From positions 96,001 through 160,000 of the IMG/VR virus record IMGVR_UViG_3300025584_000449: a stretch of 64,000 bases of DNA. One strand, 5' to 3'. The position numbers and the translations under genes were made by a program. This DNA comes from a virus. Within the stretch, counting starts at the first letter, position 1. The number at the start of each line of letters is the position of its first letter. Positions 1 through 64,000 of the stretch are shown here, piece by piece. The notes below the pieces were generated by a model, which made no database searches, had not been told where the DNA came from, and was given only the letters and a program-made list of their open reading frames with translations.

Positions 1-13
1 AAACAAGGATAGT

Positions 14-727
14 ATGAGTCTTTTAGATAAAGTACAGACTACGCTAGATCCAAGTATTTGGCTTAAGAATTATAAGTTGAAACCTAAGGTTAGAAAACAA
101 CTTATTAGAGAACTTAAAAGAGTAATTCCAAAGTCTACAAAGATAATGGACATTTTTCTACTTGGGTCTATCACTGGCTATAAGTATACTGTAAGATCAG
201 ACATGGATGTCAACGTTATGGTTGATGTTAGCCCTGCTGATGCAAAAGTTTTACATGTAATGGCGCGTAACTTTGTTAATGGAAAATTAGTTACTGGGAC
301 CAGACATCCAATTAATTATTATATTCTTCCTTATAGGAAGAAGTCTGATTTCAAAGATGCTAAGTTTGGAGTCTATGATATATTAGGTGATAAATGGCTA
401 ATTCACCCTAGACTAGACCCAGAGAATATAAGAGATCCTAAAGTAGAATTCAAGAGTGAGCTAGAGCTAGCTAACTTATATGAAAAGATGTTAAAAGAAG
501 ATGTTGAGAACGAGGATGTCGAGGATATTCTCGATATAGAACGAAAAGTACACGTAGGTCGAGAAATGGCATATGATGTAGGTTTTGGCATTCCTAGACG
601 ATCTTTGCAGAACATAATATATAAGAAGTTGGAACATGGACCATACGGTAAAGTATTACAACATGCTCAAAAGATAAGATGGATTAGACGCAAGAAGCGC
701 AAAGCACGGATGGAAATGGATAAGTAA
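14..727 (+). CDS. Pol-beta superfamily nucleotidyltransferase-like protein
   Basis: GS-x(9)-D-x-D signature (LLGSITGYKYTVRSDMDVNV); basic C-terminal tail; abuts the terminase start. Confidence 0.65.
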   Translation: MSLLDKVQTTLDPSIWLKNYKLKPKVRKQLIRELKRVIPKSTKIMDIFLLGSITGYKYTVRSDMDVNVMVDVSPADAKVLHVMARNFVNGKLVTGTRHPINYYILPYRKKSDFKDAKFGVYDILGDKWLIHPRLDPENIRDPKVEFKSELELANLYEKMLKEDVENEDVEDILDIERKVHVGREMAYDVGFGIPRRSLQNIIYKKLEHGPYGKVLQHAQKIRWIRRKKRKARMEMDK

Positions 728-2284
728 ATGGCTAATACAAAATCTCAGCGCAAAGTAAAGATGACGAAGTCTCAGTTTGCTGAGAAATTTTTATATTTAA
801 ATGGTAGACAATTATCTTTGTCTGATTACCCTCATTTGAGGGCAATCTATGATTCAGATGCAAAAGACACTGTATTACAATTTAGCAGACAAACAGCAAA
901 GAGTACTACTCTTGCTAATCTAAAGATTGCTAACTGTGCGATGCGTCCATATTTTAAATCTCTTTACATTGCTCCTACAGTTGATCAGTGTAAAGTATTT
1001 TCACATGATAGAGTTGCACCTGTTATAGAATCGTCTCCATTAATTAAACAACACTACATAAATTCTTCATTAGTACAGAACGTACATATGAAGCAATTTC
1101 TAAATGGATCTAAATTATATTTAAGATATGCCCTGGTGAATGCTGATAGGATTCGTGGATATTCTGCAGATATGAATCTATTCGATGAGGCACAGGATCT
1201 TGCAGCTGATATTATACCAGTTGTTAGAGAGACTATGTCTAGATCTATGTATAAAAAGACTATGTACGCAGGCACTCCCAAGCGCACGCGCGGGACTCTG
1301 GCAGATATATGGGAGCGTTCTACTAAGAACGAGTTCATGCCCCGCTGTACTGGCTGTGGAAAATGGAACTTATTAGATGAGAAGAATATAGGTAATCTTG
1401 GGGTTATCTGTAAATACTGTGGTAAACTAATGGACATCAAATCAGGTCGTTGGGTACAGACTGGTGAAGAGGATGCTACGGTTGAGGGCTGGAGAGTTTG
1501 TTTACTTCATTTCTCTAAAGCTCCTTGGGTAGATTGGCAAAAAGATGTAATAGAGAAAATGAAGATTACATCTAAGGCTATTTTCTATAATGAAACATTA
1601 GCTCTATCCTTCGATGATGGTGTAGCTCCAGTTACTAGATCACAAGTTAAAAAATGCTGCACTGGTCCAAGAATATCTCATGGAGACCCCGATCTTACAA
1701 AAGATAGTATTAATGCCTTTCCTAGAATATTGGGAATTGACTATGGTCCAGTAAACTCAGACTCATCAAATACTGTGATATCAATAGTACAAAAACGTGG
1801 ACCAAAGTTTCATGTATTATATGCTAAAAAATTTTTAGGCAAAGAAGCCGACTATGCGTTTATACATGATGAGGTACCAAGAATAATGAATAAATGGGGA
1901 GCCGAGTTTATAGCCTCTGACTATGGAATGGGAGAGGCACCTAACTCAGAGTTTAGAAGACGTTTAGGATATGAGAAAGTAATCGCTTTCCAGCACATGC
2001 CTAATCAGAAAAAGGTAATGGAGTTCAACTCCAAAATGCCTGCGTATACCCTTGGTAGAAACCAAGTTATGAATATGTTCTTCCAAAGAATTAAGAGTGG
2101 GGCTTATATTTTCCCCGAAGGGCAAGAGTTTGATACATTTGTTGATGATATGTTAAATGTACAAAATGAATACAATGAAGAAATGAACACAATGAAGTAT
2201 GTTAATATTGGTCCAGACGACTTTGTTCATGCAACCATATTTGCGTCCCTTTCTGCAGAATTATACAGTAACGCGCAACTTTAA
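728..2284 (+). CDS. terL: Terminase large subunit
   Basis: Walker A-like SRQTAKST, RIRG..AD...FDEAQ Walker B, zinc ribbon CTGCG..CKYCG, C-terminal RNase H-like nuclease GIDYG...DDFVHA; directly upstream of head genes. Confidence 0.9.
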   Translation: MANTKSQRKVKMTKSQFAEKFLYLNGRQLSLSDYPHLRAIYDSDAKDTVLQFSRQTAKSTTLANLKIANCAMRPYFKSLYIAPTVDQCKVFSHDRVAPVIESSPLIKQHYINSSLVQNVHMKQFLNGSKLYLRYALVNADRIRGYSADMNLFDEAQDLAADIIPVVRETMSRSMYKKTMYAGTPKRTRGTLADIWERSTKNEFMPRCTGCGKWNLLDEKNIGNLGVICKYCGKLMDIKSGRWVQTGEEDATVEGWRVCLLHFSKAPWVDWQKDVIEKMKITSKAIFYNETLALSFDDGVAPVTRSQVKKCCTGPRISHGDPDLTKDSINAFPRILGIDYGPVNSDSSNTVISIVQKRGPKFHVLYAKKFLGKEADYAFIHDEVPRIMNKWGAEFIASDYGMGEAPNSEFRRRLGYEKVIAFQHMPNQKKVMEFNSKMPAYTLGRNQVMNMFFQRIKSGAYIFPEGQEFDTFVDDMLNVQNEYNEEMNTMKYVNIGPDDFVHATIFASLSAELYSNAQL

Positions 2285-2305
2285 ACTAATAATGTAAAAA
2301 ACTAC

Positions 2306-2334
2306 TTGACAAGTAGTTAGAGAGAGGCTATATT
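2306..2334 (+). promoter_or_regulatory. Sigma70-like promoter of the head operon (TTGACA-N17-TATATT)
   Basis: TTGACA 2306-2311, 17-nt spacer, TATATT 2329-2334; -35 box lies inside a perfect 9-bp inverted repeat (2300-2318). Confidence 0.75.
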
Positions 2335-2338
2335 TATT

Positions 2339-3412
2339 ATGATGATCACTTCCTTCGATTTAGATTCCTTTGGAAAACAAGCTGCAGAAAATTACGTATC
2401 TAGCGATGTATCGTTAAACGATACTATTACAAAAATCGCAGAAGACAACGGATTGAGTGTGCAGCAAATAACACGTGTGGTGGAGGCTGCAAACGTGGAA
2501 ACCTACCTGTCTCTATTAAAAACTGCAAAAGACAAGTACGTCGAATTTGACGTAGCTACTGCAAATGATGTGCACACTTCAGTAACAAAGGTTGCTGAAG
2601 TTTCTAATTGTCATGACTATGATGAACCTCCGTGCATCAATGAAGACGTCGCTCTTTTCTACATAGAAAAGACTGCAGAAATTCCAATAGACAGAGCTAA
2701 GATAGAAAAACAAGCTAGCGAACTAAGTGGAAAATTCGACTTCTTAGTTAACGCTTTACATGACAACGAGTTAGAAGCAGATACATTACTTAGAGATCTA
2801 AAAGTAATGACCAAGCAAGCTTTGTTACAAAATGTCGCTTTTAATGATTTAGGTTTAATCTACAAAGAAGCTATGCCTATTCTAGGCGAAGCTGTTCTTT
2901 CAGAAATTAAAAATACAATTACAGAAAATTCTCCTCATCTAGATCTTGAAAAAGAAGCTTCTATGAAGTTTGTAAATGAGGAAAGTGACTTCTTCCTAGC
3001 CGCACAGAACTTTGAAAAAGTGGCTGAAAAAAGATTAATGATCGCAGATGCTATCTCTCACTTTGAGGATAAGTACGAAGAGTTAAAAGAATTTGATGTT
3101 ATACTTCCTAAGTTAAATAAAACTGCTGGAAGTTTAAGAGGTCTTCTAGCAAAAATAAAAGGCATTCCTGCGTCATTAGGTGAAAAGATGCGTAAAGCTA
3201 AAAAGCTTAAAGCATCTAAAGAATACGTAAAAGAGCATGAGAAAAAACTAACCTGGAAACCCGAAATTCCTGTTAAAAAAACTTTGAAGAGAGTTGGAAT
3301 TGCTGGCATGGTCGGTGGCGGTTATGCTGTTGGTAAAGGAAAAGGTAAAGAAGACCAAGGCGATATCTTACGTACACAATTATTTAATCAACAAAGATTA
3401 AGGAAATATTAA
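2339..3412 (+). CDS. Head-associated protein of unknown function, rich in K-x-A motifs
   Basis: First gene after the head promoter; 11 K-x-A motifs counted by eye; basic Gly-rich C-terminus. Confidence 0.55.
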   Translation: MMITSFDLDSFGKQAAENYVSSDVSLNDTITKIAEDNGLSVQQITRVVEAANVETYLSLLKTAKDKYVEFDVATANDVHTSVTKVAEVSNCHDYDEPPCINEDVALFYIEKTAEIPIDRAKIEKQASELSGKFDFLVNALHDNELEADTLLRDLKVMTKQALLQNVAFNDLGLIYKEAMPILGEAVLSEIKNTITENSPHLDLEKEASMKFVNEESDFFLAAQNFEKVAEKRLMIADAISHFEDKYEELKEFDVILPKLNKTAGSLRGLLAKIKGIPASLGEKMRKAKKLKASKEYVKEHEKKLTWKPEIPVKKTLKRVGIAGMVGGGYAVGKGKGKEDQGDILRTQLFNQQRLRKY

Positions 3413-3987
3413 TGGATCTTTTAAAAGAAAAATTATTAGAAAAATGTGCTGGATCTAAATGGGAATCTATAAAAAAGATTACCACACCTTTTATAACCGG
3501 CTTAGCTATGGCTAGTGCGATGGCTGTTATCGGTGGTGGAATTGCAGTAACCCAGCAATGGATTAATAAACAGCAAAAGGATCCAGCGTTTAAAAAAATG
3601 CTTGAGATACACCCTGAATTACAAGAAGAAGATAAAGCCGATGTTATGAAGTATTTTGATTCTTTATATCATTTTGCCCCATCAATGGCAAAAGATCCAT
3701 TAGCTGCTGGAGCCTACATTAGACAAACTCTAAGAATGGCGACACATGGTGGGCCCACTATTGACACTATTAAGACCGTTACTGATATTGAAAGTGGAAC
3801 AGGCGCCTCTAAACCAAATGCACTGCAGTCTTTATATATGGATCAGCTAAACACAGCTATGAAGGTACCAATGGACTCTGGATCATCTGCTCCTGCGTCT
3901 CCCGCAGTGTCTATAGTAGATAAAACAGAACTACAGACGGCATTTAATAACGCATTTGAGAATCACATGTTTTCTGGGAATCCTTAA
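3412..3987 (+). CDS. Putative internal head protein
   Basis: Overlaps neighbours (TAATG junctions); N-terminal EKCA motif followed by hydrophobic segment FITGLAMASAMAVIGGGIAV. Confidence 0.45.
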   Translation: MDLLKEKLLEKCAGSKWESIKKITTPFITGLAMASAMAVIGGGIAVTQQWINKQQKDPAFKKMLEIHPELQEEDKADVMKYFDSLYHFAPSMAKDPLAAGAYIRQTLRMATHGGPTIDTIKTVTDIESGTGASKPNALQSLYMDQLNTAMKVPMDSGSSAPASPAVSIVDKTELQTAFNNAFENHMFSGNP

Positions 3988-5720
3988 TGTATAAAATCAT
4001 AGAATATTGTTATGGCGATCATGACACTGAACCTTTTACTTTAGTAAGTTCTAGTAACATGCATAAGACAGCTTCTTATGCCTCCGAGATATTAGAATAT
4101 ATTAAATTAATAGAAAAGAAGATTGATAAAACTTATGCGTTAGTTAACGCATTAAGTGCTGGCGAATTCTATGGTTCCAATAGAAATGGTGACTACTTTC
4201 CTGAAAACGCTTTACAGGCGTATCATAAAACGTTTGAAGCAATGGGACATGTATACAAACACCATGTAAATAAAGATCCTCGTAAATCTTTTGGGAAAGT
4301 AGTGTTTTCTCACTATAATCCTAAGATGCACAGGGTAGAGTTAATCATCGAGCTAGACAATAGCCGTGCTTCTGATATTATAGAAAAAGCAAATAAGTCT
4401 ATCTCTGATGTTAAAGTATCTATGGGATGTAAGGTCCCATACGATGTTTGTTCTATTTGCGGAAATAAAGCAAAGAGAACAAGAGACTATTGTGAGCACT
4501 TAACAACTAAAATGGGCAAGATACTGGACGATGGACGAAGAGTCTATGCAGTAAACACTATGCCTAAATTTTTTGATTTAAGTGTTGTTACAATACCTGC
4601 TGATAGAACAGCAGGGTTCTTAGCTAAGGTTGCATCATCTGTCTCAATTGAGACAGAAGTAATACCTTCTGCAGTATTAGCAGAGCAGTTATTAAAAGAA
4701 GGTGACCTGGAGTCACAAGCTGAGATTAAAAAAGAAATAGTTGCAAAGATTGATGGGTTAAGTGAAGATCCAAAAAAATTAGTTTTAAAATCACAAAAAG
4801 CAATGCCAAAAGAATTGTTAGAAAAGTTGTCAGAGTATCCGATAAATGAGGTATACTCTACTTTAATGGGACTATGTATTTTCCCTAAAAAGGAAGACTT
4901 TATGAAGATAGCTTTATATTCTAATGGGCAAGATAAATTAGCAGAAGACCTTGGAAATACTATAGATTTTAACTTTGGTATTGAAGATCCTATTATGGCT
5001 TCTGATGTTTCATTAGATTTTTTTAATGAAAAAATAGCAGAACTATTAGAATCCGAAGTTCCTAACTTATCTTTAGCAAAACCTTATGTGATAGCACGTG
5101 CTTTAGAGACTCCTTCTATTAATAAAGAAGCTTCTTTAAAATTAGAAGATGTTTTAGAACAGCATAAAGTTGCAGAAATTAGTTATAACCCACAAGCAGC
5201 AGCAACACCAAGTAAGATCAAAAATATATTATTTGATCATACCCCTGATCCAACACTAACTCCTCACAAGAACCCTCTAGTTCCAATGGCTGTTTTAGGT
5301 GGGCTATATGCAGGATATGCGAAGATGTTTCATAAAGCATTTTCTCATGGAGGGGTAACAGAGTTAGTTGCAAAATACCCGTGGATAGTTCCACTTCTTG
5401 TAGGAGCCGGAACCGTGGGATCTTTAAAAGTACAAGATTCACTGTTTAAATCCGCTGGTGCTTTGATTCCTGCTATAATTTTTGCTGGTATACCCAGTAC
5501 TTATTTATATGCAGGAATACAAGAAGCAAAAGTAAGAAGAGGCGAACCTATATCAAAAACCCAGAATTTTGTACGAAAGCACCCACTTTTGAGTACATTG
5601 TTAACAACAGGAGCGATAAAAGGTACGCAACTTATTATGAAAAAAGCCAGCTTAATTTCCAGAATGGATCAGGATACGGTAACAAAACTGTATGATGAAT
5701 TAATTAAGGAGAAGAAATAA
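3987..5720 (+). CDS. Prohead maturation protease (HK97/assemblin-like) with long C-terminal extension
   Basis: His motif HVYKHH, Ser motif VSMG, FDLSVVTIPAD resembling the ElSxVxxPA of S78 peptidases, zinc insertion CSICG..YCEH; upstream of scaffolds and capsid. Confidence 0.75.
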   Translation: MYKIIEYCYGDHDTEPFTLVSSSNMHKTASYASEILEYIKLIEKKIDKTYALVNALSAGEFYGSNRNGDYFPENALQAYHKTFEAMGHVYKHHVNKDPRKSFGKVVFSHYNPKMHRVELIIELDNSRASDIIEKANKSISDVKVSMGCKVPYDVCSICGNKAKRTRDYCEHLTTKMGKILDDGRRVYAVNTMPKFFDLSVVTIPADRTAGFLAKVASSVSIETEVIPSAVLAEQLLKEGDLESQAEIKKEIVAKIDGLSEDPKKLVLKSQKAMPKELLEKLSEYPINEVYSTLMGLCIFPKKEDFMKIALYSNGQDKLAEDLGNTIDFNFGIEDPIMASDVSLDFFNEKIAELLESEVPNLSLAKPYVIARALETPSINKEASLKLEDVLEQHKVAEISYNPQAAATPSKIKNILFDHTPDPTLTPHKNPLVPMAVLGGLYAGYAKMFHKAFSHGGVTELVAKYPWIVPLLVGAGTVGSLKVQDSLFKSAGALIPAIIFAGIPSTYLYAGIQEAKVRRGEPISKTQNFVRKHPLLSTLLTTGAIKGTQLIMKKASLISRMDQDTVTKLYDELIKEKK

Positions 5721-6359
5721 ATGTCAACACATGGAAAAACCTTAGACGATATTCTAGCCGAGCTAGAGACCGAAAGTCAAGAGAAAACTGCTGAAGAGAA
5801 GTTAGCAGAGGGTCTTTCCGAGGATACGGTTGAAGAAGAAGTAATTGAGGAGTCAACTGAAGAAGACACTAAAGAGACACCAGAAGATGATGAAGAGAAG
5901 ACGGCAGAAGAGATTGATAAAGTAGCAGAAGAGATGGACGTTCAAGGACGCTCCTTCGCTCGTGCCTTTGTTGATGAGTTACAGAAAATAGCAGTTGGTA
6001 CTGGCCCGTATACTGGTAACAGTGCGGATACCCCAGCTTCAGCCAAGTCTGTAAATCACTTGTCAGTCGGAGAACTTCCTGAAGCAGGTAAAGTCGACGC
6101 AGTAATTGCAAAGTTAAAAGAACTGACTGCCGCAACAGAAGCTAGTGTACCTTCTATTGAAATTGATACTAATTCTCAACCCGCACCTCGTAAAGCTCCT
6201 GATGAAACAGCAGGAACTATTGCCGCAGATTCTGCCCTAGCAGTAACTCACCAAGCCGCTCTTCCGAGCTCAGCTGGTGGTGTAGATATGGGTAAGCAAG
6301 CTGCTGATGAAATAGTAAACACTATTTACGATACATTCTTCACTGAAGGAGAGGAATAA
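5721..6359 (+). CDS. Acidic scaffold-like protein
   Basis: Very Glu-rich, between protease and capsid; C-terminus EIVNTIYDTFFTEGEE resembles that of the next gene. Confidence 0.55.
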   Translation: MSTHGKTLDDILAELETESQEKTAEEKLAEGLSEDTVEEEVIEESTEEDTKETPEDDEEKTAEEIDKVAEEMDVQGRSFARAFVDELQKIAVGTGPYTGNSADTPASAKSVNHLSVGELPEAGKVDAVIAKLKELTAATEASVPSIEIDTNSQPAPRKAPDETAGTIAADSALAVTHQAALPSSAGGVDMGKQAADEIVNTIYDTFFTEGEE

Positions 6360-6364
6360 AATTT

Positions 6365-6883
6365 ATGAGTAATATAATTGACGAAAGAGTAGAAATTATT
6401 TCTCAATATGCCGCTACTGCTGATGATCTATTAGCACAAGAATATGGTGAAGATTATGAGAAAGAAGATGTTGTTAAATTAGCCACATATATGTTAAATC
6501 ATGACATCGAAGCTGAAGAAGCTGAGGAAGTTGAAGAAACTACCAAAGAAGCAAGCTATGATATGGAGATTGAAAGACGCGAAGCTATCAGTGAGTATGT
6601 AAAGACTGCTTCTGCTCTCTTAACAGAAGAGCATGGCGAAGATTTTACTAATGATGATGTTGTTAAACTAGCTCAATACATGATCGAGTATGATGTCGAA
6701 GTTGAAGAAGAGGAAGCCGCTAAAGTAGCTTCTTACGAAGAAGCTGGACAGATCATGGCTAATGCTTTCTTAGCAGAGTTAAGCAAAGAAGCCGAAGAAG
6801 TTGAAGAGACCGAATCAGATAAAACAGCTGCCTATGAAATCGTAGAAAATTTATACGATAGCTTCTTTAATGAGGAAGAATAA
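6365..6883 (+). CDS. Acidic scaffold-like protein with internal tandem duplication
   Basis: Two ~60-aa repeats (ER.E.IS.Y...A..LL..E.GED....DVVKLA.YM); C-terminus EIVENLYDSFFNEEE. Confidence 0.55.
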   Translation: MSNIIDERVEIISQYAATADDLLAQEYGEDYEKEDVVKLATYMLNHDIEAEEAEEVEETTKEASYDMEIERREAISEYVKTASALLTEEHGEDFTNDDVVKLAQYMIEYDVEVEEEEAAKVASYEEAGQIMANAFLAELSKEAEEVEETESDKTAAYEIVENLYDSFFNEEE

Positions 6884-6904
6884 CTTTTTTAATTCGGAGT
6901 AAAT

Positions 6905-7216
6905 ATGACCACGGATGATAAATTAAAATTAGCTGCCGATACTATTCGTGCCATACGTGATGAATTAGAGGAGTTGCAGATGGTTAAGTCTGCACAGGAA
7001 ACAGCTATAGAGCTGTATGAAAATGGCAGATTTCCTGCAGAACGAGCTATTCAGTTTATGCAGGAATACTCCGAGGGAAGTTCAGAGGAGTTAGAAATCG
7101 TTAAGAAGGCTATGGAGTTACAAAGCCAAGAGAGTTTTAGTTTTGGAACTCTTAGTGACAGAATTCAAGACGATGGGTCTCTGGACAATTTTACTCGGTG
7201 GTTGATTGAAGATTAA
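6905..7216 (+). CDS. Small acidic head assembly/scaffold-like protein
   Basis: SD GGAG upstream; helical acidic sequence; position before decoration and capsid genes. Confidence 0.45.
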   Translation: MTTDDKLKLAADTIRAIRDELEELQMVKSAQETAIELYENGRFPAERAIQFMQEYSEGSSEELEIVKKAMELQSQESFSFGTLSDRIQDDGSLDNFTRWLIED

Positions 7217-7242
7217 ATATAACTTTTTAAGGAGAAAAGCAA

Positions 7243-7671
7243 ATGCTTAAGCTTTTAAGTAACTTAAATATTCTCCAGCGTGTTGAACTTACTATGCCTA
7301 ACTGGTCAGATACCACTCTTAAACAGGGTGCTTGGATTGGTCTTGGCGGTATTACCCCTGCTAGTAAGGGACTACTTGCCGCATATCCTATCTGGACAGA
7401 GTCTAATAGGAATAACACGTATGGATTTACACCCGATGCCGTTGCTACTGGAAAACTAACTTTACTAGTTGGTACTCACAGAGCAATGACTGACTGGGTA
7501 ACGACTTCAGGTATCTCAGTTGGCAGTCCGCTAGCAGTAGAGACAGATGGAACATTAGGTATCGGTACTATGGGAACACATAATATCGTTGCTTACTGTG
7601 AAGCTCTGACGACTAGCTACGTCTACATGGGTACAACTTATTCTAACGTAATAACCTACATCACTGCTTAA
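7243..7671 (+). CDS. Putative capsid decoration protein
   Basis: 142-aa Gly/Thr-rich beta-type protein immediately upstream of the major capsid gene; strong SD AAGGAG. Confidence 0.55.
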   Translation: MLKLLSNLNILQRVELTMPNWSDTTLKQGAWIGLGGITPASKGLLAAYPIWTESNRNNTYGFTPDAVATGKLTLLVGTHRAMTDWVTTSGISVGSPLAVETDGTLGIGTMGTHNIVAYCEALTTSYVYMGTTYSNVITYITA

Positions 7672-7682
7672 GGAGATAACTA

Positions 7683-8591
7683 ATGAGTAATATTTCAGCT
7701 AGCACTATTAATGAGCTGTTTATTCAGAAGCTAAATTCTCCTGATGGTATTGAGAAAGCAGCGTCTGAAGGTTCAGCGTTTATTCGCCAAAAGCTAAGAG
7801 AAGTTAGCTTTGCGCGTAAGATTATCCAGCCCGAGTATGTAACAAAGGCTGACTTGCAGAGATCAGTTAATCACGACGGTTTAGTGCGCATTGTTGATAT
7901 TGAGCCCGACTCAAAAGCAATGACAGTAAACTTCCGTGGTCAGCCTGATACGAACTACATCATGGGTGAGCGTTATGAGATTCCGTTCTATACAATCTCT
8001 AGTGATGATTTCCAGAAGACTGAGGAAGAGCTTCTAGCTTATGAAATGCCTCTAACTGAAATCATCGAGCGTAACTCTGTGAAAGATATTCAGAAAATTG
8101 AAGATACCTCGTTCTTGGCACAGGTTGAAGTAGCTATTACTGCTAGTTCACTGTCTGTCAGTGGTACTCTTACAAGTGGAGTAATTTCTAAGGATTCATT
8201 CCGTCAATTGTTTAACTTACTAGATGGTAACAACTTAAGAGCTGAGACCCTTCTAATGAGTACTGAGACCTTTAACCGTTTATTCCTATATGATGCAACA
8301 TCAGTTGGTGACGCGGTTGGTTCTGAGATTACAGTTAACGGATATACTTATGCTAGCTTGTTCGGTCGTAAGTTAATTGTTTCTAACAAAACAGACTTAC
8401 TACACAGTGGTACACAAGAGTATGTATATGTATTCGCCGCTCAGGAGTTCTTAGGTAACTTCTGTATCTTAAATGATACGAAGTTCTGGATTGAGAAGAA
8501 AAAGAATATTATCACATTCGCTGCTTATGAGGCAGTTGGAATGGGTATTGGTAATATTAATGGTTGCGGTAAGATGACCTTGTATCCGTAA
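7683..8591 (+). CDS. Major capsid protein (HK97-fold)
   Basis: 302 aa, last gene of the head operon, strong SD AAGGAG, followed by a strong terminator; N-terminal RQKLREVSFARKII and beta-rich C-terminus typical of HK97-type capsids. Confidence 0.8.
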   Translation: MSNISASTINELFIQKLNSPDGIEKAASEGSAFIRQKLREVSFARKIIQPEYVTKADLQRSVNHDGLVRIVDIEPDSKAMTVNFRGQPDTNYIMGERYEIPFYTISSDDFQKTEEELLAYEMPLTEIIERNSVKDIQKIEDTSFLAQVEVAITASSLSVSGTLTSGVISKDSFRQLFNLLDGNNLRAETLLMSTETFNRLFLYDATSVGDAVGSEITVNGYTYASLFGRKLIVSNKTDLLHSGTQEYVYVFAAQEFLGNFCILNDTKFWIEKKKNIITFAAYEAVGMGIGNINGCGKMTLYP

Positions 8592-8627
8592 ATATTAAGA
8601 CCGTTATAGTTACCGGACTTAATTTAG

Positions 8628-8659
8628 AGAGGGAGAGTGTAAAAGCTCTCCCTCTTTTT
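8628..8659 (+). terminator. Rho-independent terminator after the major capsid gene
   Basis: Perfect 10-bp stem AGAGGGAGAG / CTCTCCCTCT followed by a T-run. Confidence 0.85.
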
Positions 8660-8668
8660 GTTTATATC

Positions 8669-8697
8669 TTGACAAACAGGCGTTTAAGTGTTATATT
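8669..8697 (+). promoter_or_regulatory. Sigma70-like promoter (TTGACA-N17-TATATT)
   Basis: TTGACA 8669-8674, TATATT 8692-8697, right after the terminator and upstream of 8713. Confidence 0.75.
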
Positions 8698-8712
8698 TTA
8701 TATGGGGTTCTT

Positions 8713-8958
8713 ATGTTCGTTTATTTAGTTGAGTTAAAAAATGATATTCCAATAGTAGATAAAGATGCTGTAATAAATATTTTATTTATTGATAAATCTA
8801 ATAATTCTGCTATTGTGGGATCTGGTAAAAAATTAACTATATTTAAAGAAGAACTCAATGCAGAGGATGCAAGGAAACAATACAATAAAGAAACAAAGCC
8901 TAAGAAGGTACAGACTAAATCGATAATCTTAAAGTCTTCAGGAAAGTTTAATGGCTAA
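8713..8958 (+). CDS. Hypothetical protein
   Basis: 81-aa ORF after the promoter, overlapping the next start. Confidence 0.45.
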   Translation: MFVYLVELKNDIPIVDKDAVINILFIDKSNNSAIVGSGKKLTIFKEELNAEDARKQYNKETKPKKVQTKSIILKSSGKFNG

Positions 8959-9502
8959 AGGCGGTGAAAAAGCTCGGATTCGTTGGGGAAATACGAAGTA
9001 CTTACTATCTTCGTATCTTGGATGGCAATTCTTTGAATTTATTCCACCAGCTACTGAATTCCAGCCACCTCTAAGATATATATTAGAAGATGCTGAAATA
9101 GGAAGTACTGGAGTTACATCCAGCACTTTGACTTATAAAGCACCAACTAGTAATTTAGATTTTATATTAAATTCAAGCACTGTACTTCCTTATAAGTTTT
9201 CTTTATTAAATACTTACAATTACAGAGCTAATTTAGCATTCTTAGAAATTAAAGCTGTAACAAATATACCAAGCTATTTAGACGGCATTGACGTAAAATC
9301 TTATTCAGTTGTTTATGACATAGCATTTGAAAATAACTATGAATTAAGAGCTGTATCTGTTGTTGGAGCTGTTGGTAAAAGAATAGTTATTCCAGATACT
9401 TGTGACGGAGGAACTTACTTAGTACCAGAGTCCAACTGTGATGGAGGAACTTATTTAATCGAAGGCACTTGTGTCTGCGATGGAGGAACATATCTAATAT
9501 GA
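8951..9502 (+). CDS. Putative virion structural protein with C-terminal CDGGTYL repeats
   Basis: Three CDGGTYL motifs at the C-terminus; located in the fibre/neck cluster. Confidence 0.45.
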   Translation: MAKGGEKARIRWGNTKYLLSSYLGWQFFEFIPPATEFQPPLRYILEDAEIGSTGVTSSTLTYKAPTSNLDFILNSSTVLPYKFSLLNTYNYRANLAFLEIKAVTNIPSYLDGIDVKSYSVVYDIAFENNYELRAVSVVGAVGKRIVIPDTCDGGTYLVPESNCDGGTYLIEGTCVCDGGTYLI

Positions 9503-9747
9503 GTATGAAAGTTAGAAGAGGATTAAATCAAGATCGTACCTCATTCTTAGCAGAAGAGGGCGAACCCTTATGGGATACAGATACTAAATGGTTTTATGTA
9601 GGTGACGGAGTAACCTATGGCGGAGTAAGAATAAGTCAATTACCGGATATAGTAACAATAGATTGTGGAACTGCAGCTTTAGATAAAGCTGGCTTTGATT
9701 GTGGAGTATACACAGATCAAGTCAGTATAAATTGTGGAGGAGCTTAA
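9499..9747 (+). CDS. Short fibre-related protein with Mtd-N/hyaluronidase-like N-terminal domain
   Basis: KVRRG....R......GEP.WDTDTK.FYVGDG.TYGG motif; three D/N-CG motifs at the C-terminus; start refined to ATG 9499 (ATGA overlap). Confidence 0.55.
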   Translation: MSMKVRRGLNQDRTSFLAEEGEPLWDTDTKWFYVGDGVTYGGVRISQLPDIVTIDCGTAALDKAGFDCGVYTDQVSINCGGA

Positions 9748-11984
9748 TGGCTTTTCAAATTCGTAGAGGAACAAACGCACAAAGGTTAACACTAACATTA
9801 GCTGAGGGTGAGCCTTTTTGGACAACAGACACCGATAGTTATTTTGTTGGTGATGGATCAACTGCAGGCGGTAATGCTGTTACTGGAGCATTCGAGGCCC
9901 ATAATATAGCTAGCCACTCGGATACGACTGCTACTGGTGCAGAATTAGAAACACTTACTGACGGTAGTAATGCGGACTCGTTACACACGCACGCGGCTTC
10001 TAGCCCCGTAGAAGATACTATTTATAGTTCTGGGTGGAACGGTGATACAACTCACTCCCCTAGTCAGAATGCTGTATATGATAAAATAAATACAATGGAT
10101 ATTCTTATCTCAGGAAATACTTATAAGGAATTAGGTGGTCTTGGAGATGTTGTAATAGACACACCGGCAAATTATGAAGTTTTATCCTACAAAGCAGTCG
10201 GTGACCAATGGATAAATAGAACTGCTGCAGAAGCAGGATTCGCGACATTAGGTGGAGCTTTAACTGTAAGAAGAGTAGTATATACAAATGAAAGTGGGAA
10301 TTTACAAACTTCAGCGACTGTTACAGATACTGAAGTAGATTATTTAAACGGCGCAACATCAAATATACAAGATCAAATAGATGCGAACGTTAGCGGTATC
10401 GCAGTAAATACCGCAGCTAGTCACGCAGAGTCACATACGGTTGTGAGTCATTCCGACACAACGGCAACAGGGACCGAGTTAAACACTTTAACCGGATCTG
10501 GCGATACTTCTTTACATTATCATACTGCCGATAGAGCACGAGCAAATCATACTGGCACACAAGATCTTACAACAATCGTAACTAATAATGTTGATACTCC
10601 AGTTTATACAACTCTTAATGATTATATAAATACTCAATCTTCTTCTATTATTTCTGGTTGTTTATTAACTGATGCGGGTTCAGGAAATATTGATATTGCT
10701 GCTGGAACAGCATATTTAAAAACTACAGATAGTGACATAGGCCAACTAGTATCAATAGATTTTACTGGAAGATCAGGATTAAATATAGCAGACGATGGAA
10801 TACCACATTATATTTATTTAGATTATAATGCTGGGACGCCAATTGCTTCTGGTACAACTAATATATTTGATTTAGATTTACATACTACAATTCCAATAGG
10901 AACAGCACATAGAATTAATGGTAATGTTCATGTAACTAATATTCCTGCTAATTATAATGATATTGCCATGAAGTCAGCTTTTAGATTATTTGAACTTTAT
11001 GGCCGTAAACGCGCTAGTGGAATGATAACTGCTGAATCAGGAAATAGATACTTAACGATCTCTGCTGGAGTATTATATTTTGCACATCATAGAATAACTA
11101 CTGCTGCTATGGATACTACTGGTGCTGATACATTTGAACACTGGTATAATGATGGAGTATGGCAACATTCGTCACAATCAGTAATAGATAATTTACAGTA
11201 TAATGATTATGGTACAGGCTTAGCTACCTTGTCTAATAATCAATATGGAATCCATTGGGCATATCTACACGATGATGGTGAGTGTCATATAGTTTATGGA
11301 CAGGCCTCTAATACATTAGTAGAAGCAACCGAAGCGCAATTACCTGTTAATTTACCAACTAGTGTTACCGGTGGTGGAGTATTAATAGCTAAAATTATTG
11401 TAGAAAAAAGTGTGACTAATCTTTATAGTATAGGGTTTCCTTGGAGTATTGATATTCAATCAACTCCAGTTACAGTTCATAATAATTTAGGCGGTTTAAA
11501 CTCTGGAGATTACCAACACTTAACAGCTGCAGAATATGCAAATGTTCATGCCGAGTCTCACACAGTGGCTAGTCACTCTGACACTACTGCTACTGGAACT
11601 GAACTAGAAACTCTTACAGATGGAAGTAATGCAGATTCACTGCACACCCATCGAGGGTCTAAATCATTTACTATTAAGACACCTGCTGCAGCCGATGACA
11701 TGGAAGCGTTCTTCCATGATAGAGCCTATACAATTTCTAAAGTAATTGTAAGAGTACAAGGCGGTACTAACGTTGTTTGGAATCTTAAACACAATACTTC
11801 GTATACAGCCGGTAATGATGTATTTGGATCAAATAATACAACTACGTCTGGTACAAGTTACGGAACTCTTGCATCCTTTAGTGATGCTACAGTTCCTGCG
11901 GATTCGGCACTTTGGGTAGACTTAGTATCAACTTCTGGAGATCCTACCTGGATACATATTACAATATTTTATGAGGACGATTAA
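9747..11984 (+). CDS. Tail/whisker fibre protein
   Basis: N-terminal MAFQIRRGT...LAEGEPFWTTDT..FVGDG motif; three His-rich repeats SHSDTTATG.EL.TLT.....SLH.H; start refined to ATG 9747 (TAATG overlap). Confidence 0.7.
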   Translation: MAFQIRRGTNAQRLTLTLAEGEPFWTTDTDSYFVGDGSTAGGNAVTGAFEAHNIASHSDTTATGAELETLTDGSNADSLHTHAASSPVEDTIYSSGWNGDTTHSPSQNAVYDKINTMDILISGNTYKELGGLGDVVIDTPANYEVLSYKAVGDQWINRTAAEAGFATLGGALTVRRVVYTNESGNLQTSATVTDTEVDYLNGATSNIQDQIDANVSGIAVNTAASHAESHTVVSHSDTTATGTELNTLTGSGDTSLHYHTADRARANHTGTQDLTTIVTNNVDTPVYTTLNDYINTQSSSIISGCLLTDAGSGNIDIAAGTAYLKTTDSDIGQLVSIDFTGRSGLNIADDGIPHYIYLDYNAGTPIASGTTNIFDLDLHTTIPIGTAHRINGNVHVTNIPANYNDIAMKSAFRLFELYGRKRASGMITAESGNRYLTISAGVLYFAHHRITTAAMDTTGADTFEHWYNDGVWQHSSQSVIDNLQYNDYGTGLATLSNNQYGIHWAYLHDDGECHIVYGQASNTLVEATEAQLPVNLPTSVTGGGVLIAKIIVEKSVTNLYSIGFPWSIDIQSTPVTVHNNLGGLNSGDYQHLTAAEYANVHAESHTVASHSDTTATGTELETLTDGSNADSLHTHRGSKSFTIKTPAAADDMEAFFHDRAYTISKVIVRVQGGTNVVWNLKHNTSYTAGNDVFGSNNTTTSGTSYGTLASFSDATVPADSALWVDLVSTSGDPTWIHITIFYEDD

Positions 11985-12736
11985 TGGCTTATACACCTAG
12001 TAATGGAGCAAACGCCAATGTGTCAGCTGACTGGGATGTAGACTCACTAACTGATTCTAGACATAATGCCGGGGCCGGGTATGGAGATGGAGTTTCGGTA
12101 TCTGGCTGGTATGATGAAGTAGGCGCTGGAGATGGATATTTTATGGGCCAAACTGGTCCAACGTATCGACCAACGTTTAATTTATCAGACTCTGATTATA
12201 ATGATCATAGTACTTTGACATGCGTAACTGACGGATTTAATGGCCCCTCTGATTTAAAATTATGGTCTACTGATGGATTTACTATACTCCATGTTGGGGA
12301 ACACGATGTCACTGGCGATGGCGGATATGCAGGAAAAAGAGATGGATCAAGCGAACAATCATATAACTGGAGAACTAACCAGGCTGTAATTTATGGTAAT
12401 AGCACTTTGGCATTTACTACTTGGACAGTTACTATAGAGACTCCACAGATATCAGTATTTAGAGTTAGGTTCAGTACTGCTACTGATGGATTACAAGTCT
12501 TTGAGGATGGAGTTGAAGCTGGAAGTGCTAGTACAAGTAGTATAACTGATATAGATATGTCAGCTGCGGTTCAACAAGTTTGTGCTGCGGAAAAAACTCA
12601 AACTGGAAAAACGGCTAGAATTGTTTTTTGGGATGGCGCTTTAACCGATGTAGAGATGGCAGCAGAGGTTGCTGCAGCAGATGCTGAGTATTTAAACCCA
12701 GTTACTGCAACTGGTCAGTTTATCTCAATTACTTGA
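11984..12736 (+). CDS. Putative LamG/concanavalin A-like virion protein
   Basis: Beta-rich composition; C-terminal ARIVFWDGALTDVEM resembles LamG-like termini; follows the fibre gene. Confidence 0.45.
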   Translation: MAYTPSNGANANVSADWDVDSLTDSRHNAGAGYGDGVSVSGWYDEVGAGDGYFMGQTGPTYRPTFNLSDSDYNDHSTLTCVTDGFNGPSDLKLWSTDGFTILHVGEHDVTGDGGYAGKRDGSSEQSYNWRTNQAVIYGNSTLAFTTWTVTIETPQISVFRVRFSTATDGLQVFEDGVEAGSASTSSITDIDMSAAVQQVCAAEKTQTGKTARIVFWDGALTDVEMAAEVAAADAEYLNPVTATGQFISIT

Positions 12737-12755
12737 TGAATAATAGGAGAAATGA

Positions 12756-13106
12756 ATGGCTACAACAACAGTCAATTTAAAAAGGAATGACACTAGACCG
12801 TATCTAGATGCTACACTTACTGACGAAGACGGAACTGTAGTAGATCTGGCCGGTGCTGGTGTAACATTCACTATGGTAGATGCTGCCTCAAGAACTTCTA
12901 TGAAAATAGAAAATGGCGAATGCACTATTTTAACTAGTGGTGGTGCAGATGGTAGAGTTAGGTATTCCTGGGCAGGAGCAGACACTAATACGGCTGGTGC
13001 ATATCTTGGTGAGTTTGAAGTTACCTTCGATGATACCTCAAAGCTGACTGTACCTACAACTGACATTCTAGTTATTAATATTTTGGAGGATTATAATGCC
13101 GACTAA
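12756..13106 (+). CDS. BppU N-terminal-like (Ig-fold) virion protein
   Basis: LKRNDTRPYLDATL...VDL.G..VTFTM...GRVRYSW...DT..AG.YLGEFEVTF..TVPT pattern. Confidence 0.65.
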   Translation: MATTTVNLKRNDTRPYLDATLTDEDGTVVDLAGAGVTFTMVDAASRTSMKIENGECTILTSGGADGRVRYSWAGADTNTAGAYLGEFEVTFDDTSKLTVPTTDILVINILEDYNAD

Positions 13107-13593
13107 TATACAACTTACTACAGAGTTTATTCCATATGAGGATGGACTTTATGTTGCACGTCTTAGAAAATGGTTAAATGATACCGCTATATTAAATAAG
13201 CTAGAAGAGCTTGAAGAGTGTGAGGATATTGAGCTTTATCATTATATTCAAGATACTATGGACGAAATTAATTATGAGTTTCTGCCAGCAACAAGTTATA
13301 CAGCAATATCAGAAATCCCCTGGAATATAACACGCCAAGGAGCTATACTAAAGCTATTAATGGCCAAAGGAATATTGTCTGCTAGAAATACCTTAACATA
13401 TCAAGATTCTGGCGGAGTCACTGTTCAGGATTATGATAAGTATGGAAGGTATATTAATTTCTTTAATCTACTAATTAATAAGTATTCTAGAGCAGTACAT
13501 AATTTTAAGTTAGCTTCAAATATAGATGATTGTTATGGGGGAGTTCATTCAGAATATGGTATTATTCATGGAGAGGACATATACGACGAGTAA
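13096..13593 (+). CDS. Putative head-tail adaptor (neck) protein
   Basis: 165-aa helical protein starting RLRKWLND; located between fibre and tail genes. Confidence 0.45.
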   Translation: MPTNIQLTTEFIPYEDGLYVARLRKWLNDTAILNKLEELEECEDIELYHYIQDTMDEINYEFLPATSYTAISEIPWNITRQGAILKLLMAKGILSARNTLTYQDSGGVTVQDYDKYGRYINFFNLLINKYSRAVHNFKLASNIDDCYGGVHSEYGIIHGEDIYDE

Positions 13594-14381
13594 TGTTAAC
13601 TATAGACACACTATCAATTAGTTCTTTTGACGTAGATAAATTAACTATTTCATGGACCTGGACTGCTTCAAATGAAGATGAGTCTGATTTTGAAATAGAC
13701 GTATATAGAGCAGATGGGCCAGGCACTGCTGGGTCTACTGATGGTTATACATTAGTAGGAAGCGGAGTATCCGCAGCACTGTCGTCATATGATGACACCA
13801 CCATTTCTGGTGTGTATCATTTTGGTAGAACTTGGTTCTATAAGTTAATATTAACAGACACTACAGATGATACTACTTCTGTATTAACGTCTACTCCGCT
13901 ATACGTGTTTTATGAGACTACTGATTTAGTTCATGCTGAAATCTTAAGAAGAAAAGCTTTAGCTCTTAAATATGCTCAAAGAGATATGTATTTATTAAAG
14001 CGTAGATCTTATGGTACAAGATGCACTGAATGTTGGGATGCAACGTTAATGAGAAGTAATGATCCCAGCTGTACCACGTGTCATGGAACTTCTTGGGTAT
14101 CCGGATACTACGAAGCCTTGTTGTTTAAGGGAATGCTCACTCCCTCTCCAAAGTATAATCAGATAACAATGTTTGGTGAATGGATGCCAAGTGATGTTCT
14201 ATTAACTATGTTAAATTATCCGATCTTAACTGTCAATGACGTTGTAGTAGATAATAAAAATATAAGATGGGCAGTTAAAACAGTTAAGAACGTTGAGAAA
14301 AAAGGATATATCATTGAACAAGCTGTTCAACTATCTCGTATAGTTGAGGGTGATATTATATATGATGTAGAGGTACCTTAG
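13593..14381 (+). CDS. Putative neck/head-closure protein with FN3-like N-terminus and zinc finger
   Basis: Ig/FN3-like start (ISWTW...YRADGP...WFYKL); CTECWD...CTTCHGT; beta-barrel-like C-terminus; start refined to ATG 13593. Confidence 0.5.
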   Translation: MLTIDTLSISSFDVDKLTISWTWTASNEDESDFEIDVYRADGPGTAGSTDGYTLVGSGVSAALSSYDDTTISGVYHFGRTWFYKLILTDTTDDTTSVLTSTPLYVFYETTDLVHAEILRRKALALKYAQRDMYLLKRRSYGTRCTECWDATLMRSNDPSCTTCHGTSWVSGYYEALLFKGMLTPSPKYNQITMFGEWMPSDVLLTMLNYPILTVNDVVVDNKNIRWAVKTVKNVEKKGYIIEQAVQLSRIVEGDIIYDVEVP

Positions 14382-16048
14382 TGGCCATTCTAGACGTAAC
14401 GCTTGATAATTATGTAAATGAGGGTAGAGTCATTTGGAATAATAATGACTCTGAACTTGACACAAGGCTGTTGTCCGCTCAAACACAGCTAGACTCTCTT
14501 AGTGTCACTTATACTGCACACAACCATAACGATCTATATTATACTAAGTCAGAGATCGATGAGGATTTCTCAAGCGTAAGCGGTAGCTATGATCAGAGTT
14601 ACTATGTGTATAATATATATGCTAGTGGAGTATTATATACTGACATAATAGATTCCTCATCTGATTTAGTTACATTTAACTCATTAGCAGATTTTACAGA
14701 AGGGCTGTCTACCACAGCAATTTACTTCTCCGAGACTCCTGGTATAATCTACGACTACACAGACACAGCTAGAATATCGTTAACAGGGTCTACAGTATAT
14801 CTGACAGGATCAGCTAACTACGTAACCCCTTTACACACTTCAGCTATATATGACATAGCGGGAAATTTACACCTGTCATTAGATGAAGGAATAACAGCAA
14901 ATCAAGATTTAACTTTAGGCACTAATATAATTAAAGAGTCAGATGGAACTATTTCTTTAAATATATCTGGCCATATAGTAGAGTCTCTTGATCCATTAAA
15001 GTTCGAAACAGTTGTAGGCGGTGAAGCAGACAGAACTTATCTGACATTAATAAGCGGTGCAAGCTTAAGTGATGATAGGTTTTATATGAATGCAGCAGCC
15101 AGACTTTATCAGCCAATAGTGTATGATAGATACAACGAGCCTATTGTATCTCTAAGTACTGGCTCAACCTCTTTTTATACTAACTTTTTATATTTAGTAA
15201 GTGAAGATGACACTGATGCTACTCTTCAATTTTCAGTAAATGATACTAATAAGTTAACTTTAAAATATGAATACGATGAAGACGAAAACGAATTATATTT
15301 TGAAGATACTTTAAATATGTCATTTGGGGTTAGCGGAGTAACTTCATTCTCTAATTGTTCGGCAACAACCATACTTGATTCTGAGGGAGCCTCAATAGAA
15401 AGAGGGGTATTAGTTGCTGATGGTAATGGAACATTCCTTACAGAAGATTTAAAAGAGCATCCTGAGTATCTGCCTGATGTGTGGGTACCAATAGGGATAG
15501 TAGGACAAAGTGCAGCAACGTGGTCTGAGGGAAGCGACCCAGACGAGTGGTTAGATTGGTCTGGTAAATCTACCTCATATCCTCCTGCTATGTCTCCTAT
15601 ATCATTTTTATACGCTGGTTGGTATATTAAAAAAGTTGTATATAAATATGGTGATCTAGGGTATCCTACTGATATTCCAATGATGGATAGATATGACGAG
15701 GCTGAAGCACATCAAATATCCTTTAAAAATAAATTGTTCTTGATAACTAATAGTTCAGCAGAACCATCTTTAACAGAAACGGCAATCGAAGATTCGGAAA
15801 CAGACTATATTTATAGATTTGGTCTTCTTGCTGGCGGAACTTACGGTAGTACATGGTATACGCACCAAGTTCAAAACGTTACATTAAACACCCCGTACTT
15901 AATACCGGGCAACACTTATGCGCCATGTTTAAAAACGAAATATGCTGGAATTTTTAGAAGAAGGGCAGCTGGCGGTATAATATATACCAATGGTCAGGTA
16001 GTTAATAATCTGGAAACTTGGGTATTGCTAAGTCCTACTAATACATAG
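14381..16048 (+). CDS. Fibre-like virion structural protein
   Basis: GTG start; HNHNDLYYTKSEID fibre motif near the N-terminus; acidic Ser/Thr-rich body. Confidence 0.5.
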   Translation: MAILDVTLDNYVNEGRVIWNNNDSELDTRLLSAQTQLDSLSVTYTAHNHNDLYYTKSEIDEDFSSVSGSYDQSYYVYNIYASGVLYTDIIDSSSDLVTFNSLADFTEGLSTTAIYFSETPGIIYDYTDTARISLTGSTVYLTGSANYVTPLHTSAIYDIAGNLHLSLDEGITANQDLTLGTNIIKESDGTISLNISGHIVESLDPLKFETVVGGEADRTYLTLISGASLSDDRFYMNAAARLYQPIVYDRYNEPIVSLSTGSTSFYTNFLYLVSEDDTDATLQFSVNDTNKLTLKYEYDEDENELYFEDTLNMSFGVSGVTSFSNCSATTILDSEGASIERGVLVADGNGTFLTEDLKEHPEYLPDVWVPIGIVGQSAATWSEGSDPDEWLDWSGKSTSYPPAMSPISFLYAGWYIKKVVYKYGDLGYPTDIPMMDRYDEAEAHQISFKNKLFLITNSSAEPSLTETAIEDSETDYIYRFGLLAGGTYGSTWYTHQVQNVTLNTPYLIPGNTYAPCLKTKYAGIFRRRAAGGIIYTNGQVVNNLETWVLLSPTNT

Positions 16049-16056
16049 AAATAAAC

Positions 16057-16085
16057 TTGACAAACTATTCAAAAAAGAGTATATT
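16057..16085 (+). promoter_or_regulatory. Sigma70-like promoter (TTGACA-N17-TATATT)
   Basis: TTGACA 16057-16062, TATATT 16080-16085, upstream of the tail operon. Confidence 0.75.
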
Positions 16086-16091
16086 ATTACG

Positions 16092-16244
16092 ATGAGACTA
16101 GTACCAAAAGAAAATGTAACTAATACAGATCAAGACCTTTTAGCTAAATTAAAAGAAGAGGCTAATAGAAAATCTGCTTTAAAGACTTCGTTAACTCCTG
16201 AAATAAGGGATTTGTCAGAGACCCATGACAAGAACAAATATTAA
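16092..16244 (+). CDS. Small hypothetical protein (50 aa, absent from the ORF track)
   Basis: Manual translation MRLVPKENVTNTDQDLLAKLKEEANRKSALKTSLTPEIRDLSETHDKNKY; fills the gap between the promoter and 16225; start is very close to the -10 box (near-leaderless). Confidence 0.5.
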   Translation: MRLVPKENVTNTDQDLLAKLKEEANRKSALKTSLTPEIRDLSETHDKNKY

Positions 16245-17253
16245 CACAGACCATTGGTTTGATGGAGAAATAGTATCTGAATCATCTTGGGTTAATACTA
16301 ATAATGTGTCTCTTGATATAAAGCAGATCTTTACTAGTTTTTGCCAGCAGTACTTTGGGGATCATAGCAAGTTTTTATGGAATGAAGATTTAAGGTCTAC
16401 AGCAATAGTTATAGCAGATAAAAATGCCATAGATCTTGGTATTATAGAACGAATTCCAGGTATTCTAGTTTCTCGTGGAGGAATGCAGTGGGCTTTCTCT
16501 CCTGGCCAAGATCCAGGATTAGGATCTAAATCTGATGGATTTGGAACTGAGGATGGTAAGCAAACTATAAAGGGACCGTTATATAATAATGCAGGATCTG
16601 GTAAACGTTACACAGACATCGTTAGAGGCACTGTAGTATTTAACTGTATATCTAAGAACGGGTTACAGGCTGAAGAGATAGCTTCTGAATTATTTATGGC
16701 GCTAACTGCTTATAAGACAGAGATTTATAAACACGGGATTAGCAGACTAGAGGGCTTAGCTCTTGGTGAAGAACAGATACTGAGGTCTAACTCTGATGTA
16801 GAACTAACTGTAGTTCCTGTTAGACTAACATTTTCTAGTCAAAGAAGTATAGCTCCATCTGAAACATCTTATAATTTAACGGTTGATTTAGGCGATGTTA
16901 GGTTATATGAAACTATACATTACCTCGTGACTCCAGGCACTTTACGGGATTATGTTAGCTTTAAAGTAGCTCCTGAATCAGGAGTAGCTATTTCCGTTAG
17001 TTACTATAGATTAGATGTTCCTGCAACCTCTGTTACTGATACTTTTACAGGGGATGGAACAACGACAGAGTTTTTATTAAGTACGAAGCCTTATGGGTAT
17101 TTTAAGTTATTTAGTGAATATATAGCTACTTTAACTTTCGATACTTATGTAAACACTGTTGGTGATAATGCCGAAGATTACTGGGGCTGGGTTACAGTTT
17201 CCGGTGCCTTTACTGAGGGTGAAGATTCTTACGTAATTTCTGGAGGAAGTTAG
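16225..17253 (+). CDS. Putative tail completion/terminator-like protein
   Basis: Upstream of the sheath; IVIAD...IPGILVSRG and later beta-strand pattern consistent with tail-terminator folds; weak assignment. Confidence 0.4.
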   Translation: MTRTNINTDHWFDGEIVSESSWVNTNNVSLDIKQIFTSFCQQYFGDHSKFLWNEDLRSTAIVIADKNAIDLGIIERIPGILVSRGGMQWAFSPGQDPGLGSKSDGFGTEDGKQTIKGPLYNNAGSGKRYTDIVRGTVVFNCISKNGLQAEEIASELFMALTAYKTEIYKHGISRLEGLALGEEQILRSNSDVELTVVPVRLTFSSQRSIAPSETSYNLTVDLGDVRLYETIHYLVTPGTLRDYVSFKVAPESGVAISVSYYRLDVPATSVTDTFTGDGTTTEFLLSTKPYGYFKLFSEYIATLTFDTYVNTVGDNAEDYWGWVTVSGAFTEGEDSYVISGGS

Positions 17254-18044
17254 TGTTAAAAGACTTAGGGTTTGAAAAGCAAGCTGATTTTGAAAAGGAT
17301 GCCTTTTGGGGACTCTTAGCTAGAGCGGGCTCTAAGATTTTACCTTACGCTTTACGTAGTGCAAAAGCTATGAGGCGCTTTGGTGGAAGACCTGTGCGGA
17401 AGAAGATGAGAACTTCTAGTTATACTATGGCTAAAGGTCTTGCTAAGAATCCTTCAAGTAAAACACGACACGGGTTTTTAAGACGTGGTGTTGGTGAGCT
17501 TGGCTTTAATATGGAAACTGCTTTAAGGAGTCCAAGGGCTTATGCTAGAAATCTTTGGACACAGACAGGTACAGCGTCAAGACCTTTACAGAGATCTAAA
17601 GTTACTGGATTGCAAATGCCTTCTTTTTCTAAAGGATTGAGTGGATTAAAGTTCTGGAAAACAAAAAAAATAGATACTACTATGATTAAAGGTGATAAAC
17701 GATTTTATAAAAGTCGTCTTTTTGGAGTTAAAAAAGAGGTAACTGGATTTACAAATGAAGGCAAGGCGTTAGTAAAAAGAGGTCCAGTCACAAGAACTGG
17801 AGCAGTTCTCTCAAGTGGTCCAGCTTTTGGAGCTGTGGAGTTAATACCTGGCAAAAAAGCTGATGGTACAGCAAAATCTTTGGGCAGCCGCGCTGGCCAT
17901 GGAATTAAAGAAACTGCTGCTTGGACTTTAGCTCCAGGGCTAGCCCAAACAGCAATGATTGGAAGATTAGGGTTTGAGGCTGTAAAAGGAACATCAAAAG
18001 CCTTAAAAAAGAAAAAACAAATTAATAATAATTTATATTATTAG
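17253..18044 (+). CDS. Highly basic Gly-rich putative internal virion protein
   Basis: GTG start; N-terminal EKQA/EKDA motifs followed by an Arg/Lys/Gly-rich body. Confidence 0.45.
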   Translation: MLKDLGFEKQADFEKDAFWGLLARAGSKILPYALRSAKAMRRFGGRPVRKKMRTSSYTMAKGLAKNPSSKTRHGFLRRGVGELGFNMETALRSPRAYARNLWTQTGTASRPLQRSKVTGLQMPSFSKGLSGLKFWKTKKIDTTMIKGDKRFYKSRLFGVKKEVTGFTNEGKALVKRGPVTRTGAVLSSGPAFGAVELIPGKKADGTAKSLGSRAGHGIKETAAWTLAPGLAQTAMIGRLGFEAVKGTSKALKKKKQINNNLYY

Positions 18045-18101
18045 TCGGGTGCTTCTGTTGTAAAACAGGAATTAAATTGATTAAACTTTGGAGGATCCTA
18101 T

Positions 18102-19739
18102 ATGGCGTACGTCAAACCAGGAGTTGAAATATCTCAAATTGAGACTTCTGTTACACCTGTTCTTACTGCTCCAGATTTAGAGACTTGTCTCTTAGGGGCT
18201 GCTTATTATTGGCAGGATCCAACGTTAGATAGTTCTGAATGGAGTGTTGAATATAGTGCTGGTGATGGTACTATGGAGATTCAATTATCAGGTTATAACT
18301 CAGATTATTACAATATCAGCGATAACGATGACGCATTAGTTATTGTTGATGCTTACGTAACATCTGGAGTTCATGCGGGGACTTTATACCACTTTGACCA
18401 AAGTAATGATTATGTAACAGTTTCTTTTGCTACTGACACTGTTACTATCACTTCTGGTCTAGCGCTGCCTTCTGAATTAACAGGTGATGCTACTGATTGG
18501 GTAATACCGTCAGCTAAAATTAAAGTTGGGTATAGATCTCAAAAAACTGATTTAACAAAAATTCAGAATGTCGAAAGAGTTTCAGACATTAGAACAAAGC
18601 TTGGGGAAATTGTTAGTTGGAACCCCTTAGCTTATGGAACATACTTAGCACAAATTAATGCTGGTACTTCTATCAATGCCTTTGCCGTCAGTGGATTTGC
18701 TAGTGACGACTATAGCGCAGGACTTGATGAATTAGAGCCGCATGAAATCTATGCTATTGCGATTATGGAAAGTGCAAATAATTTAGCAACTACATTAAAA
18801 ACTCATGTAGAGGCTCAGTCATTGGCTACAAACAAGCACGAACGTATAGGAATTGTTAACAAAGAAATTGGTAACTCTGACTATATGACAACTAGTGCTG
18901 AAAAAGCCACTATTGCTAATGAAATTAAAGCACAGAATTTCGCCATCGGTAGTAAGAGAATTTTCTCTGTACACCCTGATGTTGCATATGTTCTTGAAAC
19001 TAGACACATTTTAACTGTTGATCCTACTTGGATTGAGAATAGTTTTAGCGACTTTGTCAATCTTTCTTTTAGTACTTATGGAGCTAAAGCAAAATTAGCT
19101 ACTGATATGACTTTAACTGATGGTACAAAATACTGGACAGGAGATTATATTACTGCTGCTATGGTAACTACAATGTTACATAACGGTATTCACTCACTCT
19201 CCTGTTATGTTCCTGTACCTGGATATTACTATTGTGCTGTGGTTGCTGGGCAAGTTGCTGGACAAGCACCTTCTGCTCCGCTAACAAACGTGGCTAGTGC
19301 AGGTATCTCTAAAACTTATGGTTCTCAAGATTACTTCTCTGAAGCACATCTGAATACCATGGGTGAAGGTGGTACTTATATTATGACACAACCTACGCCG
19401 AACTCGGCTATAAGCTCCAGACACCAGATGTCAACAGACATTAGCAGTGTGGCCAAGAGGGAGCTAAGTGTTACAAAGGCATTAGACTTTGTATCTAAAT
19501 TCTTACGTGCTGGATTAAGATCTTATATTGGTAAATATGCAATTACCCCTAATTTCTTAAGAATGTTAACTACAATCTTAAATGGTCAGGGCAGATATTT
19601 AGTAAGAGAAGGTCATGTAAACGATTTTAAGGTTCTTAATGTATTACAAGATCCTATAGGTCCGGATTCAATTTTGGTCGAAATTGAAGTGCAGGTAAAA
19701 TATCCTGCCAATTACATTAAAATCCAGTTGTTATTCTAG
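18102..19739 (+). CDS. Tail sheath protein
   Basis: N-terminal MAYVKPGVEISQ; C-terminal RELSVTKALDFVSK...YIGK...IEVQVKYPANYIKIQL typical of contractile sheaths; followed by the tube gene. Confidence 0.9.
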   Translation: MAYVKPGVEISQIETSVTPVLTAPDLETCLLGAAYYWQDPTLDSSEWSVEYSAGDGTMEIQLSGYNSDYYNISDNDDALVIVDAYVTSGVHAGTLYHFDQSNDYVTVSFATDTVTITSGLALPSELTGDATDWVIPSAKIKVGYRSQKTDLTKIQNVERVSDIRTKLGEIVSWNPLAYGTYLAQINAGTSINAFAVSGFASDDYSAGLDELEPHEIYAIAIMESANNLATTLKTHVEAQSLATNKHERIGIVNKEIGNSDYMTTSAEKATIANEIKAQNFAIGSKRIFSVHPDVAYVLETRHILTVDPTWIENSFSDFVNLSFSTYGAKAKLATDMTLTDGTKYWTGDYITAAMVTTMLHNGIHSLSCYVPVPGYYYCAVVAGQVAGQAPSAPLTNVASAGISKTYGSQDYFSEAHLNTMGEGGTYIMTQPTPNSAISSRHQMSTDISSVAKRELSVTKALDFVSKFLRAGLRSYIGKYAITPNFLRMLTTILNGQGRYLVREGHVNDFKVLNVLQDPIGPDSILVEIEVQVKYPANYIKIQLLF

Positions 19740-19751
19740 GGAGGGTAATTT

Positions 19752-20360
19752 ATGTCAAGAACAAAAGCTGATTGGGATTTTAGCGTTGGACATGTACAAG
19801 ATATTGGTGCTATCGATAATTTTGTATCTTCTGAGTCTTGCGTTGTATTAGCTGGTCCTAGCGAGTTACCTGAAAATATTGAAAATTTAATCCCTATTGG
19901 ATTAGTGGAAAATGCTACAGTAACTCAGAATAAACAGCTACAGCAGTTATTTGAAATTGGATCTCGCGCACCATACTTTATTCCAGGGCGTACTTTCGTA
20001 CAAGCCGGGCTTACTAGAGTTCTATTTGATGGTAAGTCGTTATTAAGGGCTCTTTACGAGAATCTTGGTACTACAGAGTATGATGCAATTACAAATCCAG
20101 ATGATATGCCCGGTGCAGACTTTGATGCGTCTGACCCTGAATTAGGCGAAGAGTTCTTCATTAACCTAGCATCATCGTTCTTCAATAAGCCGTTAGGTTT
20201 AGGATTTGTTATACATGATAAAGAGAATGAATCATGGGGTGGTTTCTACTTGGAAGAGTGTTATATCCAAAATCACCAGTTTAGTGTTGCCGCGAACCAG
20301 ACTATTCTTTTAGAGAATGCTGGCTTACGTGCATCAAGAGTTGTACCTATTAAACTTTAG
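19752..20360 (+). CDS. Tail tube protein
   Basis: IGLVENATVTQNKQLQQLFEIGSRAPYFIPGRT motif; directly after the sheath. Confidence 0.8.
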   Translation: MSRTKADWDFSVGHVQDIGAIDNFVSSESCVVLAGPSELPENIENLIPIGLVENATVTQNKQLQQLFEIGSRAPYFIPGRTFVQAGLTRVLFDGKSLLRALYENLGTTEYDAITNPDDMPGADFDASDPELGEEFFINLASSFFNKPLGLGFVIHDKENESWGGFYLEECYIQNHQFSVAANQTILLENAGLRASRVVPIKL

Positions 20361-20385
20361 TAGTTAGAGATTTAAATTTTAGGCT

Positions 20386-20420
20386 AAAAAAAGAGAGGCA
20401 CAAATGTGTCTCTCTTTTTC
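20386..20420. terminator. Bidirectional rho-independent terminator
   Basis: A-run + GAGAGGCAC-AAAT-GTGTCTCTC + T-run between convergent operons. Confidence 0.85.
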
Positions 20421-20421
20421 T

Positions 20422-20681
20422 TTATTTAAAAGTGTCGTCTTTTCCCCACCTGTCTTTACGCAACAGTAAAGTTATTATTGCGTAATTAGCGAGGTCTGCT
20501 AATGAGTCGTCTATGCTTTCATCGCTTACTTCAGCTTCTTGATTATCCCACATTAGTTGTTTTAGTCTATTTATTTATCAGACATTCTAACAAAACAGCC
20601 CTTCTCTCCAAGTATCTCAATATTGGCTGAGCCGTAGTCGTGGTTTTTCTTCTTCGCTAAGCTGTATAGCTTTTTCTGCAT
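20422..20681 (-). pseudogene. Nucleotide modification-associated domain 1 (Nmad1/DUF1599)-like gene with a 1-nt frameshift
   Basis: Manual translation: MQKK..KKKNHDYGSANIEILGEKGCFVRMSDK then stop; the -1 frame continues INRLKQLMW...ESIDDSLADLANYAIITLLL; one A missing near 20573-20577. Confidence 0.65.
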
Positions 20682-20695
20682 ATCCTCAAAATGAC

Positions 20696-21199
20696 TTAGT
20701 GAATCCAACAGTCTCCGATCACAGGTTCTACTTCCATAGGCACTGACGGAGCATAATGATTAAACGCTTTTATCATTTCTAATGATAACATGCCCGCGAC
20801 TTCATCAACTTCATCCTTATGTACTTCTAATAAAATTTCGTCGTGAACTGCGTTGATTATCATAGCATCATATTTGTTATCTCTAATTGATTCACTCGTT
20901 TTCCATAAAGCTCGTTTAGTAACACTAGAACCAGTACCCTGGAATGGTAAGTTTTTAGCAATGTTCATAGCATGGCTATGATGTTTTGGATTATCAAAAT
21001 CCATTGAACTTAAATCTCTTCGTCTACCATCAAGCGGGCTAAATGCGTATCTTAAATCTTCTGCACTGTCGGTAAAATCTTTAATTAGTTTAGCGATTTT
21101 AGGGAAGGTTAAGAAGTAAGATCTTAATAAGCCAGATGCTTCAGGTATTGAAATTTTTAGAACAGCTGATAATCTCTTAGCACCCATTCCGTAAATAAC
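20696..21199 (-). CDS. polA: DNA polymerase family A, exon 2 (C-terminal polymerase)
   Basis: After splicing it reads VIYGMGAKRL...NLPFQGTGS...VHDEILLE (end of motif B, motif C). Confidence 0.9.
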   Translation of the reverse strand, partial: VIYGMGAKRLSAVLKISIPEASGLLRSYFLTFPKIAKLIKDFTDSAEDLRYAFSPLDGRRRDLSSMDFDNPKHHSHAMNIAKNLPFQGTGSSVTKRALWKTSESIRDNKYDAMIINAVHDEILLEVHKDEVDEVAGMLSLEMIKAFNHYAPSVPMEVEPVIGDCWIH

Positions 21200-21741
21200 C
21201 AGGAACCCTCTGGTTTACCAGAGGCCCGGACTATCCCTTTATGTAACGACCTGTTACTTGGTCTCGTGTGCAATGGTGTTTTTGATGACATTTCTTACAT
21301 AGAACTTCTAAATTTTCTATATTATTATTTTGTCGATTATGATCTTTATGATGAGTCAGGATATTTTTTTCTGACTCACATCGATTACAAGTTTTACCAT
21401 AATATTCAAAAGCCCGTAAACTAAAATTTCTTATTCCGTTTTTATACATGTGGTTATCTTTTCCTGATTGATTACCACCAGAACCACTATATGGTTTTTT
21501 AATTAAACCTTTTTTAATTCTCCACGCGTGAGAGTTAAATGCGTTTCTACATTTATCTGAACAGAATTTTTGTCTACGTTTTGGAAGTACATTGTCACAC
21601 TTTTTACATACTCGTCGTCTAGTCTCTACACTTTCCTGCTTCTTCAGGCTTAGCTCGGGATTGCCACCACCATTATGTGCTGAGGTTTCCCCGAATTTGG
21701 CGAGTTTGTTTTCGGCATTATTTATTTTATTCATTATTCAT
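21200..21741 (-). ncRNA. Group I self-splicing intron (542 nt) in polA
   Basis: 5' exon ends in U with P1 TTTCGGT / GCCGAAA; P AAATTCGGGGAA, Q AATCCCGAGC, R GTAGAGACTAG, S AAGGGATAGTCC; P9 hairpin CCTCTGG-TAAA-CCAGAGG; terminal G; splicing restores KAINFG-VIYGMG. Confidence 0.92.
21231..21734 (-). mobile_element. Intron-encoded HNH homing endonuclease
   Basis: Zinc finger CKKC..FCSDKC; HNH CNRC...HHKDHNRQNNNIENLEVLCKKCHQKHH; lies inside the group I intron. Confidence 0.85.
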
Positions 21742-22995
21742 ACCGAAATTGATGGCTTTAGCGGCATCACGCTCTTCTTTAGTAATACTATCATAGTTTC
21801 TATTGAACAGGATAGCGGCACAGTAGGCATGCAAATCTTTTCCAGTTCTCAAACATTCAATAAACTTATCTTCTTCACTCATATGAGCTAGTAGTCTAAG
21901 TTCCTGATTTGCGAAGTCCGCTGCGACTATTCTATAGTCTAGATCTTGTGCTGTAAAAGCAGCACGATATACAGCACCTGCTGGTATATTCTGCATATTA
22001 GGTTTGGTACTGGCATATCTACCAGAGTCTGTGTTACCTAATTGCCAGAAACTAGAATGAACTCTACCTGTTACAGAGTTTACATTATTATCTAGAAATT
22101 CCTGTCCGTATGTAGTAACTAATTTCTTTCGTTTTCTGTACTCTAGTAATAGTTTAATTACTGCATGATTTTGTTTTTCAAGTTCTTGTTTATTAGTAGA
22201 GGTTAATGTTACATTACATATCTTAGGCAATAATTCCAACATTTGTTTAGGAGAATCATAATTTACCGTAGGTGACCCAAAAAGATCTACTGAGCAGTGT
22301 GGAGCGAACGCTTCATCCAGCTCAACCTTTAAATCAATAGCGGCCTTTAATGCTATATCTTTTAAGGCAAGCCATCTTTTTCTATCTAAGTGTATACCAT
22401 TCAATTCTAACTCAGCCGTAGCCCGCACAGTAGAATTTTCTAAATGGGCTAGTTTACTCATATCTCTTTGTCTGATAAACTTGTCCAATTTAGTATGCAG
22501 CGGTAATAAGTATTTAACGTCATCACCAGCATACTTAATTTGTTCCTCTGAAAATTGATCACCAAACTTCATACCTACGAAGCTTTTCTGTAAATCCTTA
22601 GAGACAGTCTCTCCAAGATATTTATCTACTACTGCGTCAAAACTATGTTTTGGTATGTTTTTACCCTGTGTCAACAAGTAATCTGCTAATAATGTGTCTT
22701 TCATATTTAAAAGATCAATGTCAAAATTAGCCCTGGTCATAACATAGTCAAACTTAGAGTTGTGTGCTACTTTAGCAGTATCAGGCTTTGCTAGTAATTC
22801 TAGAACAGGAAATATACTAGTACCAAGTCTCGCAACATCTAGTACATACTGAGTATGCTCGGTGCCTATTTGTATTAGAAGTACTTCATTCGTATGAGGA
22901 TCTAGTCCATTAGTTTCTACATCATACCCGATTATACCTCTAGTTTTTATAAACCTCTCTACTATTGGCACATCTTCTGGTTTTGAAATAAACAT
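21742..22995 (-). CDS. polA: DNA polymerase family A, exon 1 (3'-5' exonuclease and N-terminal polymerase)
   Basis: Exo I DVETNG, Exo II AHNSKFD, Exo III YAGDD; motif A DFANQELRLLAH; motif B RDAAKAINFG; spliced product 585 aa by arithmetic. Confidence 0.92.
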
Positions 22996-23811
22996 TTAAT
23001 CTTCTTGCATATGTATTTGTAATTTAGTTTTGCGATGATTCATCTGCAACTTTTCAATTACTTGTTTTTTAATTTGTCTTATACGTTCTCTAGTTAATCC
23101 AAAATCATCACCGACTTCTTCTAATGTATAATTACGTATCTCTCCGATACCAAAGTACATTTTAATTATCTGCTGTTCACGTTCGGTAAAATCTTTTAAA
23201 ATATCTAGAATATCATCCGTTAAATATTCACGCTCAACATCTGTGCTAGGAGGGTCATCTGAGCTAGGAATTATTTCATGGATGTTTGTTCCTTCTTCTG
23301 TTTTCTTATCAATGTCTACATAGTGAAACAATAATGAATTTATATCATCGAAGATTTCATGTTGTTGTAGTTCATGATGTAGTTCATCAAAAGATGGGTC
23401 TCTGCCTAAAGTTTGTTCTAAACTACTTTTGATTTTATTTATCTTACCAACTAGGCCGATCTTGTTAGCCGGTAATCTAATAAGTCTTGCATTTTCATGA
23501 ATAGCATTAATAATAGATTGTCTAATCCACCACACCGCATAAGTAATAAACTTAAACGATTTAGATGTATCAAACCTATCTAACGCTTTCATAAGTCCTA
23601 AATTACCCTCACCAATTAAGTCTTCTAATTGAATACCTTGGCCTTGATACTGTTTAGCGACACTTACAACAAAACGCAAATTAGCAGTGATTAGTTTATT
23701 CTTTGCATGTTCGTTTCCAGCTTGTGCTTTTCTTGCAAGTTCTAATTCTTCTTCTTTAGTCAGAACTTTATTGTTTTTGATTTCGTTTAAATATTGCGTT
23801 AAGGCTGACAT
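22996..23811 (-). CDS. RNA polymerase sigma70-family factor (short RpoD/SigA-like)
   Basis: Region 1.2 YLNEI..LTKEEE; region 2 ANLRFVVSVAKQYQ..DLIGEGNLGLMKA..FKFITYAVWWIRQ; region 4 TLEEVG..FGLTRERIRQI. Confidence 0.92.
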   Translation of the reverse strand: MSALTQYLNEIKNNKVLTKEEELELARKAQAGNEHAKNKLITANLRFVVSVAKQYQGQGIQLEDLIGEGNLGLMKALDRFDTSKSFKFITYAVWWIRQSIINAIHENARLIRLPANKIGLVGKINKIKSSLEQTLGRDPSFDELHHELQQHEIFDDINSLLFHYVDIDKKTEEGTNIHEIIPSSDDPPSTDVEREYLTDDILDILKDFTEREQQIIKMYFGIGEIRNYTLEEVGDDFGLTRERIRQIKKQVIEKLQMNHRKTKLQIHMQED

Positions 23812-23835
23812 TAAGTTCTTTCTATTTTAATATAT

Positions 23836-23865
23836 AAAAAAGAGGAGCCATTTCTGACTCCTCTT
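23836..23865 (-). terminator. Rho-independent terminator after the holin-like gene
   Basis: Stem AAGAGGAG / CTCCTCTT with an adjacent A-run on + (U-run on -). Confidence 0.7.
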
Positions 23866-23888
23866 CATGGGCCTATAGGTTGTTTATT

Positions 23889-24164
23889 TTACTTTCTCTT
23901 CTTAGTAACTTCAGGCTTTCCGCCATTAGTAGCAGCTTTATGAGCACTATATAGCATAGTACCACCGCCACCTAGTAAGAACGCATCAGTAAGCAGCGCT
24001 TGCATTTGTACGCCTTGTTCTGATCCCCAGATACCGGCAACTAATGCGCCAAGTGCAAATGGGATTAAAGGCCACAATCTCTTAGGAACAGCGCTTTTTA
24101 CATAGTTAGTAACAATAGGAATACCAACCACGGCAATCGCATAAATTGAGTCAAAGTCTAACAT
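23889..24164 (-). CDS. Holin-like small membrane protein
   Basis: 91 aa, 2-3 hydrophobic segments, basic C-terminus (KKRK); has its own late-type promoter and terminator. Confidence 0.55.
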   Translation of the reverse strand: MLDFDSIYAIAVVGIPIVTNYVKSAVPKRLWPLIPFALGALVAGIWGSEQGVQMQALLTDAFLLGGGGTMLYSAHKAATNGGKPEVTKKRK

Positions 24165-24233
24165 AATTTGTTATTTTCCAATATGTTATAAGTTCGTTAC
24201 CTACAGGTAACGTAGGAAGTTATTTCCTTAATC

Positions 24234-24262
24234 AATATAGTATATTATACTTGATTAGTCAA
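24234..24262 (-). promoter_or_regulatory. Sigma70-like promoter (TTGACT-N17-TATATT)
   Basis: Minus strand TTGACT (24262-24257), 17 nt, TATATT (24239-24234), upstream of the holin-like gene. Confidence 0.7.
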
Positions 24263-24263
24263 G

Positions 24264-24860
24264 TTAAAAATTAAAAGAAAATACGGGTGGACTAGTGTCA
24301 AATCTATGCCAATTAAGGATATACTGAGATCCTATCACAGCCACAATTTTATTTCCTTGTTGGATGATATCATTATCTAGCTCAAACTGTAGCTGACAAC
24401 TTCCATCTTCCGCATCCTCTGGACCTAATGTATCTAACATTTTTTCCAAAGTATTCTTTTCAGATGTAGTAAAGGCAGCTATTGTTCTACCTTCTGATCT
24501 TAAATCGATCCAATGGGTTCGACTATAAACATGACAATATTCAAATAAGAGCCGCCTGAACTTTGGGTTGTCCACGGCACTTACAATACAATCATATCCG
24601 TATAAATCTCTTTCATCTGTAATTCTTTTTTCTAAAGCTTTAAACCCATATCTAGCATGTAATACTGCTGCTTTAGGGTCCATTATATCTTCGTCTTCAA
24701 AATTTTGATAAGAAATATTTTTTGCTTCTACGTGGTCATCGTCTGCTATAGTTATTTCTACGTTACTGTCAGGTAATTGTTCCCAACAAATTAAGTCGTA
24801 TAAATTAGCAGCAAGCCAACTTCCTATTCCACCAGCACCTACAATTAATATTTTTTTCAA
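24264..24860 (-). CDS. E1/ThiF-family ubiquitin-like activating enzyme
   Basis: GAGGIG nucleotide-binding loop, ADDDHVEAKNISYQ, K, SAVDN..FR, candidate catalytic Cys in DGSCQ; no CxxC zinc pairs; TTG start overlaps the JAB stop. Confidence 0.85.
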   Translation of the reverse strand: MKKILIVGAGGIGSWLAANLYDLICWEQLPDSNVEITIADDDHVEAKNISYQNFEDEDIMDPKAAVLHARYGFKALEKRITDERDLYGYDCIVSAVDNPKFRRLLFEYCHVYSRTHWIDLRSEGRTIAAFTTSEKNTLEKMLDTLGPEDAEDGSCQLQFELDNDIIQQGNKIVAVIGSQYILNWHRFDTSPPVFSFNF

Positions 24861-25312
24861 GTTACTAGTTCTCTTTCATCTATGTCATGACATATAGCTG
24901 GTACCCACATAAGATGTTCCCGATCACCATTATAATAGTAAACACCAAAGGTCTTATATTTAGGAGAATATATAATGTATATTCCCTTATAACCGGCCTC
25001 TCGAACGTCTGTTATTGAGGGATATGGTTTGTTATTAGGATGTGTATGGTACACCCCTATAAAATCATACTTAGCATCATCGTTATAATGAGTGGTCTCT
25101 TTTATAACATTTAACCATTCTTCTGGGTGAGGCTGGTAATCTTCTTTACCATTGAGTCCTGCTATTACATTGGTAAGTGGTATAAACTTTTCTATGTGCC
25201 ATTCGTTTTTGATTTTAGTGCCGATAAAAGCCCCGCACACCTCGTGCACGGGGCTTGAATCGCCATATATTTTTAACTCCTGAACTATCTCAGGAGTAAT
25301 GAAAACTTCCAT
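24857..25312 (-). CDS. JAB/MPN+ metalloprotease (deubiquitinase-like)
   Basis: Complete JAMM motif: E (EVCG), HxH (YHTHP), S-x2-D (PSITD). Confidence 0.88.
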   Translation of the reverse strand: MEVFITPEIVQELKIYGDSSPVHEVCGAFIGTKIKNEWHIEKFIPLTNVIAGLNGKEDYQPHPEEWLNVIKETTHYNDDAKYDFIGVYHTHPNNKPYPSITDVREAGYKGIYIIYSPKYKTFGVYYYNGDREHLMWVPAICHDIDERELVT

Positions 25313-25536
25313 TAGCCACCAATTAGTGTGTTAGCTAAAGTGATGTCTTCAGCATTTAAAAGATCTTCAATGCCCACAGTGTCAGGATTAACCTGACGGC
25401 CATCTACATAAGCCCACTTACTGTTGTTTGTGCATTGCTCTTGCAACTCTGCAAGGGCCTCTGCACCAGTGCCTTGAAACTCTGTGTGACCTTCAGCGGA
25501 TACGATCTTTAATGTGATTTCTTTTTCTTTTGCCAT
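25312..25536 (-). CDS. Ubiquitin-like beta-grasp protein (ThiS/MoaD/SAMP-like) ending in Gly-Gly
   Basis: 74 aa; strand-strand-helix-strand pattern, AYVDGRQV, C-terminus ITLANTLIGG-stop; stop overlaps the JAB start (TAATG). Confidence 0.8.
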   Translation of the reverse strand: MAKEKEITLKIVSAEGHTEFQGTGAEALAELQEQCTNNSKWAYVDGRQVNPDTVGIEDLLNAEDITLANTLIGG

Positions 25537-25551
25537 AGTTTTTCTCTTTAT

Positions 25552-27930
25552 TTAAAGTGTAGTTATTTCTTTTGCTACTAAGTCATCGTTGTGTAGTGCA
25601 TATAATCTATTTACTAGCCTATCCATACCAACTTGAGCAGCATTTCCTTTATCAACAATACAAATATACTTTCCAGAATTGTAGTCAAAGACCTTGCAAT
25701 CATTGTGATTATTAGAGTCAGGCTCTAATGATCCTTTTTCAACAAAGTAAGTTCTTATTTTGCCTTTTATTTTATACCCTTTGACTCTTCCTCTAGTGGT
25801 GTCTTTTGTTTCCTCTGTTAATTTAAATAACTTAATGGTGTCAGTTAGTAGTTCCTGACTCTTCTTTAAAGCTTCAACATAAGCTTTTCGTCCAGCAGTT
25901 ATAATATCTTTAACATCGTCTACGGTTACACCCTCTACTATTTTTTCATTAAGTAGTAGATCTACCACATCTAAAATACTTCTTTTATTTGATATTGTCA
26001 AGAATCTATTTGTATTACGAATTCTGTATGAGTTCCCATCTAGAACCATAGAGGTTGTACGACCTTTTCTAGTAATCGGGAATTTTATAGAGAATTGATT
26101 GTAATTATTATGTCCTGGAGATGACCCCATTACATCACTTACTCCACTAATATTAATACCACGGTGCAGTAATTTATGTAATTTTAACGAACATTTTCTA
26201 ACCGAGTCTAGGAAATAATCGAAGTCCTCCTGGGTCTCAAAGCACAAAGCTCGCTCGAGACATTCATCAACTTCATTCTTATTAATACGATTTTCATTAA
26301 TGTAGTATCTTGTAGAGGTCACACCTCTTGTAGAGGTGGATGATTTTATCTCAAGATTAAAATTAACGTTACCTATTGTACCAGCGGTGCTCTTACTACC
26401 CAGACTTAAATAACTTAAAAATGTTGCGTAAACAAGATCCCAGTCAATGGAATTAGGATCTGTGTTTCTTAACATCTTATCAAATACATCATTAAGCCAT
26501 CTGTCGTGCCCTGTATAGGTATTCTTATCAATAGAAAGTGTTTGTCCTGCGTAACTAATAGAGTCCTCAGTTATATCAATACCGTTTAATTTAGTTTTCT
26601 TTATTGTTTCTAAATTATTAATAACTTTGGTTATCTTCTTAGTCATTATGTTTTTACTTTGAACTACTTTTTGAGTGCGTTCTTCTTTTTTCATGTGCAG
26701 TCTCAAGATAGTATTCAAAGTACCATTATCTAAAACAACAACTCTATCTTCACTAGCCTTTGTCTTTAGATAATTTTCGATTATTACTTTATTAAGCATA
26801 ACCGGGGCAGGGTCTGTTAATACAGCTTCACCCAGCGTTAGTAATGGGTCATCATTACCTCTATTTGCCACAGTACCATCAGGACCAAGCTTGTAATATA
26901 CTAAGTGTCCAGCATCAGCGTAGTCATACCAAGAACTAGTTGCTTCTACTTTAAACCAACTAAAGTAATCTCCTGCACAAAATTCTGCTGCGTTATGAAT
27001 TCGTGGAGTGTTGTAATAAGGAAATGTACTTGAGCTACCGACTACACAATATCTAGTGTTATGATGTTCATATACTGAATGTATGTATCTAAACTTGTTA
27101 TTTTCTTTTAATAACTCTAGTTGCTCAGGAGTAGGCTCTTTAGTAGTAATCTTATCAAAGTTTGTTGTATAAGATTCTTTTAAAAATAAATCTATCTCAT
27201 TTATCTTTAATCCAGAAGCGTTAGAATTATATCCACGCCTGCTGCTTAAGAGCCAATTACCAAAACTATTTATTGGCAGAGTTGAGTCTTTGCCAAAATA
27301 AAAGTTTTTTGTATAAGATAGAGCAACCTGTGCATTACTAAAATGACAGGTACCCAATAACTGAAATTTATTATTGTTCTCTCCGTACCCTCTGTTTCTA
27401 TCTAGAAATGAGTTATAACTGGAGAATCGTTCTTGAATTTTACTTATCTTTTCAAGATCAGCTAGATCTGTATCCTTTAATGAATCAATAATAAAGGTGT
27501 CTTTATCAGTAATAATAGGACAGTTACTTCCATAGTTATTAGTCTTTGTCAATGAATAAAAGAATTTTATCTTTCCTTTAGGTATCATCTTATTTATACT
27601 TTTAACTTGCTCTTCTGGCAAAGTTTCAAAAAGTTCACCTATGTCTTGATTAATTTCTTTTGCCCAATCGTAATTAGCTATAGCAGTTGTTACGTCACCC
27701 TGTGAAGTAAAGTTATAGTCATTATCCAGTAAAAACTGATGGTAAGCTAACATTTTTCCTGTATTAAATAAAAACCCTATATGACTTCTTAAACTACTAT
27801 CCCCAGACTGTAATACTGGGCTTGACTTAAACTTAAACGAGGTCTTTTTAAGTAAGTCATAGTCTGCTTCTTCAAATCCTAGATCATATAATGCGTTTAT
27901 TACTTTTAATCTACCGGACGGTATTCTCAT
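25552..27930 (-). CDS. Large protein of unknown function co-transcribed with the Ubl-JAB-E1 genes
   Basis: 792-aa ORF ending 15 nt before the Ubl start; C-terminal YICIVDK...DRLVNRLYALHND..VAKEITTL. Confidence 0.6.
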   Translation of the reverse strand: MRIPSGRLKVINALYDLGFEEADYDLLKKTSFKFKSSPVLQSGDSSLRSHIGFLFNTGKMLAYHQFLLDNDYNFTSQGDVTTAIANYDWAKEINQDIGELFETLPEEQVKSINKMIPKGKIKFFYSLTKTNNYGSNCPIITDKDTFIIDSLKDTDLADLEKISKIQERFSSYNSFLDRNRGYGENNNKFQLLGTCHFSNAQVALSYTKNFYFGKDSTLPINSFGNWLLSSRRGYNSNASGLKINEIDLFLKESYTTNFDKITTKEPTPEQLELLKENNKFRYIHSVYEHHNTRYCVVGSSSTFPYYNTPRIHNAAEFCAGDYFSWFKVEATSSWYDYADAGHLVYYKLGPDGTVANRGNDDPLLTLGEAVLTDPAPVMLNKVIIENYLKTKASEDRVVVLDNGTLNTILRLHMKKEERTQKVVQSKNIMTKKITKVINNLETIKKTKLNGIDITEDSISYAGQTLSIDKNTYTGHDRWLNDVFDKMLRNTDPNSIDWDLVYATFLSYLSLGSKSTAGTIGNVNFNLEIKSSTSTRGVTSTRYYINENRINKNEVDECLERALCFETQEDFDYFLDSVRKCSLKLHKLLHRGINISGVSDVMGSSPGHNNYNQFSIKFPITRKGRTTSMVLDGNSYRIRNTNRFLTISNKRSILDVVDLLLNEKIVEGVTVDDVKDIITAGRKAYVEALKKSQELLTDTIKLFKLTEETKDTTRGRVKGYKIKGKIRTYFVEKGSLEPDSNNHNDCKVFDYNSGKYICIVDKGNAAQVGMDRLVNRLYALHNDDLVAKEITTL

Positions 27931-27949
27931 ATATTTCTTTTTTTCTTTT

Positions 27950-28315
27950 TTAGTTTTTAAGGATACTTAGTACTAAGAATCCATTATCGTCATTATCTGC
28001 GTTTACCTCTTTACCTATTAATTCCTGTAATGAGTTAACTTCGTAGAATTTAATTAATTTCGCTAACCCAGTATAACTGGATAGTTCTCCATCGTCATTT
28101 ATATTGATCCAAAGTCCTGCTTTTTTAGATTCTCCACGATCCTCTAGAAGAAGGTCACTAATCTTGAACTCTCTTCCTTCTGCATCGCGGACTGTAAAAA
28201 TGGCTTTACTGCTAGGACCACTCGGTAAATTAACTTCTTCTTGGTCAATATTTATGACTGTTACTGTCTTATTGGAGCGTCCTACTCCAATGTTTAAAAA
28301 ATCTTTATCGTTCAT
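27950..28315 (-). CDS. Hypothetical protein (beta-rich, possible OB-fold)
   Basis: 121-aa ORF in the same operon; no confident family. Confidence 0.5.
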   Translation of the reverse strand: MNDKDFLNIGVGRSNKTVTVINIDQEEVNLPSGPSSKAIFTVRDAEGREFKISDLLLEDRGESKKAGLWININDDGELSSYTGLAKLIKFYEVNSLQELIGKEVNADNDDNGFLVLSILKN

Positions 28316-28683
28316 TTATTATTATCGGTTTGATTATTAAAGAAAGGGCCTGCTAATTGCACAGCGTTTTGTCTAGTTGAATTAATGCACGCCATCATAG
28401 TGTCTGCGATAGCTTTAATTAGCTCTGCACCCTGATACTTCTTATGCAAAGTAATAGCTATATTTCTGGTAGTTTCTTCAAGCTCTGCCTGTAGTGCTTG
28501 GTTGCAAACACAGTTCTGAGGAGATCTGCGAGCTTCAAACAGGTCCTGCTTGGTTAACTTTGAAGTAAACTCTGAGTGGCCACATTTGAAACAGGAAGGG
28601 TTCTGATCCCTAACACATGTTTCAATATAATGAATGTGGTCACACTTTTTGCACTTGATGTAACGAATTTTTAGTTCATGCAT
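28312..28683 (-). CDS. Hypothetical zinc-ribbon protein
   Basis: CKKCDH...CFKCGH; start refined to ATG 28683 (AAGGA SD; the longer ORF overlaps a terminator). Confidence 0.55.
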   Translation of the reverse strand: MHELKIRYIKCKKCDHIHYIETCVRDQNPSCFKCGHSEFTSKLTKQDLFEARRSPQNCVCNQALQAELEETTRNIAITLHKKYQGAELIKAIADTMMACINSTRQNAVQLAGPFFNNQTDNNK

Positions 28684-28710
28684 TGTACGAATTAAGTCCT
28701 TTATAAATGT

Positions 28711-28746
28711 AAAAATAAGGGAGAGAAGCAATTTGCTTCTCCCCCG
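28711..28746 (-). terminator. Rho-independent terminator downstream of the RNR gene
   Basis: Minus strand GGGGGAGAAGCA-AAT-TGCTTCTCTCCC followed by TTATTTTT. Confidence 0.7.
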
Positions 28747-28800
28747 TTCAATATAAAACTAAGCGATGTCGCCTAGTTATTCTTCTTATACCAAAATAAC

Positions 28801-30762
28801 CTAAGTTGTTATTGTACAGTTATCTCCATCGCAATATTTCAATCCTTTGCCATCAATATTAATTGAACTGAAGTCTAATTCTTTTAAGTTACTCTTCATT
28901 TCAATATATTGTTCCTTGGTAATAGCTTCGTATGGAGCCTGCTCATATGAATGAGTACCTAACGGTAAGAAAGACGCACTCTTTAAACGAGTTTCATATA
29001 ACTCAAGTGCGCGAGGGAGATCTTTCTTTTCATTCTCTTGAAATGTGATAGTATTACTAACTGCATTGTCCGCCCAGTACTGCTGGTATTGCGCAGTATT
29101 TTCTAACTGTTCCCACAGAGTTACATCATATTTAGATTTCTCATAAAATTGTTCCTCTACTGGGAACTCTACAACTAAGGTTTTCCCACCTGAGTCATAT
29201 ACGTCATCTTCAATTTTATATCCAGCTTCCCTTAGTATGGGGATTAGCTCTGAAGTATTAGAGAATCTAATACGTCTAATATAATACTTATTTTCTGGAT
29301 AATGTATACCAGGAGTGGCTCCACATAAAAGAGATACCGTACCAGATGGTTTTACTGTAGTAATTTTCTTACTAGTCGGAATAGCCATCCAGTCAGAGAA
29401 GATTTTATCAAGCTCTCTTAGATGCTTGTAAGATTCGTCGCTCCATTTTAACATCTCTCTGCGACCATGTTTACGGAACGCCTGTATAATACCTGATTGT
29501 GATACACCTATGCGTCTGTTCTTAAGCATCTTGGCATTAGTCTCTGGCCAATGTGTTTTAGCTAGAGTCATAGTCTTTGCATATAAATAAGCTAGCTTAA
29601 GTGTGCGTTTATACTCAGCCAAAGTTTCATGATTAGCTGGGAAGGTTTCTACTAGATTACATAGTTCACCTGATTCGAGGAAGATTTCCCCACAAGGATT
29701 AACACCCATAACAAAAGAATCATCACACCACTCGCCCATACGACCATTCCATCTTGCGTTCTCTAACCACAGATACCCAGGCTCACCTTGTTTTATTGTA
29801 TTTTTAGTAGCCTCTGAATAGTCCATGCCTATCGTACAAGCTATAGCATTATTACTTCCATACCTATGTGACTTTAATTTTTCTTCATCATGCTTTAGTT
29901 CCATATACTCTTTATCTAATGGGTCACCTAAAGCTAGAGCAGCAGAACGTCTTACATTACCAGCTATTACACATTTCGAAATATAGTTTTCTATGTCTAC
30001 TATATCACTAGAAGTAATTTCTTCACCTTCACGGCCTTCAAAATGTTTTTGAATAGTAGTATGTAAAACTATTAATGGTTCTGGGCCACTAGCAGTACCA
30101 CCAAATCCTTTAATAGGCTCTCCATAAGCTCTTATTTGATCATACTCAAATGTAGGTAATGGGCCACCATTAAAGTAGGCATTTAGAATTAATCCTACAG
30201 ATTCAACCCACCCTTCTCTAGTATCAGGAATACTATATACTAATCCGTTAGTTATTTCTGGAGTTTGTATCTCTAATTTCCCTGTTCCTAAAGTATCGAA
30301 TCCTACTCCCACTCCAAGCATTAACGCGTCCATTATAAATTCATAAATTTCAGGCCCACGTTTAGCTATGTCGTTTGTACTAATCATGGCGCAGTTAAAC
30401 AAAGCTGCTGCTGTTTTATTTTCTGCATAATTAGTTCCGTTAGCCCATAGCCCTCTACCGGCAGGTAGAAACCTAAAGTCCCACATTGCCCGGTACATAG
30501 CTTGTGCGGTTCTTTGGGCTTGGACATTATTCCAGCTTAAACTATTTTTTATAATATGCGTTTTTTGCATATTAAATGTACCCTCTACCACACGTCTTAA
30601 AGTATCACAGAATTCTTCTGTTGTCCCATCATCTCTTTTTCTGGCGTAAGTTCGTTTGTATGTTACGTACCCAAGTGGTCCCCACTTAGGTTGACTACCT
30701 TTAAACTCGTCTATAAAAGTGTCAGATAGATAAAAAGCTCTATGCTGAGTCGGTTGAACCAT
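28801..30762 (-). CDS. nrdJ: Class II (B12-dependent) ribonucleotide reductase, RTPR type
   Basis: TYKRTYAR, LPAGRGLW, FNC, NPCGEI..ELCNL, TVKPSGT, QAPYEAIT, C-terminal CDGDNC redox pair. Confidence 0.92.
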   Translation of the reverse strand: MVQPTQHRAFYLSDTFIDEFKGSQPKWGPLGYVTYKRTYARKRDDGTTEEFCDTLRRVVEGTFNMQKTHIIKNSLSWNNVQAQRTAQAMYRAMWDFRFLPAGRGLWANGTNYAENKTAAALFNCAMISTNDIAKRGPEIYEFIMDALMLGVGVGFDTLGTGKLEIQTPEITNGLVYSIPDTREGWVESVGLILNAYFNGGPLPTFEYDQIRAYGEPIKGFGGTASGPEPLIVLHTTIQKHFEGREGEEITSSDIVDIENYISKCVIAGNVRRSAALALGDPLDKEYMELKHDEEKLKSHRYGSNNAIACTIGMDYSEATKNTIKQGEPGYLWLENARWNGRMGEWCDDSFVMGVNPCGEIFLESGELCNLVETFPANHETLAEYKRTLKLAYLYAKTMTLAKTHWPETNAKMLKNRRIGVSQSGIIQAFRKHGRREMLKWSDESYKHLRELDKIFSDWMAIPTSKKITTVKPSGTVSLLCGATPGIHYPENKYYIRRIRFSNTSELIPILREAGYKIEDDVYDSGGKTLVVEFPVEEQFYEKSKYDVTLWEQLENTAQYQQYWADNAVSNTITFQENEKKDLPRALELYETRLKSASFLPLGTHSYEQAPYEAITKEQYIEMKSNLKELDFSSINIDGKGLKYCDGDNCTITT

Positions 30763-31189
30763 ATCCCTTTGTTCCCCTATCTGTTTTCGACAATTCGTCT
30801 GTTTCCTTTAAAGTAATTTCGGGAACAGGTAATATAACCATTTGAGCTATACTTTCTCCCTCTTCGATAATAAGTGGATATGGTCCTGTATTATTTAATA
30901 TAATACCTATCTCTCCACGGTATTCAGAGTCTATGACTCCTGCTTTAACTTTTAAAGTGGTAGTTGACCCCAGACCACTTCTATCGTGGAGTTGTCCATA
31001 CCATCCTTTTGGTATTTCTACAGCAATGCCTGTTTGTAAAACTTTAGTCGAATGTCCTGTTAATCTGTATTTATATAATGCACAAAGATCTATACCTGCT
31101 GAGGTGTCATATCCTTTTTGCGGTGCTTTTGCTTTATTATCCAATAACTTATATTTAATTACAAGTTTTTTATTTTTTTGTTCAGCCAT
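30740..31189 (-). CDS. dut: Trimeric dUTPase
   Basis: SAGIDL, RSGLG, GVIDSEYRGE, IAQ, RGTKGYGST motifs 1-5. Confidence 0.93.
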   Translation of the reverse strand: MAEQKNKKLVIKYKLLDNKAKAPQKGYDTSAGIDLCALYKYRLTGHSTKVLQTGIAVEIPKGWYGQLHDRSGLGSTTTLKVKAGVIDSEYRGEIGIILNNTGPYPLIIEEGESIAQMVILPVPEITLKETDELSKTDRGTKGYGSTDSA

Positions 31190-31429
31190 TTACTTTACTT
31201 TCTTTAATAGCACTACTGCTAAAATTTCTTTTACGTCTAATAACATTGGGTATCTTACACAAGGCCCTATCACTTCTTCTGAAAGTTTAGGATCTTTTGT
31301 TTGATCAAAAGGTATAAGTGTAAATATTCCTTCGTCATTTATATTTGCAAGTTCCCCTACATAGGCAACTGCGATATTTACTTTTAGTACTGGCTGAATT
31401 ATACAGCCTACATGTTCTTTAGTAATCAT
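31190..31429 (-). CDS. Hypothetical protein
   Basis: Between recU and dut; start refined to ATG 31429 (ATGA overlap with the recU stop). Confidence 0.45.
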   Translation of the reverse strand: MITKEHVGCIIQPVLKVNIAVAYVGELANINDEGIFTLIPFDQTKDPKLSEEVIGPCVRYPMLLDVKEILAVVLLKKVK

Positions 31430-31881
31430 AATATATCTTTGAGATACTCGTTGATCTCTACTAACCATTCTTTTTTAAATTCGGTAATTGGTATAGACTT
31501 TCTTGTTTCACGTTCCCAGTATCTTATAATAAGATCCATTGGAACTATAAAAGCCTTTGACTCATACAGTGTAGTAAAATGAATTAGAAAAAACGCTACC
31601 CCACCAAGTTTATTTGCATACTTTAAATACTCGTATTGGTGCTGGTGTATATTTTTTAGTGGAAATGATGTTTTACTTTTAGTTTCTTTAGCATCGTATG
31701 CTATAAACTTTCCACCTTTTAATATTCCTACAAAATCTACTGTAGACTTTTGTGGGATTGCTCCATGTTTAGTTATAGTTATACCCGTTGGTACTTTTAA
31801 TATTAAAGCTTCGTCTGCTTTTCTATAACTGATGTTTGCTTTATTAGCAGCCTTCTCTAATTCATTACCACGTAGTGCCAT
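31426..31881 (-). CDS. recU: RecU-family Holliday junction resolvase
   Basis: RGNELE..N..Y, STVDFVG, AYDAKET, FPL.NIH.HQ. Confidence 0.85.
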   Translation of the reverse strand: MALRGNELEKAANKANISYRKADEALILKVPTGITITKHGAIPQKSTVDFVGILKGGKFIAYDAKETKSKTSFPLKNIHQHQYEYLKYANKLGGVAFFLIHFTTLYESKAFIVPMDLIIRYWERETRKSIPITEFKKEWLVEINEYLKDIL

Positions 31882-31905
31882 ATTAACCCAATTCTTTTAT
31901 AATCA

Positions 31906-32634
31906 TTATTTAGAATGTACTAACTTCCAGCCGTTTTGTACAGCTTTTTCTACACAATTATCTCTAATAATTGTATGATTATTTTTATCTCGGTTAACCC
32001 AAGAACTTACAGAATCGTTCCCTAGTGCGCTTCCATTTAGGCTACCCCAAATACTTCTATCAGTGTCTGGATGTGGTGGAACATATGTTTTAATGCCACC
32101 ATATTTTTGTGCTGCATACGAGAAATGGATATCTTCGGCATTATCCCAGCTCAAGGGCGCCTCCATCCAAAAATACTTTAACCAATCATATTTAAAAAAC
32201 CAGGCGTGTCCTACTAGATCTACTTCTATAGGCTCATTGCTTTTTTGCCCGTTCCAACCAATTTTTCTATGATCCCTATAGTTAGTATTCTTAGTTAAAT
32301 ATATGCCAGTAGTTCCAAGAATACCCTCGTGTGTTTTCATTGTATTAATACAATTCTCAAACCATTTAGGTCCTGGTATTGTATCATCGTCAAAAATACA
32401 AACGTATTCGGTTCTTGCTAATAACGCATATGCAAACCTACCGATAAATTTAAAGTTATGATTGCACGAAGCAGTTTTAACTCCTGGCAATGCCTTTTGA
32501 GCATGCTCTGCATTTTCTCCATTATACCACATCATTATATCAGTTGGAGCTATTGTCTGATTTTTAATAGCTTCTAATTGTCTTTCTAAATTTTGTGGAC
32601 GTTTCCATCCTGTCAGTATTGCTGTTATTTTCAT
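31906..32634 (-). CDS. Glycosyltransferase (GT-A/GT2-like)
   Basis: YVCIFDDDTIPG DxD motif; GIL G, VDLVGH; start refined to ATG 32634. Confidence 0.75.
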   Translation of the reverse strand: MKITAILTGWKRPQNLERQLEAIKNQTIAPTDIMMWYNGENAEHAQKALPGVKTASCNHNFKFIGRFAYALLARTEYVCIFDDDTIPGPKWFENCINTMKTHEGILGTTGIYLTKNTNYRDHRKIGWNGQKSNEPIEVDLVGHAWFFKYDWLKYFWMEAPLSWDNAEDIHFSYAAQKYGGIKTYVPPHPDTDRSIWGSLNGSALGNDSVSSWVNRDKNNHTIIRDNCVEKAVQNGWKLVHSK

Positions 32635-33221
32635 ATCTCTACCTTGTATATGCAAAAACAATTTTCAACAGATTCAAAATATAATGATGCTTTTGGAAAA
32701 ATTATTTTTAGATTATCAATAAATGGATAATGGTTATAATCATCTACTAAAATGTAAGTTTCTTTTTTTAACATGGATTTTATTAAATTAAAAGCAAAAC
32801 TTCTTCCATTACCGTGTGGGCCATCTAGCAGTATTAAGTCAAAGGGTTGATTCACTAAATCATTATCTTCTATTGAATAAAAACAGTATTTTTGTCTAGT
32901 GTGTTCTTTTAATATTTGTGGAAATTTATTAAATTCTTCAATATTAAAGGATTTTTTATTTTCTATAATGCTGTTATAATATTCTTTGGTTGCTTGTCTT
33001 ACAGGTCTTATAAGAACATTTTCTTCTTTAGCGGAATATGTACTATCACCGTCAAAAGATACATAATTTATATTAAGATCTTTAAGAAAACTTGTACTAA
33101 CTCCTGAACCAAATTCTAAAACATTTGTTAATTTTTTATCACGTATTAATATAAAAAGCTGTTCAAAAGCTTCTTTGCATAATGTCCACCCACTATATTC
33201 GTATTTCTCGTAATTTATCAT
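32631..33221 (-). CDS. Class I SAM-dependent methyltransferase
   Basis: VLEFGSGVST motif I; FDLILLDGPHG; ILVDDY. Confidence 0.8.
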   Translation of the reverse strand: MINYEKYEYSGWTLCKEAFEQLFILIRDKKLTNVLEFGSGVSTSFLKDLNINYVSFDGDSTYSAKEENVLIRPVRQATKEYYNSIIENKKSFNIEEFNKFPQILKEHTRQKYCFYSIEDNDLVNQPFDLILLDGPHGNGRSFAFNLIKSMLKKETYILVDDYNHYPFIDNLKIIFPKASLYFESVENCFCIYKVEI

Positions 33222-33871
33222 ATACCAGGCTCCTCTAAATTTTCAGATTTAAAAAATTCTTCCCACCCTTTACTTTTTTTAAGTCCTATTCTGACAGCAT
33301 TAAAGTAAGGATCTTTTATACTTCTATCTATATAGATGTTGTGATTAGTTGAAAGTAACTTTTTACTTCCTTTTAGCTCAAAATCATGAGGAGAGTATCT
33401 TGGATCCAATGTTTGGTTAAGATGTTTTTTACTCCATATAGACGGCTGCATTGTAATAAGAAATCCACTATTAGCTGATAATTTTTCTAGACCATTAATA
33501 TCACAAGGTTCGTAAGTTTGATTTCCCCCTGGAGAGATCTGAAGTCTATCCATATTATGCTGTTCCATCATCTTTATATAATAGTTGATTTGGTCATTAG
33601 AATATACATATTTTAAAAAATAGTCTTCTAAAATAAAGAATATATAATCTGTAGGGCAGGCATTAATTCCTTGGAGCATTCTTTCTCCCCAAGCTAATTT
33701 CCCAGGAGTAACGGTTTTAAAATTTGTTTCTGTTATATTTGGAACTTCTAATGTCTCACTTACAAATATATTTTCTGTTGGGTGTGGCCAATATTTATTA
33801 AAATTTTTTGTAAATGCTTCCCATAAAACAGAATATTGATCGCAAGTACCTATTAATACGCTAAGATTCAT
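33218..33871 (-). CDS. Glycosyltransferase-like protein (GT-A)
   Basis: SVLIGTCD.Y..LW; YIFFILEDYF acidic motif; located in the GT island. Confidence 0.55.
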   Translation of the reverse strand: MNLSVLIGTCDQYSVLWEAFTKNFNKYWPHPTENIFVSETLEVPNITETNFKTVTPGKLAWGERMLQGINACPTDYIFFILEDYFLKYVYSNDQINYYIKMMEQHNMDRLQISPGGNQTYEPCDINGLEKLSANSGFLITMQPSIWSKKHLNQTLDPRYSPHDFELKGSKKLLSTNHNIYIDRSIKDPYFNAVRIGLKKSKGWEEFFKSENLEEPGI

Positions 33872-34731
33872 TATACCATCTCCACTATTTCATCAATTGT
33901 GTATTGTGCAACTTCATTAGAATAAGGGCCCTCTTTAAGAATTTTTTCATGCATATTTTCTCCAGGTTGAAGGCCAATAGTAATTATTTTAATATTACTA
34001 TTTCCATATTTTTTAATCATAGCTTTTGCTAGATTTCTAACAGATACAGATTTCATAGTAGGGCAATATAGTCTAGAATCTTTTGAATTTTTAAGACATT
34101 CAAATATTAAATCTACAGCTTGTTCTACTGACCAATAAAATCTTGTAGCATTACCATCTGTAATAGTTATTGGTTTATTCTCTTCAATTAATTTTTTCCA
34201 CTTACATAAAACAGACCCAGTAGAGTATAAAATGTTACCATATCTTACTAATCTATAGTTTGTATTTGGAAATATTTTCTCATACTGCTCAAATAGTTTT
34301 TCCATAAGAAGTTTAGAAGCACCATAAACTCCAGCAACTTGTGCTGCTTTATCAGTACTAATTCCTAAAATAAAATCTAATTCCATATTTGCGGATTCTT
34401 CTAATAGAATGCTAGAACCTATAACGTTAGAATTTATACATTCTAAAGACTGTATTTCTGCCATACCTACATGCTTAAAAGCAGCAAGATGAAATATGCC
34501 ATTTACGTTCTTTAATGCTTGTATACAAGAAAATCTATTAGAGATATCTCCAGTTAATATTTCAATAGATGGATATTTCATTTTTAATTTAATTAGAGAC
34601 CCCTCATTACGAGCTAATACCCTAACCAAACCTCCTTGTTGTAATATTCTATCTATTAAACTGTCGCCAAGAAATCCAGAGCCACCAGTGACTAAGTATA
34701 ATTTATTCTTTTCTATTGTAATGTTGTTCAT
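33871..34731 (-). CDS. NDP-sugar 4,6-dehydratase (PseB/CapD-like SDR)
   Basis: VTGGSGFLG, FHLAAFKHV, STDKA..YGASK, VRYGNI..STGSV, TRF, GLQPGENMHE; start probably ATG 34731. Confidence 0.85.
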   Translation of the reverse strand: MNNITIEKNKLYLVTGGSGFLGDSLIDRILQQGGLVRVLARNEGSLIKLKMKYPSIEILTGDISNRFSCIQALKNVNGIFHLAAFKHVGMAEIQSLECINSNVIGSSILLEESANMELDFILGISTDKAAQVAGVYGASKLLMEKLFEQYEKIFPNTNYRLVRYGNILYSTGSVLCKWKKLIEENKPITITDGNATRFYWSVEQAVDLIFECLKNSKDSRLYCPTMKSVSVRNLAKAMIKKYGNSNIKIITIGLQPGENMHEKILKEGPYSNEVAQYTIDEIVEMV

Positions 34732-35444
34732 TTCCAAATACATTTCTTTTTTAAAGTGTCGGCACCAATTAGATATCCCCTAGTTCCACCACCAAATAAT
34801 TCAACATCAAAAGTTGACCCAGCATCGAGATAGGTATTATTAGGGTTAGCTTCGTGTAGCCTATGAGCAAGAATATTTCCAAAAGGCCCTGCACAGAATA
34901 AGAATAAATAATTTTCTAAGTCTTTACTATATTCTATAATTTCTTTTACTAGATCTTTATTATCTAGCCAAGCGTTAGTTCCAACTCTAAAATCTTTTTC
35001 AACTTTAAATGGTAGTTTATCTAATTTTGCTTTATGATTACAAACCATTATTATTTTATAATCATTAAATAGAGGAACAAGGGTTGATCTGTAATATTTA
35101 TAGTTACCATTAACAAAAAGATTAGCCCAAGTTAGGTTTTCAACAGGCTGTTTACTTAGATCTTTCATACTATAAAAGGTATTTCCCATACAACAATAAC
35201 ACCCTATGCCAACATAATAATCTGAATGGATATATTGAAAAGATTTTAATAACTCAGCACGCCGTAGCTCATCTTCTATATTATCTGGTTGATATTTAAA
35301 CTCTCCATTGGCTTTTCTAGTAAGATCAATATGATCTCCGTCTAAAATTCTCCACTCGCCATCTGCATATTTAGAAAAGGTAAAATGTTTTCCATCTTTT
35401 AAAAATTGTTCGAATTTTTGTAAATCTTGTCTAAAATTTTTCAT
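34728..35444 (-). CDS. GT-D fold (DUF1792-like) glycosyltransferase-like protein
   Basis: FSKYADGE (compare RFGDGE), LFCAGP, YLDAGS.FD. Confidence 0.6.
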   Translation of the reverse strand: MKNFRQDLQKFEQFLKDGKHFTFSKYADGEWRILDGDHIDLTRKANGEFKYQPDNIEDELRRAELLKSFQYIHSDYYVGIGCYCCMGNTFYSMKDLSKQPVENLTWANLFVNGNYKYYRSTLVPLFNDYKIIMVCNHKAKLDKLPFKVEKDFRVGTNAWLDNKDLVKEIIEYSKDLENYLFLFCAGPFGNILAHRLHEANPNNTYLDAGSTFDVELFGGGTRGYLIGADTLKKKCIWK

Positions 35445-36382
35445 GATAAAAATACCTTTTTAAAAGTGTTCATAATATTAGTTGGGTTATAATTAGAATA
35501 GCTATTCCAGTTTAGACTAAAATCTATATCTGAGGTTAAAAGTTTTTCTAACTGTTGCGCATTAGAATAATATAATCCCTTATCACCGAGAATTTCGTAA
35601 TGAGCTCTATCTCTACCCTGAGTTGAGGTTAATATAGGTTTATTTTTAATTGAAAATTCTCCAACAGCTATTCCAAAACTTTCACCCTGTGACCTTGCAT
35701 GTAACATGCAATCACAAGTATTAATGAATTTTACTTTTTCTGACATATCTGTAGTTGGATTTAAAAAGATAACATTTTTTTGTGATGTAAATTTATTTGT
35801 ATTCATAAAAATAAAATAAACATCTTCGGTTTCTAACCTTTTTATAGTTTCTAAAACATACGGAATATTAAAAGTATCTTTTCCACCATATCTTCCAAAA
35901 ACTCTTGCTGTTTTTGGTATATTCAATTCTTCACGTAAATTATTTTGATGGTTTGGTAAATTAATCATGTGTGGCACATAAGGATTTTTTCCATTTGACA
36001 TTTTATCTGATAACCATTTAGAAATATATGCATACACATCTCCATGCGGTTGGTAGTATTGAAATACTACGTGTATTCCAGTTTTAACTTTATTGGAGTA
36101 TACTCCATCATTAATTCCAGCTTTTATTGTATATAGAAAATCAATATTTAAGTTTTTAATTATATCTTCAAGTTGTCCGTGCGTCGTATAAGTGAAAACA
36201 TTAGTAAAGCGGTTTTTAAATTTAGTAACAGAATCTTCATATGTTAATGATTCTTCAGATAAGTTTTTACAGATAATAAATGATTTGTTATTTAACATAG
36301 TTTCGTTAAAATGTGCATAATCAAAAAGTGCTATCTCTGTCCCACGTTCTGAGAGTTGGTTACTGTGGAATAATATATTCAT
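35441..36382 (-). CDS. Glycosyltransferase (GT-B/GT4-like)
   Basis: ERGTEIALFDYA; RYGG..TF; HAR..GESFGIAVGEF. Confidence 0.75.
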   Translation of the reverse strand: MNILFHSNQLSERGTEIALFDYAHFNETMLNNKSFIICKNLSEESLTYEDSVTKFKNRFTNVFTYTTHGQLEDIIKNLNIDFLYTIKAGINDGVYSNKVKTGIHVVFQYYQPHGDVYAYISKWLSDKMSNGKNPYVPHMINLPNHQNNLREELNIPKTARVFGRYGGKDTFNIPYVLETIKRLETEDVYFIFMNTNKFTSQKNVIFLNPTTDMSEKVKFINTCDCMLHARSQGESFGIAVGEFSIKNKPILTSTQGRDRAHYEILGDKGLYYSNAQQLEKLLTSDIDFSLNWNSYSNYNPTNIMNTFKKVFLS

Positions 36383-37137
36383 TGTAATACCTCTGGTAAT
36401 TTACCTGTAAATGGGATTGCTCTTTTCCAGATACTTGGGTTAATTGGGTGTAAGTTTTCTGTATGTATATTCCAATTTAACCATTTATCTTTAAACCAAT
36501 TATCCTGATTAAATTGATGAGTATGTCCCCAAGTACTGATCTTTTCATAACATTCTTTATCTGTTAATACAAATGAAGCATGATAGCAAAGTATGTTAGG
36601 AATTAAATGTCTTTTGTAATTACCTGGATTTCTACATCTTGCAAATTTTATATTTTTATTTAAATTAATACAAATTTCAGGCTGACCTATAATTATTTTG
36701 TTATCTTCAGTTTCAACAACGTGTTTAAAATCTTTCCAAAAAGATATCCAATTTACTGTATAAACTTCATGGTTACTGTTGGTTTTTATATATGAAATAA
36801 TATTTTTAAAATGATCTAGAAAATAAAATTCATCAGCGTCATGAGTAATTAAAAAATCTATACCATCTTTTTTTGCGGCACTTACACATGCATTTCTTTG
36901 ATCTTCATCAACATCCCACACCCCTTTTATAAAAGTTATTTTATCGTAATATGGACTGTTTTTTAAACTTTCAGGATTAAAATTATTTATAAATTGTTTT
37001 CTAGCTTCTTTATTATATGACCAAGGAACATCGCTGTATGCTATGTATATCTTATCAACAAATGGGCCAGAATTATTTATATTTTTAATTAACCATTTGT
37101 CTTGATTAAAAACAAGTATATGTGTTGCAAATTTCAT
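36379..37137 (-). CDS. Glycosyltransferase (GT2-like)
   Basis: EDQRN; FLITHDADEFY; start probably ATG 37137 (ATGA overlap). Confidence 0.65.
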   Translation of the reverse strand: MKFATHILVFNQDKWLIKNINNSGPFVDKIYIAYSDVPWSYNKEARKQFINNFNPESLKNSPYYDKITFIKGVWDVDEDQRNACVSAAKKDGIDFLITHDADEFYFLDHFKNIISYIKTNSNHEVYTVNWISFWKDFKHVVETEDNKIIIGQPEICINLNKNIKFARCRNPGNYKRHLIPNILCYHASFVLTDKECYEKISTWGHTHQFNQDNWFKDKWLNWNIHTENLHPINPSIWKRAIPFTGKLPEVLQ

Positions 37138-37766
37138 TCTATCCATCCTCTTGGTTTTATATGATGTTGATACCCAAGCGAGTCAGGAATATTCATAACA
37201 TTTTGGTCTTTTTCAAAAAAATATGGATTTTTACTATAACGTAAAATATAGTTTCCAAAAAATATTTCTGGAGCTGGAGAGCCTCTTAAATCTTTTGGTA
37301 AATCTTCTATACTGTGTACTTCAGGTATATTACTGACTAAGATTTTTAAAAGGGATTTTTTAATAATAAAAGATTCTAACATTATATAAGGGTTTGTCAA
37401 GTTCCCACACTCTCCATAAATACGTCTTCCTATAAAATCATGGTCTTTAAATATTAATGCTAAAGCAGTATTAAATAAATCAATATCTTTTAAATAGACA
37501 TCGTCATGTGAAAATATAATTATTTCTGATGGTTTTTCTAAACCACCTTTTATTGCATGTATACACCCATTCATAGCATCTAATTTATGATTTTTTCTAG
37601 TAATAAACTCGCTTAATGACGCTGAGTTAGGAACCGTAGGTTTTTTATCATTGTATGCTATATGATGGAGACAATTTGGAAAATAATTAAGTTCAACGTT
37701 TATTGTATTATTTAAAGTTTTTTCTCTTTTCCAAGCATTATGTGTAAATGTTAATTGTTCATTCAT
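37134..37766 (-). CDS. Glycosyltransferase-like protein
   Basis: IIIFSHDDVYL; located in the GT island. Confidence 0.5.
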   Translation of the reverse strand: MNEQLTFTHNAWKREKTLNNTINVELNYFPNCLHHIAYNDKKPTVPNSASLSEFITRKNHKLDAMNGCIHAIKGGLEKPSEIIIFSHDDVYLKDIDLFNTALALIFKDHDFIGRRIYGECGNLTNPYIMLESFIIKKSLLKILVSNIPEVHSIEDLPKDLRGSPAPEIFFGNYILRYSKNPYFFEKDQNVMNIPDSLGYQHHIKPRGWIE

Positions 37767-37768
37767 AT

Positions 37769-38509
37769 TTAATCTTTTTCTAAAGAATTAGATTCTTTTA
37801 TTATATGGCTACAATTATTATTAAGATAGCTATCATAATGACAACCATGTCCTTTATTTTTCCAATTACGTTCTACTAATATTTTTCTTTTTCCATGTTC
37901 TTCTGATCTTATAGGATAATGATTTATAACATAGCTAACTCCATCTATTTTAACATTTCTTCCCCATTGAGATTGATTTCTATGCTTCCCTCTTCCCATA
38001 TTTCCTGTTAATGATAATAGCCAGCTGCGATTAATCCCTCCCCAGCTACCGGGCGACCTTCTTAAAAAATATTTTTGTCTATCTACACAATTTACAATAC
38101 TTGGATCATCTTTTTCAGTAACCCAGTATTCTTTTATTTCTGTTTGTATTACTTTAATACCAGAATTAAAAGAATGTAATAATTCTTCTTGTAGATTTGT
38201 ATTAGATTTGTGTACTAATATTTCATCAGCATCTAACCAAGTTACCCAATCATATAATGGTTGTTTAGAATTTATAAATCTTGAAATTGTATTAAAAAGA
38301 TTATTTGGTCCTTTCCAAAAATGAATTTTATTTCTATCTAAGTACTCGTAGGTTACTCTTTCTTTAAAAGAAGTTATTATTTCTTTTGTGTTATCAGTTG
38401 ATCCGTGATCGAATACATGAACAGAATGTCCAGAATCTAAAAGACATTTAATAGAGTTTTCTAAACAATCACCTTCATTATATCCGTGTATTATGCCGAG
38501 CAGTCTCAT
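37769..38509 (-). CDS. Glycosyltransferase family 2-like protein
   Basis: YNEGDCL, FDHGSTDNT, WVTWLDADEIL, HY..RS. Confidence 0.8.
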   Translation of the reverse strand: MRLLGIIHGYNEGDCLENSIKCLLDSGHSVHVFDHGSTDNTKEIITSFKERVTYEYLDRNKIHFWKGPNNLFNTISRFINSKQPLYDWVTWLDADEILVHKSNTNLQEELLHSFNSGIKVIQTEIKEYWVTEKDDPSIVNCVDRQKYFLRRSPGSWGGINRSWLLSLTGNMGRGKHRNQSQWGRNVKIDGVSYVINHYPIRSEEHGKRKILVERNWKNKGHGCHYDSYLNNNCSHIIKESNSLEKD

Positions 38510-38511
38510 AG

Positions 38512-39786
38512 TTATTTCCTTTTTAAGAACGCTAGACTAAATCCACAATCGCTAACGCTATCTTTTAGATGGTGTACCTTTGTAAATTCTGATTTTTCCT
38601 TATCCCATGCTTGCTTCACTCCAACTCCTGCCCTAATCCTGGCGTAATAATCATGTCCCCATATATATAAATCTTTTGTAGATTTATTTTTAAATACTTG
38701 TAATTCTTTTCTTACATAATCTTCTGAGTGATCTCCATCTTGACTTATAAAATCAAAATCTAATTCTTGTAGTGAGTCTAAATAATTTAAAGATTCTTCC
38801 ACATGATGTGTAAAATTATTAGAATGTAGCTTATCTCTATTAAGCCTATCTATGACATCAACTAGATGTAGTTCTCCAAATCCATTTTTTTCAATAGCGG
38901 CTAGCATATGGTTTGTGCTAACTCCAACAAAGTTTCCTATTTCTAATAATTTTTTTGGTTTTGCTAGCCTAATTGCACAATACAGAGCTTTTAACTCACT
39001 TTCCCAGGCTGATCCTGCTGGTTCTTCTGGATACCCTCCATAAGTGTCTTCTCTATATAGTTCTAAAAGATATTCTTTAGATACTTCAAATAAAGAATTA
39101 AATGCACTATAATAGCTTTGTATAAAATCTATTTCAGGGTTTATTTTATTAAATGGCATATTATATTTTTCCTTATTGGGGGGTCCTCCCCATTTTTTTA
39201 TATAGTAATTTCTATTTTTAGAAAAATTTCTATTTAATTTTGGATCTTTTCTTATTGATGAAGATTTCTGGCTTTTTTTAGGAGTAAGTTTTATTGCAAC
39301 TCTTCCTTTATTAATTAAACCGCAGCGCCTGCCATAATCGTTGTCTTCAAAATATGCTGGATAAAATTTTTCATCAAACAGCCCAACAACATTAAAACAC
39401 TCCCTAGAAATAAAAAAATTTGAAAACGCACTTCCTAATACTAAATAATTATCACTATGGGGGCCAAATATAGAATTAATCTGCTCTAAAGAGTGTCCAG
39501 GTATTATGTCATCATTTGTTAGTTGAACATGGGTTATTTCTGGGTTTTTAAATCCCTCATTTAATATATAGTTCCAACTAGCGGCAACTCCAAGATTTTT
39601 TCCTGGGTTGTATATCTCTGTTTTTTCTTTTAAGTTGTCTGGTATTTTTATAGATTGGTTTCCATTATCAACTATAACCAATTTATATAAATCTGGCATC
39701 ACTTTAGATAAATCAGCTAAAGCCTCATTTAGTAAATCTGCCCTATTGATGGTAGGTATTCCCATAAAAATCTTAATTGTGTCCAA
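38512..39786 (-). CDS. GT2-like glycosyltransferase fused to a class I SAM methyltransferase
   Basis: N-terminal IVDNG..NLGVAASWN..TNDD..FDEKFYPAYFEDNDY; C-terminal LLEIGNFVGVS..QDGDHS..GHDY. Confidence 0.78.
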   Translation of the reverse strand: MDTIKIFMGIPTINRADLLNEALADLSKVMPDLYKLVIVDNGNQSIKIPDNLKEKTEIYNPGKNLGVAASWNYILNEGFKNPEITHVQLTNDDIIPGHSLEQINSIFGPHSDNYLVLGSAFSNFFISRECFNVVGLFDEKFYPAYFEDNDYGRRCGLINKGRVAIKLTPKKSQKSSSIRKDPKLNRNFSKNRNYYIKKWGGPPNKEKYNMPFNKINPEIDFIQSYYSAFNSLFEVSKEYLLELYREDTYGGYPEEPAGSAWESELKALYCAIRLAKPKKLLEIGNFVGVSTNHMLAAIEKNGFGELHLVDVIDRLNRDKLHSNNFTHHVEESLNYLDSLQELDFDFISQDGDHSEDYVRKELQVFKNKSTKDLYIWGHDYYARIRAGVGVKQAWDKEKSEFTKVHHLKDSVSDCGFSLAFLKRK

Positions 39787-40480
39787 TGTTTAATTCCTTT
39801 AAACTATCAGCTTCTATTCCTATAAAATCTTTTGCTGTATCGTAGTAGTCAGTTCTAGCGTATACTCCAGTCCTACCTATATGATTCACTATAGATGGGT
39901 TAGTAGTGCAGACTAAAAGTTTTTCTGAATGGGCTAGTTCACACATTCTATAATCCCATTCATGGGTCTCTCTTTCTATAATTGGAAACGGTCTTCTTAA
40001 ATAAAGTTTAGTATCCATTAAAAAGTTTGCCCCACCAATAGAAAGTTTTAATCTAAGTCCTGTAACTTCTTTTTTTGTTGCGTGATTATTTGTTTCTGTA
40101 TTAAATCCAGATAATAGCCCCATATTTGGTAATTTATAATATATGTGATTTAGCGCCTGTACCCAGTTCTTGGCATACACCATATCTGAGTCTGACACAA
40201 GAAAGAATTCTGCGCATGTTTTCTGTTTATTAAACCAATTTCTAATCTGGCCTAACTTACATACTCTCATGCCGACATGTTCTGCTAAAGTAAATTCAGT
40301 ACCACATGTCCACTCTCTTGCTTCATATTCTTTTATAATTGAAGTTGTTTCTTCGTCTGAGCCATCATCTGTCCAAAAAAGTTTAACCCACTCTGGTAAA
40401 TTTGAATTAAATAAACTTTCCAAAGAGGGCTTGACAAATTCTGGTCTATTAAAACTTGTTATAAATAAAGGTACATACAT
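39773..40480 (-). CDS. Glycosyltransferase family 2-like protein
   Basis: SFNRP, TDDGS, SDSDMVY, HIG. Confidence 0.75.
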   Translation of the reverse strand: MYVPLFITSFNRPEFVKPSLESLFNSNLPEWVKLFWTDDGSDEETTSIIKEYEAREWTCGTEFTLAEHVGMRVCKLGQIRNWFNKQKTCAEFFLVSDSDMVYAKNWVQALNHIYYKLPNMGLLSGFNTETNNHATKKEVTGLRLKLSIGGANFLMDTKLYLRRPFPIIERETHEWDYRMCELAHSEKLLVCTTNPSIVNHIGRTGVYARTDYYDTAKDFIGIEADSLKELNIGHN

Positions 40481-40506
40481 TTTAAGGTAAAGTCCGGTGT
40501 AAAGGT

Positions 40507-40543
40507 AAAAGGGAGTAGCCTATGTGTATAGACTACTCCCCTT
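40507..40543 (-). terminator. Rho-independent terminator after the SSB-like gene
   Basis: Stem GGGAGTAG..CTAT / ATAG..CTACTCCC with AAAA on + (U-run on -). Confidence 0.7.
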
Positions 40544-40551
40544 ATAAATAC

Positions 40552-41025
40552 TTATGAAAAAAGTCCATTCCCTGAGTCAGTCGCGCCAGCATCATTCGTG
40601 GCACTAGGATCGAGAGCTTGAATTTTCTTTAAGTCATTGCCGGGCTTACCATTAAAAGAAGATGGCTCTAAATAACCATTTACTTTTAGGTTTGCCATTC
40701 CTGCGACAATGTCCTCAATCTCTAGCTCTTCGTCTGTGTCTACTAAAGGCGATTTAGCAGCTCTTAAGAGATTCGCTAACATGCCCTGACCAACTCCATT
40801 TTCAACACCGTCTTTATTAATTATGCCGTAGTTGTTCCATACTTTTCTATTTTTGTATTGGCCATCAAAAACTACAAACGTAACTTTTACTTGAAATGCT
40901 CCAGTTCTTGCTTCCATGTATTCAGCATTTTCAATTTGCAGAGGATACCACGCTTCCGGGAGAGACTCATAGTCTCCATCATTGGATACGTTGGCTTCTG
41001 CAATCTTCTTCATATTTACTTTCAC
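40552..41025 (-). CDS. DUF669-like single-stranded DNA-binding protein
   Basis: LPEAWY...I..AE...TG...KVTF.V.DG.Y..RKVW; acidic tail ending GLFS; next to the AAA recombinase-like gene. Confidence 0.7.
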   Translation of the reverse strand: MKVNMKKIAEANVSNDGDYESLPEAWYPLQIENAEYMEARTGAFQVKVTFVVFDGQYKNRKVWNNYGIINKDGVENGVGQGMLANLLRAAKSPLVDTDEELEIEDIVAGMANLKVNGYLEPSSFNGKPGNDLKKIQALDPSATNDAGATDSGNGLFS

Positions 41026-41040
41026 TTTTTTATTTCTCCG

Positions 41041-41964
41041 CTATTTCGATAATTCGTCTATAAGTAATTTAGCTTCGTCTGGTTTTAAATCAAGTAGGCT
41101 TTCAATCATGTAGCCTTCACGAAGCTTTTCTGCAACAGTGTCAGAGCTTAACCCTTTATTTTCTATTAATGCACTTAAAGTGACTAGTTGCTCTGCAGTT
41201 ATTCCTGCTGTCTTTATTTTATTGCCTTTAAATTCAATTTCAATTTGTCGTCCTGCAAAATCATCTAGGCTGGTCTGTTGGTTAAATACTACAGGATCTC
41301 TTTCAAGATCTGCATTACCTAGATACTTGACAAACTGTTCATAACTAAACTCAAAAGAATTTGGTAGTGTATTAGTTCTATCTTTAATTGTGGATGCTAA
41401 CCTTTTTCCATCCGGTGTTTCTTTTAATTCAAGAACTACGTCGAACATATACGGCAAGTCTTTTGGACCATCTGGCTTTAGACCAACAGGTTTCATAAAC
41501 TCACCAGGTTCTTGGCTATACTCTACACGAGCTCTTGCTGTACAAATAATATTCAAGTCTAATGCTAGTAACTTCTGAATTAGTCCTTTTACATTAGATT
41601 TAAGTAATTTAAAATCAACTGGCTGTAAAGTATAATTCTTGTTATTATTTTTAACCCTCATTCGTCTTAGCTGTGCATCTTGCATCGCCTCGTATACGGC
41701 AGTGAATGGGTCTAAAATTAATGTCTTTACATCACCAGGATCTTTTAAAAGTTCATCAAGAGCTGCATTAATCTCGTCGGGATCATTAGTTTGAATTCTT
41801 TCAAAGTCAAACAACTCGCCATAGAAGTCTGTTCCCTTTTCAGCATCTATCATGGCTGGGCTGGGAAAATGTAAAGATGTTACTGTTTTACCAGAACCAC
41901 TTTCCCCGTATATATACATCTTCAATCGTCTAGCTTTTTTGCTAGCTTTTTTAAATAAACTCAT
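41041..41964 (-). CDS. AAA_24/Sak4-like ATPase (recombination)
   Basis: IYGESGSGKT Walker A; LILD; FDVVL...KDRT. Confidence 0.78.
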   Translation of the reverse strand: MSLFKKASKKARRLKMYIYGESGSGKTVTSLHFPSPAMIDAEKGTDFYGELFDFERIQTNDPDEINAALDELLKDPGDVKTLILDPFTAVYEAMQDAQLRRMRVKNNNKNYTLQPVDFKLLKSNVKGLIQKLLALDLNIICTARARVEYSQEPGEFMKPVGLKPDGPKDLPYMFDVVLELKETPDGKRLASTIKDRTNTLPNSFEFSYEQFVKYLGNADLERDPVVFNQQTSLDDFAGRQIEIEFKGNKIKTAGITAEQLVTLSALIENKGLSSDTVAEKLREGYMIESLLDLKPDEAKLLIDELSK

Positions 41965-42618
41965 TTAGTATCTTTTTGGTATATAGGTATAATTTTGTAA
42001 AATTTGGTATACATCGTAAGTTGCTTGTACATCTTTTAAGCAGTATTCAGCTATCTCATCTATACGACCAGCGGCGAAAGCTTCTGCCACATTAGCTGCT
42101 TTAATCTCGCCGTCTTTAGGTGACTTAACCCCTAAAAATTCACAAGCTAACTCAAGAGACGCTGTTTGGTATCTATCCCAATCTGCCAAAATCTGTTGCA
42201 CGTCGAAGTGAGGATACCTTTGGAACCTCTTTGTATCTGCAAACTGTTTATGTGTTGGTTCAATACCGTGGAACATAGATCGCTTCAATATAAAAGGAAC
42301 ATCAAAGCCTAGTCCATTGTAATGGACGAACACGCCTTTATGTTTCTTAATGATTTCCCACCATCTAGTTAGAATTTCCTTCTCTGTTCCAACTAAAGAA
42401 ATGGAACCGCTCTCATCGCCGTATACTTTCATTGCTCCTATACAAACGATTTCTCCAAAATAAGGAGAGGTAGCCATTATTCTATTTCTTATACCAATTA
42501 AATCTTCATTGTCTTTGATTGTAAACTTGTCAAGTTTACGTTGTAAAGTTTCTTCTTGTAAATCGCTCAGCGGTGTTTGCTGAGGGATTGTCTCTATGTC
42601 AAAAATTAATATATTCAT
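41965..42618 (-). CDS. 3'-5' exonuclease (PolB-like DEDD)
   Basis: FDIET, YNGLGFDVPFI, HFD, YCLKDV. Confidence 0.85.
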   Translation of the reverse strand: MNILIFDIETIPQQTPLSDLQEETLQRKLDKFTIKDNEDLIGIRNRIMATSPYFGEIVCIGAMKVYGDESGSISLVGTEKEILTRWWEIIKKHKGVFVHYNGLGFDVPFILKRSMFHGIEPTHKQFADTKRFQRYPHFDVQQILADWDRYQTASLELACEFLGVKSPKDGEIKAANVAEAFAAGRIDEIAEYCLKDVQATYDVYQILQNYTYIPKRY

Positions 42619-42640
42619 ACTTTAATATAGTAAGATATGC

Positions 42641-42970
42641 TCAACTGTCAAGTAGATTGTTGTGCATTTCTACTAATTTATCAAGATAATTTAAATGGTG
42701 TAAGTTACCACATGCTATGATCTCTAGCCTCATATCATGGTTTACAGCAAAGGTTACTATCTTGCTAAATAGTATGTGTGGTAGCACATCAAAGCCCGTA
42801 ATTATCTTTATTACTTCCTTTTCATGAGCTAATAATATACATTCTTCAGAGGCAATATAACGAGATGGACTTCTACTAGACCTTTTTACATAGTCTGGGT
42901 CTTTAATTGCCGTCTGTATACCGTCCTCGTCGATACAATACACAGGACTATAACTATATGCAAGTATCAT
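42641..42970 (-). CDS. Hypothetical protein
   Basis: 109-aa ORF in the operon with overlapping junction. Confidence 0.45.
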   Translation of the reverse strand: MILAYSYSPVYCIDEDGIQTAIKDPDYVKRSSRSPSRYIASEECILLAHEKEVIKIITGFDVLPHILFSKIVTFAVNHDMRLEIIACGNLHHLNYLDKLVEMHNNLLDS

Positions 42971-43725
42971 ATATCTAACTCTTCGTCTATTGGTGCTATG
43001 TAGAATTTATTAATATATTTAGGAAACTCTTCATCAATAGAAGCTTGTACTAGTTCTGGTGAATTTGTTCTTGCACTTAAGTGGCCAAAGATTACATTAT
43101 TTACTTTTTCTAAATCAACAGATTCTTTAATAAACTCTATAGCTTGTGCAGTACTTAAATGCCCAAAGTTTCCTTTTATTCTATCTTTTAATTCGATTGA
43201 GTAGTCAGCGTATTTTTTTAATTGCTCATCGTCGTAGTCCGCTTCAATAAAGTAACTATCACATTCTTTTAATTTATTTTTTATTAAAGCAGTTACAGCC
43301 CCAGTATCAGTCATATATCCGAAGCGCTTTGACGAAGATATCTCTGTAACTACAAAACCCATACTATATGCTGCGTCATGCTTTGTACTAAAGCCTTCAA
43401 CTGTAAAAGTATCATCGATTGTAGTAATATCTCCAGCTTCTATAAACATTATATCCTCTATGGGTATAGATTCAAAATGTTTAGGTCTGGCTTCATATAC
43501 ATGTCGATGTAAATATACTTTACATTTAGCTTTCTTATATAAAACATTAACACCTTTTATATGATCGCTATGCTCATGAGTAATAAAAATGGCGCTTATA
43601 TCAAAAACGCCATCTTCATAAACTCTTTTTCTTGGAATACCGCAATCAATTAGTATAGAAGTTTTACCAGAGCTAACTCGTGTGCAATTTCCGCTGCTAC
43701 TACTAGCAATGGTCTTAAGTTTCAT
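42967..43725 (-). CDS. MBL-fold metallo-hydrolase (YycJ/WalJ-like nuclease)
   Basis: SSSSGN, DCG, THEHSDH, HDA, TDTG, HLS. Confidence 0.88.
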   Translation of the reverse strand: MKLKTIASSSSGNCTRVSSGKTSILIDCGIPRKRVYEDGVFDISAIFITHEHSDHIKGVNVLYKKAKCKVYLHRHVYEARPKHFESIPIEDIMFIEAGDITTIDDTFTVEGFSTKHDAAYSMGFVVTEISSSKRFGYMTDTGAVTALIKNKLKECDSYFIEADYDDEQLKKYADYSIELKDRIKGNFGHLSTAQAIEFIKESVDLEKVNNVIFGHLSARTNSPELVQASIDEEFPKYINKFYIAPIDEELDI

Positions 43726-43728
43726 TCA

Positions 43729-46464
43729 CTAAATAACTCCTTGGTTAAAAACAATCACATCTATTTTCCTTTTATTAAATATAAGTGATTGTAGTTTCTG
43801 ATCTTTAATATATCCTTTAGTATACATATCAAGCATCATTGCTTTTAAGCTATGGCCTAAAGACATATTCTGTTGCATAAGAGCGCTATTTATTAGTGCG
43901 TATGCCCTAGAACCTATAATATAAGTATGTTCTGAATTATTTAAATCATTCCATCCTATAATTCTTCCCTTTTCATATTGAGTTAAAGACACTGGAACTG
44001 TCGTATCATCTAAAAGGATTACTGATTCTGTACCAATTAAAAGACTCAACTGCTCAATGAATTTCTCGGACGACATCTCCTCTGCCGATTCTACTGCTTG
44101 TTCTTTTATTTTAGAAAGTAAATACTCTTTAAACTTTTCTTGGTTCTCAGCAGATACTTTTTTCGACCAAAAGAATTCACTAATAAATTTGTAACTTGTC
44201 ATTAACAAACTAATGTTTCTAGTAATACGAGTATCATTCGGTAAGCCTTTTACCTCTTCATAGAATAATGTTTCATATGATTGGAAGGCTCTATCAAATA
44301 ATAATGGATTAGTTTTTAATACATGATGTATATAACGACCAGTTATTCCAGAGAATAGATGACTTACACTTTCTACTTTTCTACCAAGGTCTCTATCTTT
44401 CTTTCCTGGTAGGCAGTTTACTTGAATGCTTCTTGCTAATGTGGAGGCTTCTCCATCTGGAGTATCCTCACCAGTACATGCCAACCAGCCCTTAATAGTA
44501 AATGTTTTCTGCATTGCCATGTCAGGACGTGCTCTTGATCTGCTTGTATTATCTGCATAAGTCTGCATTAAAGTTAAAGCTTGATCATAGGCTCGACCTA
44601 GATTACGACGTTTAAAATCATCTATTACATACAGAGCATCTTTAAACAGGTGTCCTATTCTTGATAGCGCTGCAAAGGTAGAGGTCCAACTAGCTAAGTT
44701 AGTGAAGTTTCCATAAAAGTTCTGGAAGAACTTCATTATATAAGACTTACCATCACCAGAGTTACCTCTAACGAAGTAAGTAAATTTAGTGTCTTCTCCA
44801 GATAAGAACGGAGCTATAATTGGCAGCATAGTGTGGGCTAGTGCTGAATGTGTATAATTCCAATCACTTAAAGAAAGAAGATTATTTAATCCTTGTTTAG
44901 CTTCATTAAATTCTTCGTTGGTTACTTCTATTATATTTAGATATTTTGCTACATCAGCATCTTCTAAATCAAACTCAATCGAGGTATTTTCATGTATGCC
45001 TGTTTTATCAATGATCACTGACGGACTTATATACTTATCAGGATATCTATCTTCCTCTTCATCCTTCCTGTAGCCCATCTGTAATACTACTCGCTTATCT
45101 ACAGTATTACTGTATTTCGCAATACATTGTCTAATTTTAGGTTCGGCATTTATCTTTGTAAAAATACCGTCAATTCCTAATTTGTCTGTTATATGTGATT
45201 TGAATGCGTTGTTATCATGAAAGTCTGATGGAGGCATTTTAAATTCAGCAGCTGCTACACCGTCTGCATCTGTTTTTATAATACCTTTTAGATATGTATA
45301 TTCGTCACCCGTTCCATCATCAACAACTACGCGCTCTTGTAAATCAACAATATAATTACACAATCTTTCAAGTGTAGGTGCAGCCCCATCTTCACCTAGA
45401 TTTTGTTCATAGTAACTATTCCCACGTCTAATTAAATTATCAAATGGATCTTCTACATTTAATAAAGCCCCTTCACTAAATCCTAGAGCTTTTTTATAGA
45501 AATATATTGGACTACGTTTTGTACCAATCTCAGCACAAGGTCCAGGACACATACCAGTTTCTTGTAACTTAGCACAAGTTATTGGTTTATACCCGGCCCC
45601 TCCAACGGCACCCTTCATTCGTTGTATATTTTTTTCAGACGTTTCTTTTTTGTAATTACCTAGCTTAGGCAAAATACTATTAAGTAAATACTTCTCACCA
45701 TCTTGAGTATCATATTCTGAACTAGCATTAATTAATATGTATGCTAAGTTTAGTCTTTCTTCATTAGTTAATACTCCAGTAGTAAATGCTTTTGTACGTA
45801 AGTTTCTTAATGCTGAACATTTTTCAAAGATAACATCAATGGTATTATGTGCAGCTATTAAACTTTTTATATCCGCATACTCAATAGTTTTTAGATCAAC
45901 TGTATCAATAAATTCACTAGCTTTTCCAGAATGCTGGTGCTTTCCTTCTGGCCCTTTTACGAGAGAGCCCATACTTCCTTCACTGACAGACTTTTGTTTA
46001 GGAAATATTTCCCAGTGTAGTCCGTCATTAACTAGTTCTATGTTTTTCATAATACTATGTAATCCAACATACACTGGTGAAGAAGCTACAGGTTCATCAA
46101 AGAAGATCCAAACATGGTATCCTTTAAACCCAGAAAACTCTAGATAGGACGGGATCTCATGCTCTGTTAAAGCTGTTTGGATAAGTTCTGCTTGTTTTCG
46201 TAAATCAGGTAACCAAAGATCAAGATCAAAATTCTCTTGAATAAATATATCTTTATTGATATCTATATCAACAACAGCCCACTTTAATGTGTTCTGTTCT
46301 GGGATAATTTGATATAACCCTATAGTTCCCATACCTTTAAGGTGTCCTGATATAACACGGTCTGTTAAATCTTCATGGACAGGTACATAAGTTCTATTAG
46401 GCGTTTGAATAGCATACACATCTGGCCTATGAACAAAAAGTTTTCTAAAAACGTCTATATTCAT
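43729..46464 (-). CDS. AEP primase fused to a Cys-rich domain and P-loop helicase
   Basis: RPDVYA, GLY, VVDID, EFSGFKGYHVW, IFPKQ (AEP); C..ITC..CPGPC; GNSGDGKS Walker A, YVIDD Walker B. Confidence 0.82.
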   Translation of the reverse strand: MNIDVFRKLFVHRPDVYAIQTPNRTYVPVHEDLTDRVISGHLKGMGTIGLYQIIPEQNTLKWAVVDIDINKDIFIQENFDLDLWLPDLRKQAELIQTALTEHEIPSYLEFSGFKGYHVWIFFDEPVASSPVYVGLHSIMKNIELVNDGLHWEIFPKQKSVSEGSMGSLVKGPEGKHQHSGKASEFIDTVDLKTIEYADIKSLIAAHNTIDVIFEKCSALRNLRTKAFTTGVLTNEERLNLAYILINASSEYDTQDGEKYLLNSILPKLGNYKKETSEKNIQRMKGAVGGAGYKPITCAKLQETGMCPGPCAEIGTKRSPIYFYKKALGFSEGALLNVEDPFDNLIRRGNSYYEQNLGEDGAAPTLERLCNYIVDLQERVVVDDGTGDEYTYLKGIIKTDADGVAAAEFKMPPSDFHDNNAFKSHITDKLGIDGIFTKINAEPKIRQCIAKYSNTVDKRVVLQMGYRKDEEEDRYPDKYISPSVIIDKTGIHENTSIEFDLEDADVAKYLNIIEVTNEEFNEAKQGLNNLLSLSDWNYTHSALAHTMLPIIAPFLSGEDTKFTYFVRGNSGDGKSYIMKFFQNFYGNFTNLASWTSTFAALSRIGHLFKDALYVIDDFKRRNLGRAYDQALTLMQTYADNTSRSRARPDMAMQKTFTIKGWLACTGEDTPDGEASTLARSIQVNCLPGKKDRDLGRKVESVSHLFSGITGRYIHHVLKTNPLLFDRAFQSYETLFYEEVKGLPNDTRITRNISLLMTSYKFISEFFWSKKVSAENQEKFKEYLLSKIKEQAVESAEEMSSEKFIEQLSLLIGTESVILLDDTTVPVSLTQYEKGRIIGWNDLNNSEHTYIIGSRAYALINSALMQQNMSLGHSLKAMMLDMYTKGYIKDQKLQSLIFNKRKIDVIVFNQGVI

Positions 46465-46856
46465 TTTATTCTAATAACTTCCCATTCAACTTTTTTATTA
46501 TTGACTAACTTTTTTATCTTTTGCTGAGTCTGGCTAAGTCTGGCTTTACCAGTTTTAACTTCAACAAAAGTAATACATTCGTCTCCAAATACAATATAAT
46601 CAATAGGGTTACCTAAAAATTGAGCTTGTCTTGGATTATGTTTGAAGTCTTTAGTAAATGGTAGCATCTTTTCAACCATTTGTCCTGTGCGGACTTCTGA
46701 ACTTTTCCTATGGAAATGTTCTTTTTTATTTTGTTCCTGTAGGTCATCAACCTTCAGATCTAACGTCTTCACCAATTGTTTGTATTTTTTTACTTCTACA
46801 AACCTGATTACCAATAAGACTGTTAGTAATACGATAAGTACTGTAGTCAAGATCAT
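46461..46856 (-). CDS. Holliday junction resolvase-like endonuclease (PD-(D/E)xK)
   Basis: GQMVEKMLPF, FLGNPIDYIVF, FVEVKTG...LS..Q; N-terminal hydrophobic anchor. Confidence 0.75.
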   Translation of the reverse strand: MILTTVLIVLLTVLLVIRFVEVKKYKQLVKTLDLKVDDLQEQNKKEHFHRKSSEVRTGQMVEKMLPFTKDFKHNPRQAQFLGNPIDYIVFGDECITFVEVKTGKARLSQTQQKIKKLVNNKKVEWEVIRIK

Positions 46857-48367
46857 TGCTGATTCCTTATTCTTTTATCACACATGAAGTTACAGAAAAC
46901 TCCGCACTTTAGTTTGCCATTATCAAAGGTTTCAGCCTTGTATTCCTGAATTTCAACTAAAGTTTTAAACAAATGTGTCTTATCTAAAGGACAATCGATC
47001 TTTAAGTGTTGTCGTATTAAGCGTTTAAGATTTTCAGGCTTATTCTTGATAAGGCTATACAGTATCTTATTTTTCAAGTATTGCCTAATATAAGGCAATG
47101 CTGCATCTGGATTGTCCGTTGTATCCTTAATCATACTAATAATCTGATCATTTGGCAAGACTAATTTGAAATCATTTGGAGAAATATTTTCAAGTTCTTT
47201 ATTTATTCTATCTCTTAAATATTCTTCCTTATCCATACTGATACCTGGACGTCCTGTTCCATATCTATCAGCTATACGTAAATCAATGAGATTATGTATA
47301 TTTTCTGGGCTAGCCCTATTGATCAATCTTCTAACAGCGGCACTTGATAAACGTCTAGATGCATCAAATAGGTGTAAATTAATTAAAGAAGTTATTTGTC
47401 TAATAAAATCTTTCTTAAATCCCCATTTAAATAAAATGCGTTCTGCTAGGAAAGAGCTCGCCTTTTCATGTCCATAGAAATGAATCTCATTTTTAGTATT
47501 ATAAGTCATACATTGCGGCTTACCTATATCATGTAATAACGCAGTTGTTCTTATAATCTTACATCTTGGATGAGATAATTTTACAGAGTCTATTGCATAC
47601 ATTAGATGTTGATACACATCTAAATTCTTTCTTTTGTTAGTCTGCTCGATTCCAACACATAAAAGAAGTTCTGGAAAGAAATCATCCAGAACTTTTGTAG
47701 ACCTAAGTATGTTAAATACTTTACTAGGTATTTCTACTCTAGTAAAGATTTTATTTACTTCTCTGTATACCTGAGTAGAATGTGTTAATGCTAGTTTGAG
47801 TCTGTAATCCTTTATAGCCTCATGTGTCTTATGCTCTAGCTTCCACCCCGTTCCTAACACTCCTGCTAAAACAGGCCCACGTAATATTCTAATCTTAGAT
47901 TCTAGAATTCTATTATATGGGTTTCCTACAAAGCGTATTAGCTTGTTCTCTATATCCTTTTTACCGTTATGATAATCATACCATTTATTTTTTAATGGAT
48001 CAAAATAAAGTGCATTGATAGTAAAGTCTCTAGAGTTTGAATCCTCTTTTAAAGAGGTTGTATATTCAAACTTATAGTAAGTATTATCAAGAGTTACTTT
48101 CTTTAGTGGGTATAAATTTATGTATAATCCTTTATACATAATAGTTACGTAAGTTAAAAATGGATCTGAATGTTTGATCTTATTTTTAAACTTAGCTTGT
48201 AATTCTTGCATGTTAGAAACTACCGCAAAGTCATAACTCATAATAGTTCGGCTTAACTTTAAATCTCTTGCGGTACCACCACAAACATATGATTTTATAT
48301 CATGCAATAATAGATAGCGTGCAATATTTTCTAGCATATTACTTACCACCTTTCCACTTCGCACCAC
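46853..48367 (-). CDS. CCA-adding/poly(A) polymerase-like nucleotidyltransferase with HD domain
   Basis: VCGGTARD, RDFTINALY, IRFVG, RILR; HD domain LHDIGKP, H..GHE; several canonical Asp/Arg residues substituted. Confidence 0.8.
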   Translation of the reverse strand: MVRSGKVVSNMLENIARYLLLHDIKSYVCGGTARDLKLSRTIMSYDFAVVSNMQELQAKFKNKIKHSDPFLTYVTIMYKGLYINLYPLKKVTLDNTYYKFEYTTSLKEDSNSRDFTINALYFDPLKNKWYDYHNGKKDIENKLIRFVGNPYNRILESKIRILRGPVLAGVLGTGWKLEHKTHEAIKDYRLKLALTHSTQVYREVNKIFTRVEIPSKVFNILRSTKVLDDFFPELLLCVGIEQTNKRKNLDVYQHLMYAIDSVKLSHPRCKIIRTTALLHDIGKPQCMTYNTKNEIHFYGHEKASSFLAERILFKWGFKKDFIRQITSLINLHLFDASRRLSSAAVRRLINRASPENIHNLIDLRIADRYGTGRPGISMDKEEYLRDRINKELENISPNDFKLVLPNDQIISMIKDTTDNPDAALPYIRQYLKNKILYSLIKNKPENLKRLIRQHLKIDCPLDKTHLFKTLVEIQEYKAETFDNGKLKCGVFCNFMCDKRIRNQQ

Positions 48368-48713
48368 AAAAATCTGTTACATCCTTTATACTTCTAACAC
48401 GAGATCTAAGTTTATGGTTTTTACATAGACATGTTATATGAGTATAATCATACTCACCGCTATCACGAGCTATGGTGAGAGATTGTTGTCTTGTCTTACC
48501 CTCTATTTGAGGAACGGTCCAACGTGCTCTTCTACTTTTATCTCGCTCTGCTTTCTTTACGTGCTCTACACAGCACAAACCTCTACGAGCTGACCCATAA
48601 TATACAAAGTATATACAATTACCACAACATTTTACAATTCTATGTCCAGGACGATTTTTTTCTCTTTTTGCTATTTTGTCTTTGTTTTCTAAAATATCGT
48701 CTTCGTCAAACAT
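48339..48713 (-). CDS. Hypothetical Cys-rich protein
   Basis: CCGNCIYF..CC..C.C..H..C pattern; in-operon position. Confidence 0.5.
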   Translation of the reverse strand: MFDEDDILENKDKIAKREKNRPGHRIVKCCGNCIYFVYYGSARRGLCCVEHVKKAERDKSRRARWTVPQIEGKTRQQSLTIARDSGEYDYTHITCLCKNHKLRSRVRSIKDVTDFCGAKWKGGK

Positions 48714-48716
48714 GTC

Positions 48717-49724
48717 TTATCCTAATAGGTGTGGTTTTGATTCTGCTATTCCAGCATTGGTTACTTCCATAAATTCTGCACGTTCTTGGAATGATTTAAT
48801 ATCAATAGCACCGACATAAGACATTGCTGATCTTAGCCCATACATTAAATCATCTATGATACGTTCTACTTTTCCTTTATACGGAATTTGTTTAGAGTTA
48901 CCTTCAATGTTCTTTACCTCTTCGCCTCTAGCTTTTTTAGCTGAGGCCGAGGCGGATCCCCTGTACTCTTTAAATAATACTTCATTCGGCCAAGTTCCTT
49001 GACGCTTAATATCTCCAGGACTTTCTTTTGTACCAGCTAATAAAGATCCTAAGATTACTGTATCTGCCCCTGCTGCAATAGCTTTTGCAAAGTCACCTGG
49101 GGTTCTAATTCCTCCACATGAAATAATAGGTGTATTTCCAGATACTTTTTTAATCTCCTGTAAAGCCGTAATCTGCGGAACTCCGCAGCCTGTTTTAACT
49201 CTAGTCTCACACAATGAGCCATTGCCCTGACCAACTCTTAAAGCATCGGCTCCCCAAGCTATTAAAGCTTCTGCGGCTTCAGCAGTCGAGATAGACCCAG
49301 CAATAAATGGTATAGTTGGATATAATGGTTTAAGACGTTTAAGAGCGTTCTCTACCAACATGTGATGTCCGTGTGCTACGTCTATTAATATAACAGTAGC
49401 TCCAGCGTCTATTAGTTTACTAGTGTGTAATCTATAATCTCCTGTTACTCCTATAGTTCCACCAACTCGTCCACATGATTTTTCTATACATGCGACCTGT
49501 TCTTCAATTGGCATAAACCTGTGGATAAATCCAATTCCACCTAAATCTCCTAGTTTATCTGCCATAGCTTGCTCTGTTACAGTATCCATAGGGGATCCAA
49601 TTATTGGTATACGTAGTCCACTAGTACCTGCCAAAATAGTATCAGTATTACATGAATCCCTTGAGTCTATTTTGCTATATCTAGGAATGATGGTTACATC
49701 GTCAAATGTTAATGCTTTTTTCAT
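48717..49724 (-). CDS. IMP dehydrogenase / GMP reductase (no CBS domains)
   Basis: LTFDDV, SPMDTVTE, IDVAHGH, G.GSLCETR, GGIRTPGD.AKA, GSLLAGT.ESPG, YRGSAS. Confidence 0.88.
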   Translation of the reverse strand: MKKALTFDDVTIIPRYSKIDSRDSCNTDTILAGTSGLRIPIIGSPMDTVTEQAMADKLGDLGGIGFIHRFMPIEEQVACIEKSCGRVGGTIGVTGDYRLHTSKLIDAGATVILIDVAHGHHMLVENALKRLKPLYPTIPFIAGSISTAEAAEALIAWGADALRVGQGNGSLCETRVKTGCGVPQITALQEIKKVSGNTPIISCGGIRTPGDFAKAIAAGADTVILGSLLAGTKESPGDIKRQGTWPNEVLFKEYRGSASASAKKARGEEVKNIEGNSKQIPYKGKVERIIDDLMYGLRSAMSYVGAIDIKSFQERAEFMEVTNAGIAESKPHLLG

Positions 49725-50239
49725 TTGTGCAGTTTACCTTTAATGTGCGTAATTTCATGTTGGCAAATCTTAGCCCAAGGGCCTTGCTTGCCGTAGAATT
49801 TAATTGTTTGTAGCTCGGGATTATCTAATTCTTGGAATTGGATAGTTGCATTGAGTTTTCTCTTTACATCAAACACCACGTCTGGCTGGCTAAGACACCC
49901 CTCAGTGCTTCTATAAGTTTTACCGTTTGTAACAACTACAGGGTTAATAAACTCTTTCCATCCCCAAGTATCTTTTTCTTCCCCAGGCCATATCATAATT
50001 AAGACAGAGGGACAGGGGGAGTCTTTATCCCAAATTTGATTTGCAGCGATACCAAGACATTGCTCTGTTCCTATATCTGTAGCAGTGTCTTTCATATTAG
50101 TAACTAGGTCAACTAACTCTTGTGGCCAATACTTATGAGTTGACATTGGCGAGTCAAGAACAGTGTCTACATTTACACATTTAGTTGTTAGTTGCTTTCG
50201 ACCATCTTTATCTGTTGCCAGATTAATTGGTTTGATCAT
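49721..50239 (-). CDS. def: Peptide deformylase
   Basis: GIAANQI, EGCLS, QHEITH (motifs 1-3; motif 3 has T in place of D). Confidence 0.82.
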   Translation of the reverse strand: MIKPINLATDKDGRKQLTTKCVNVDTVLDSPMSTHKYWPQELVDLVTNMKDTATDIGTEQCLGIAANQIWDKDSPCPSVLIMIWPGEEKDTWGWKEFINPVVVTNGKTYRSTEGCLSQPDVVFDVKRKLNATIQFQELDNPELQTIKFYGKQGPWAKICQHEITHIKGKLHK

Positions 50240-51606
50240 AATTTTCTAAGAATCCTTCTTCGTTTTAAGAACTGTCTATGTAGAAGATCGACTTTTTTAT
50301 CATCAAAGTCAACCATTATTGCAGAGTTTTTTCCTTTAGCTTTTCTCATCAATCTGCCAGCAGTTTGTTTAATTTTAATTTCAGACTGCATTGGTCCTGC
50401 TAGAAAAACTATTTCTAAATGAGGGATATTTATTCCAGTACTAAATAACCCATAAGTAGAAATAACTATGTTTTTCTTTTTAAGTAATAAATCTTCCATT
50501 ACTTGTTTTCTATTTTTCTTTGTCATCTTAGAAGTCAATATAACAGAATCTTTAATTTTGTCCTGTAAATATTCAACTTGAGATAGTCTGGAACATAGAA
50601 TACAAATTGGTTTATCTTTATAGTCTTTTAGAGTTTCTAATATTAGATTATTTCTTTCTTCATCTAAACTTAAATCCGACACCATGTCTTGGTATTCGGA
50701 GGTTTGCATAAGAGGAAAATAATAATCAGTTTGAATTTCTCTTAAGTCTGGCTTCATTAAAACTTTTTTTAATCTATCTTTATCAACAACATGAATTCTA
50801 GGACCAGTAGCAAAGAATATAACATTTGTAAGACCATCTTCTCTTTTAGGAGTAGCCGAGAATCCAAATTTATATTTTGCTTTAAGCTCTGTCATCACAT
50901 TATAATAAGAGTCTGCAGCTATTATATGTGTTTCGTCACAAATGATTTGTCCAAACTTCTCATTTATTAAATCTATTTTACTAAAACCATCATCAGTCTT
51001 TATAAATGATGCTAGACTTTGTAGTAACCCTACCGTTATAGGTTTTACTTTAAATGTGCCACCGCCGATAAATCCAATAGCATCTTCTGACACATTTAAA
51101 TATTCTGCAATAGCAGCTCTTGTTTGATTTGCTAGTTCCGTGGTGTGAACTAATACTAAAGTATTCTGTCTTCGTCTTAATATAAGTTCAGCAAAAGCTA
51201 TAGTCTTGCCAGATCCAGTCATTGCCTCTACTACGCCAACACTTTTTTCCATACAAGCAGAAACTATCTCCTCTTGATAATCTCTTAATTTAAATCCTTT
51301 ATGAGGTTTTAATTTAGAAAAATATGCTTCGGATGTATGGGTTACTCTATTGTCTATTATGTCTGCTTTAGACATTGAGTAGGAAAATGTAGATGTAATA
51401 TATGGCAATGCGCCTATAGGAACTAGTAGTCTGTCTCCGTGGTGCTTATAAAAAGTTAAGTATTTTGTTATCTTGTGAGCATTTAATCCTAGCCTGGTAA
51501 GTTCAATGAGCTTAGGATTAGATATTGTTAAATATCTTTTTATGTGCTCTGTTTGAGATCTTGTCAGGTCAGTAATAATTGCTAAGTTCGTTATATGTAT
51601 TATCAT
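50236..51606 (-). CDS. SF2 DEAD/DEAH-like helicase
   Basis: LRDYQ, TGSGKT, DETH, SATP, TGIN.P, QTAGRLMR. Confidence 0.88.
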   Translation of the reverse strand: MIIHITNLAIITDLTRSQTEHIKRYLTISNPKLIELTRLGLNAHKITKYLTFYKHHGDRLLVPIGALPYITSTFSYSMSKADIIDNRVTHTSEAYFSKLKPHKGFKLRDYQEEIVSACMEKSVGVVEAMTGSGKTIAFAELILRRRQNTLVLVHTTELANQTRAAIAEYLNVSEDAIGFIGGGTFKVKPITVGLLQSLASFIKTDDGFSKIDLINEKFGQIICDETHIIAADSYYNVMTELKAKYKFGFSATPKREDGLTNVIFFATGPRIHVVDKDRLKKVLMKPDLREIQTDYYFPLMQTSEYQDMVSDLSLDEERNNLILETLKDYKDKPICILCSRLSQVEYLQDKIKDSVILTSKMTKKNRKQVMEDLLLKKKNIVISTYGLFSTGINIPHLEIVFLAGPMQSEIKIKQTAGRLMRKAKGKNSAIMVDFDDKKVDLLHRQFLKRRRILRKL

Positions 51607-51612
51607 AAGTAT

Positions 51613-51641
51613 AGTATAAAAAATTGAGCTTTAGATATCAA
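51613..51641 (-). promoter_or_regulatory. Sigma70-like promoter of the replication operon (TTGATA-N17-TATACT)
   Basis: Minus strand TTGATA (51641-51636), 17 nt, TATACT (51618-51613), just upstream of the helicase. Confidence 0.6.
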
Positions 51642-51686
51642 GAGGTACTGTCATTATATTTCTTATACCAAAATATCATTGTGTAC

Positions 51687-51715
51687 TTGACCTAAGCTTC
51701 TTAGTATACTATATT
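51687..51715 (+). promoter_or_regulatory. Sigma70-like promoter of the tail/baseplate operon (TTGACC-N17-TATATT)
   Basis: TTGACC 51687-51692, TATATT 51710-51715; divergent from the helicase promoter. Confidence 0.7.
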
Positions 51716-51750
51716 TATATATAACATTTAACTTTAACCGGAAATAACTA

Positions 51751-52161
51751 ATGGGAAAATATTTAGAACAAATCGTAGACATAGGATACGCCACAGAAAC
51801 CTTTGAGTTTTTAGGAGGAAAAGCTACTTATACTTTACGTAGTATAAGTGCTGACATACAGCTGGAAGTCGAACATTACATGAAAAGCGTGGATGGTGGA
51901 ACTGCAATAGTACTACACACTTACAGCATTGAGCTACTAGCCAGACTACTGGAAAAATACAATAACGTAGCTGCAGATGATGTAGATAAAAATAGACTGT
52001 TATTAGGAAATCAGCCAACATCTTTAATTGATAGCCTAGTTGAGAAGTGGCAAGAGTTCGAAAAGCTTGTCGCTAAAGAAGTTACAGGAGAAGAGATTGA
52101 GAACACTTTTTTCGAGACCGCCTCAACTTCTTCAGACTCAGAGCAAAAGCCAACGGAATAA
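51751..52161 (+). CDS. Tail assembly chaperone (gpG-like)
   Basis: 136-aa helical protein upstream of the tape measure; slippery heptamer T TTT TTC near its 3' end. Confidence 0.75.
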   Translation: MGKYLEQIVDIGYATETFEFLGGKATYTLRSISADIQLEVEHYMKSVDGGTAIVLHTYSIELLARLLEKYNNVAADDVDKNRLLLGNQPTSLIDSLVEKWQEFEKLVAKEVTGEEIENTFFETASTSSDSEQKPTE

Positions 52162-52523
52162 ATCCTGGACCAAAGGGTAGTTTAGAAGAAACTGTAATAA
52201 TACAATATCTATCTAGAGAAGATAATATTGAAAATTTAAGATTTAACTTATTATTACAGTCCAACCTATTAGATGCAAGCAATGCTCAAGATGTTGAGGC
52301 TTTTAATAGAGTATTACAAGAATATAATGATGTAATATCTCTTAAGCCTAAAAAGACTTTCAAGACACAAGAACTAATGAATGATATGAAGAGTTTAAAT
52401 AAAAAAGGATTCTTCGGAGTAAAAGTAAAAGCTAAAAAAGCTGGAAAACATATAGAAAGTGATTTTCAAAAGGATGTTTCAGCCCTCGCTAAGGACGTAA
52501 CTCATGGCAGAAGAAGTACTTAA
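52107..52523 (+). CDS. -1 frameshift extension of the tail assembly chaperone (gpGT-like)
   Basis: Heptamer TTTTTTC at 52107-52113; -1 frame checked by hand is open for 138 codons (FFRDRLNFFRLRAKANG...GRRST) to TAA 52521-52523, filling the gap to the tape measure. Confidence 0.8.
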   Translation, partial: FFRDRLNFFRLRAKANGINPGPKGSLEETVIIQYLSREDNIENLRFNLLLQSNLLDASNAQDVEAFNRVLQEYNDVISLKPKKTFKTQELMNDMKSLNKKGFFGVKVKAKKAGKHIESDFQKDVSALAKDVTHGRRST

Positions 52524-55500
52524 GTATAAAATTGAAATAGATGATGCAGATTTAGCTAGTCAATTATTTAATATAAGAGACCAAGTTAATGGCGCCTTGA
52601 TGGGCGAAGGTGGTGGATTCGGCAGTGGTAGATATATAGCACCACTTAATCAGCTCAATGACTCCATGTCAAAGAAGAGTGTGGTTGATTATATAGCCGA
52701 CCTATCAGATAAATTTCAACAAGGATCTGGTAATTTTTCTGCGTCTTTATCAGAATTTCGTGAAGGGGTTGAACATGGAATGCAAATGTTTAACCAAACT
52801 CGTGCTTCTTTAGGACTAACTAATAGCCCTATAATGGATATTCCTTATGGCCCAACAAATCAATATAATCAACTTTTAAACAATATAGGCGAAAGAAGCT
52901 TCTTTAGCTCAGTCGCTGGTGCGGCTGTTGGTGCTGGCTATAACAATGATATGCCAATGTCAAAAGGAGAATATAGACTTAAAAGCTCTCAAGGTATTTT
53001 TAGTGCAAAAGGAATAGCGGAGGGACTTCTTGGAGCCGGAAGTGGTGCTATTGGGTTAGGGGCTGGAGCCATAGCTGGCGCCGCAGCTGGATCGGCAGGC
53101 GGGCCTGTGGGGATTGGCGTTGGTCTTGCTGTTGGGTTGGGCTTAGATTTAGTAGGCAGTACTTTAGCTAAAAATGAGAGACAGGCCATGGATATGGGTG
53201 GTGCTATAAAAGCACTTTCTGGGTCATTTACTGGGCCAGAATTTTCAAGTTCTGATGCAACGAGTGCAGCTAGAAGTATATTAAATACTAGATTTGATAA
53301 AGAACCTTTAATTAAAGGTATCGACTCAGATGAAATTCAAAGAGATATTTTAGGATTTGCTAATGCAGGAGGATACTCTGGAACTAGTTCACCAGATGCT
53401 TTTATAAAAACTACTAAAGATTTAATAAAAAATACTAAAGAAGTAATGGACGCCCTTAGAGTATCTCGAGATGAGGCCGTTAAGTTTATGGCAGGAATGC
53501 AGGGCCTAGGTATAAGTGTAGGCCAATCTGGAGATTATGCGAATACTATTCGTGGAGTTAGTATAGCTACCGGAAGTTCTCCAGAAAGAATGTTAAATTA
53601 TCTACAACAAGGTTCTGCCGGATTAGGACAAATGGGAGTCGACGCTATCCCTGCTCAAAGTATGTTACTACAAACGAGAATGCAGGCAGAAGCTTTAAAA
53701 GAAAGCCCATTAGGACGAGAAACTATAAGAAGGTATGGTGGTGTAGAAAATGCTTCTATGGCTATGGCACAACAACAGACTCAATACGCCACCACTCCAT
53801 TAGGAATGATGGCTTATGGTGGAATAGAAGCTGGAGCTTTTAATTTTAATGATCAATTTATTGCATTCTCAAATAAGTATAGTGACGACCCTACTAGTTA
53901 TTTTGGAGATTTATATACTGCGCCAAATAGAGCTGCTAATATAAATCATTATGCAGCCAATGCCGCAAGAATGGCACCATTTATTGAGCAGTATACAGAC
54001 TTTGGTATAACTGATGAAAATACTATGAAGCAGTTCATGCTACAGTCAGGCAGATTCAAAGGCGGTAGGGTTGAAATAGATGCCGCAATGGAAATGTTCA
54101 AAGAGGGGCCTGAACGATATCTTCAAGAGGTAGGTCAATTTGCTGTAGAAAAACAACAGCATGAGATTTTAAGTAATAAAGTTGGGATAGGTACCGGGAT
54201 AAAAGCAGATATTAAATCTGGCTGGCATGATATGACATTCGGTATTACAGACACTGTTGGAAGAAGGTTCTTTGGTGGAATAACAAGAGCTATAAAAGGT
54301 AAACTAGACGATGTTTCAACAAGCCTAGCTGGTCTTGAATCCGTTGAATTTAACACACCAAAGTTATTCTTAGGAGAAGATAGCGAAGAACTGACAGACA
54401 TAGAAGAAGATTTCAATAAAATAATGGAGAGTCAGTCCTCAGCTAGTGCATCAAGAACTCTTCAAGTAGGAAAAAGAAATACTTTTTCTGCGATGTTTGC
54501 TGGAGCATATGCTAAAACATATACAGGAGAAGACGCAGAGGAACAAATAGAAGCTATAGAAGAATATAAAAGATTAAAAGAAGATCGATCTGGTGATGAT
54601 TTATTTATAGGCACGAGAGGTGCTGCTAAAGCTCGTAGAGCAATAACAGGCTTGGGAGCGTCGAGTGGAGCATTAGTTGGTTTTTCAGCAAGAGATACTA
54701 GAGCCTTCGAAACTGGAGCTCTATTAAAACAGGATCCGTCAAAGCAGATAGATTATTGGTCTATAAGAGGTTATGGTAAATATTGGGATGAGCTAATCAT
54801 AGAAGAAAAAAGAAGAGTAAAAGGACACATGCATAGTGAGAAGGGGAATGAAGAGTTTTTGTTCATGGAAGTCATAAATGAATCAAACCAATCTGACACT
54901 ACTGAGGAAGCCTCTAGAACTTCATTAGCTATTTCCGTATTAGACCAAAGGATAGATGATAAGTTAGGTAAATACGATGACTTTAGTAATGCTTTTGAAA
55001 GTAGAGAAATTGGCGGCGATGATGACTTTAGTGGATTACGAGACATATTAAATGATATGGGCGGCGAAGAACTATTCATGGTTAAAGATGAAGAAGGCTT
55101 TAATATGAATTGGTGGAACATAGATTTAGAAGCTATGGATAAACTAGCAACTGATGAGAATATAGGAAAGTTAACCACAGGCCAACGAGAGACATACTAT
55201 AGACAGCGAAGAGCTTTAGGCAAGTTCTCAGAAAAATATGGAAAACATAAAGACCTTGCAAAAAGACGAAGCTTTGGACATACTAAATTAAAGTTAGATA
55301 AAATTAAGGGAGAAATGGGGGGAGGCGAAGTAACTAATGTGTTAAAAGCATTTGCTTCTACTGGTGGAAAATTCTATTTCGATAGCGATAATCCTCTATC
55401 TATGGAAGACTTTGAAGGTCTTGCAGAACTAAGAGACTCTATGCTATCAGGAGAGTCCACAAGGGCAGAACTCCTAGCAAAAATTAATAATCCTAGCTCT

Positions 55501-55665
55501 AAATTGTCTGATGAGGCAAAAGAAGCAGCACTAAAAGACTTTGGAGAGAGAACTGAAGTTCAACTTCTTAGCGATACCTACGATATGTGGAATCGCCTTA
55601 TCCATCCTGACGGTGGACTAATAGTAACATATAATATAAAACATAGGAAAGATAAATTTAAATAA
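52504..55665 (+). CDS. Tape measure protein
   Basis: 1053 aa, Gly/Ala-rich helical sequence with hydrophobic segments, downstream of the frameshifted chaperone. Confidence 0.8.
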   Translation: MAEEVLKYKIEIDDADLASQLFNIRDQVNGALMGEGGGFGSGRYIAPLNQLNDSMSKKSVVDYIADLSDKFQQGSGNFSASLSEFREGVEHGMQMFNQTRASLGLTNSPIMDIPYGPTNQYNQLLNNIGERSFFSSVAGAAVGAGYNNDMPMSKGEYRLKSSQGIFSAKGIAEGLLGAGSGAIGLGAGAIAGAAAGSAGGPVGIGVGLAVGLGLDLVGSTLAKNERQAMDMGGAIKALSGSFTGPEFSSSDATSAARSILNTRFDKEPLIKGIDSDEIQRDILGFANAGGYSGTSSPDAFIKTTKDLIKNTKEVMDALRVSRDEAVKFMAGMQGLGISVGQSGDYANTIRGVSIATGSSPERMLNYLQQGSAGLGQMGVDAIPAQSMLLQTRMQAEALKESPLGRETIRRYGGVENASMAMAQQQTQYATTPLGMMAYGGIEAGAFNFNDQFIAFSNKYSDDPTSYFGDLYTAPNRAANINHYAANAARMAPFIEQYTDFGITDENTMKQFMLQSGRFKGGRVEIDAAMEMFKEGPERYLQEVGQFAVEKQQHEILSNKVGIGTGIKADIKSGWHDMTFGITDTVGRRFFGGITRAIKGKLDDVSTSLAGLESVEFNTPKLFLGEDSEELTDIEEDFNKIMESQSSASASRTLQVGKRNTFSAMFAGAYAKTYTGEDAEEQIEAIEEYKRLKEDRSGDDLFIGTRGAAKARRAITGLGASSGALVGFSARDTRAFETGALLKQDPSKQIDYWSIRGYGKYWDELIIEEKRRVKGHMHSEKGNEEFLFMEVINESNQSDTTEEASRTSLAISVLDQRIDDKLGKYDDFSNAFESREIGGDDDFSGLRDILNDMGGEELFMVKDEEGFNMNWWNIDLEAMDKLATDENIGKLTTGQRETYYRQRRALGKFSEKYGKHKDLAKRRSFGHTKLKLDKIKGEMGGGEVTNVLKAFASTGGKFYFDSDNPLSMEDFEGLAELRDSMLSGESTRAELLAKINNPSSKLSDEAKEAALKDFGERTEVQLLSDTYDMWNRLIHPDGGLIVTYNIKHRKDKFK

Positions 55666-57956
55666 TGGATACTAATGTAGTACATATTGATTGTAAATTA
55701 TTTTTAGAGGGAATAGAAATTCCGTTTAGTGGTATTTCTATATCTGAGGGTATTGGCTCTTTTCCACAATGCACTCTAAATTTTCCTGCACAGTCTGGTG
55801 CAACAAGAATATTACCCGGAACTCTTGTACAAGTGTTTGGGAAAATAATTGATGAATACGGAGATAAGGGTGAGGATTACTTCCTTTTGTTTGAAGGCGA
55901 AGTAGCAGGTATAAATTATAATAGAACTGAAGTTGGCACTAGACAAGCTAATATCCAAGCAGTTTCTTTATTAAGTAAGTGGGCATCAATACATAAATTT
56001 GCTGTCGATTACTTAAGCACTAAAGTACACCAAGCAGATGTATCTTTTTATTTAATTAATAGTGATGCTTTTAATGAGGAGGGTAAGGAAGATTCGGATA
56101 CAACAGAAACCCCGGATAAAGAAATAAAAGATAAAGATTATGAGTTTACAGCAGAGGCAGTTCCTGGACTTCTGCTGCTTTTTCAAAATGCATATAAAGT
56201 GTTTGAAGAGGGCGGCTCTGATGCTAATTTACAACCCCTGTTTCAAAAGTTAATTTCTTACTTTAGTAATTTAGATTTTTATTACGGCCTATTAAATGAA
56301 CCATTAAAGTTTGATAAGACTTTATTTGCATTCCCTAATAAACATGCTGTCTCTTTATTAAAAGTTCATCAATTAAGGAAAGACATGTTAAGTCAAAGTG
56401 AAAACCCTAATGCACTATCCTTATTGAATTTTATACAATTATTTTTAGAGCGCCTTAATTATAGAATTATATTTCCTGCTACCTTTACACAGACTATAAA
56501 TCCTGCTACTGGAGAGTCTGTACCAATGCGTGCATACATTGTTCCTAACTTGGACTTTGCACCACCAATAAAAAATAATATTATATTTGCTGATGAAAAA
56601 ATGTCTTATAGTTTTTCTCGTAGCTTTACCACAGAGCCAACAGTATATGTTGCAGAATTAGACGCATTAAGACAATGGACGACGAATACTGGGGTAATCC
56701 CTAAAACCCTAGTTCCTATGGTAATGGTTCCTGGATTAGATTTGGTTGATGGGGATGACGTTAAAAAACCAAAATTAGAATTCACGACGGAAGAAACCTA
56801 TAGAGGCCGTAATCGACCAATAAACCAAAATTTAGCTCAAGGTACTTTAGACTTTTTAACTCTATATTCTAAGAGGCCACCACTAGACCCGTTCCAACTT
56901 TGGACTAGCGATGAAGAAGCTGCTGAACAAAAAGCAAAAGCTCAACTTGAATTAAAAAAGAAACTCTATAAAGAAACTTTATTAGAATTCTTTGACGCTA
57001 GATACGGAAGTAGGTCGTGTTCTGTTAGCACTGAGTTTAACCCCCATCGAATAATAGGATTTCCTGCTCTAATACTAGAGACAGAGGATGATACTCCTAG
57101 TGTTTGTGGGATATTGTCTGGACAAAGAATTACTATAAACTCAGAAGGCGCTGCTTCCTGTCAACTGACAATATCTAAACCTAGATTAATATGGGATGCT
57201 CAGGAAAATATTGATATAGCAGAAGATGCTGGTGAAGATCCTTCTCCACATAAGTTAGATTTAACTTACGATTTAGTTCCGTTTATGAATTCATACTTAG
57301 ACGAAGATTTTTATAAGATTGATAAGATAGGTGTTGAGATTTATCCACTGATTCAACATGGAACACTACATAAAAAAATAGACTCTGCTGAAGCTTCGGA
57401 ATGGGATAAAGATGATACATCATTAAAGGAAAAAGAAAATTTTTATAAAAACTACTTTGTAAATAAAGAAAGGTCTTCCTTTTATGACTCTTCTTTGTTA
57501 GACTTTATTAGACAGTACGAAACCGGGAAACTAATAGTAAACTTAGAGGAGTTTAAAGTAAAGAAAAATGACTCAGAGGAAATCGCAAATGCTAAGTTAA
57601 TTTCCTATAGCATACACGTATTGAAAAATATATATAGTAATGTTTCTAATAAACCAGGATTTAGAAAAATACAAACATCAAGGAATCTTATTACAATGAC
57701 CGATTATTTTAAATTCTTAAATGTTAGTGGAGATGTGCCTGGAACTTTAGACTATAAAGACACAACCGAAGTAGTGAAAATAGAAAATGCAAAAGCTTTA
57801 ATAAATCATAATTTAACTAGCGCAGAGATAGACCCGGATCTTCACGATGAGCTAAAAAAAGTTTATTCAGAAAAACGAAAACAAGCAATAGAAAAAGCCT
57901 TTGGTAAATATTTAAAACAATTCCAACAAGATTTAACCACTATAGTGACGAGGTAA
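55665..57956 (+). CDS. Putative baseplate hub protein
   Basis: N-terminal KLFLEGIEIPF..ISI.....PQCTL..LFEGEV; C-terminal CSVSTEFNPH..IGFP; follows the tape measure. Confidence 0.55.
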   Translation: MDTNVVHIDCKLFLEGIEIPFSGISISEGIGSFPQCTLNFPAQSGATRILPGTLVQVFGKIIDEYGDKGEDYFLLFEGEVAGINYNRTEVGTRQANIQAVSLLSKWASIHKFAVDYLSTKVHQADVSFYLINSDAFNEEGKEDSDTTETPDKEIKDKDYEFTAEAVPGLLLLFQNAYKVFEEGGSDANLQPLFQKLISYFSNLDFYYGLLNEPLKFDKTLFAFPNKHAVSLLKVHQLRKDMLSQSENPNALSLLNFIQLFLERLNYRIIFPATFTQTINPATGESVPMRAYIVPNLDFAPPIKNNIIFADEKMSYSFSRSFTTEPTVYVAELDALRQWTTNTGVIPKTLVPMVMVPGLDLVDGDDVKKPKLEFTTEETYRGRNRPINQNLAQGTLDFLTLYSKRPPLDPFQLWTSDEEAAEQKAKAQLELKKKLYKETLLEFFDARYGSRSCSVSTEFNPHRIIGFPALILETEDDTPSVCGILSGQRITINSEGAASCQLTISKPRLIWDAQENIDIAEDAGEDPSPHKLDLTYDLVPFMNSYLDEDFYKIDKIGVEIYPLIQHGTLHKKIDSAEASEWDKDDTSLKEKENFYKNYFVNKERSSFYDSSLLDFIRQYETGKLIVNLEEFKVKKNDSEEIANAKLISYSIHVLKNIYSNVSNKPGFRKIQTSRNLITMTDYFKFLNVSGDVPGTLDYKDTTEVVKIENAKALINHNLTSAEIDPDLHDELKKVYSEKRKQAIEKAFGKYLKQFQQDLTTIVTR

Positions 57957-57959
57957 TGT

Positions 57960-59105
57960 ATGAGTGATTCTGAAATTTATGGAGCCGGCATTAGGCTCGG
58001 ATATATAAATGATGGTAGTGAGGGCCTAAACATACCGGCAGTAAATACTGCAGAGAATGTTTTTGATGGCCCATCACCGACATCTTCAAGCTCAACTAGA
58101 GGACAGATTATTAGTCAACTACGCGGTGTTAGTACTAAGAAAGAATTACCTATACATTTGTCTGAAAAGATTAGCTCAAGTAGTCAGTATGATCTTGCTA
58201 ATTCCGGCGCTGTAATATTTATTAAAGACAAAGCTTCCTCTAATATAAATTATATGACTAATAGGTTTTATTTAAGTGCTCTTGATATAACTCAAAAAGA
58301 AAGAGCACAGATACAGAATACATTTGGTGCTGCATCTGTGGCATTGTTTGGAGACTCTGTTAAAATATATACCTTTTCTGGTACTGCGTTAGAGCATACT
58401 AGTACAAAAGCAAAAGGCGCTCCTTCAGATTATTTTCATGGGTCTTCATTACTAGATCTTTATAATAATCATATGCGGGGAACACAGCTAGTAGACGATG
58501 GGTCAGTGGCTATTATGAGAATAATGAACCACACTATATGGGGCTATCCTTTAACCTTTAATTATAGAAATATAGCTACTGCTGATAAATATATTGAATT
58601 TGGAATGAGCTGGGTAGTAACTAATCATAGTTTAGCTATGGAAAGTTTAGTTACTGATAATCAATTAGAAAATCATTATGATTTATCTAGCTACTATGAT
58701 ACCAATAATGAAGACATTACAGCACAAATAGGGGATTTAAAAAACGATATCGATGTGCTTAAGGATACTATAGATATAATTGAAATTTTTATAAACAATG
58801 TTTATTCATATACACCTACCGTAATTACCGAAGAACGAGAAACTATATTTCAAGGTATTGAGCGTGTTGCTAATATGTTAAAAATTAGAATCAGAACTAT
58901 ACCACAATTTTTCCCTACAGAAGAAGAGGTTGATTCATATGCTAATAACTTAAAAAATGCAGTAACTGAAGAATTTACAGTATCAAATGCATTACCACAT
59001 CAATCAAAATCAAACGAACACTATATAAGATTAATTCAAATTTATAGATTACTGTTTAACAAATTAATGTTAGTGTATGGTGGAAATCATGCACTGGCTT
59101 TTTAG
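57960..59105 (+). CDS. Putative baseplate/tail-tube-initiator-like protein
   Basis: FYLSALDITQKERAQIQNTFG..LFGD...YTFSG, reminiscent of tube-like folds; located in the baseplate cluster. Confidence 0.45.
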   Translation: MSDSEIYGAGIRLGYINDGSEGLNIPAVNTAENVFDGPSPTSSSSTRGQIISQLRGVSTKKELPIHLSEKISSSSQYDLANSGAVIFIKDKASSNINYMTNRFYLSALDITQKERAQIQNTFGAASVALFGDSVKIYTFSGTALEHTSTKAKGAPSDYFHGSSLLDLYNNHMRGTQLVDDGSVAIMRIMNHTIWGYPLTFNYRNIATADKYIEFGMSWVVTNHSLAMESLVTDNQLENHYDLSSYYDTNNEDITAQIGDLKNDIDVLKDTIDIIEIFINNVYSYTPTVITEERETIFQGIERVANMLKIRIRTIPQFFPTEEEVDSYANNLKNAVTEEFTVSNALPHQSKSNEHYIRLIQIYRLLFNKLMLVYGGNHALAF

Positions 59106-59113
59106 GAGATTAG

Positions 59114-59845
59114 ATGACGCTGCGTGAAAAAGAATTAGAACTATGGAAGCAATATAGAGCTGGTAATAAAATGGCCGGTCAGCAATTAGTTAAATCCTTA
59201 AAGCCCTTAATTAATCAACAGATCGGAAAATATGTTGGTGTAACTCTTCCTAGAGTGGCTATCGATATGGAGGCTACTAAATTAGTATACCAAGCTTTTG
59301 ATACATATGACCCAGAGAAAGCTCAGTTGAATACCCATGTGACTAACTATCTAAAGAAGTTACAAAGATTTGTTATTAACTATCAGAACGTTGGGCACAT
59401 TCCTGAACCACGGGCGATGAAGATAGGTATATATAATTCTATCTATGATAACATAGAATCAGATAAAGGCCGTGAACCAACAATGGCTGAACTGGCTGAC
59501 GAAATGAGTTGGCCAATTAAAGAGATCGAGAAACTACAGATAGAGCTGAGACGAGACCTTTCCATTGAACACGGCACTGGTGATGAAGATGATGTCGGAA
59601 CATTCTTTGAGTATACCCCTGACTTAGCTTCTCCAGAACAGTTTAAATTAAGACAAGCTCTGAGCTTTATATACTATGACTCAGACCCAATAGATAAAAA
59701 AATAATAGAGTATGTTTTTGGCTATGGTGGAAAACCTAAATTAAAAGACAAAGACATATCATTTAAATTAAGATTGTCTTCACAAAAAGTGGCACAGCGA
59801 AAAAAGGATATAGCTGCTAAACTTAGAGATAGCATGAGATATTAA
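59114..59845 (+). CDS. Divergent sigma70-family (FliA/SigF-like) factor within the baseplate module
   Basis: Region 2-like AFDTYDPEKAQLNTHV; region 3 GREPTMAELADEM; C-terminal HTH LKDKDISFKLRLSSQKV. Confidence 0.65.
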   Translation: MTLREKELELWKQYRAGNKMAGQQLVKSLKPLINQQIGKYVGVTLPRVAIDMEATKLVYQAFDTYDPEKAQLNTHVTNYLKKLQRFVINYQNVGHIPEPRAMKIGIYNSIYDNIESDKGREPTMAELADEMSWPIKEIEKLQIELRRDLSIEHGTGDEDDVGTFFEYTPDLASPEQFKLRQALSFIYYDSDPIDKKIIEYVFGYGGKPKLKDKDISFKLRLSSQKVAQRKKDIAAKLRDSMRY

Positions 59846-61989
59846 TGGCTACTGATCAAATACTACAACAACCAAATCCTTGTACTACTATTAGAGTTGA
59901 GCACCAGGTCTCTACTTTTTTAAATAATTTAGCTGAGAGTCTTGGTCTTGATTCCTCTGATGCAGATATTGCTGCACTACTTAGTGAGCTTGGAGATCAA
60001 CTATCTAGAGCGCTGAAGGATTGGAAAGATAAAACAAAGGTGTTCTTAACCGAGGCTGGAGGGTATTCGGCGTTTCTTGCGTTAATATTGCTTGCTGATT
60101 TTTTAGGATTTGACCCAAACGTTTTATTAAATCCTATTGGATACATCAACACTATATTAATGACATCTTTAATGTTCCAATTTGTAGCAATGTATTTAAC
60201 TCTAAGCGAAACGCCTTATTATTATTTAATGTATAGAAGTCTAGTTACACTAGAAGAGCAGTTATTAGAAAGACAGGTTGTATTAGATAAAGTTATAGCA
60301 AGCTTAAGGCCTATTATTAGACTAGGTGATTATTTTGCATTCTTGGAAAAACAACTTAAGGGATTAGATTCTAACAATGAGGTATTAAGAGCTATTAGTG
60401 ATCTTAAAAAAGCAAGACACTCTCTTGGATTATCCGTTGGGTTACAATTAAATGATGGCTCTGTCCTAAGTGCTGATTTTGAGCCTCAACTATTTAGATC
60501 AAAATATTTAACATATGCTAGTACTCATTTAGATAATTGTATTAATAACTTACATGGAGATTTCTTCTCACAAGTAAGAGATGCTATTCAAATGAGTGAT
60601 GAAGTAAATGTTCCTTTTTCTGAGAACCCGACATTACAATCTTGGGAAGCTTTTGGAGATTACTTTCAAAACAAATTTAAGTTACAGGAAGAGACAGGAG
60701 GAAATGCTTTTGAGCAATCAATACAAGTTCTAGCTCAAGACATCTCTGCGCTGACTACCGCACAACAAATTTATATTATAGCGTCCATAGTGGCTAGTAT
60801 GTTAGAGAATCTTATTATGTATCTTCCAGTTCAATACTTAAATATTGGTAAAAATGTATTAGACATTACACGTGATATCTGGGATACAAAAGATATAGGA
60901 AAAGTAACAACTGCTACTGTAGGTGATGTATTATTATCTGATGTACAAACCTTGAGAGATACCAACGCTAGAGTAACCATGGTTGAGCAAATTATTGCAC
61001 GATTTGACATTACCTTTAAATCAGTAAGTCTGCTTGGCCAACAAGCATATACTTTACTATATCCAATTTTAACAGGATTAAAGTCTGTTCAAACAGAAAT
61101 TGAAGGACACGTATTAACTGAAAAAGGGCAAAAGATAGTTACAAATATAACTAATACAGAAAGAACTGAATGGATTAAAACCCTACTAAAACATAAAAGT
61201 ACGGTTGACACAATGGTGTCTAATCCATTAAAAGGACAAGCTGGCGGATCATACGGCAACTCAATAAATTCTTTACTGGGCGAAAACAACGCTATAAATA
61301 ATGAAAAACTAGTTGATATAAATACTAACTATCAATGGTTAATTAAATATCTTTCTGGCTCTAGTGAAATAGATGATGTACTATTTGATAATGTAGCTTC
61401 TTTGAAGCAGCCAGCAGATACAGTTGTTGACTTTAGTCAGGACCTTGTAGCTAATTTTTCTCAGAACGTTTACTCTGGAAAATTTAAGAATTTTATGCCA
61501 TCATTTAAAGAAATGTTATATAAATTAAACGAGCAAAGACAAAAAGATATACAAATAATAAATATATCTAAAGTAATAAGAAGAGATTTAGAAACATTGC
61601 CTGGGTTTAATATAATGTTAAATGAAGTAGAAGGCATAAACGATTTATTGAAAGATTCCTGGTTCTCTAATTTATCAGACCAGCTATCAACAGGCAATCT
61701 AGCACTACTAAATGCCGGTCTACAGAGTCTAAGTGAGCTTGGCTGTTTAGGCACTGTCTCCTCTACAAGTAATGTACAAGACTTGCCAATTATAAAAGAA
61801 GTGTTTGGGTATGTCTATGGTGGGAGTAAGTCTGCTTTGAAAAAAGTACAGAACTATTTAGATAGAACTGAAGAAGAGAATAAAACATGTCAAGCTAAAG
61901 TAACTACAATAACAGATTATATGCAAAAATTAGAAAATTATGCAGCCGTTACTCCAGAAGTTCCTCTTGACATTACCTTACCAACTTAG
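59845..61989 (+). CDS. Large helical protein of unknown function (probably virion-associated)
   Basis: 714 aa with a hydrophobic N-terminal region; between the sigma-like gene and the wedge gene. Confidence 0.45.
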   Translation: MATDQILQQPNPCTTIRVEHQVSTFLNNLAESLGLDSSDADIAALLSELGDQLSRALKDWKDKTKVFLTEAGGYSAFLALILLADFLGFDPNVLLNPIGYINTILMTSLMFQFVAMYLTLSETPYYYLMYRSLVTLEEQLLERQVVLDKVIASLRPIIRLGDYFAFLEKQLKGLDSNNEVLRAISDLKKARHSLGLSVGLQLNDGSVLSADFEPQLFRSKYLTYASTHLDNCINNLHGDFFSQVRDAIQMSDEVNVPFSENPTLQSWEAFGDYFQNKFKLQEETGGNAFEQSIQVLAQDISALTTAQQIYIIASIVASMLENLIMYLPVQYLNIGKNVLDITRDIWDTKDIGKVTTATVGDVLLSDVQTLRDTNARVTMVEQIIARFDITFKSVSLLGQQAYTLLYPILTGLKSVQTEIEGHVLTEKGQKIVTNITNTERTEWIKTLLKHKSTVDTMVSNPLKGQAGGSYGNSINSLLGENNAINNEKLVDINTNYQWLIKYLSGSSEIDDVLFDNVASLKQPADTVVDFSQDLVANFSQNVYSGKFKNFMPSFKEMLYKLNEQRQKDIQIINISKVIRRDLETLPGFNIMLNEVEGINDLLKDSWFSNLSDQLSTGNLALLNAGLQSLSELGCLGTVSSTSNVQDLPIIKEVFGYVYGGSKSALKKVQNYLDRTEEENKTCQAKVTTITDYMQKLENYAAVTPEVPLDITLPT

Positions 61990-61998
61990 GATTTTAAT

Positions 61999-62418
61999 AT
62001 GGCACAGGACGTAAAAATTATAGATGTAGACTCTGATGGGATTCTAACTGTTGTTTTTCCAACAGGAGTAGAAAGAGCTAAATCAAGTTTTAACTTGATT
62101 CAGCGTGTAGCAAAACGTATATTAACATTAGAGGGATCTGATATAGTTAATCCTACAGTGGGTACCAACATACCTGCTATGTTTACTTCTTTGGCTGATA
62201 GCGATAAAGAACATTTATCTGGGGTTTTCCCTATTTATATTAGTGATTTAGAGCAAGAGTTAAAATTAGAACAACTAATTATTCCTAACTTGCCTAAAAG
62301 CGAACAACTTAAGTCATTAGTATTATTAGAGTTAAAGCATTTACCAGAAAGTTTATCGTGGCATTTAAAATTAAGGGTTGACCTACAAGACGGAACCTCC
62401 CAACTTATCGTAATTTAA
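61999..62418 (+). CDS. Baseplate wedge protein (gp25/GPW-like)
   Basis: 139 aa; LIQRVAKRILT..GS...P.VGT; precedes the baseplate J-like gene. Confidence 0.65.
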   Translation: MAQDVKIIDVDSDGILTVVFPTGVERAKSSFNLIQRVAKRILTLEGSDIVNPTVGTNIPAMFTSLADSDKEHLSGVFPIYISDLEQELKLEQLIIPNLPKSEQLKSLVLLELKHLPESLSWHLKLRVDLQDGTSQLIVI

Positions 62419-62428
62419 GGAAATTAGA

Positions 62429-63721
62429 ATGGCTATAAATATTGTTAATTATATAAGAGAAAGAATTAAAAGTATTGATTCAAGCATAGACACTAGACCA
62501 GGAAGTGTAGTGTCTGATCTTTTAATTAATCCTATAACTTCTATACTATCTTCTTATGGAGAGACCCAAGATGTAATTCTTCGTAATCAGACATTAGAAG
62601 ATTTAAGCTCTATCTCTGAATCTGAGATGGACACTATAGTAACTAATTTTTTAATTACTAGAGAGAATGGGGCGAAGTCTACAGGAACAGTAAAGCTGTA
62701 TTTTAATGAACCCAGAACTCTAGCTATTGCAAGAGGCACACAGTTTAGTGATAGTACTGGTACATTAATTTATGAAACTCTAGCTGATTACTCCATTACT
62801 AGAGGTACGATGGAAATTACTCGTGATCAATTTCCATTATATAACACTGAGCCTATACAGATTCAAGGGATACTCGCTGGGTCGGATTATAACCAGCCAG
62901 CTAATGCCATAACAAGGGCACTAACATTACAAGCTACCCCCGCTAAAATAAATAATTCCCAACCTATAGTTTCTGGGGAAGACAAAGAGGACAATGAATC
63001 TTTATTTACTAGACTATTATTAAGCTTTGCTGACTCATCTCTTTCTTCAACTGCCGGAATTAAAAGACAGCTATTATCTAATTTTCTTAATTTGAACGAT
63101 GTGGAAGTTGTGGGTGCAGGTGACCCACTAATGCAAAGAGACTTAATGGAAAATTTAAGTCTTGCTGTTCAATTTAAAGAAGAAGATTTTTATTTAGTGC
63201 AATCAGGACTACACACATATCCATGGAAACAACACATTGCCTATACAGCTAGTATAATAGATACTGACGATAGCGAGATGGTGTCCTTACCAGAGCCTGA
63301 CGGATTTACTACAGAGTTCTCACAAGGATTATACGAAGGGTTGTTCTTTAAATCAGACGTATCATATGCACAGCAAGATGAGTATGTTATCTTACAGGAG
63401 TTCTTTGAGGATTTAAATAATCCAGATATTCAACTAGATTTACAAACTGTACTAGCTAGTGGTTATTGGGAAATACATGATGGACTAAACCCTGATAATT
63501 CAATATTTTATATTGATGAGGTTAATACCCAAGAAGGCTATTTAAGATTAGGTAAAACTCTAGATTATAGTAATTTAGATGATTCTATATTAAATATACC
63601 CTACTCAACTATAAATACATTATTGTCTTTAGCCACAGAAGCTATCACTGTAGTAACTACAAATAATGAAGAGACTGATTATATACCTGTTTCAGATGAT
63701 ACTGAAGTAGATAGCCCATAA
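62429..63721 (+). CDS. Baseplate J-like (gp6/gp47) protein
   Basis: IDTRPGSVV.DL, GAKSTG.V, GTQF, G..YN, SGEDKEDNE.L..R typical of baseplate J. Confidence 0.8.
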   Translation: MAINIVNYIRERIKSIDSSIDTRPGSVVSDLLINPITSILSSYGETQDVILRNQTLEDLSSISESEMDTIVTNFLITRENGAKSTGTVKLYFNEPRTLAIARGTQFSDSTGTLIYETLADYSITRGTMEITRDQFPLYNTEPIQIQGILAGSDYNQPANAITRALTLQATPAKINNSQPIVSGEDKEDNESLFTRLLLSFADSSLSSTAGIKRQLLSNFLNLNDVEVVGAGDPLMQRDLMENLSLAVQFKEEDFYLVQSGLHTYPWKQHIAYTASIIDTDDSEMVSLPEPDGFTTEFSQGLYEGLFFKSDVSYAQQDEYVILQEFFEDLNNPDIQLDLQTVLASGYWEIHDGLNPDNSIFYIDEVNTQEGYLRLGKTLDYSNLDDSILNIPYSTINTLLSLATEAITVVTTNNEETDYIPVSDDTEVDSP

Positions 63722-63730
63722 GGATTAGAT

Positions 63731-64000
63731 ATGCACGGTAATGCTCCATTAGTACAAGTATACCATAATTTATCACAGCTGCTAAATGAAGAAAATCTTA
63801 ATAATTTAGCACCTATTTTTCATAGACCTATAGACCAGCATACAGGTATAAACATTACTGGTAAATTCAGTACTACAGATAATACTGAATTAGGTGAGAT
63901 GTCTTATGTTACTGTTATGAGAAATGCCACAACACATTTGCCTCATGATGGTTATGGTCTAGCTTGGCGTAAACAGCCTGAGTTCTTGGTTGATTGTGCA
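63731..64000 (+). CDS. Baseplate-region protein, truncated by the window end
   Basis: SD TAAGGA then ATG 63731; open to the end of the window (MHGNAPLVQV...). Confidence 0.5.
   Translation, partial: MHGNAPLVQVYHNLSQLLNEENLNNLAPIFHRPIDQHTGINITGKFSTTDNTELGEMSYVTVMRNATTHLPHDGYGLAWRKQPEFLVDCA

What the first reader, a model, noticed from the sequence alone, without database searches (positions are those of the whole stretch)
25552..27930. 792-aa orphan upstream of the Ubl: candidate E2-like partner or dedicated substrate
Seen in sequence: the ORF ends 15 nt before the Ubl start and sits in the same apparent operon. No separate E2 is recognisable among the neighbours. Its last ~60 residues contain KVFDYNSGKYICIVDK (Cys codon 25660-25662) followed by a helical DRLVNRLYALHND..VAKEITTL. 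This loosely resembles the G-x-I-C-L environment of E2 active sites. Inference (weak): the C-terminal domain may be a divergent E2 fused to a large targeting region, or the protein may be the conjugation target.
Basis: inference. Interest (0 to 1): 0.7.

Follow-up and report, generated by a model that had tools for sequence, protein, structure and literature searches.

The report
Viral E2-like partner of Ubl system
The 792-residue "orphan" is the constant fourth partner of a ubiquitin-like tagging kit carried by uncultured tailed viruses, and it ends in a small ubiquitin-conjugating-enzyme-like domain with a never-changing cysteine, so it is probably the kit's missing carrier (E2-like) enzyme, of a family nobody has described.

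Summary
The ORF (25552-27930, minus strand, 792 aa) stops 15 nt before a 74-aa Ubl ending in Gly-Gly. JAB and a 198-aa ThiF-type E1 follow. The Cys codon is at 25660-25662.

The protein is not an orphan. A profile search finds 506 cluster representatives, none annotated. Cys757 is invariant in 137 of 137 full-length relatives. It is also kept in 47 of 47 short (~390 aa) viral relatives that match residues 514-792 (hhalign E 2e-8).

The protein, Ubl and E1 stay adjacent in every viral locus with enough flank, across at least four gene orders and unrelated genome contexts.

Best reading (about 0.5): a new E2-like carrier domain fused to a variable targeting region. An earlier follow-up on the neighbouring genes in this scan reached a similar view.

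The parts
25552..27930 (-). Gene for the 792-aa protein ('BIG', P0001), first long gene of the Ubl module
   Evidence: ORF list and translation. 506 family representatives. AlphaFold model with pLDDT 81.5 and pTM 0.76.
25555..25869 (-). C-terminal UBC/UEV/RWD-like domain, residues ~688-792. Order of elements: end of the long helix 670-702, strands 706-711, 714-722, 727-731 and 747-749, the Cys757 loop, then helices 769-780 and 782-785. Remote homolog of Pfam DUF7737.
25660..25662 (-). Codon of Cys757, the proposed thioester-forming (catalytic) cysteine in the motif G-x-Y-I-C-I-V-D-K
   Evidence: Invariant in 137/137 and 72/72 family members. Kept as (P/S/A)(I/F)CIDN in 47/47 short homologs.
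25555..26391 (-). Conserved core, residues 514-792, shared with the ~390-aa short viral homologs ('SBIG'). Contains the motifs YINxxRINxxE, RALCF and VSKCSLxxH, the long helix and the Cys domain.
   Evidence: hhalign SBIG vs BIG: 95.4%, E 1.9e-8, SBIG 87-389 aligned to BIG 514-792. Conservation profile.
26392..27930 (-). Variable N-terminal region, residues 1-513, absent from short homologs; proposed targeting/substrate-selecting part. Contains a small beta-barrel (~275-372) with near-invariant R293 and D339.
25312..25536 (-). Ubl, 74 aa, ends LIGG*
   Evidence: The C-terminal GG is followed directly by the stop in 20 of 21 related loci; one has GGNAN.
24857..25312 (-). JAB/MPN+ metalloprotease, 151 aa, intact E...HxH...S..D motif
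   Evidence: Prok-JAB E 1.4e-13. Desampylase NF041370 E 6.8e-17, below its cut-off. Alignment.
24264..24860 (-). Minimal ThiF-type E1, 198 aa, with GAGGIGSW nucleotide loop and invariant Cys155 (SCQ)
   Evidence: ThiF E 1.8e-15. PRTRC ThiF TIGR03736 E 1e-12, below its cut-off. Invariant columns.
27950..28315 (-). 121-aa unknown protein just upstream. Syntenic in this viral lineage only, so probably not a core part of the module.
   Evidence: tblastn 34-43% identity upstream of BIG in 19 of the 20 first-set loci with upstream sequence (p139 instead in L009/L014). Absent from the rearranged loci. No family hit.
28719..28745 (-). Terminator-like hairpin after the RNR gene; likely upstream boundary of the transcription unit
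   Evidence: Pattern scan: 12-bp stem plus T-run; 7 sites found against 2.2 expected. Inference only.
23839..23866 (-). Terminator-like hairpin after the 91-aa gene; likely downstream boundary of the unit p139-p121-BIG-Ubl-JAB-E1-p91
   Evidence: Pattern scan. Inference only.

Best explanation
The 792-aa protein is the E2-like component of a virus-encoded ubiquitin-like conjugation module, possibly an E2/E3 hybrid. Proposed steps follow; only the anatomy is shown, the chemistry is inferred. (1) The minimal E1 adenylates the Gly-Gly end of the 74-aa Ubl and probably holds it on its invariant Cys155. (2) The Ubl passes to Cys757 of the big protein. Cys757 sits in the loop between strand 4 and helix 2 of a stripped-down UBC-type domain (residues ~688-792), the position of the catalytic Cys in E2 enzymes. 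The invariant neighbours are D760/K761, G768-x-D770, R775 and N781-D782 just after helix 2. By analogy with the loop after helix 2 in E2s, they would shape the active site. (3) The conserved middle region (514-687) would dock E1 or Ubl, since this E1 is about 50 residues shorter than ThiF/MoeB at the C-terminal end. The lineage-specific N-terminal ~510 residues would choose the target, a host or viral protein. (4) The JAB protease reverses or edits the tag. The module lies among early replication and nucleotide-metabolism genes of a ~180-kb myovirus-like phage whose sigma factor points to a Bacteroidota host.
Confidence: 0.5

Rival explanations
1. The protein is a non-catalytic partner. Its UEV/RWD-like C-terminal domain would bind the Ubl or E1 non-covalently as an adaptor or scaffold, or the protein is itself the dedicated substrate tagged on a lysine. 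The E1 would then transfer the Ubl directly, as in E2-independent archaeal sampylation.
Against: A purely structural or binding residue would rarely stay Cys in 184 of 184 proteins at 16-30% identity. The invariant polar residues cluster around it: D760, K761, D770, R775, N781, D782. A substrate would be expected to show a conserved lysine rather than a conserved Cys loop.
Confidence: 0.25
2. The module is a sulfur-carrier pathway of the ThiS/ThiF or MoaD/MoeB type, not a protein tagger. E1 would make a Ubl thiocarboxylate, and Cys757 would serve as a persulfide relay or as the active site of an enzyme that inserts sulfur into a nucleotide or cofactor. This would fit its place among nucleotide-metabolism genes.
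For: The E1 matches ThiF/MoeB-type models (ThiF TIGR02356 E 8e-9, MoeB weak). The Ubl's GG end is also typical of ThiS/MoaD. The neighbours are RNR, dUTPase, RecU and PolA. JAB enzymes also serve sulfur-carrier systems (Iyer et al. 2006, PMC1779556).
Against: No rhodanese, cysteine desulfurase, PP-loop ATPase, ThiG/ThiH or MoaE-type partner was found in the protein or its neighbours. The fold hits are to UBC/UEV/RWD, not to sulfurtransferases. All E1 matches lie far below the families' cut-offs.
Confidence: 0.1
3. The protein is functionally unrelated to the Ubl genes, for example a replication or transcription accessory protein. On this reading it lies beside them only through inherited gene order.
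For: Within this lineage the whole block RecU-dUTPase-RNR-p121-BIG-Ubl-JAB-E1-sigma-PolA is syntenic, so 21/21 alone proves little.
Against: Adjacency survives rearrangement and transfer to unrelated contexts: L044/L079 E1-BIG-Ubl, L058 Ubl-BIG-JAB-E1, and six loci without any of the window's flanking genes. The short homolog is kept with E1 and Ubl in a second, probably archaeal, virus group.
Confidence: 0.05

Closest known systems
UBC-fold E2 enzymes, especially minimal prokaryotic E2-likes: BilB of Bil systems, the E2 domain of CBASS Cap2, and the Bub E1-E2-Ubl complex (9eav)
   Different: No HPN motif and no helices 3/4. No HMM or sequence similarity to any E2 family. The domain is the C-terminal ~13% of a 700-800-aa protein. 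It is encoded by viruses rather than by a host defence island. The E1 is a 198-aa stand-alone ThiF-type enzyme, not an E1-E2 fusion.
Pfam DUF7737 (PF24879), the C-terminal domain of bacterial DUF4132/MolR-type proteins
   Same: Closest by sequence. hmmscan hits 5 of 16 relatives (best E 3.9e-4). hhalign gives 86.9%, E 4.2e-6, with YICIVDK aligned to YLCIVP. Both domains lie at the extreme C-terminus. The ESM Atlas structure search also lists a DUF4132/DUF7737 cluster first (TM 0.55).
   Different: The window's own protein does not reach the model at E<=10, which lies far below the 27-bit cut-off. No DUF4132 region is present, and homology does not extend upstream. Cellular DUF7737 proteins have no E1 nearby in 5 genomes, and one subgroup has Ser for Cys. 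The function of DUF7737 is unknown.
UEV and RWD domains (TSG101/Vps23 UEV, GCN2 RWD, kinetochore and FANCL RWD)
   Different: Those domains lack a catalytic Cys and are non-enzymatic binding modules. Here a Cys and a ring of polar residues are invariant.
E2/E3 hybrid enzymes (UBE2O, BIRC6)
   Different: This is only an analogy of architecture. No sequence relation exists, and the eukaryotic enzymes have full UBC domains with HPN.
Archaeal SAMP / UbaA / HvJAMM1 system and the PRTRC ThiF cassette
   Same: The JAB is closest to the desampylase model (E 6.8e-17). The E1 is closest to PRTRC ThiF (E 1e-12) and weakly matches UbaA. All use small GG-ended Ubls.
   Different: All scores lie far below the models' cut-offs. 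From my own knowledge of that literature, sampylation has no known E2, whereas this module always carries the Cys-domain protein.

Membership tests
E2 / UBC superfamily (catalytic) | UBC-like alpha/beta fold (helix 1, four antiparallel strands, helix 2...) | tested here: inconclusive
E2 / UBC superfamily (catalytic) | Conserved catalytic Cys in the loop between strand 4 and helix 2 | tested here: met
   Cys757 lies between strand 747-749 and helix 769-780. It is invariant in 137/137, 72/72 and 47/47 relatives.
E2 / UBC superfamily (catalytic) | HPN motif upstream of the Cys | tested here: not met
   The consensus is VYxYPxGxYICIVDK with no His-Pro-Asn. Several prokaryotic E2-likes also lack the conserved His (Iyer et al. 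2006).
E2 / UBC superfamily (catalytic) | Match to UQ_con or Prok-E2_A-E profile models | tested here: not met
   No hit at E<=10 in six-frame searches of the whole record. None among 72 members scanned at E<=1. None against PDB sequences.
E2 / UBC superfamily (catalytic) | Genomic association with an E1 and a GG-ended Ubl | tested here: met
   every locus with enough flank has them, in at least four gene orders.
E2 / UBC superfamily (catalytic) | Forms a thioester with the Ubl and transfers it | not testable with these tools
   Needs biochemistry. No multimer prediction was available.
Pfam DUF7737 (PF24879) | HMM score over the 27-bit gathering cut-off | tested here: not met
   The window's domain gives no DUF7737 hit at E<=10. 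Five of 16 relatives hit at best E 3.9e-4. hhalign gives 86.9%, E 4.2e-6. It is a remote relative, not a member.
Pfam DUF7737 (PF24879) | C-terminal position after a DUF4132 region | tested here: not met
   C-terminal position: yes. DUF4132: no hit among the families listed, and homology does not extend upstream of the domain.
Bil (BilABCD) anti-phage system | Ubl + E1 + UBC-type E2 + JAB in a bacterial defence locus, recognised by PADLOC models | tested here: not met
   The same four roles are plausible. PADLOC has no hit for the big protein or the Ubl, the JAB hits generic JAB models (5.5e-9), and the E1 hits E1-E2 models only weakly (2.6e-5). The locus is inside a virus genome.
Type II CBASS Cap2/Cap3 | E1-E2 fusion (Cap2) with a CD-NTase and effector | tested here: not met
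   The E1 is stand-alone at 198 aa. No CD-NTase or effector was found among the neighbours. Cap3 matches only at E 3.6e-5.
ThiS/ThiF or MoaD/MoeB sulfur-carrier pathways | E1 equivalog score plus downstream sulfur-using enzymes (ThiG/ThiH, MoaE, rhodanese, desulfurase) | tested here: not met
   The ThiF and MoeB models score far below their cut-offs (35 vs 275 bits; 16 vs 449 bits). No partner enzymes are in the neighbourhood.

The most novel reading that the evidence does not exclude
Tailed viruses of bacteria, and probably of marine archaea, run their own ubiquitin-like conjugation cascade. Its carrier would be a previously unrecognised, HPN-less UBC-fold family (BIG and the short form). In the large forms it is fused to a target-selecting region, giving a viral E2/E3 hybrid that tags host or viral proteins early in infection. 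By extension, the DUF7737 domain that ends DNA-damage-inducible DUF4132/MolR-type bacterial proteins would be a hidden UBC-fold (Cys or Ser) transfer domain.
Probability: 0.3. Interest if true: 0.85.

Novelty: new variant of a known kind. Interest (0 to 1): 0.7.

Why it matters
Ubiquitin-like conjugation in prokaryotes is so far known as a host tool (Bil, CBASS Cap2/Cap3, Bub, sampylation, Pup). A complete kit carried by viruses would show the other side of the conflict using the same chemistry. The kit appears in hundreds of contigs: 230 by E1 and 247 by the short form.

The protein studied here is the one component that no profile model recognises. If it is the carrier, it defines a new E2-like family with a minimal catalytic domain and a simple signature: C-x(2,3)-D ... 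G-x-D ... R ... N-D. That gives a direct biochemical test using three small proteins and one Cys mutant.

It also gives a first functional hypothesis for Pfam DUF7737 and its DUF4132/MolR partners, which are induced by DNA damage and of unknown function.

Tried and rejected
- **Family libraries.** Pfam, PHROGs, NCBIfam and PADLOC scans of the whole protein gave nothing usable.
- **Sequence searches elsewhere.** tblastn against GenBank phages gave no match. Whole-protein and domain profiles against PDB sequences gave only chance helix matches such as 14-3-3.
- **ESM Atlas.** The feature search gave no usable lead. Its structure list rests on a poor model (pLDDT 0.40) and served only as a pointer to DUF7737.
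- **Foldseek.** Searches of the whole model and the domain model against PDB were not significant.
- **Isolated domain model.** Its long N-terminal helix filled the unbiased VIA list with coiled coils, so that search was uninformative apart from GCN2 RWD.
- **Cellular genomes.** Pattern search in 185,579 species genomes found no relatives, so there is no cellular copy or prophage context.
- **Longer homology to DUF4132.** Extending the DUF7737 homology upstream failed: BIG 47%, short form 0.6%.
- **Other limits.** A4 was too divergent for pattern search. The p121 protein was rejected as a core module part because it is absent from the rearranged loci.

Full report
**What is there**

The window is bases 96001-160000 of a 179.9-kb IMG/VR virus record. 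The record carries a large terminase and a tail sheath. It also has a split PolA with an HNH insert, a sigma-70-type factor, a class II RNR, a dUTPase and RecU. On the minus strand an ATG ORF at 25552-27930 encodes 792 aa.

The ORF stops 15 nt before a 74-aa protein that ends LIGG*. Next come a 151-aa Prok-JAB protease (E 1.4e-13) and a 198-aa ThiF-family E1 (E 1.8e-15). Two strong terminator-like hairpins, at 28745-28719 and 23866-23839, bracket p139-p121-BIG-Ubl-JAB-E1-p91. This suggests one transcription unit, but it rests on a pattern scan only.

**Not an orphan, but unannotated**

Pfam, PHROGs, NCBIfam, PADLOC and GenBank phages give nothing for the protein. A word-index search found four relatives at 33-36% identity. 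A profile built from them then found 506 cluster representatives, 200 of them at E<=1e-30.

In an alignment of 137 full-length members (20-33% identical to the query), four columns are invariant: D339, Y728, C757 and D782. Near-invariant positions include K761, R775, A778, L779, N781, T791 and L792, and in the middle region N545, N550, C563, S581 and L582. The N-terminal ~510 residues are poorly conserved and full of gaps.

**Structure**

AlphaFold2 with this alignment gives pLDDT 81.5 and pTM 0.76. The last part reads as follows:
- a long helix, 670-702;
- strands 706-711, 714-722, 727-731 and 747-749;
- a short bridge, then Cys757 in a loop;
- helix 769-780 and a short helix 782-785.

This is the order of elements of the UBC core up to helix 2, with the Cys where E2 enzymes carry theirs.

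Foldseek found nothing significant. VIA-align against 48,161 PDB representatives told a different story. Residues 689-790 account for about 28 of the 50 listed rows, and nearly all of those are UBC, UEV or RWD proteins:

|---|---|
| Vps23 UEV | 4.8 |
| Ubc9 | 4.7 |
| SEA-complex RWD | 4.6 |
| BRISC UEV-like | 4.4 |
| Tsg101 | 4.3 |
| Chain D of the BubCD-BubB-BubA complex (9eav_D) | 4.3 |
| FANCL | 4.2 |
| Cap2 residues 9-152 | 4.2 |
| BilB (8tyz_C) | 3.5 |

The fold assignment is therefore consistent but weak. It cannot separate a catalytic UBC domain from non-catalytic UEV or RWD domains.

**Sequence relatives of the domain**

There is no HPN motif; the consensus is VYxYPxGxYICIVDK. No E2 model matches, neither in 72 members, nor anywhere in the record at E<=10, nor in PDB sequences.

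The one recurring weak hit is Pfam DUF7737, seen in 5 of 16 C-terminal domains with best E 3.9e-4. I fetched seven DUF7737 domains from Bacteroidota genomes. They lie at the extreme C-terminus of ~860-aa and ~1700-aa proteins. The alignment runs as follows:
- ...VKGxxxxYxIHxGS... matches GYxIxGKxRxY;
- YLCIVP (or YLSILP in the long proteins) matches YICIVDK;
- LLAxD matches ALxND.

hhalign gives 86.9% probability and E 4.2e-6. The Atlas structure search independently lists a DUF4132/DUF7737 cluster first. Homology does not extend upstream of the domain. ThiF genes are not near these bacterial genes in five genomes. DUF4132 proteins are uncharacterised and reported as DNA-damage-induced (PMC8533742).

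**Linkage to the Ubl system**

All 21 viral loci found through the protein have Ubl, JAB and E1 downstream in the same order. These loci are syntenic over the whole replication block, so this alone is weak evidence.

I then searched through the E1. It occurs in 230 viral contigs, and 80 loci were fetched:
- 26 loci carry BIG. Gene orders include E1-BIG-Ubl (L044, L079) and Ubl-BIG-JAB-E1 (L058).
- Six of these loci share none of the window's flanking genes.
- 50 loci carry a ~380-480-aa protein upstream of E1.
- 4 loci are cut by contig ends.

The short protein is homologous to residues 514-792 (hhalign 95.4%, E 1.9e-8). It keeps the Cys in 47 of 47 cases, in the motif GPICIDN...GDQFAxRALALLND. 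Its invariant columns (C, D, G-D, R, N-D, T) match those of BIG.

The reciprocal search found the short form in 247 viral contigs. Of 80 fetched, 68 have both E1 and Ubl, and the other 12 lack only what their contig ends cut off.

The short-form loci carry a TFIIB-type zinc-ribbon protein. ORFs whose C-terminal sequences look like a chaperonin and a DNA ligase are also present, by eye only. This gene set resembles magroviruses of marine group II archaea. The magrovirus papers do not mention ThiF or ubiquitin.

**The partners look functional**

- The Ubl's C-terminal GG is followed directly by the stop in 20 of 21 loci; one has GGNAN.
- The E1 has GAGGIGSW and an invariant Cys in SCQ.
- The JAB keeps E...HxH...S..D and is closest to the desampylase model.
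- The E1 is closest to PRTRC ThiF, far below its cut-off.

**Interpretation**

The best-supported reading is that residues ~688-792 are a minimal, HPN-less UBC-fold carrier domain whose Cys757 accepts the Ubl from the E1. Residues 514-687 would be a conserved docking region. The N-terminal ~510 residues would be a lineage-specific targeting part, making the large forms E2/E3-like hybrids.

What is shown: the anatomy, the conservation, the predicted fold class and the linkage. What is inferred: the thioester, its direction of transfer, and the targets.

The main rival is a non-catalytic UEV/RWD-type adaptor or a dedicated substrate. It is supported by the equal scores of UEV and RWD domains, the missing HPN motif, and the E1-less cellular DUF7737 relatives with Cys/Ser variation. 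A sulfur-carrier role and mere synteny are less likely.

**Novelty**

Full-text searches found no description of a prokaryotic-virus-encoded Ubl, E1 and E2-like module or of this family. An earlier follow-up in this scan on the adjacent Ubl-JAB-E1 genes (e1-5814073) reached a compatible conclusion.
- the family's size and its conserved core;
- the short form in a second virus group;
- reciprocal linkage counts;
- the DUF7737 relation;
- the fold test with its limits.

**Limits**

Noticed in passing
L046-L101 and L189-L268 (for example L046:2388-6555): A second virus group keeps Ubl, a ~390-aa short homolog and E1 spread over ~4 kb. A TFIIB-type zinc-ribbon protein (Pfam) lies between them. Nearby ORFs have C-terminal sequences that look like a chaperonin and a DNA ligase (by eye). 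This resembles magroviruses of marine archaea. No JAB was detected there with my HMM or with Pfam in L046.
   Followed up: partly
L046:2630-3425; L049:2176-2634; L086:3049-3444: Small Cys-rich proteins (CxxC...CxxC-like, ~95-130 aa) sit between the Ubl and the short homolog. They could be zinc-ribbon or treble-clef (RING-like) partners of the system.
   Followed up: no
L005:11865-12801; L010:12462-13361; L012:11872-12655; L013:11893-12667: An insertion of about 0.8-0.9 kb separates the Ubl and JAB genes in four related loci. It may be a mobile or homing-endonuclease gene.
   Followed up: no
L021:11526-11759: One Ubl homolog ends GGNAN instead of GG. It would need trimming, a plausible second job for the JAB protease.
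   Followed up: no
L182-L188 (Bacteroidota genomes G003, G052, G092, G140, G160, G168): DUF7737 ends two protein classes. The ~860-aa proteins have YLCIVP and the ~1700-aa proteins have YLSILP, a Cys/Ser switch at the position of the viral invariant Cys.
   Followed up: partly
window 22996-23811 (-): The phage sigma factor is 44-48% identical to primary sigma factors, mostly of Bacteroidota (Flavobacteriales, Bacteroidales, Marinilabiliales). This suggests the host phylum.
   Followed up: partly
window 20696-22995 (-): The family A DNA polymerase is split into two ORFs by a 167-aa HNH endonuclease ORF. Several related loci also have interrupted polA or RNR genes.
   Followed up: no
window 23889-24164 (-): A 91-aa protein after the E1 weakly matches a holin PHROG (E 1.1e-6). 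It is conserved only in L009/L014, so it is probably not part of the module.
   Followed up: no
L201 and L247 (IMGVR_UViG_3300021958_000021, 184,733 bp): One contig carries two different copies of the short-homolog locus about 91 kb apart. It may be two related genomes joined in assembly.
   Followed up: no
BFVD entries A0A516M0H5, A0A516LSW3, A0A516MG04: Three unnamed viral proteins of 416-452 aa match the whole model (Foldseek E ~1e-7). They are probably short-form family members already in UniProt without annotation.
   Followed up: no
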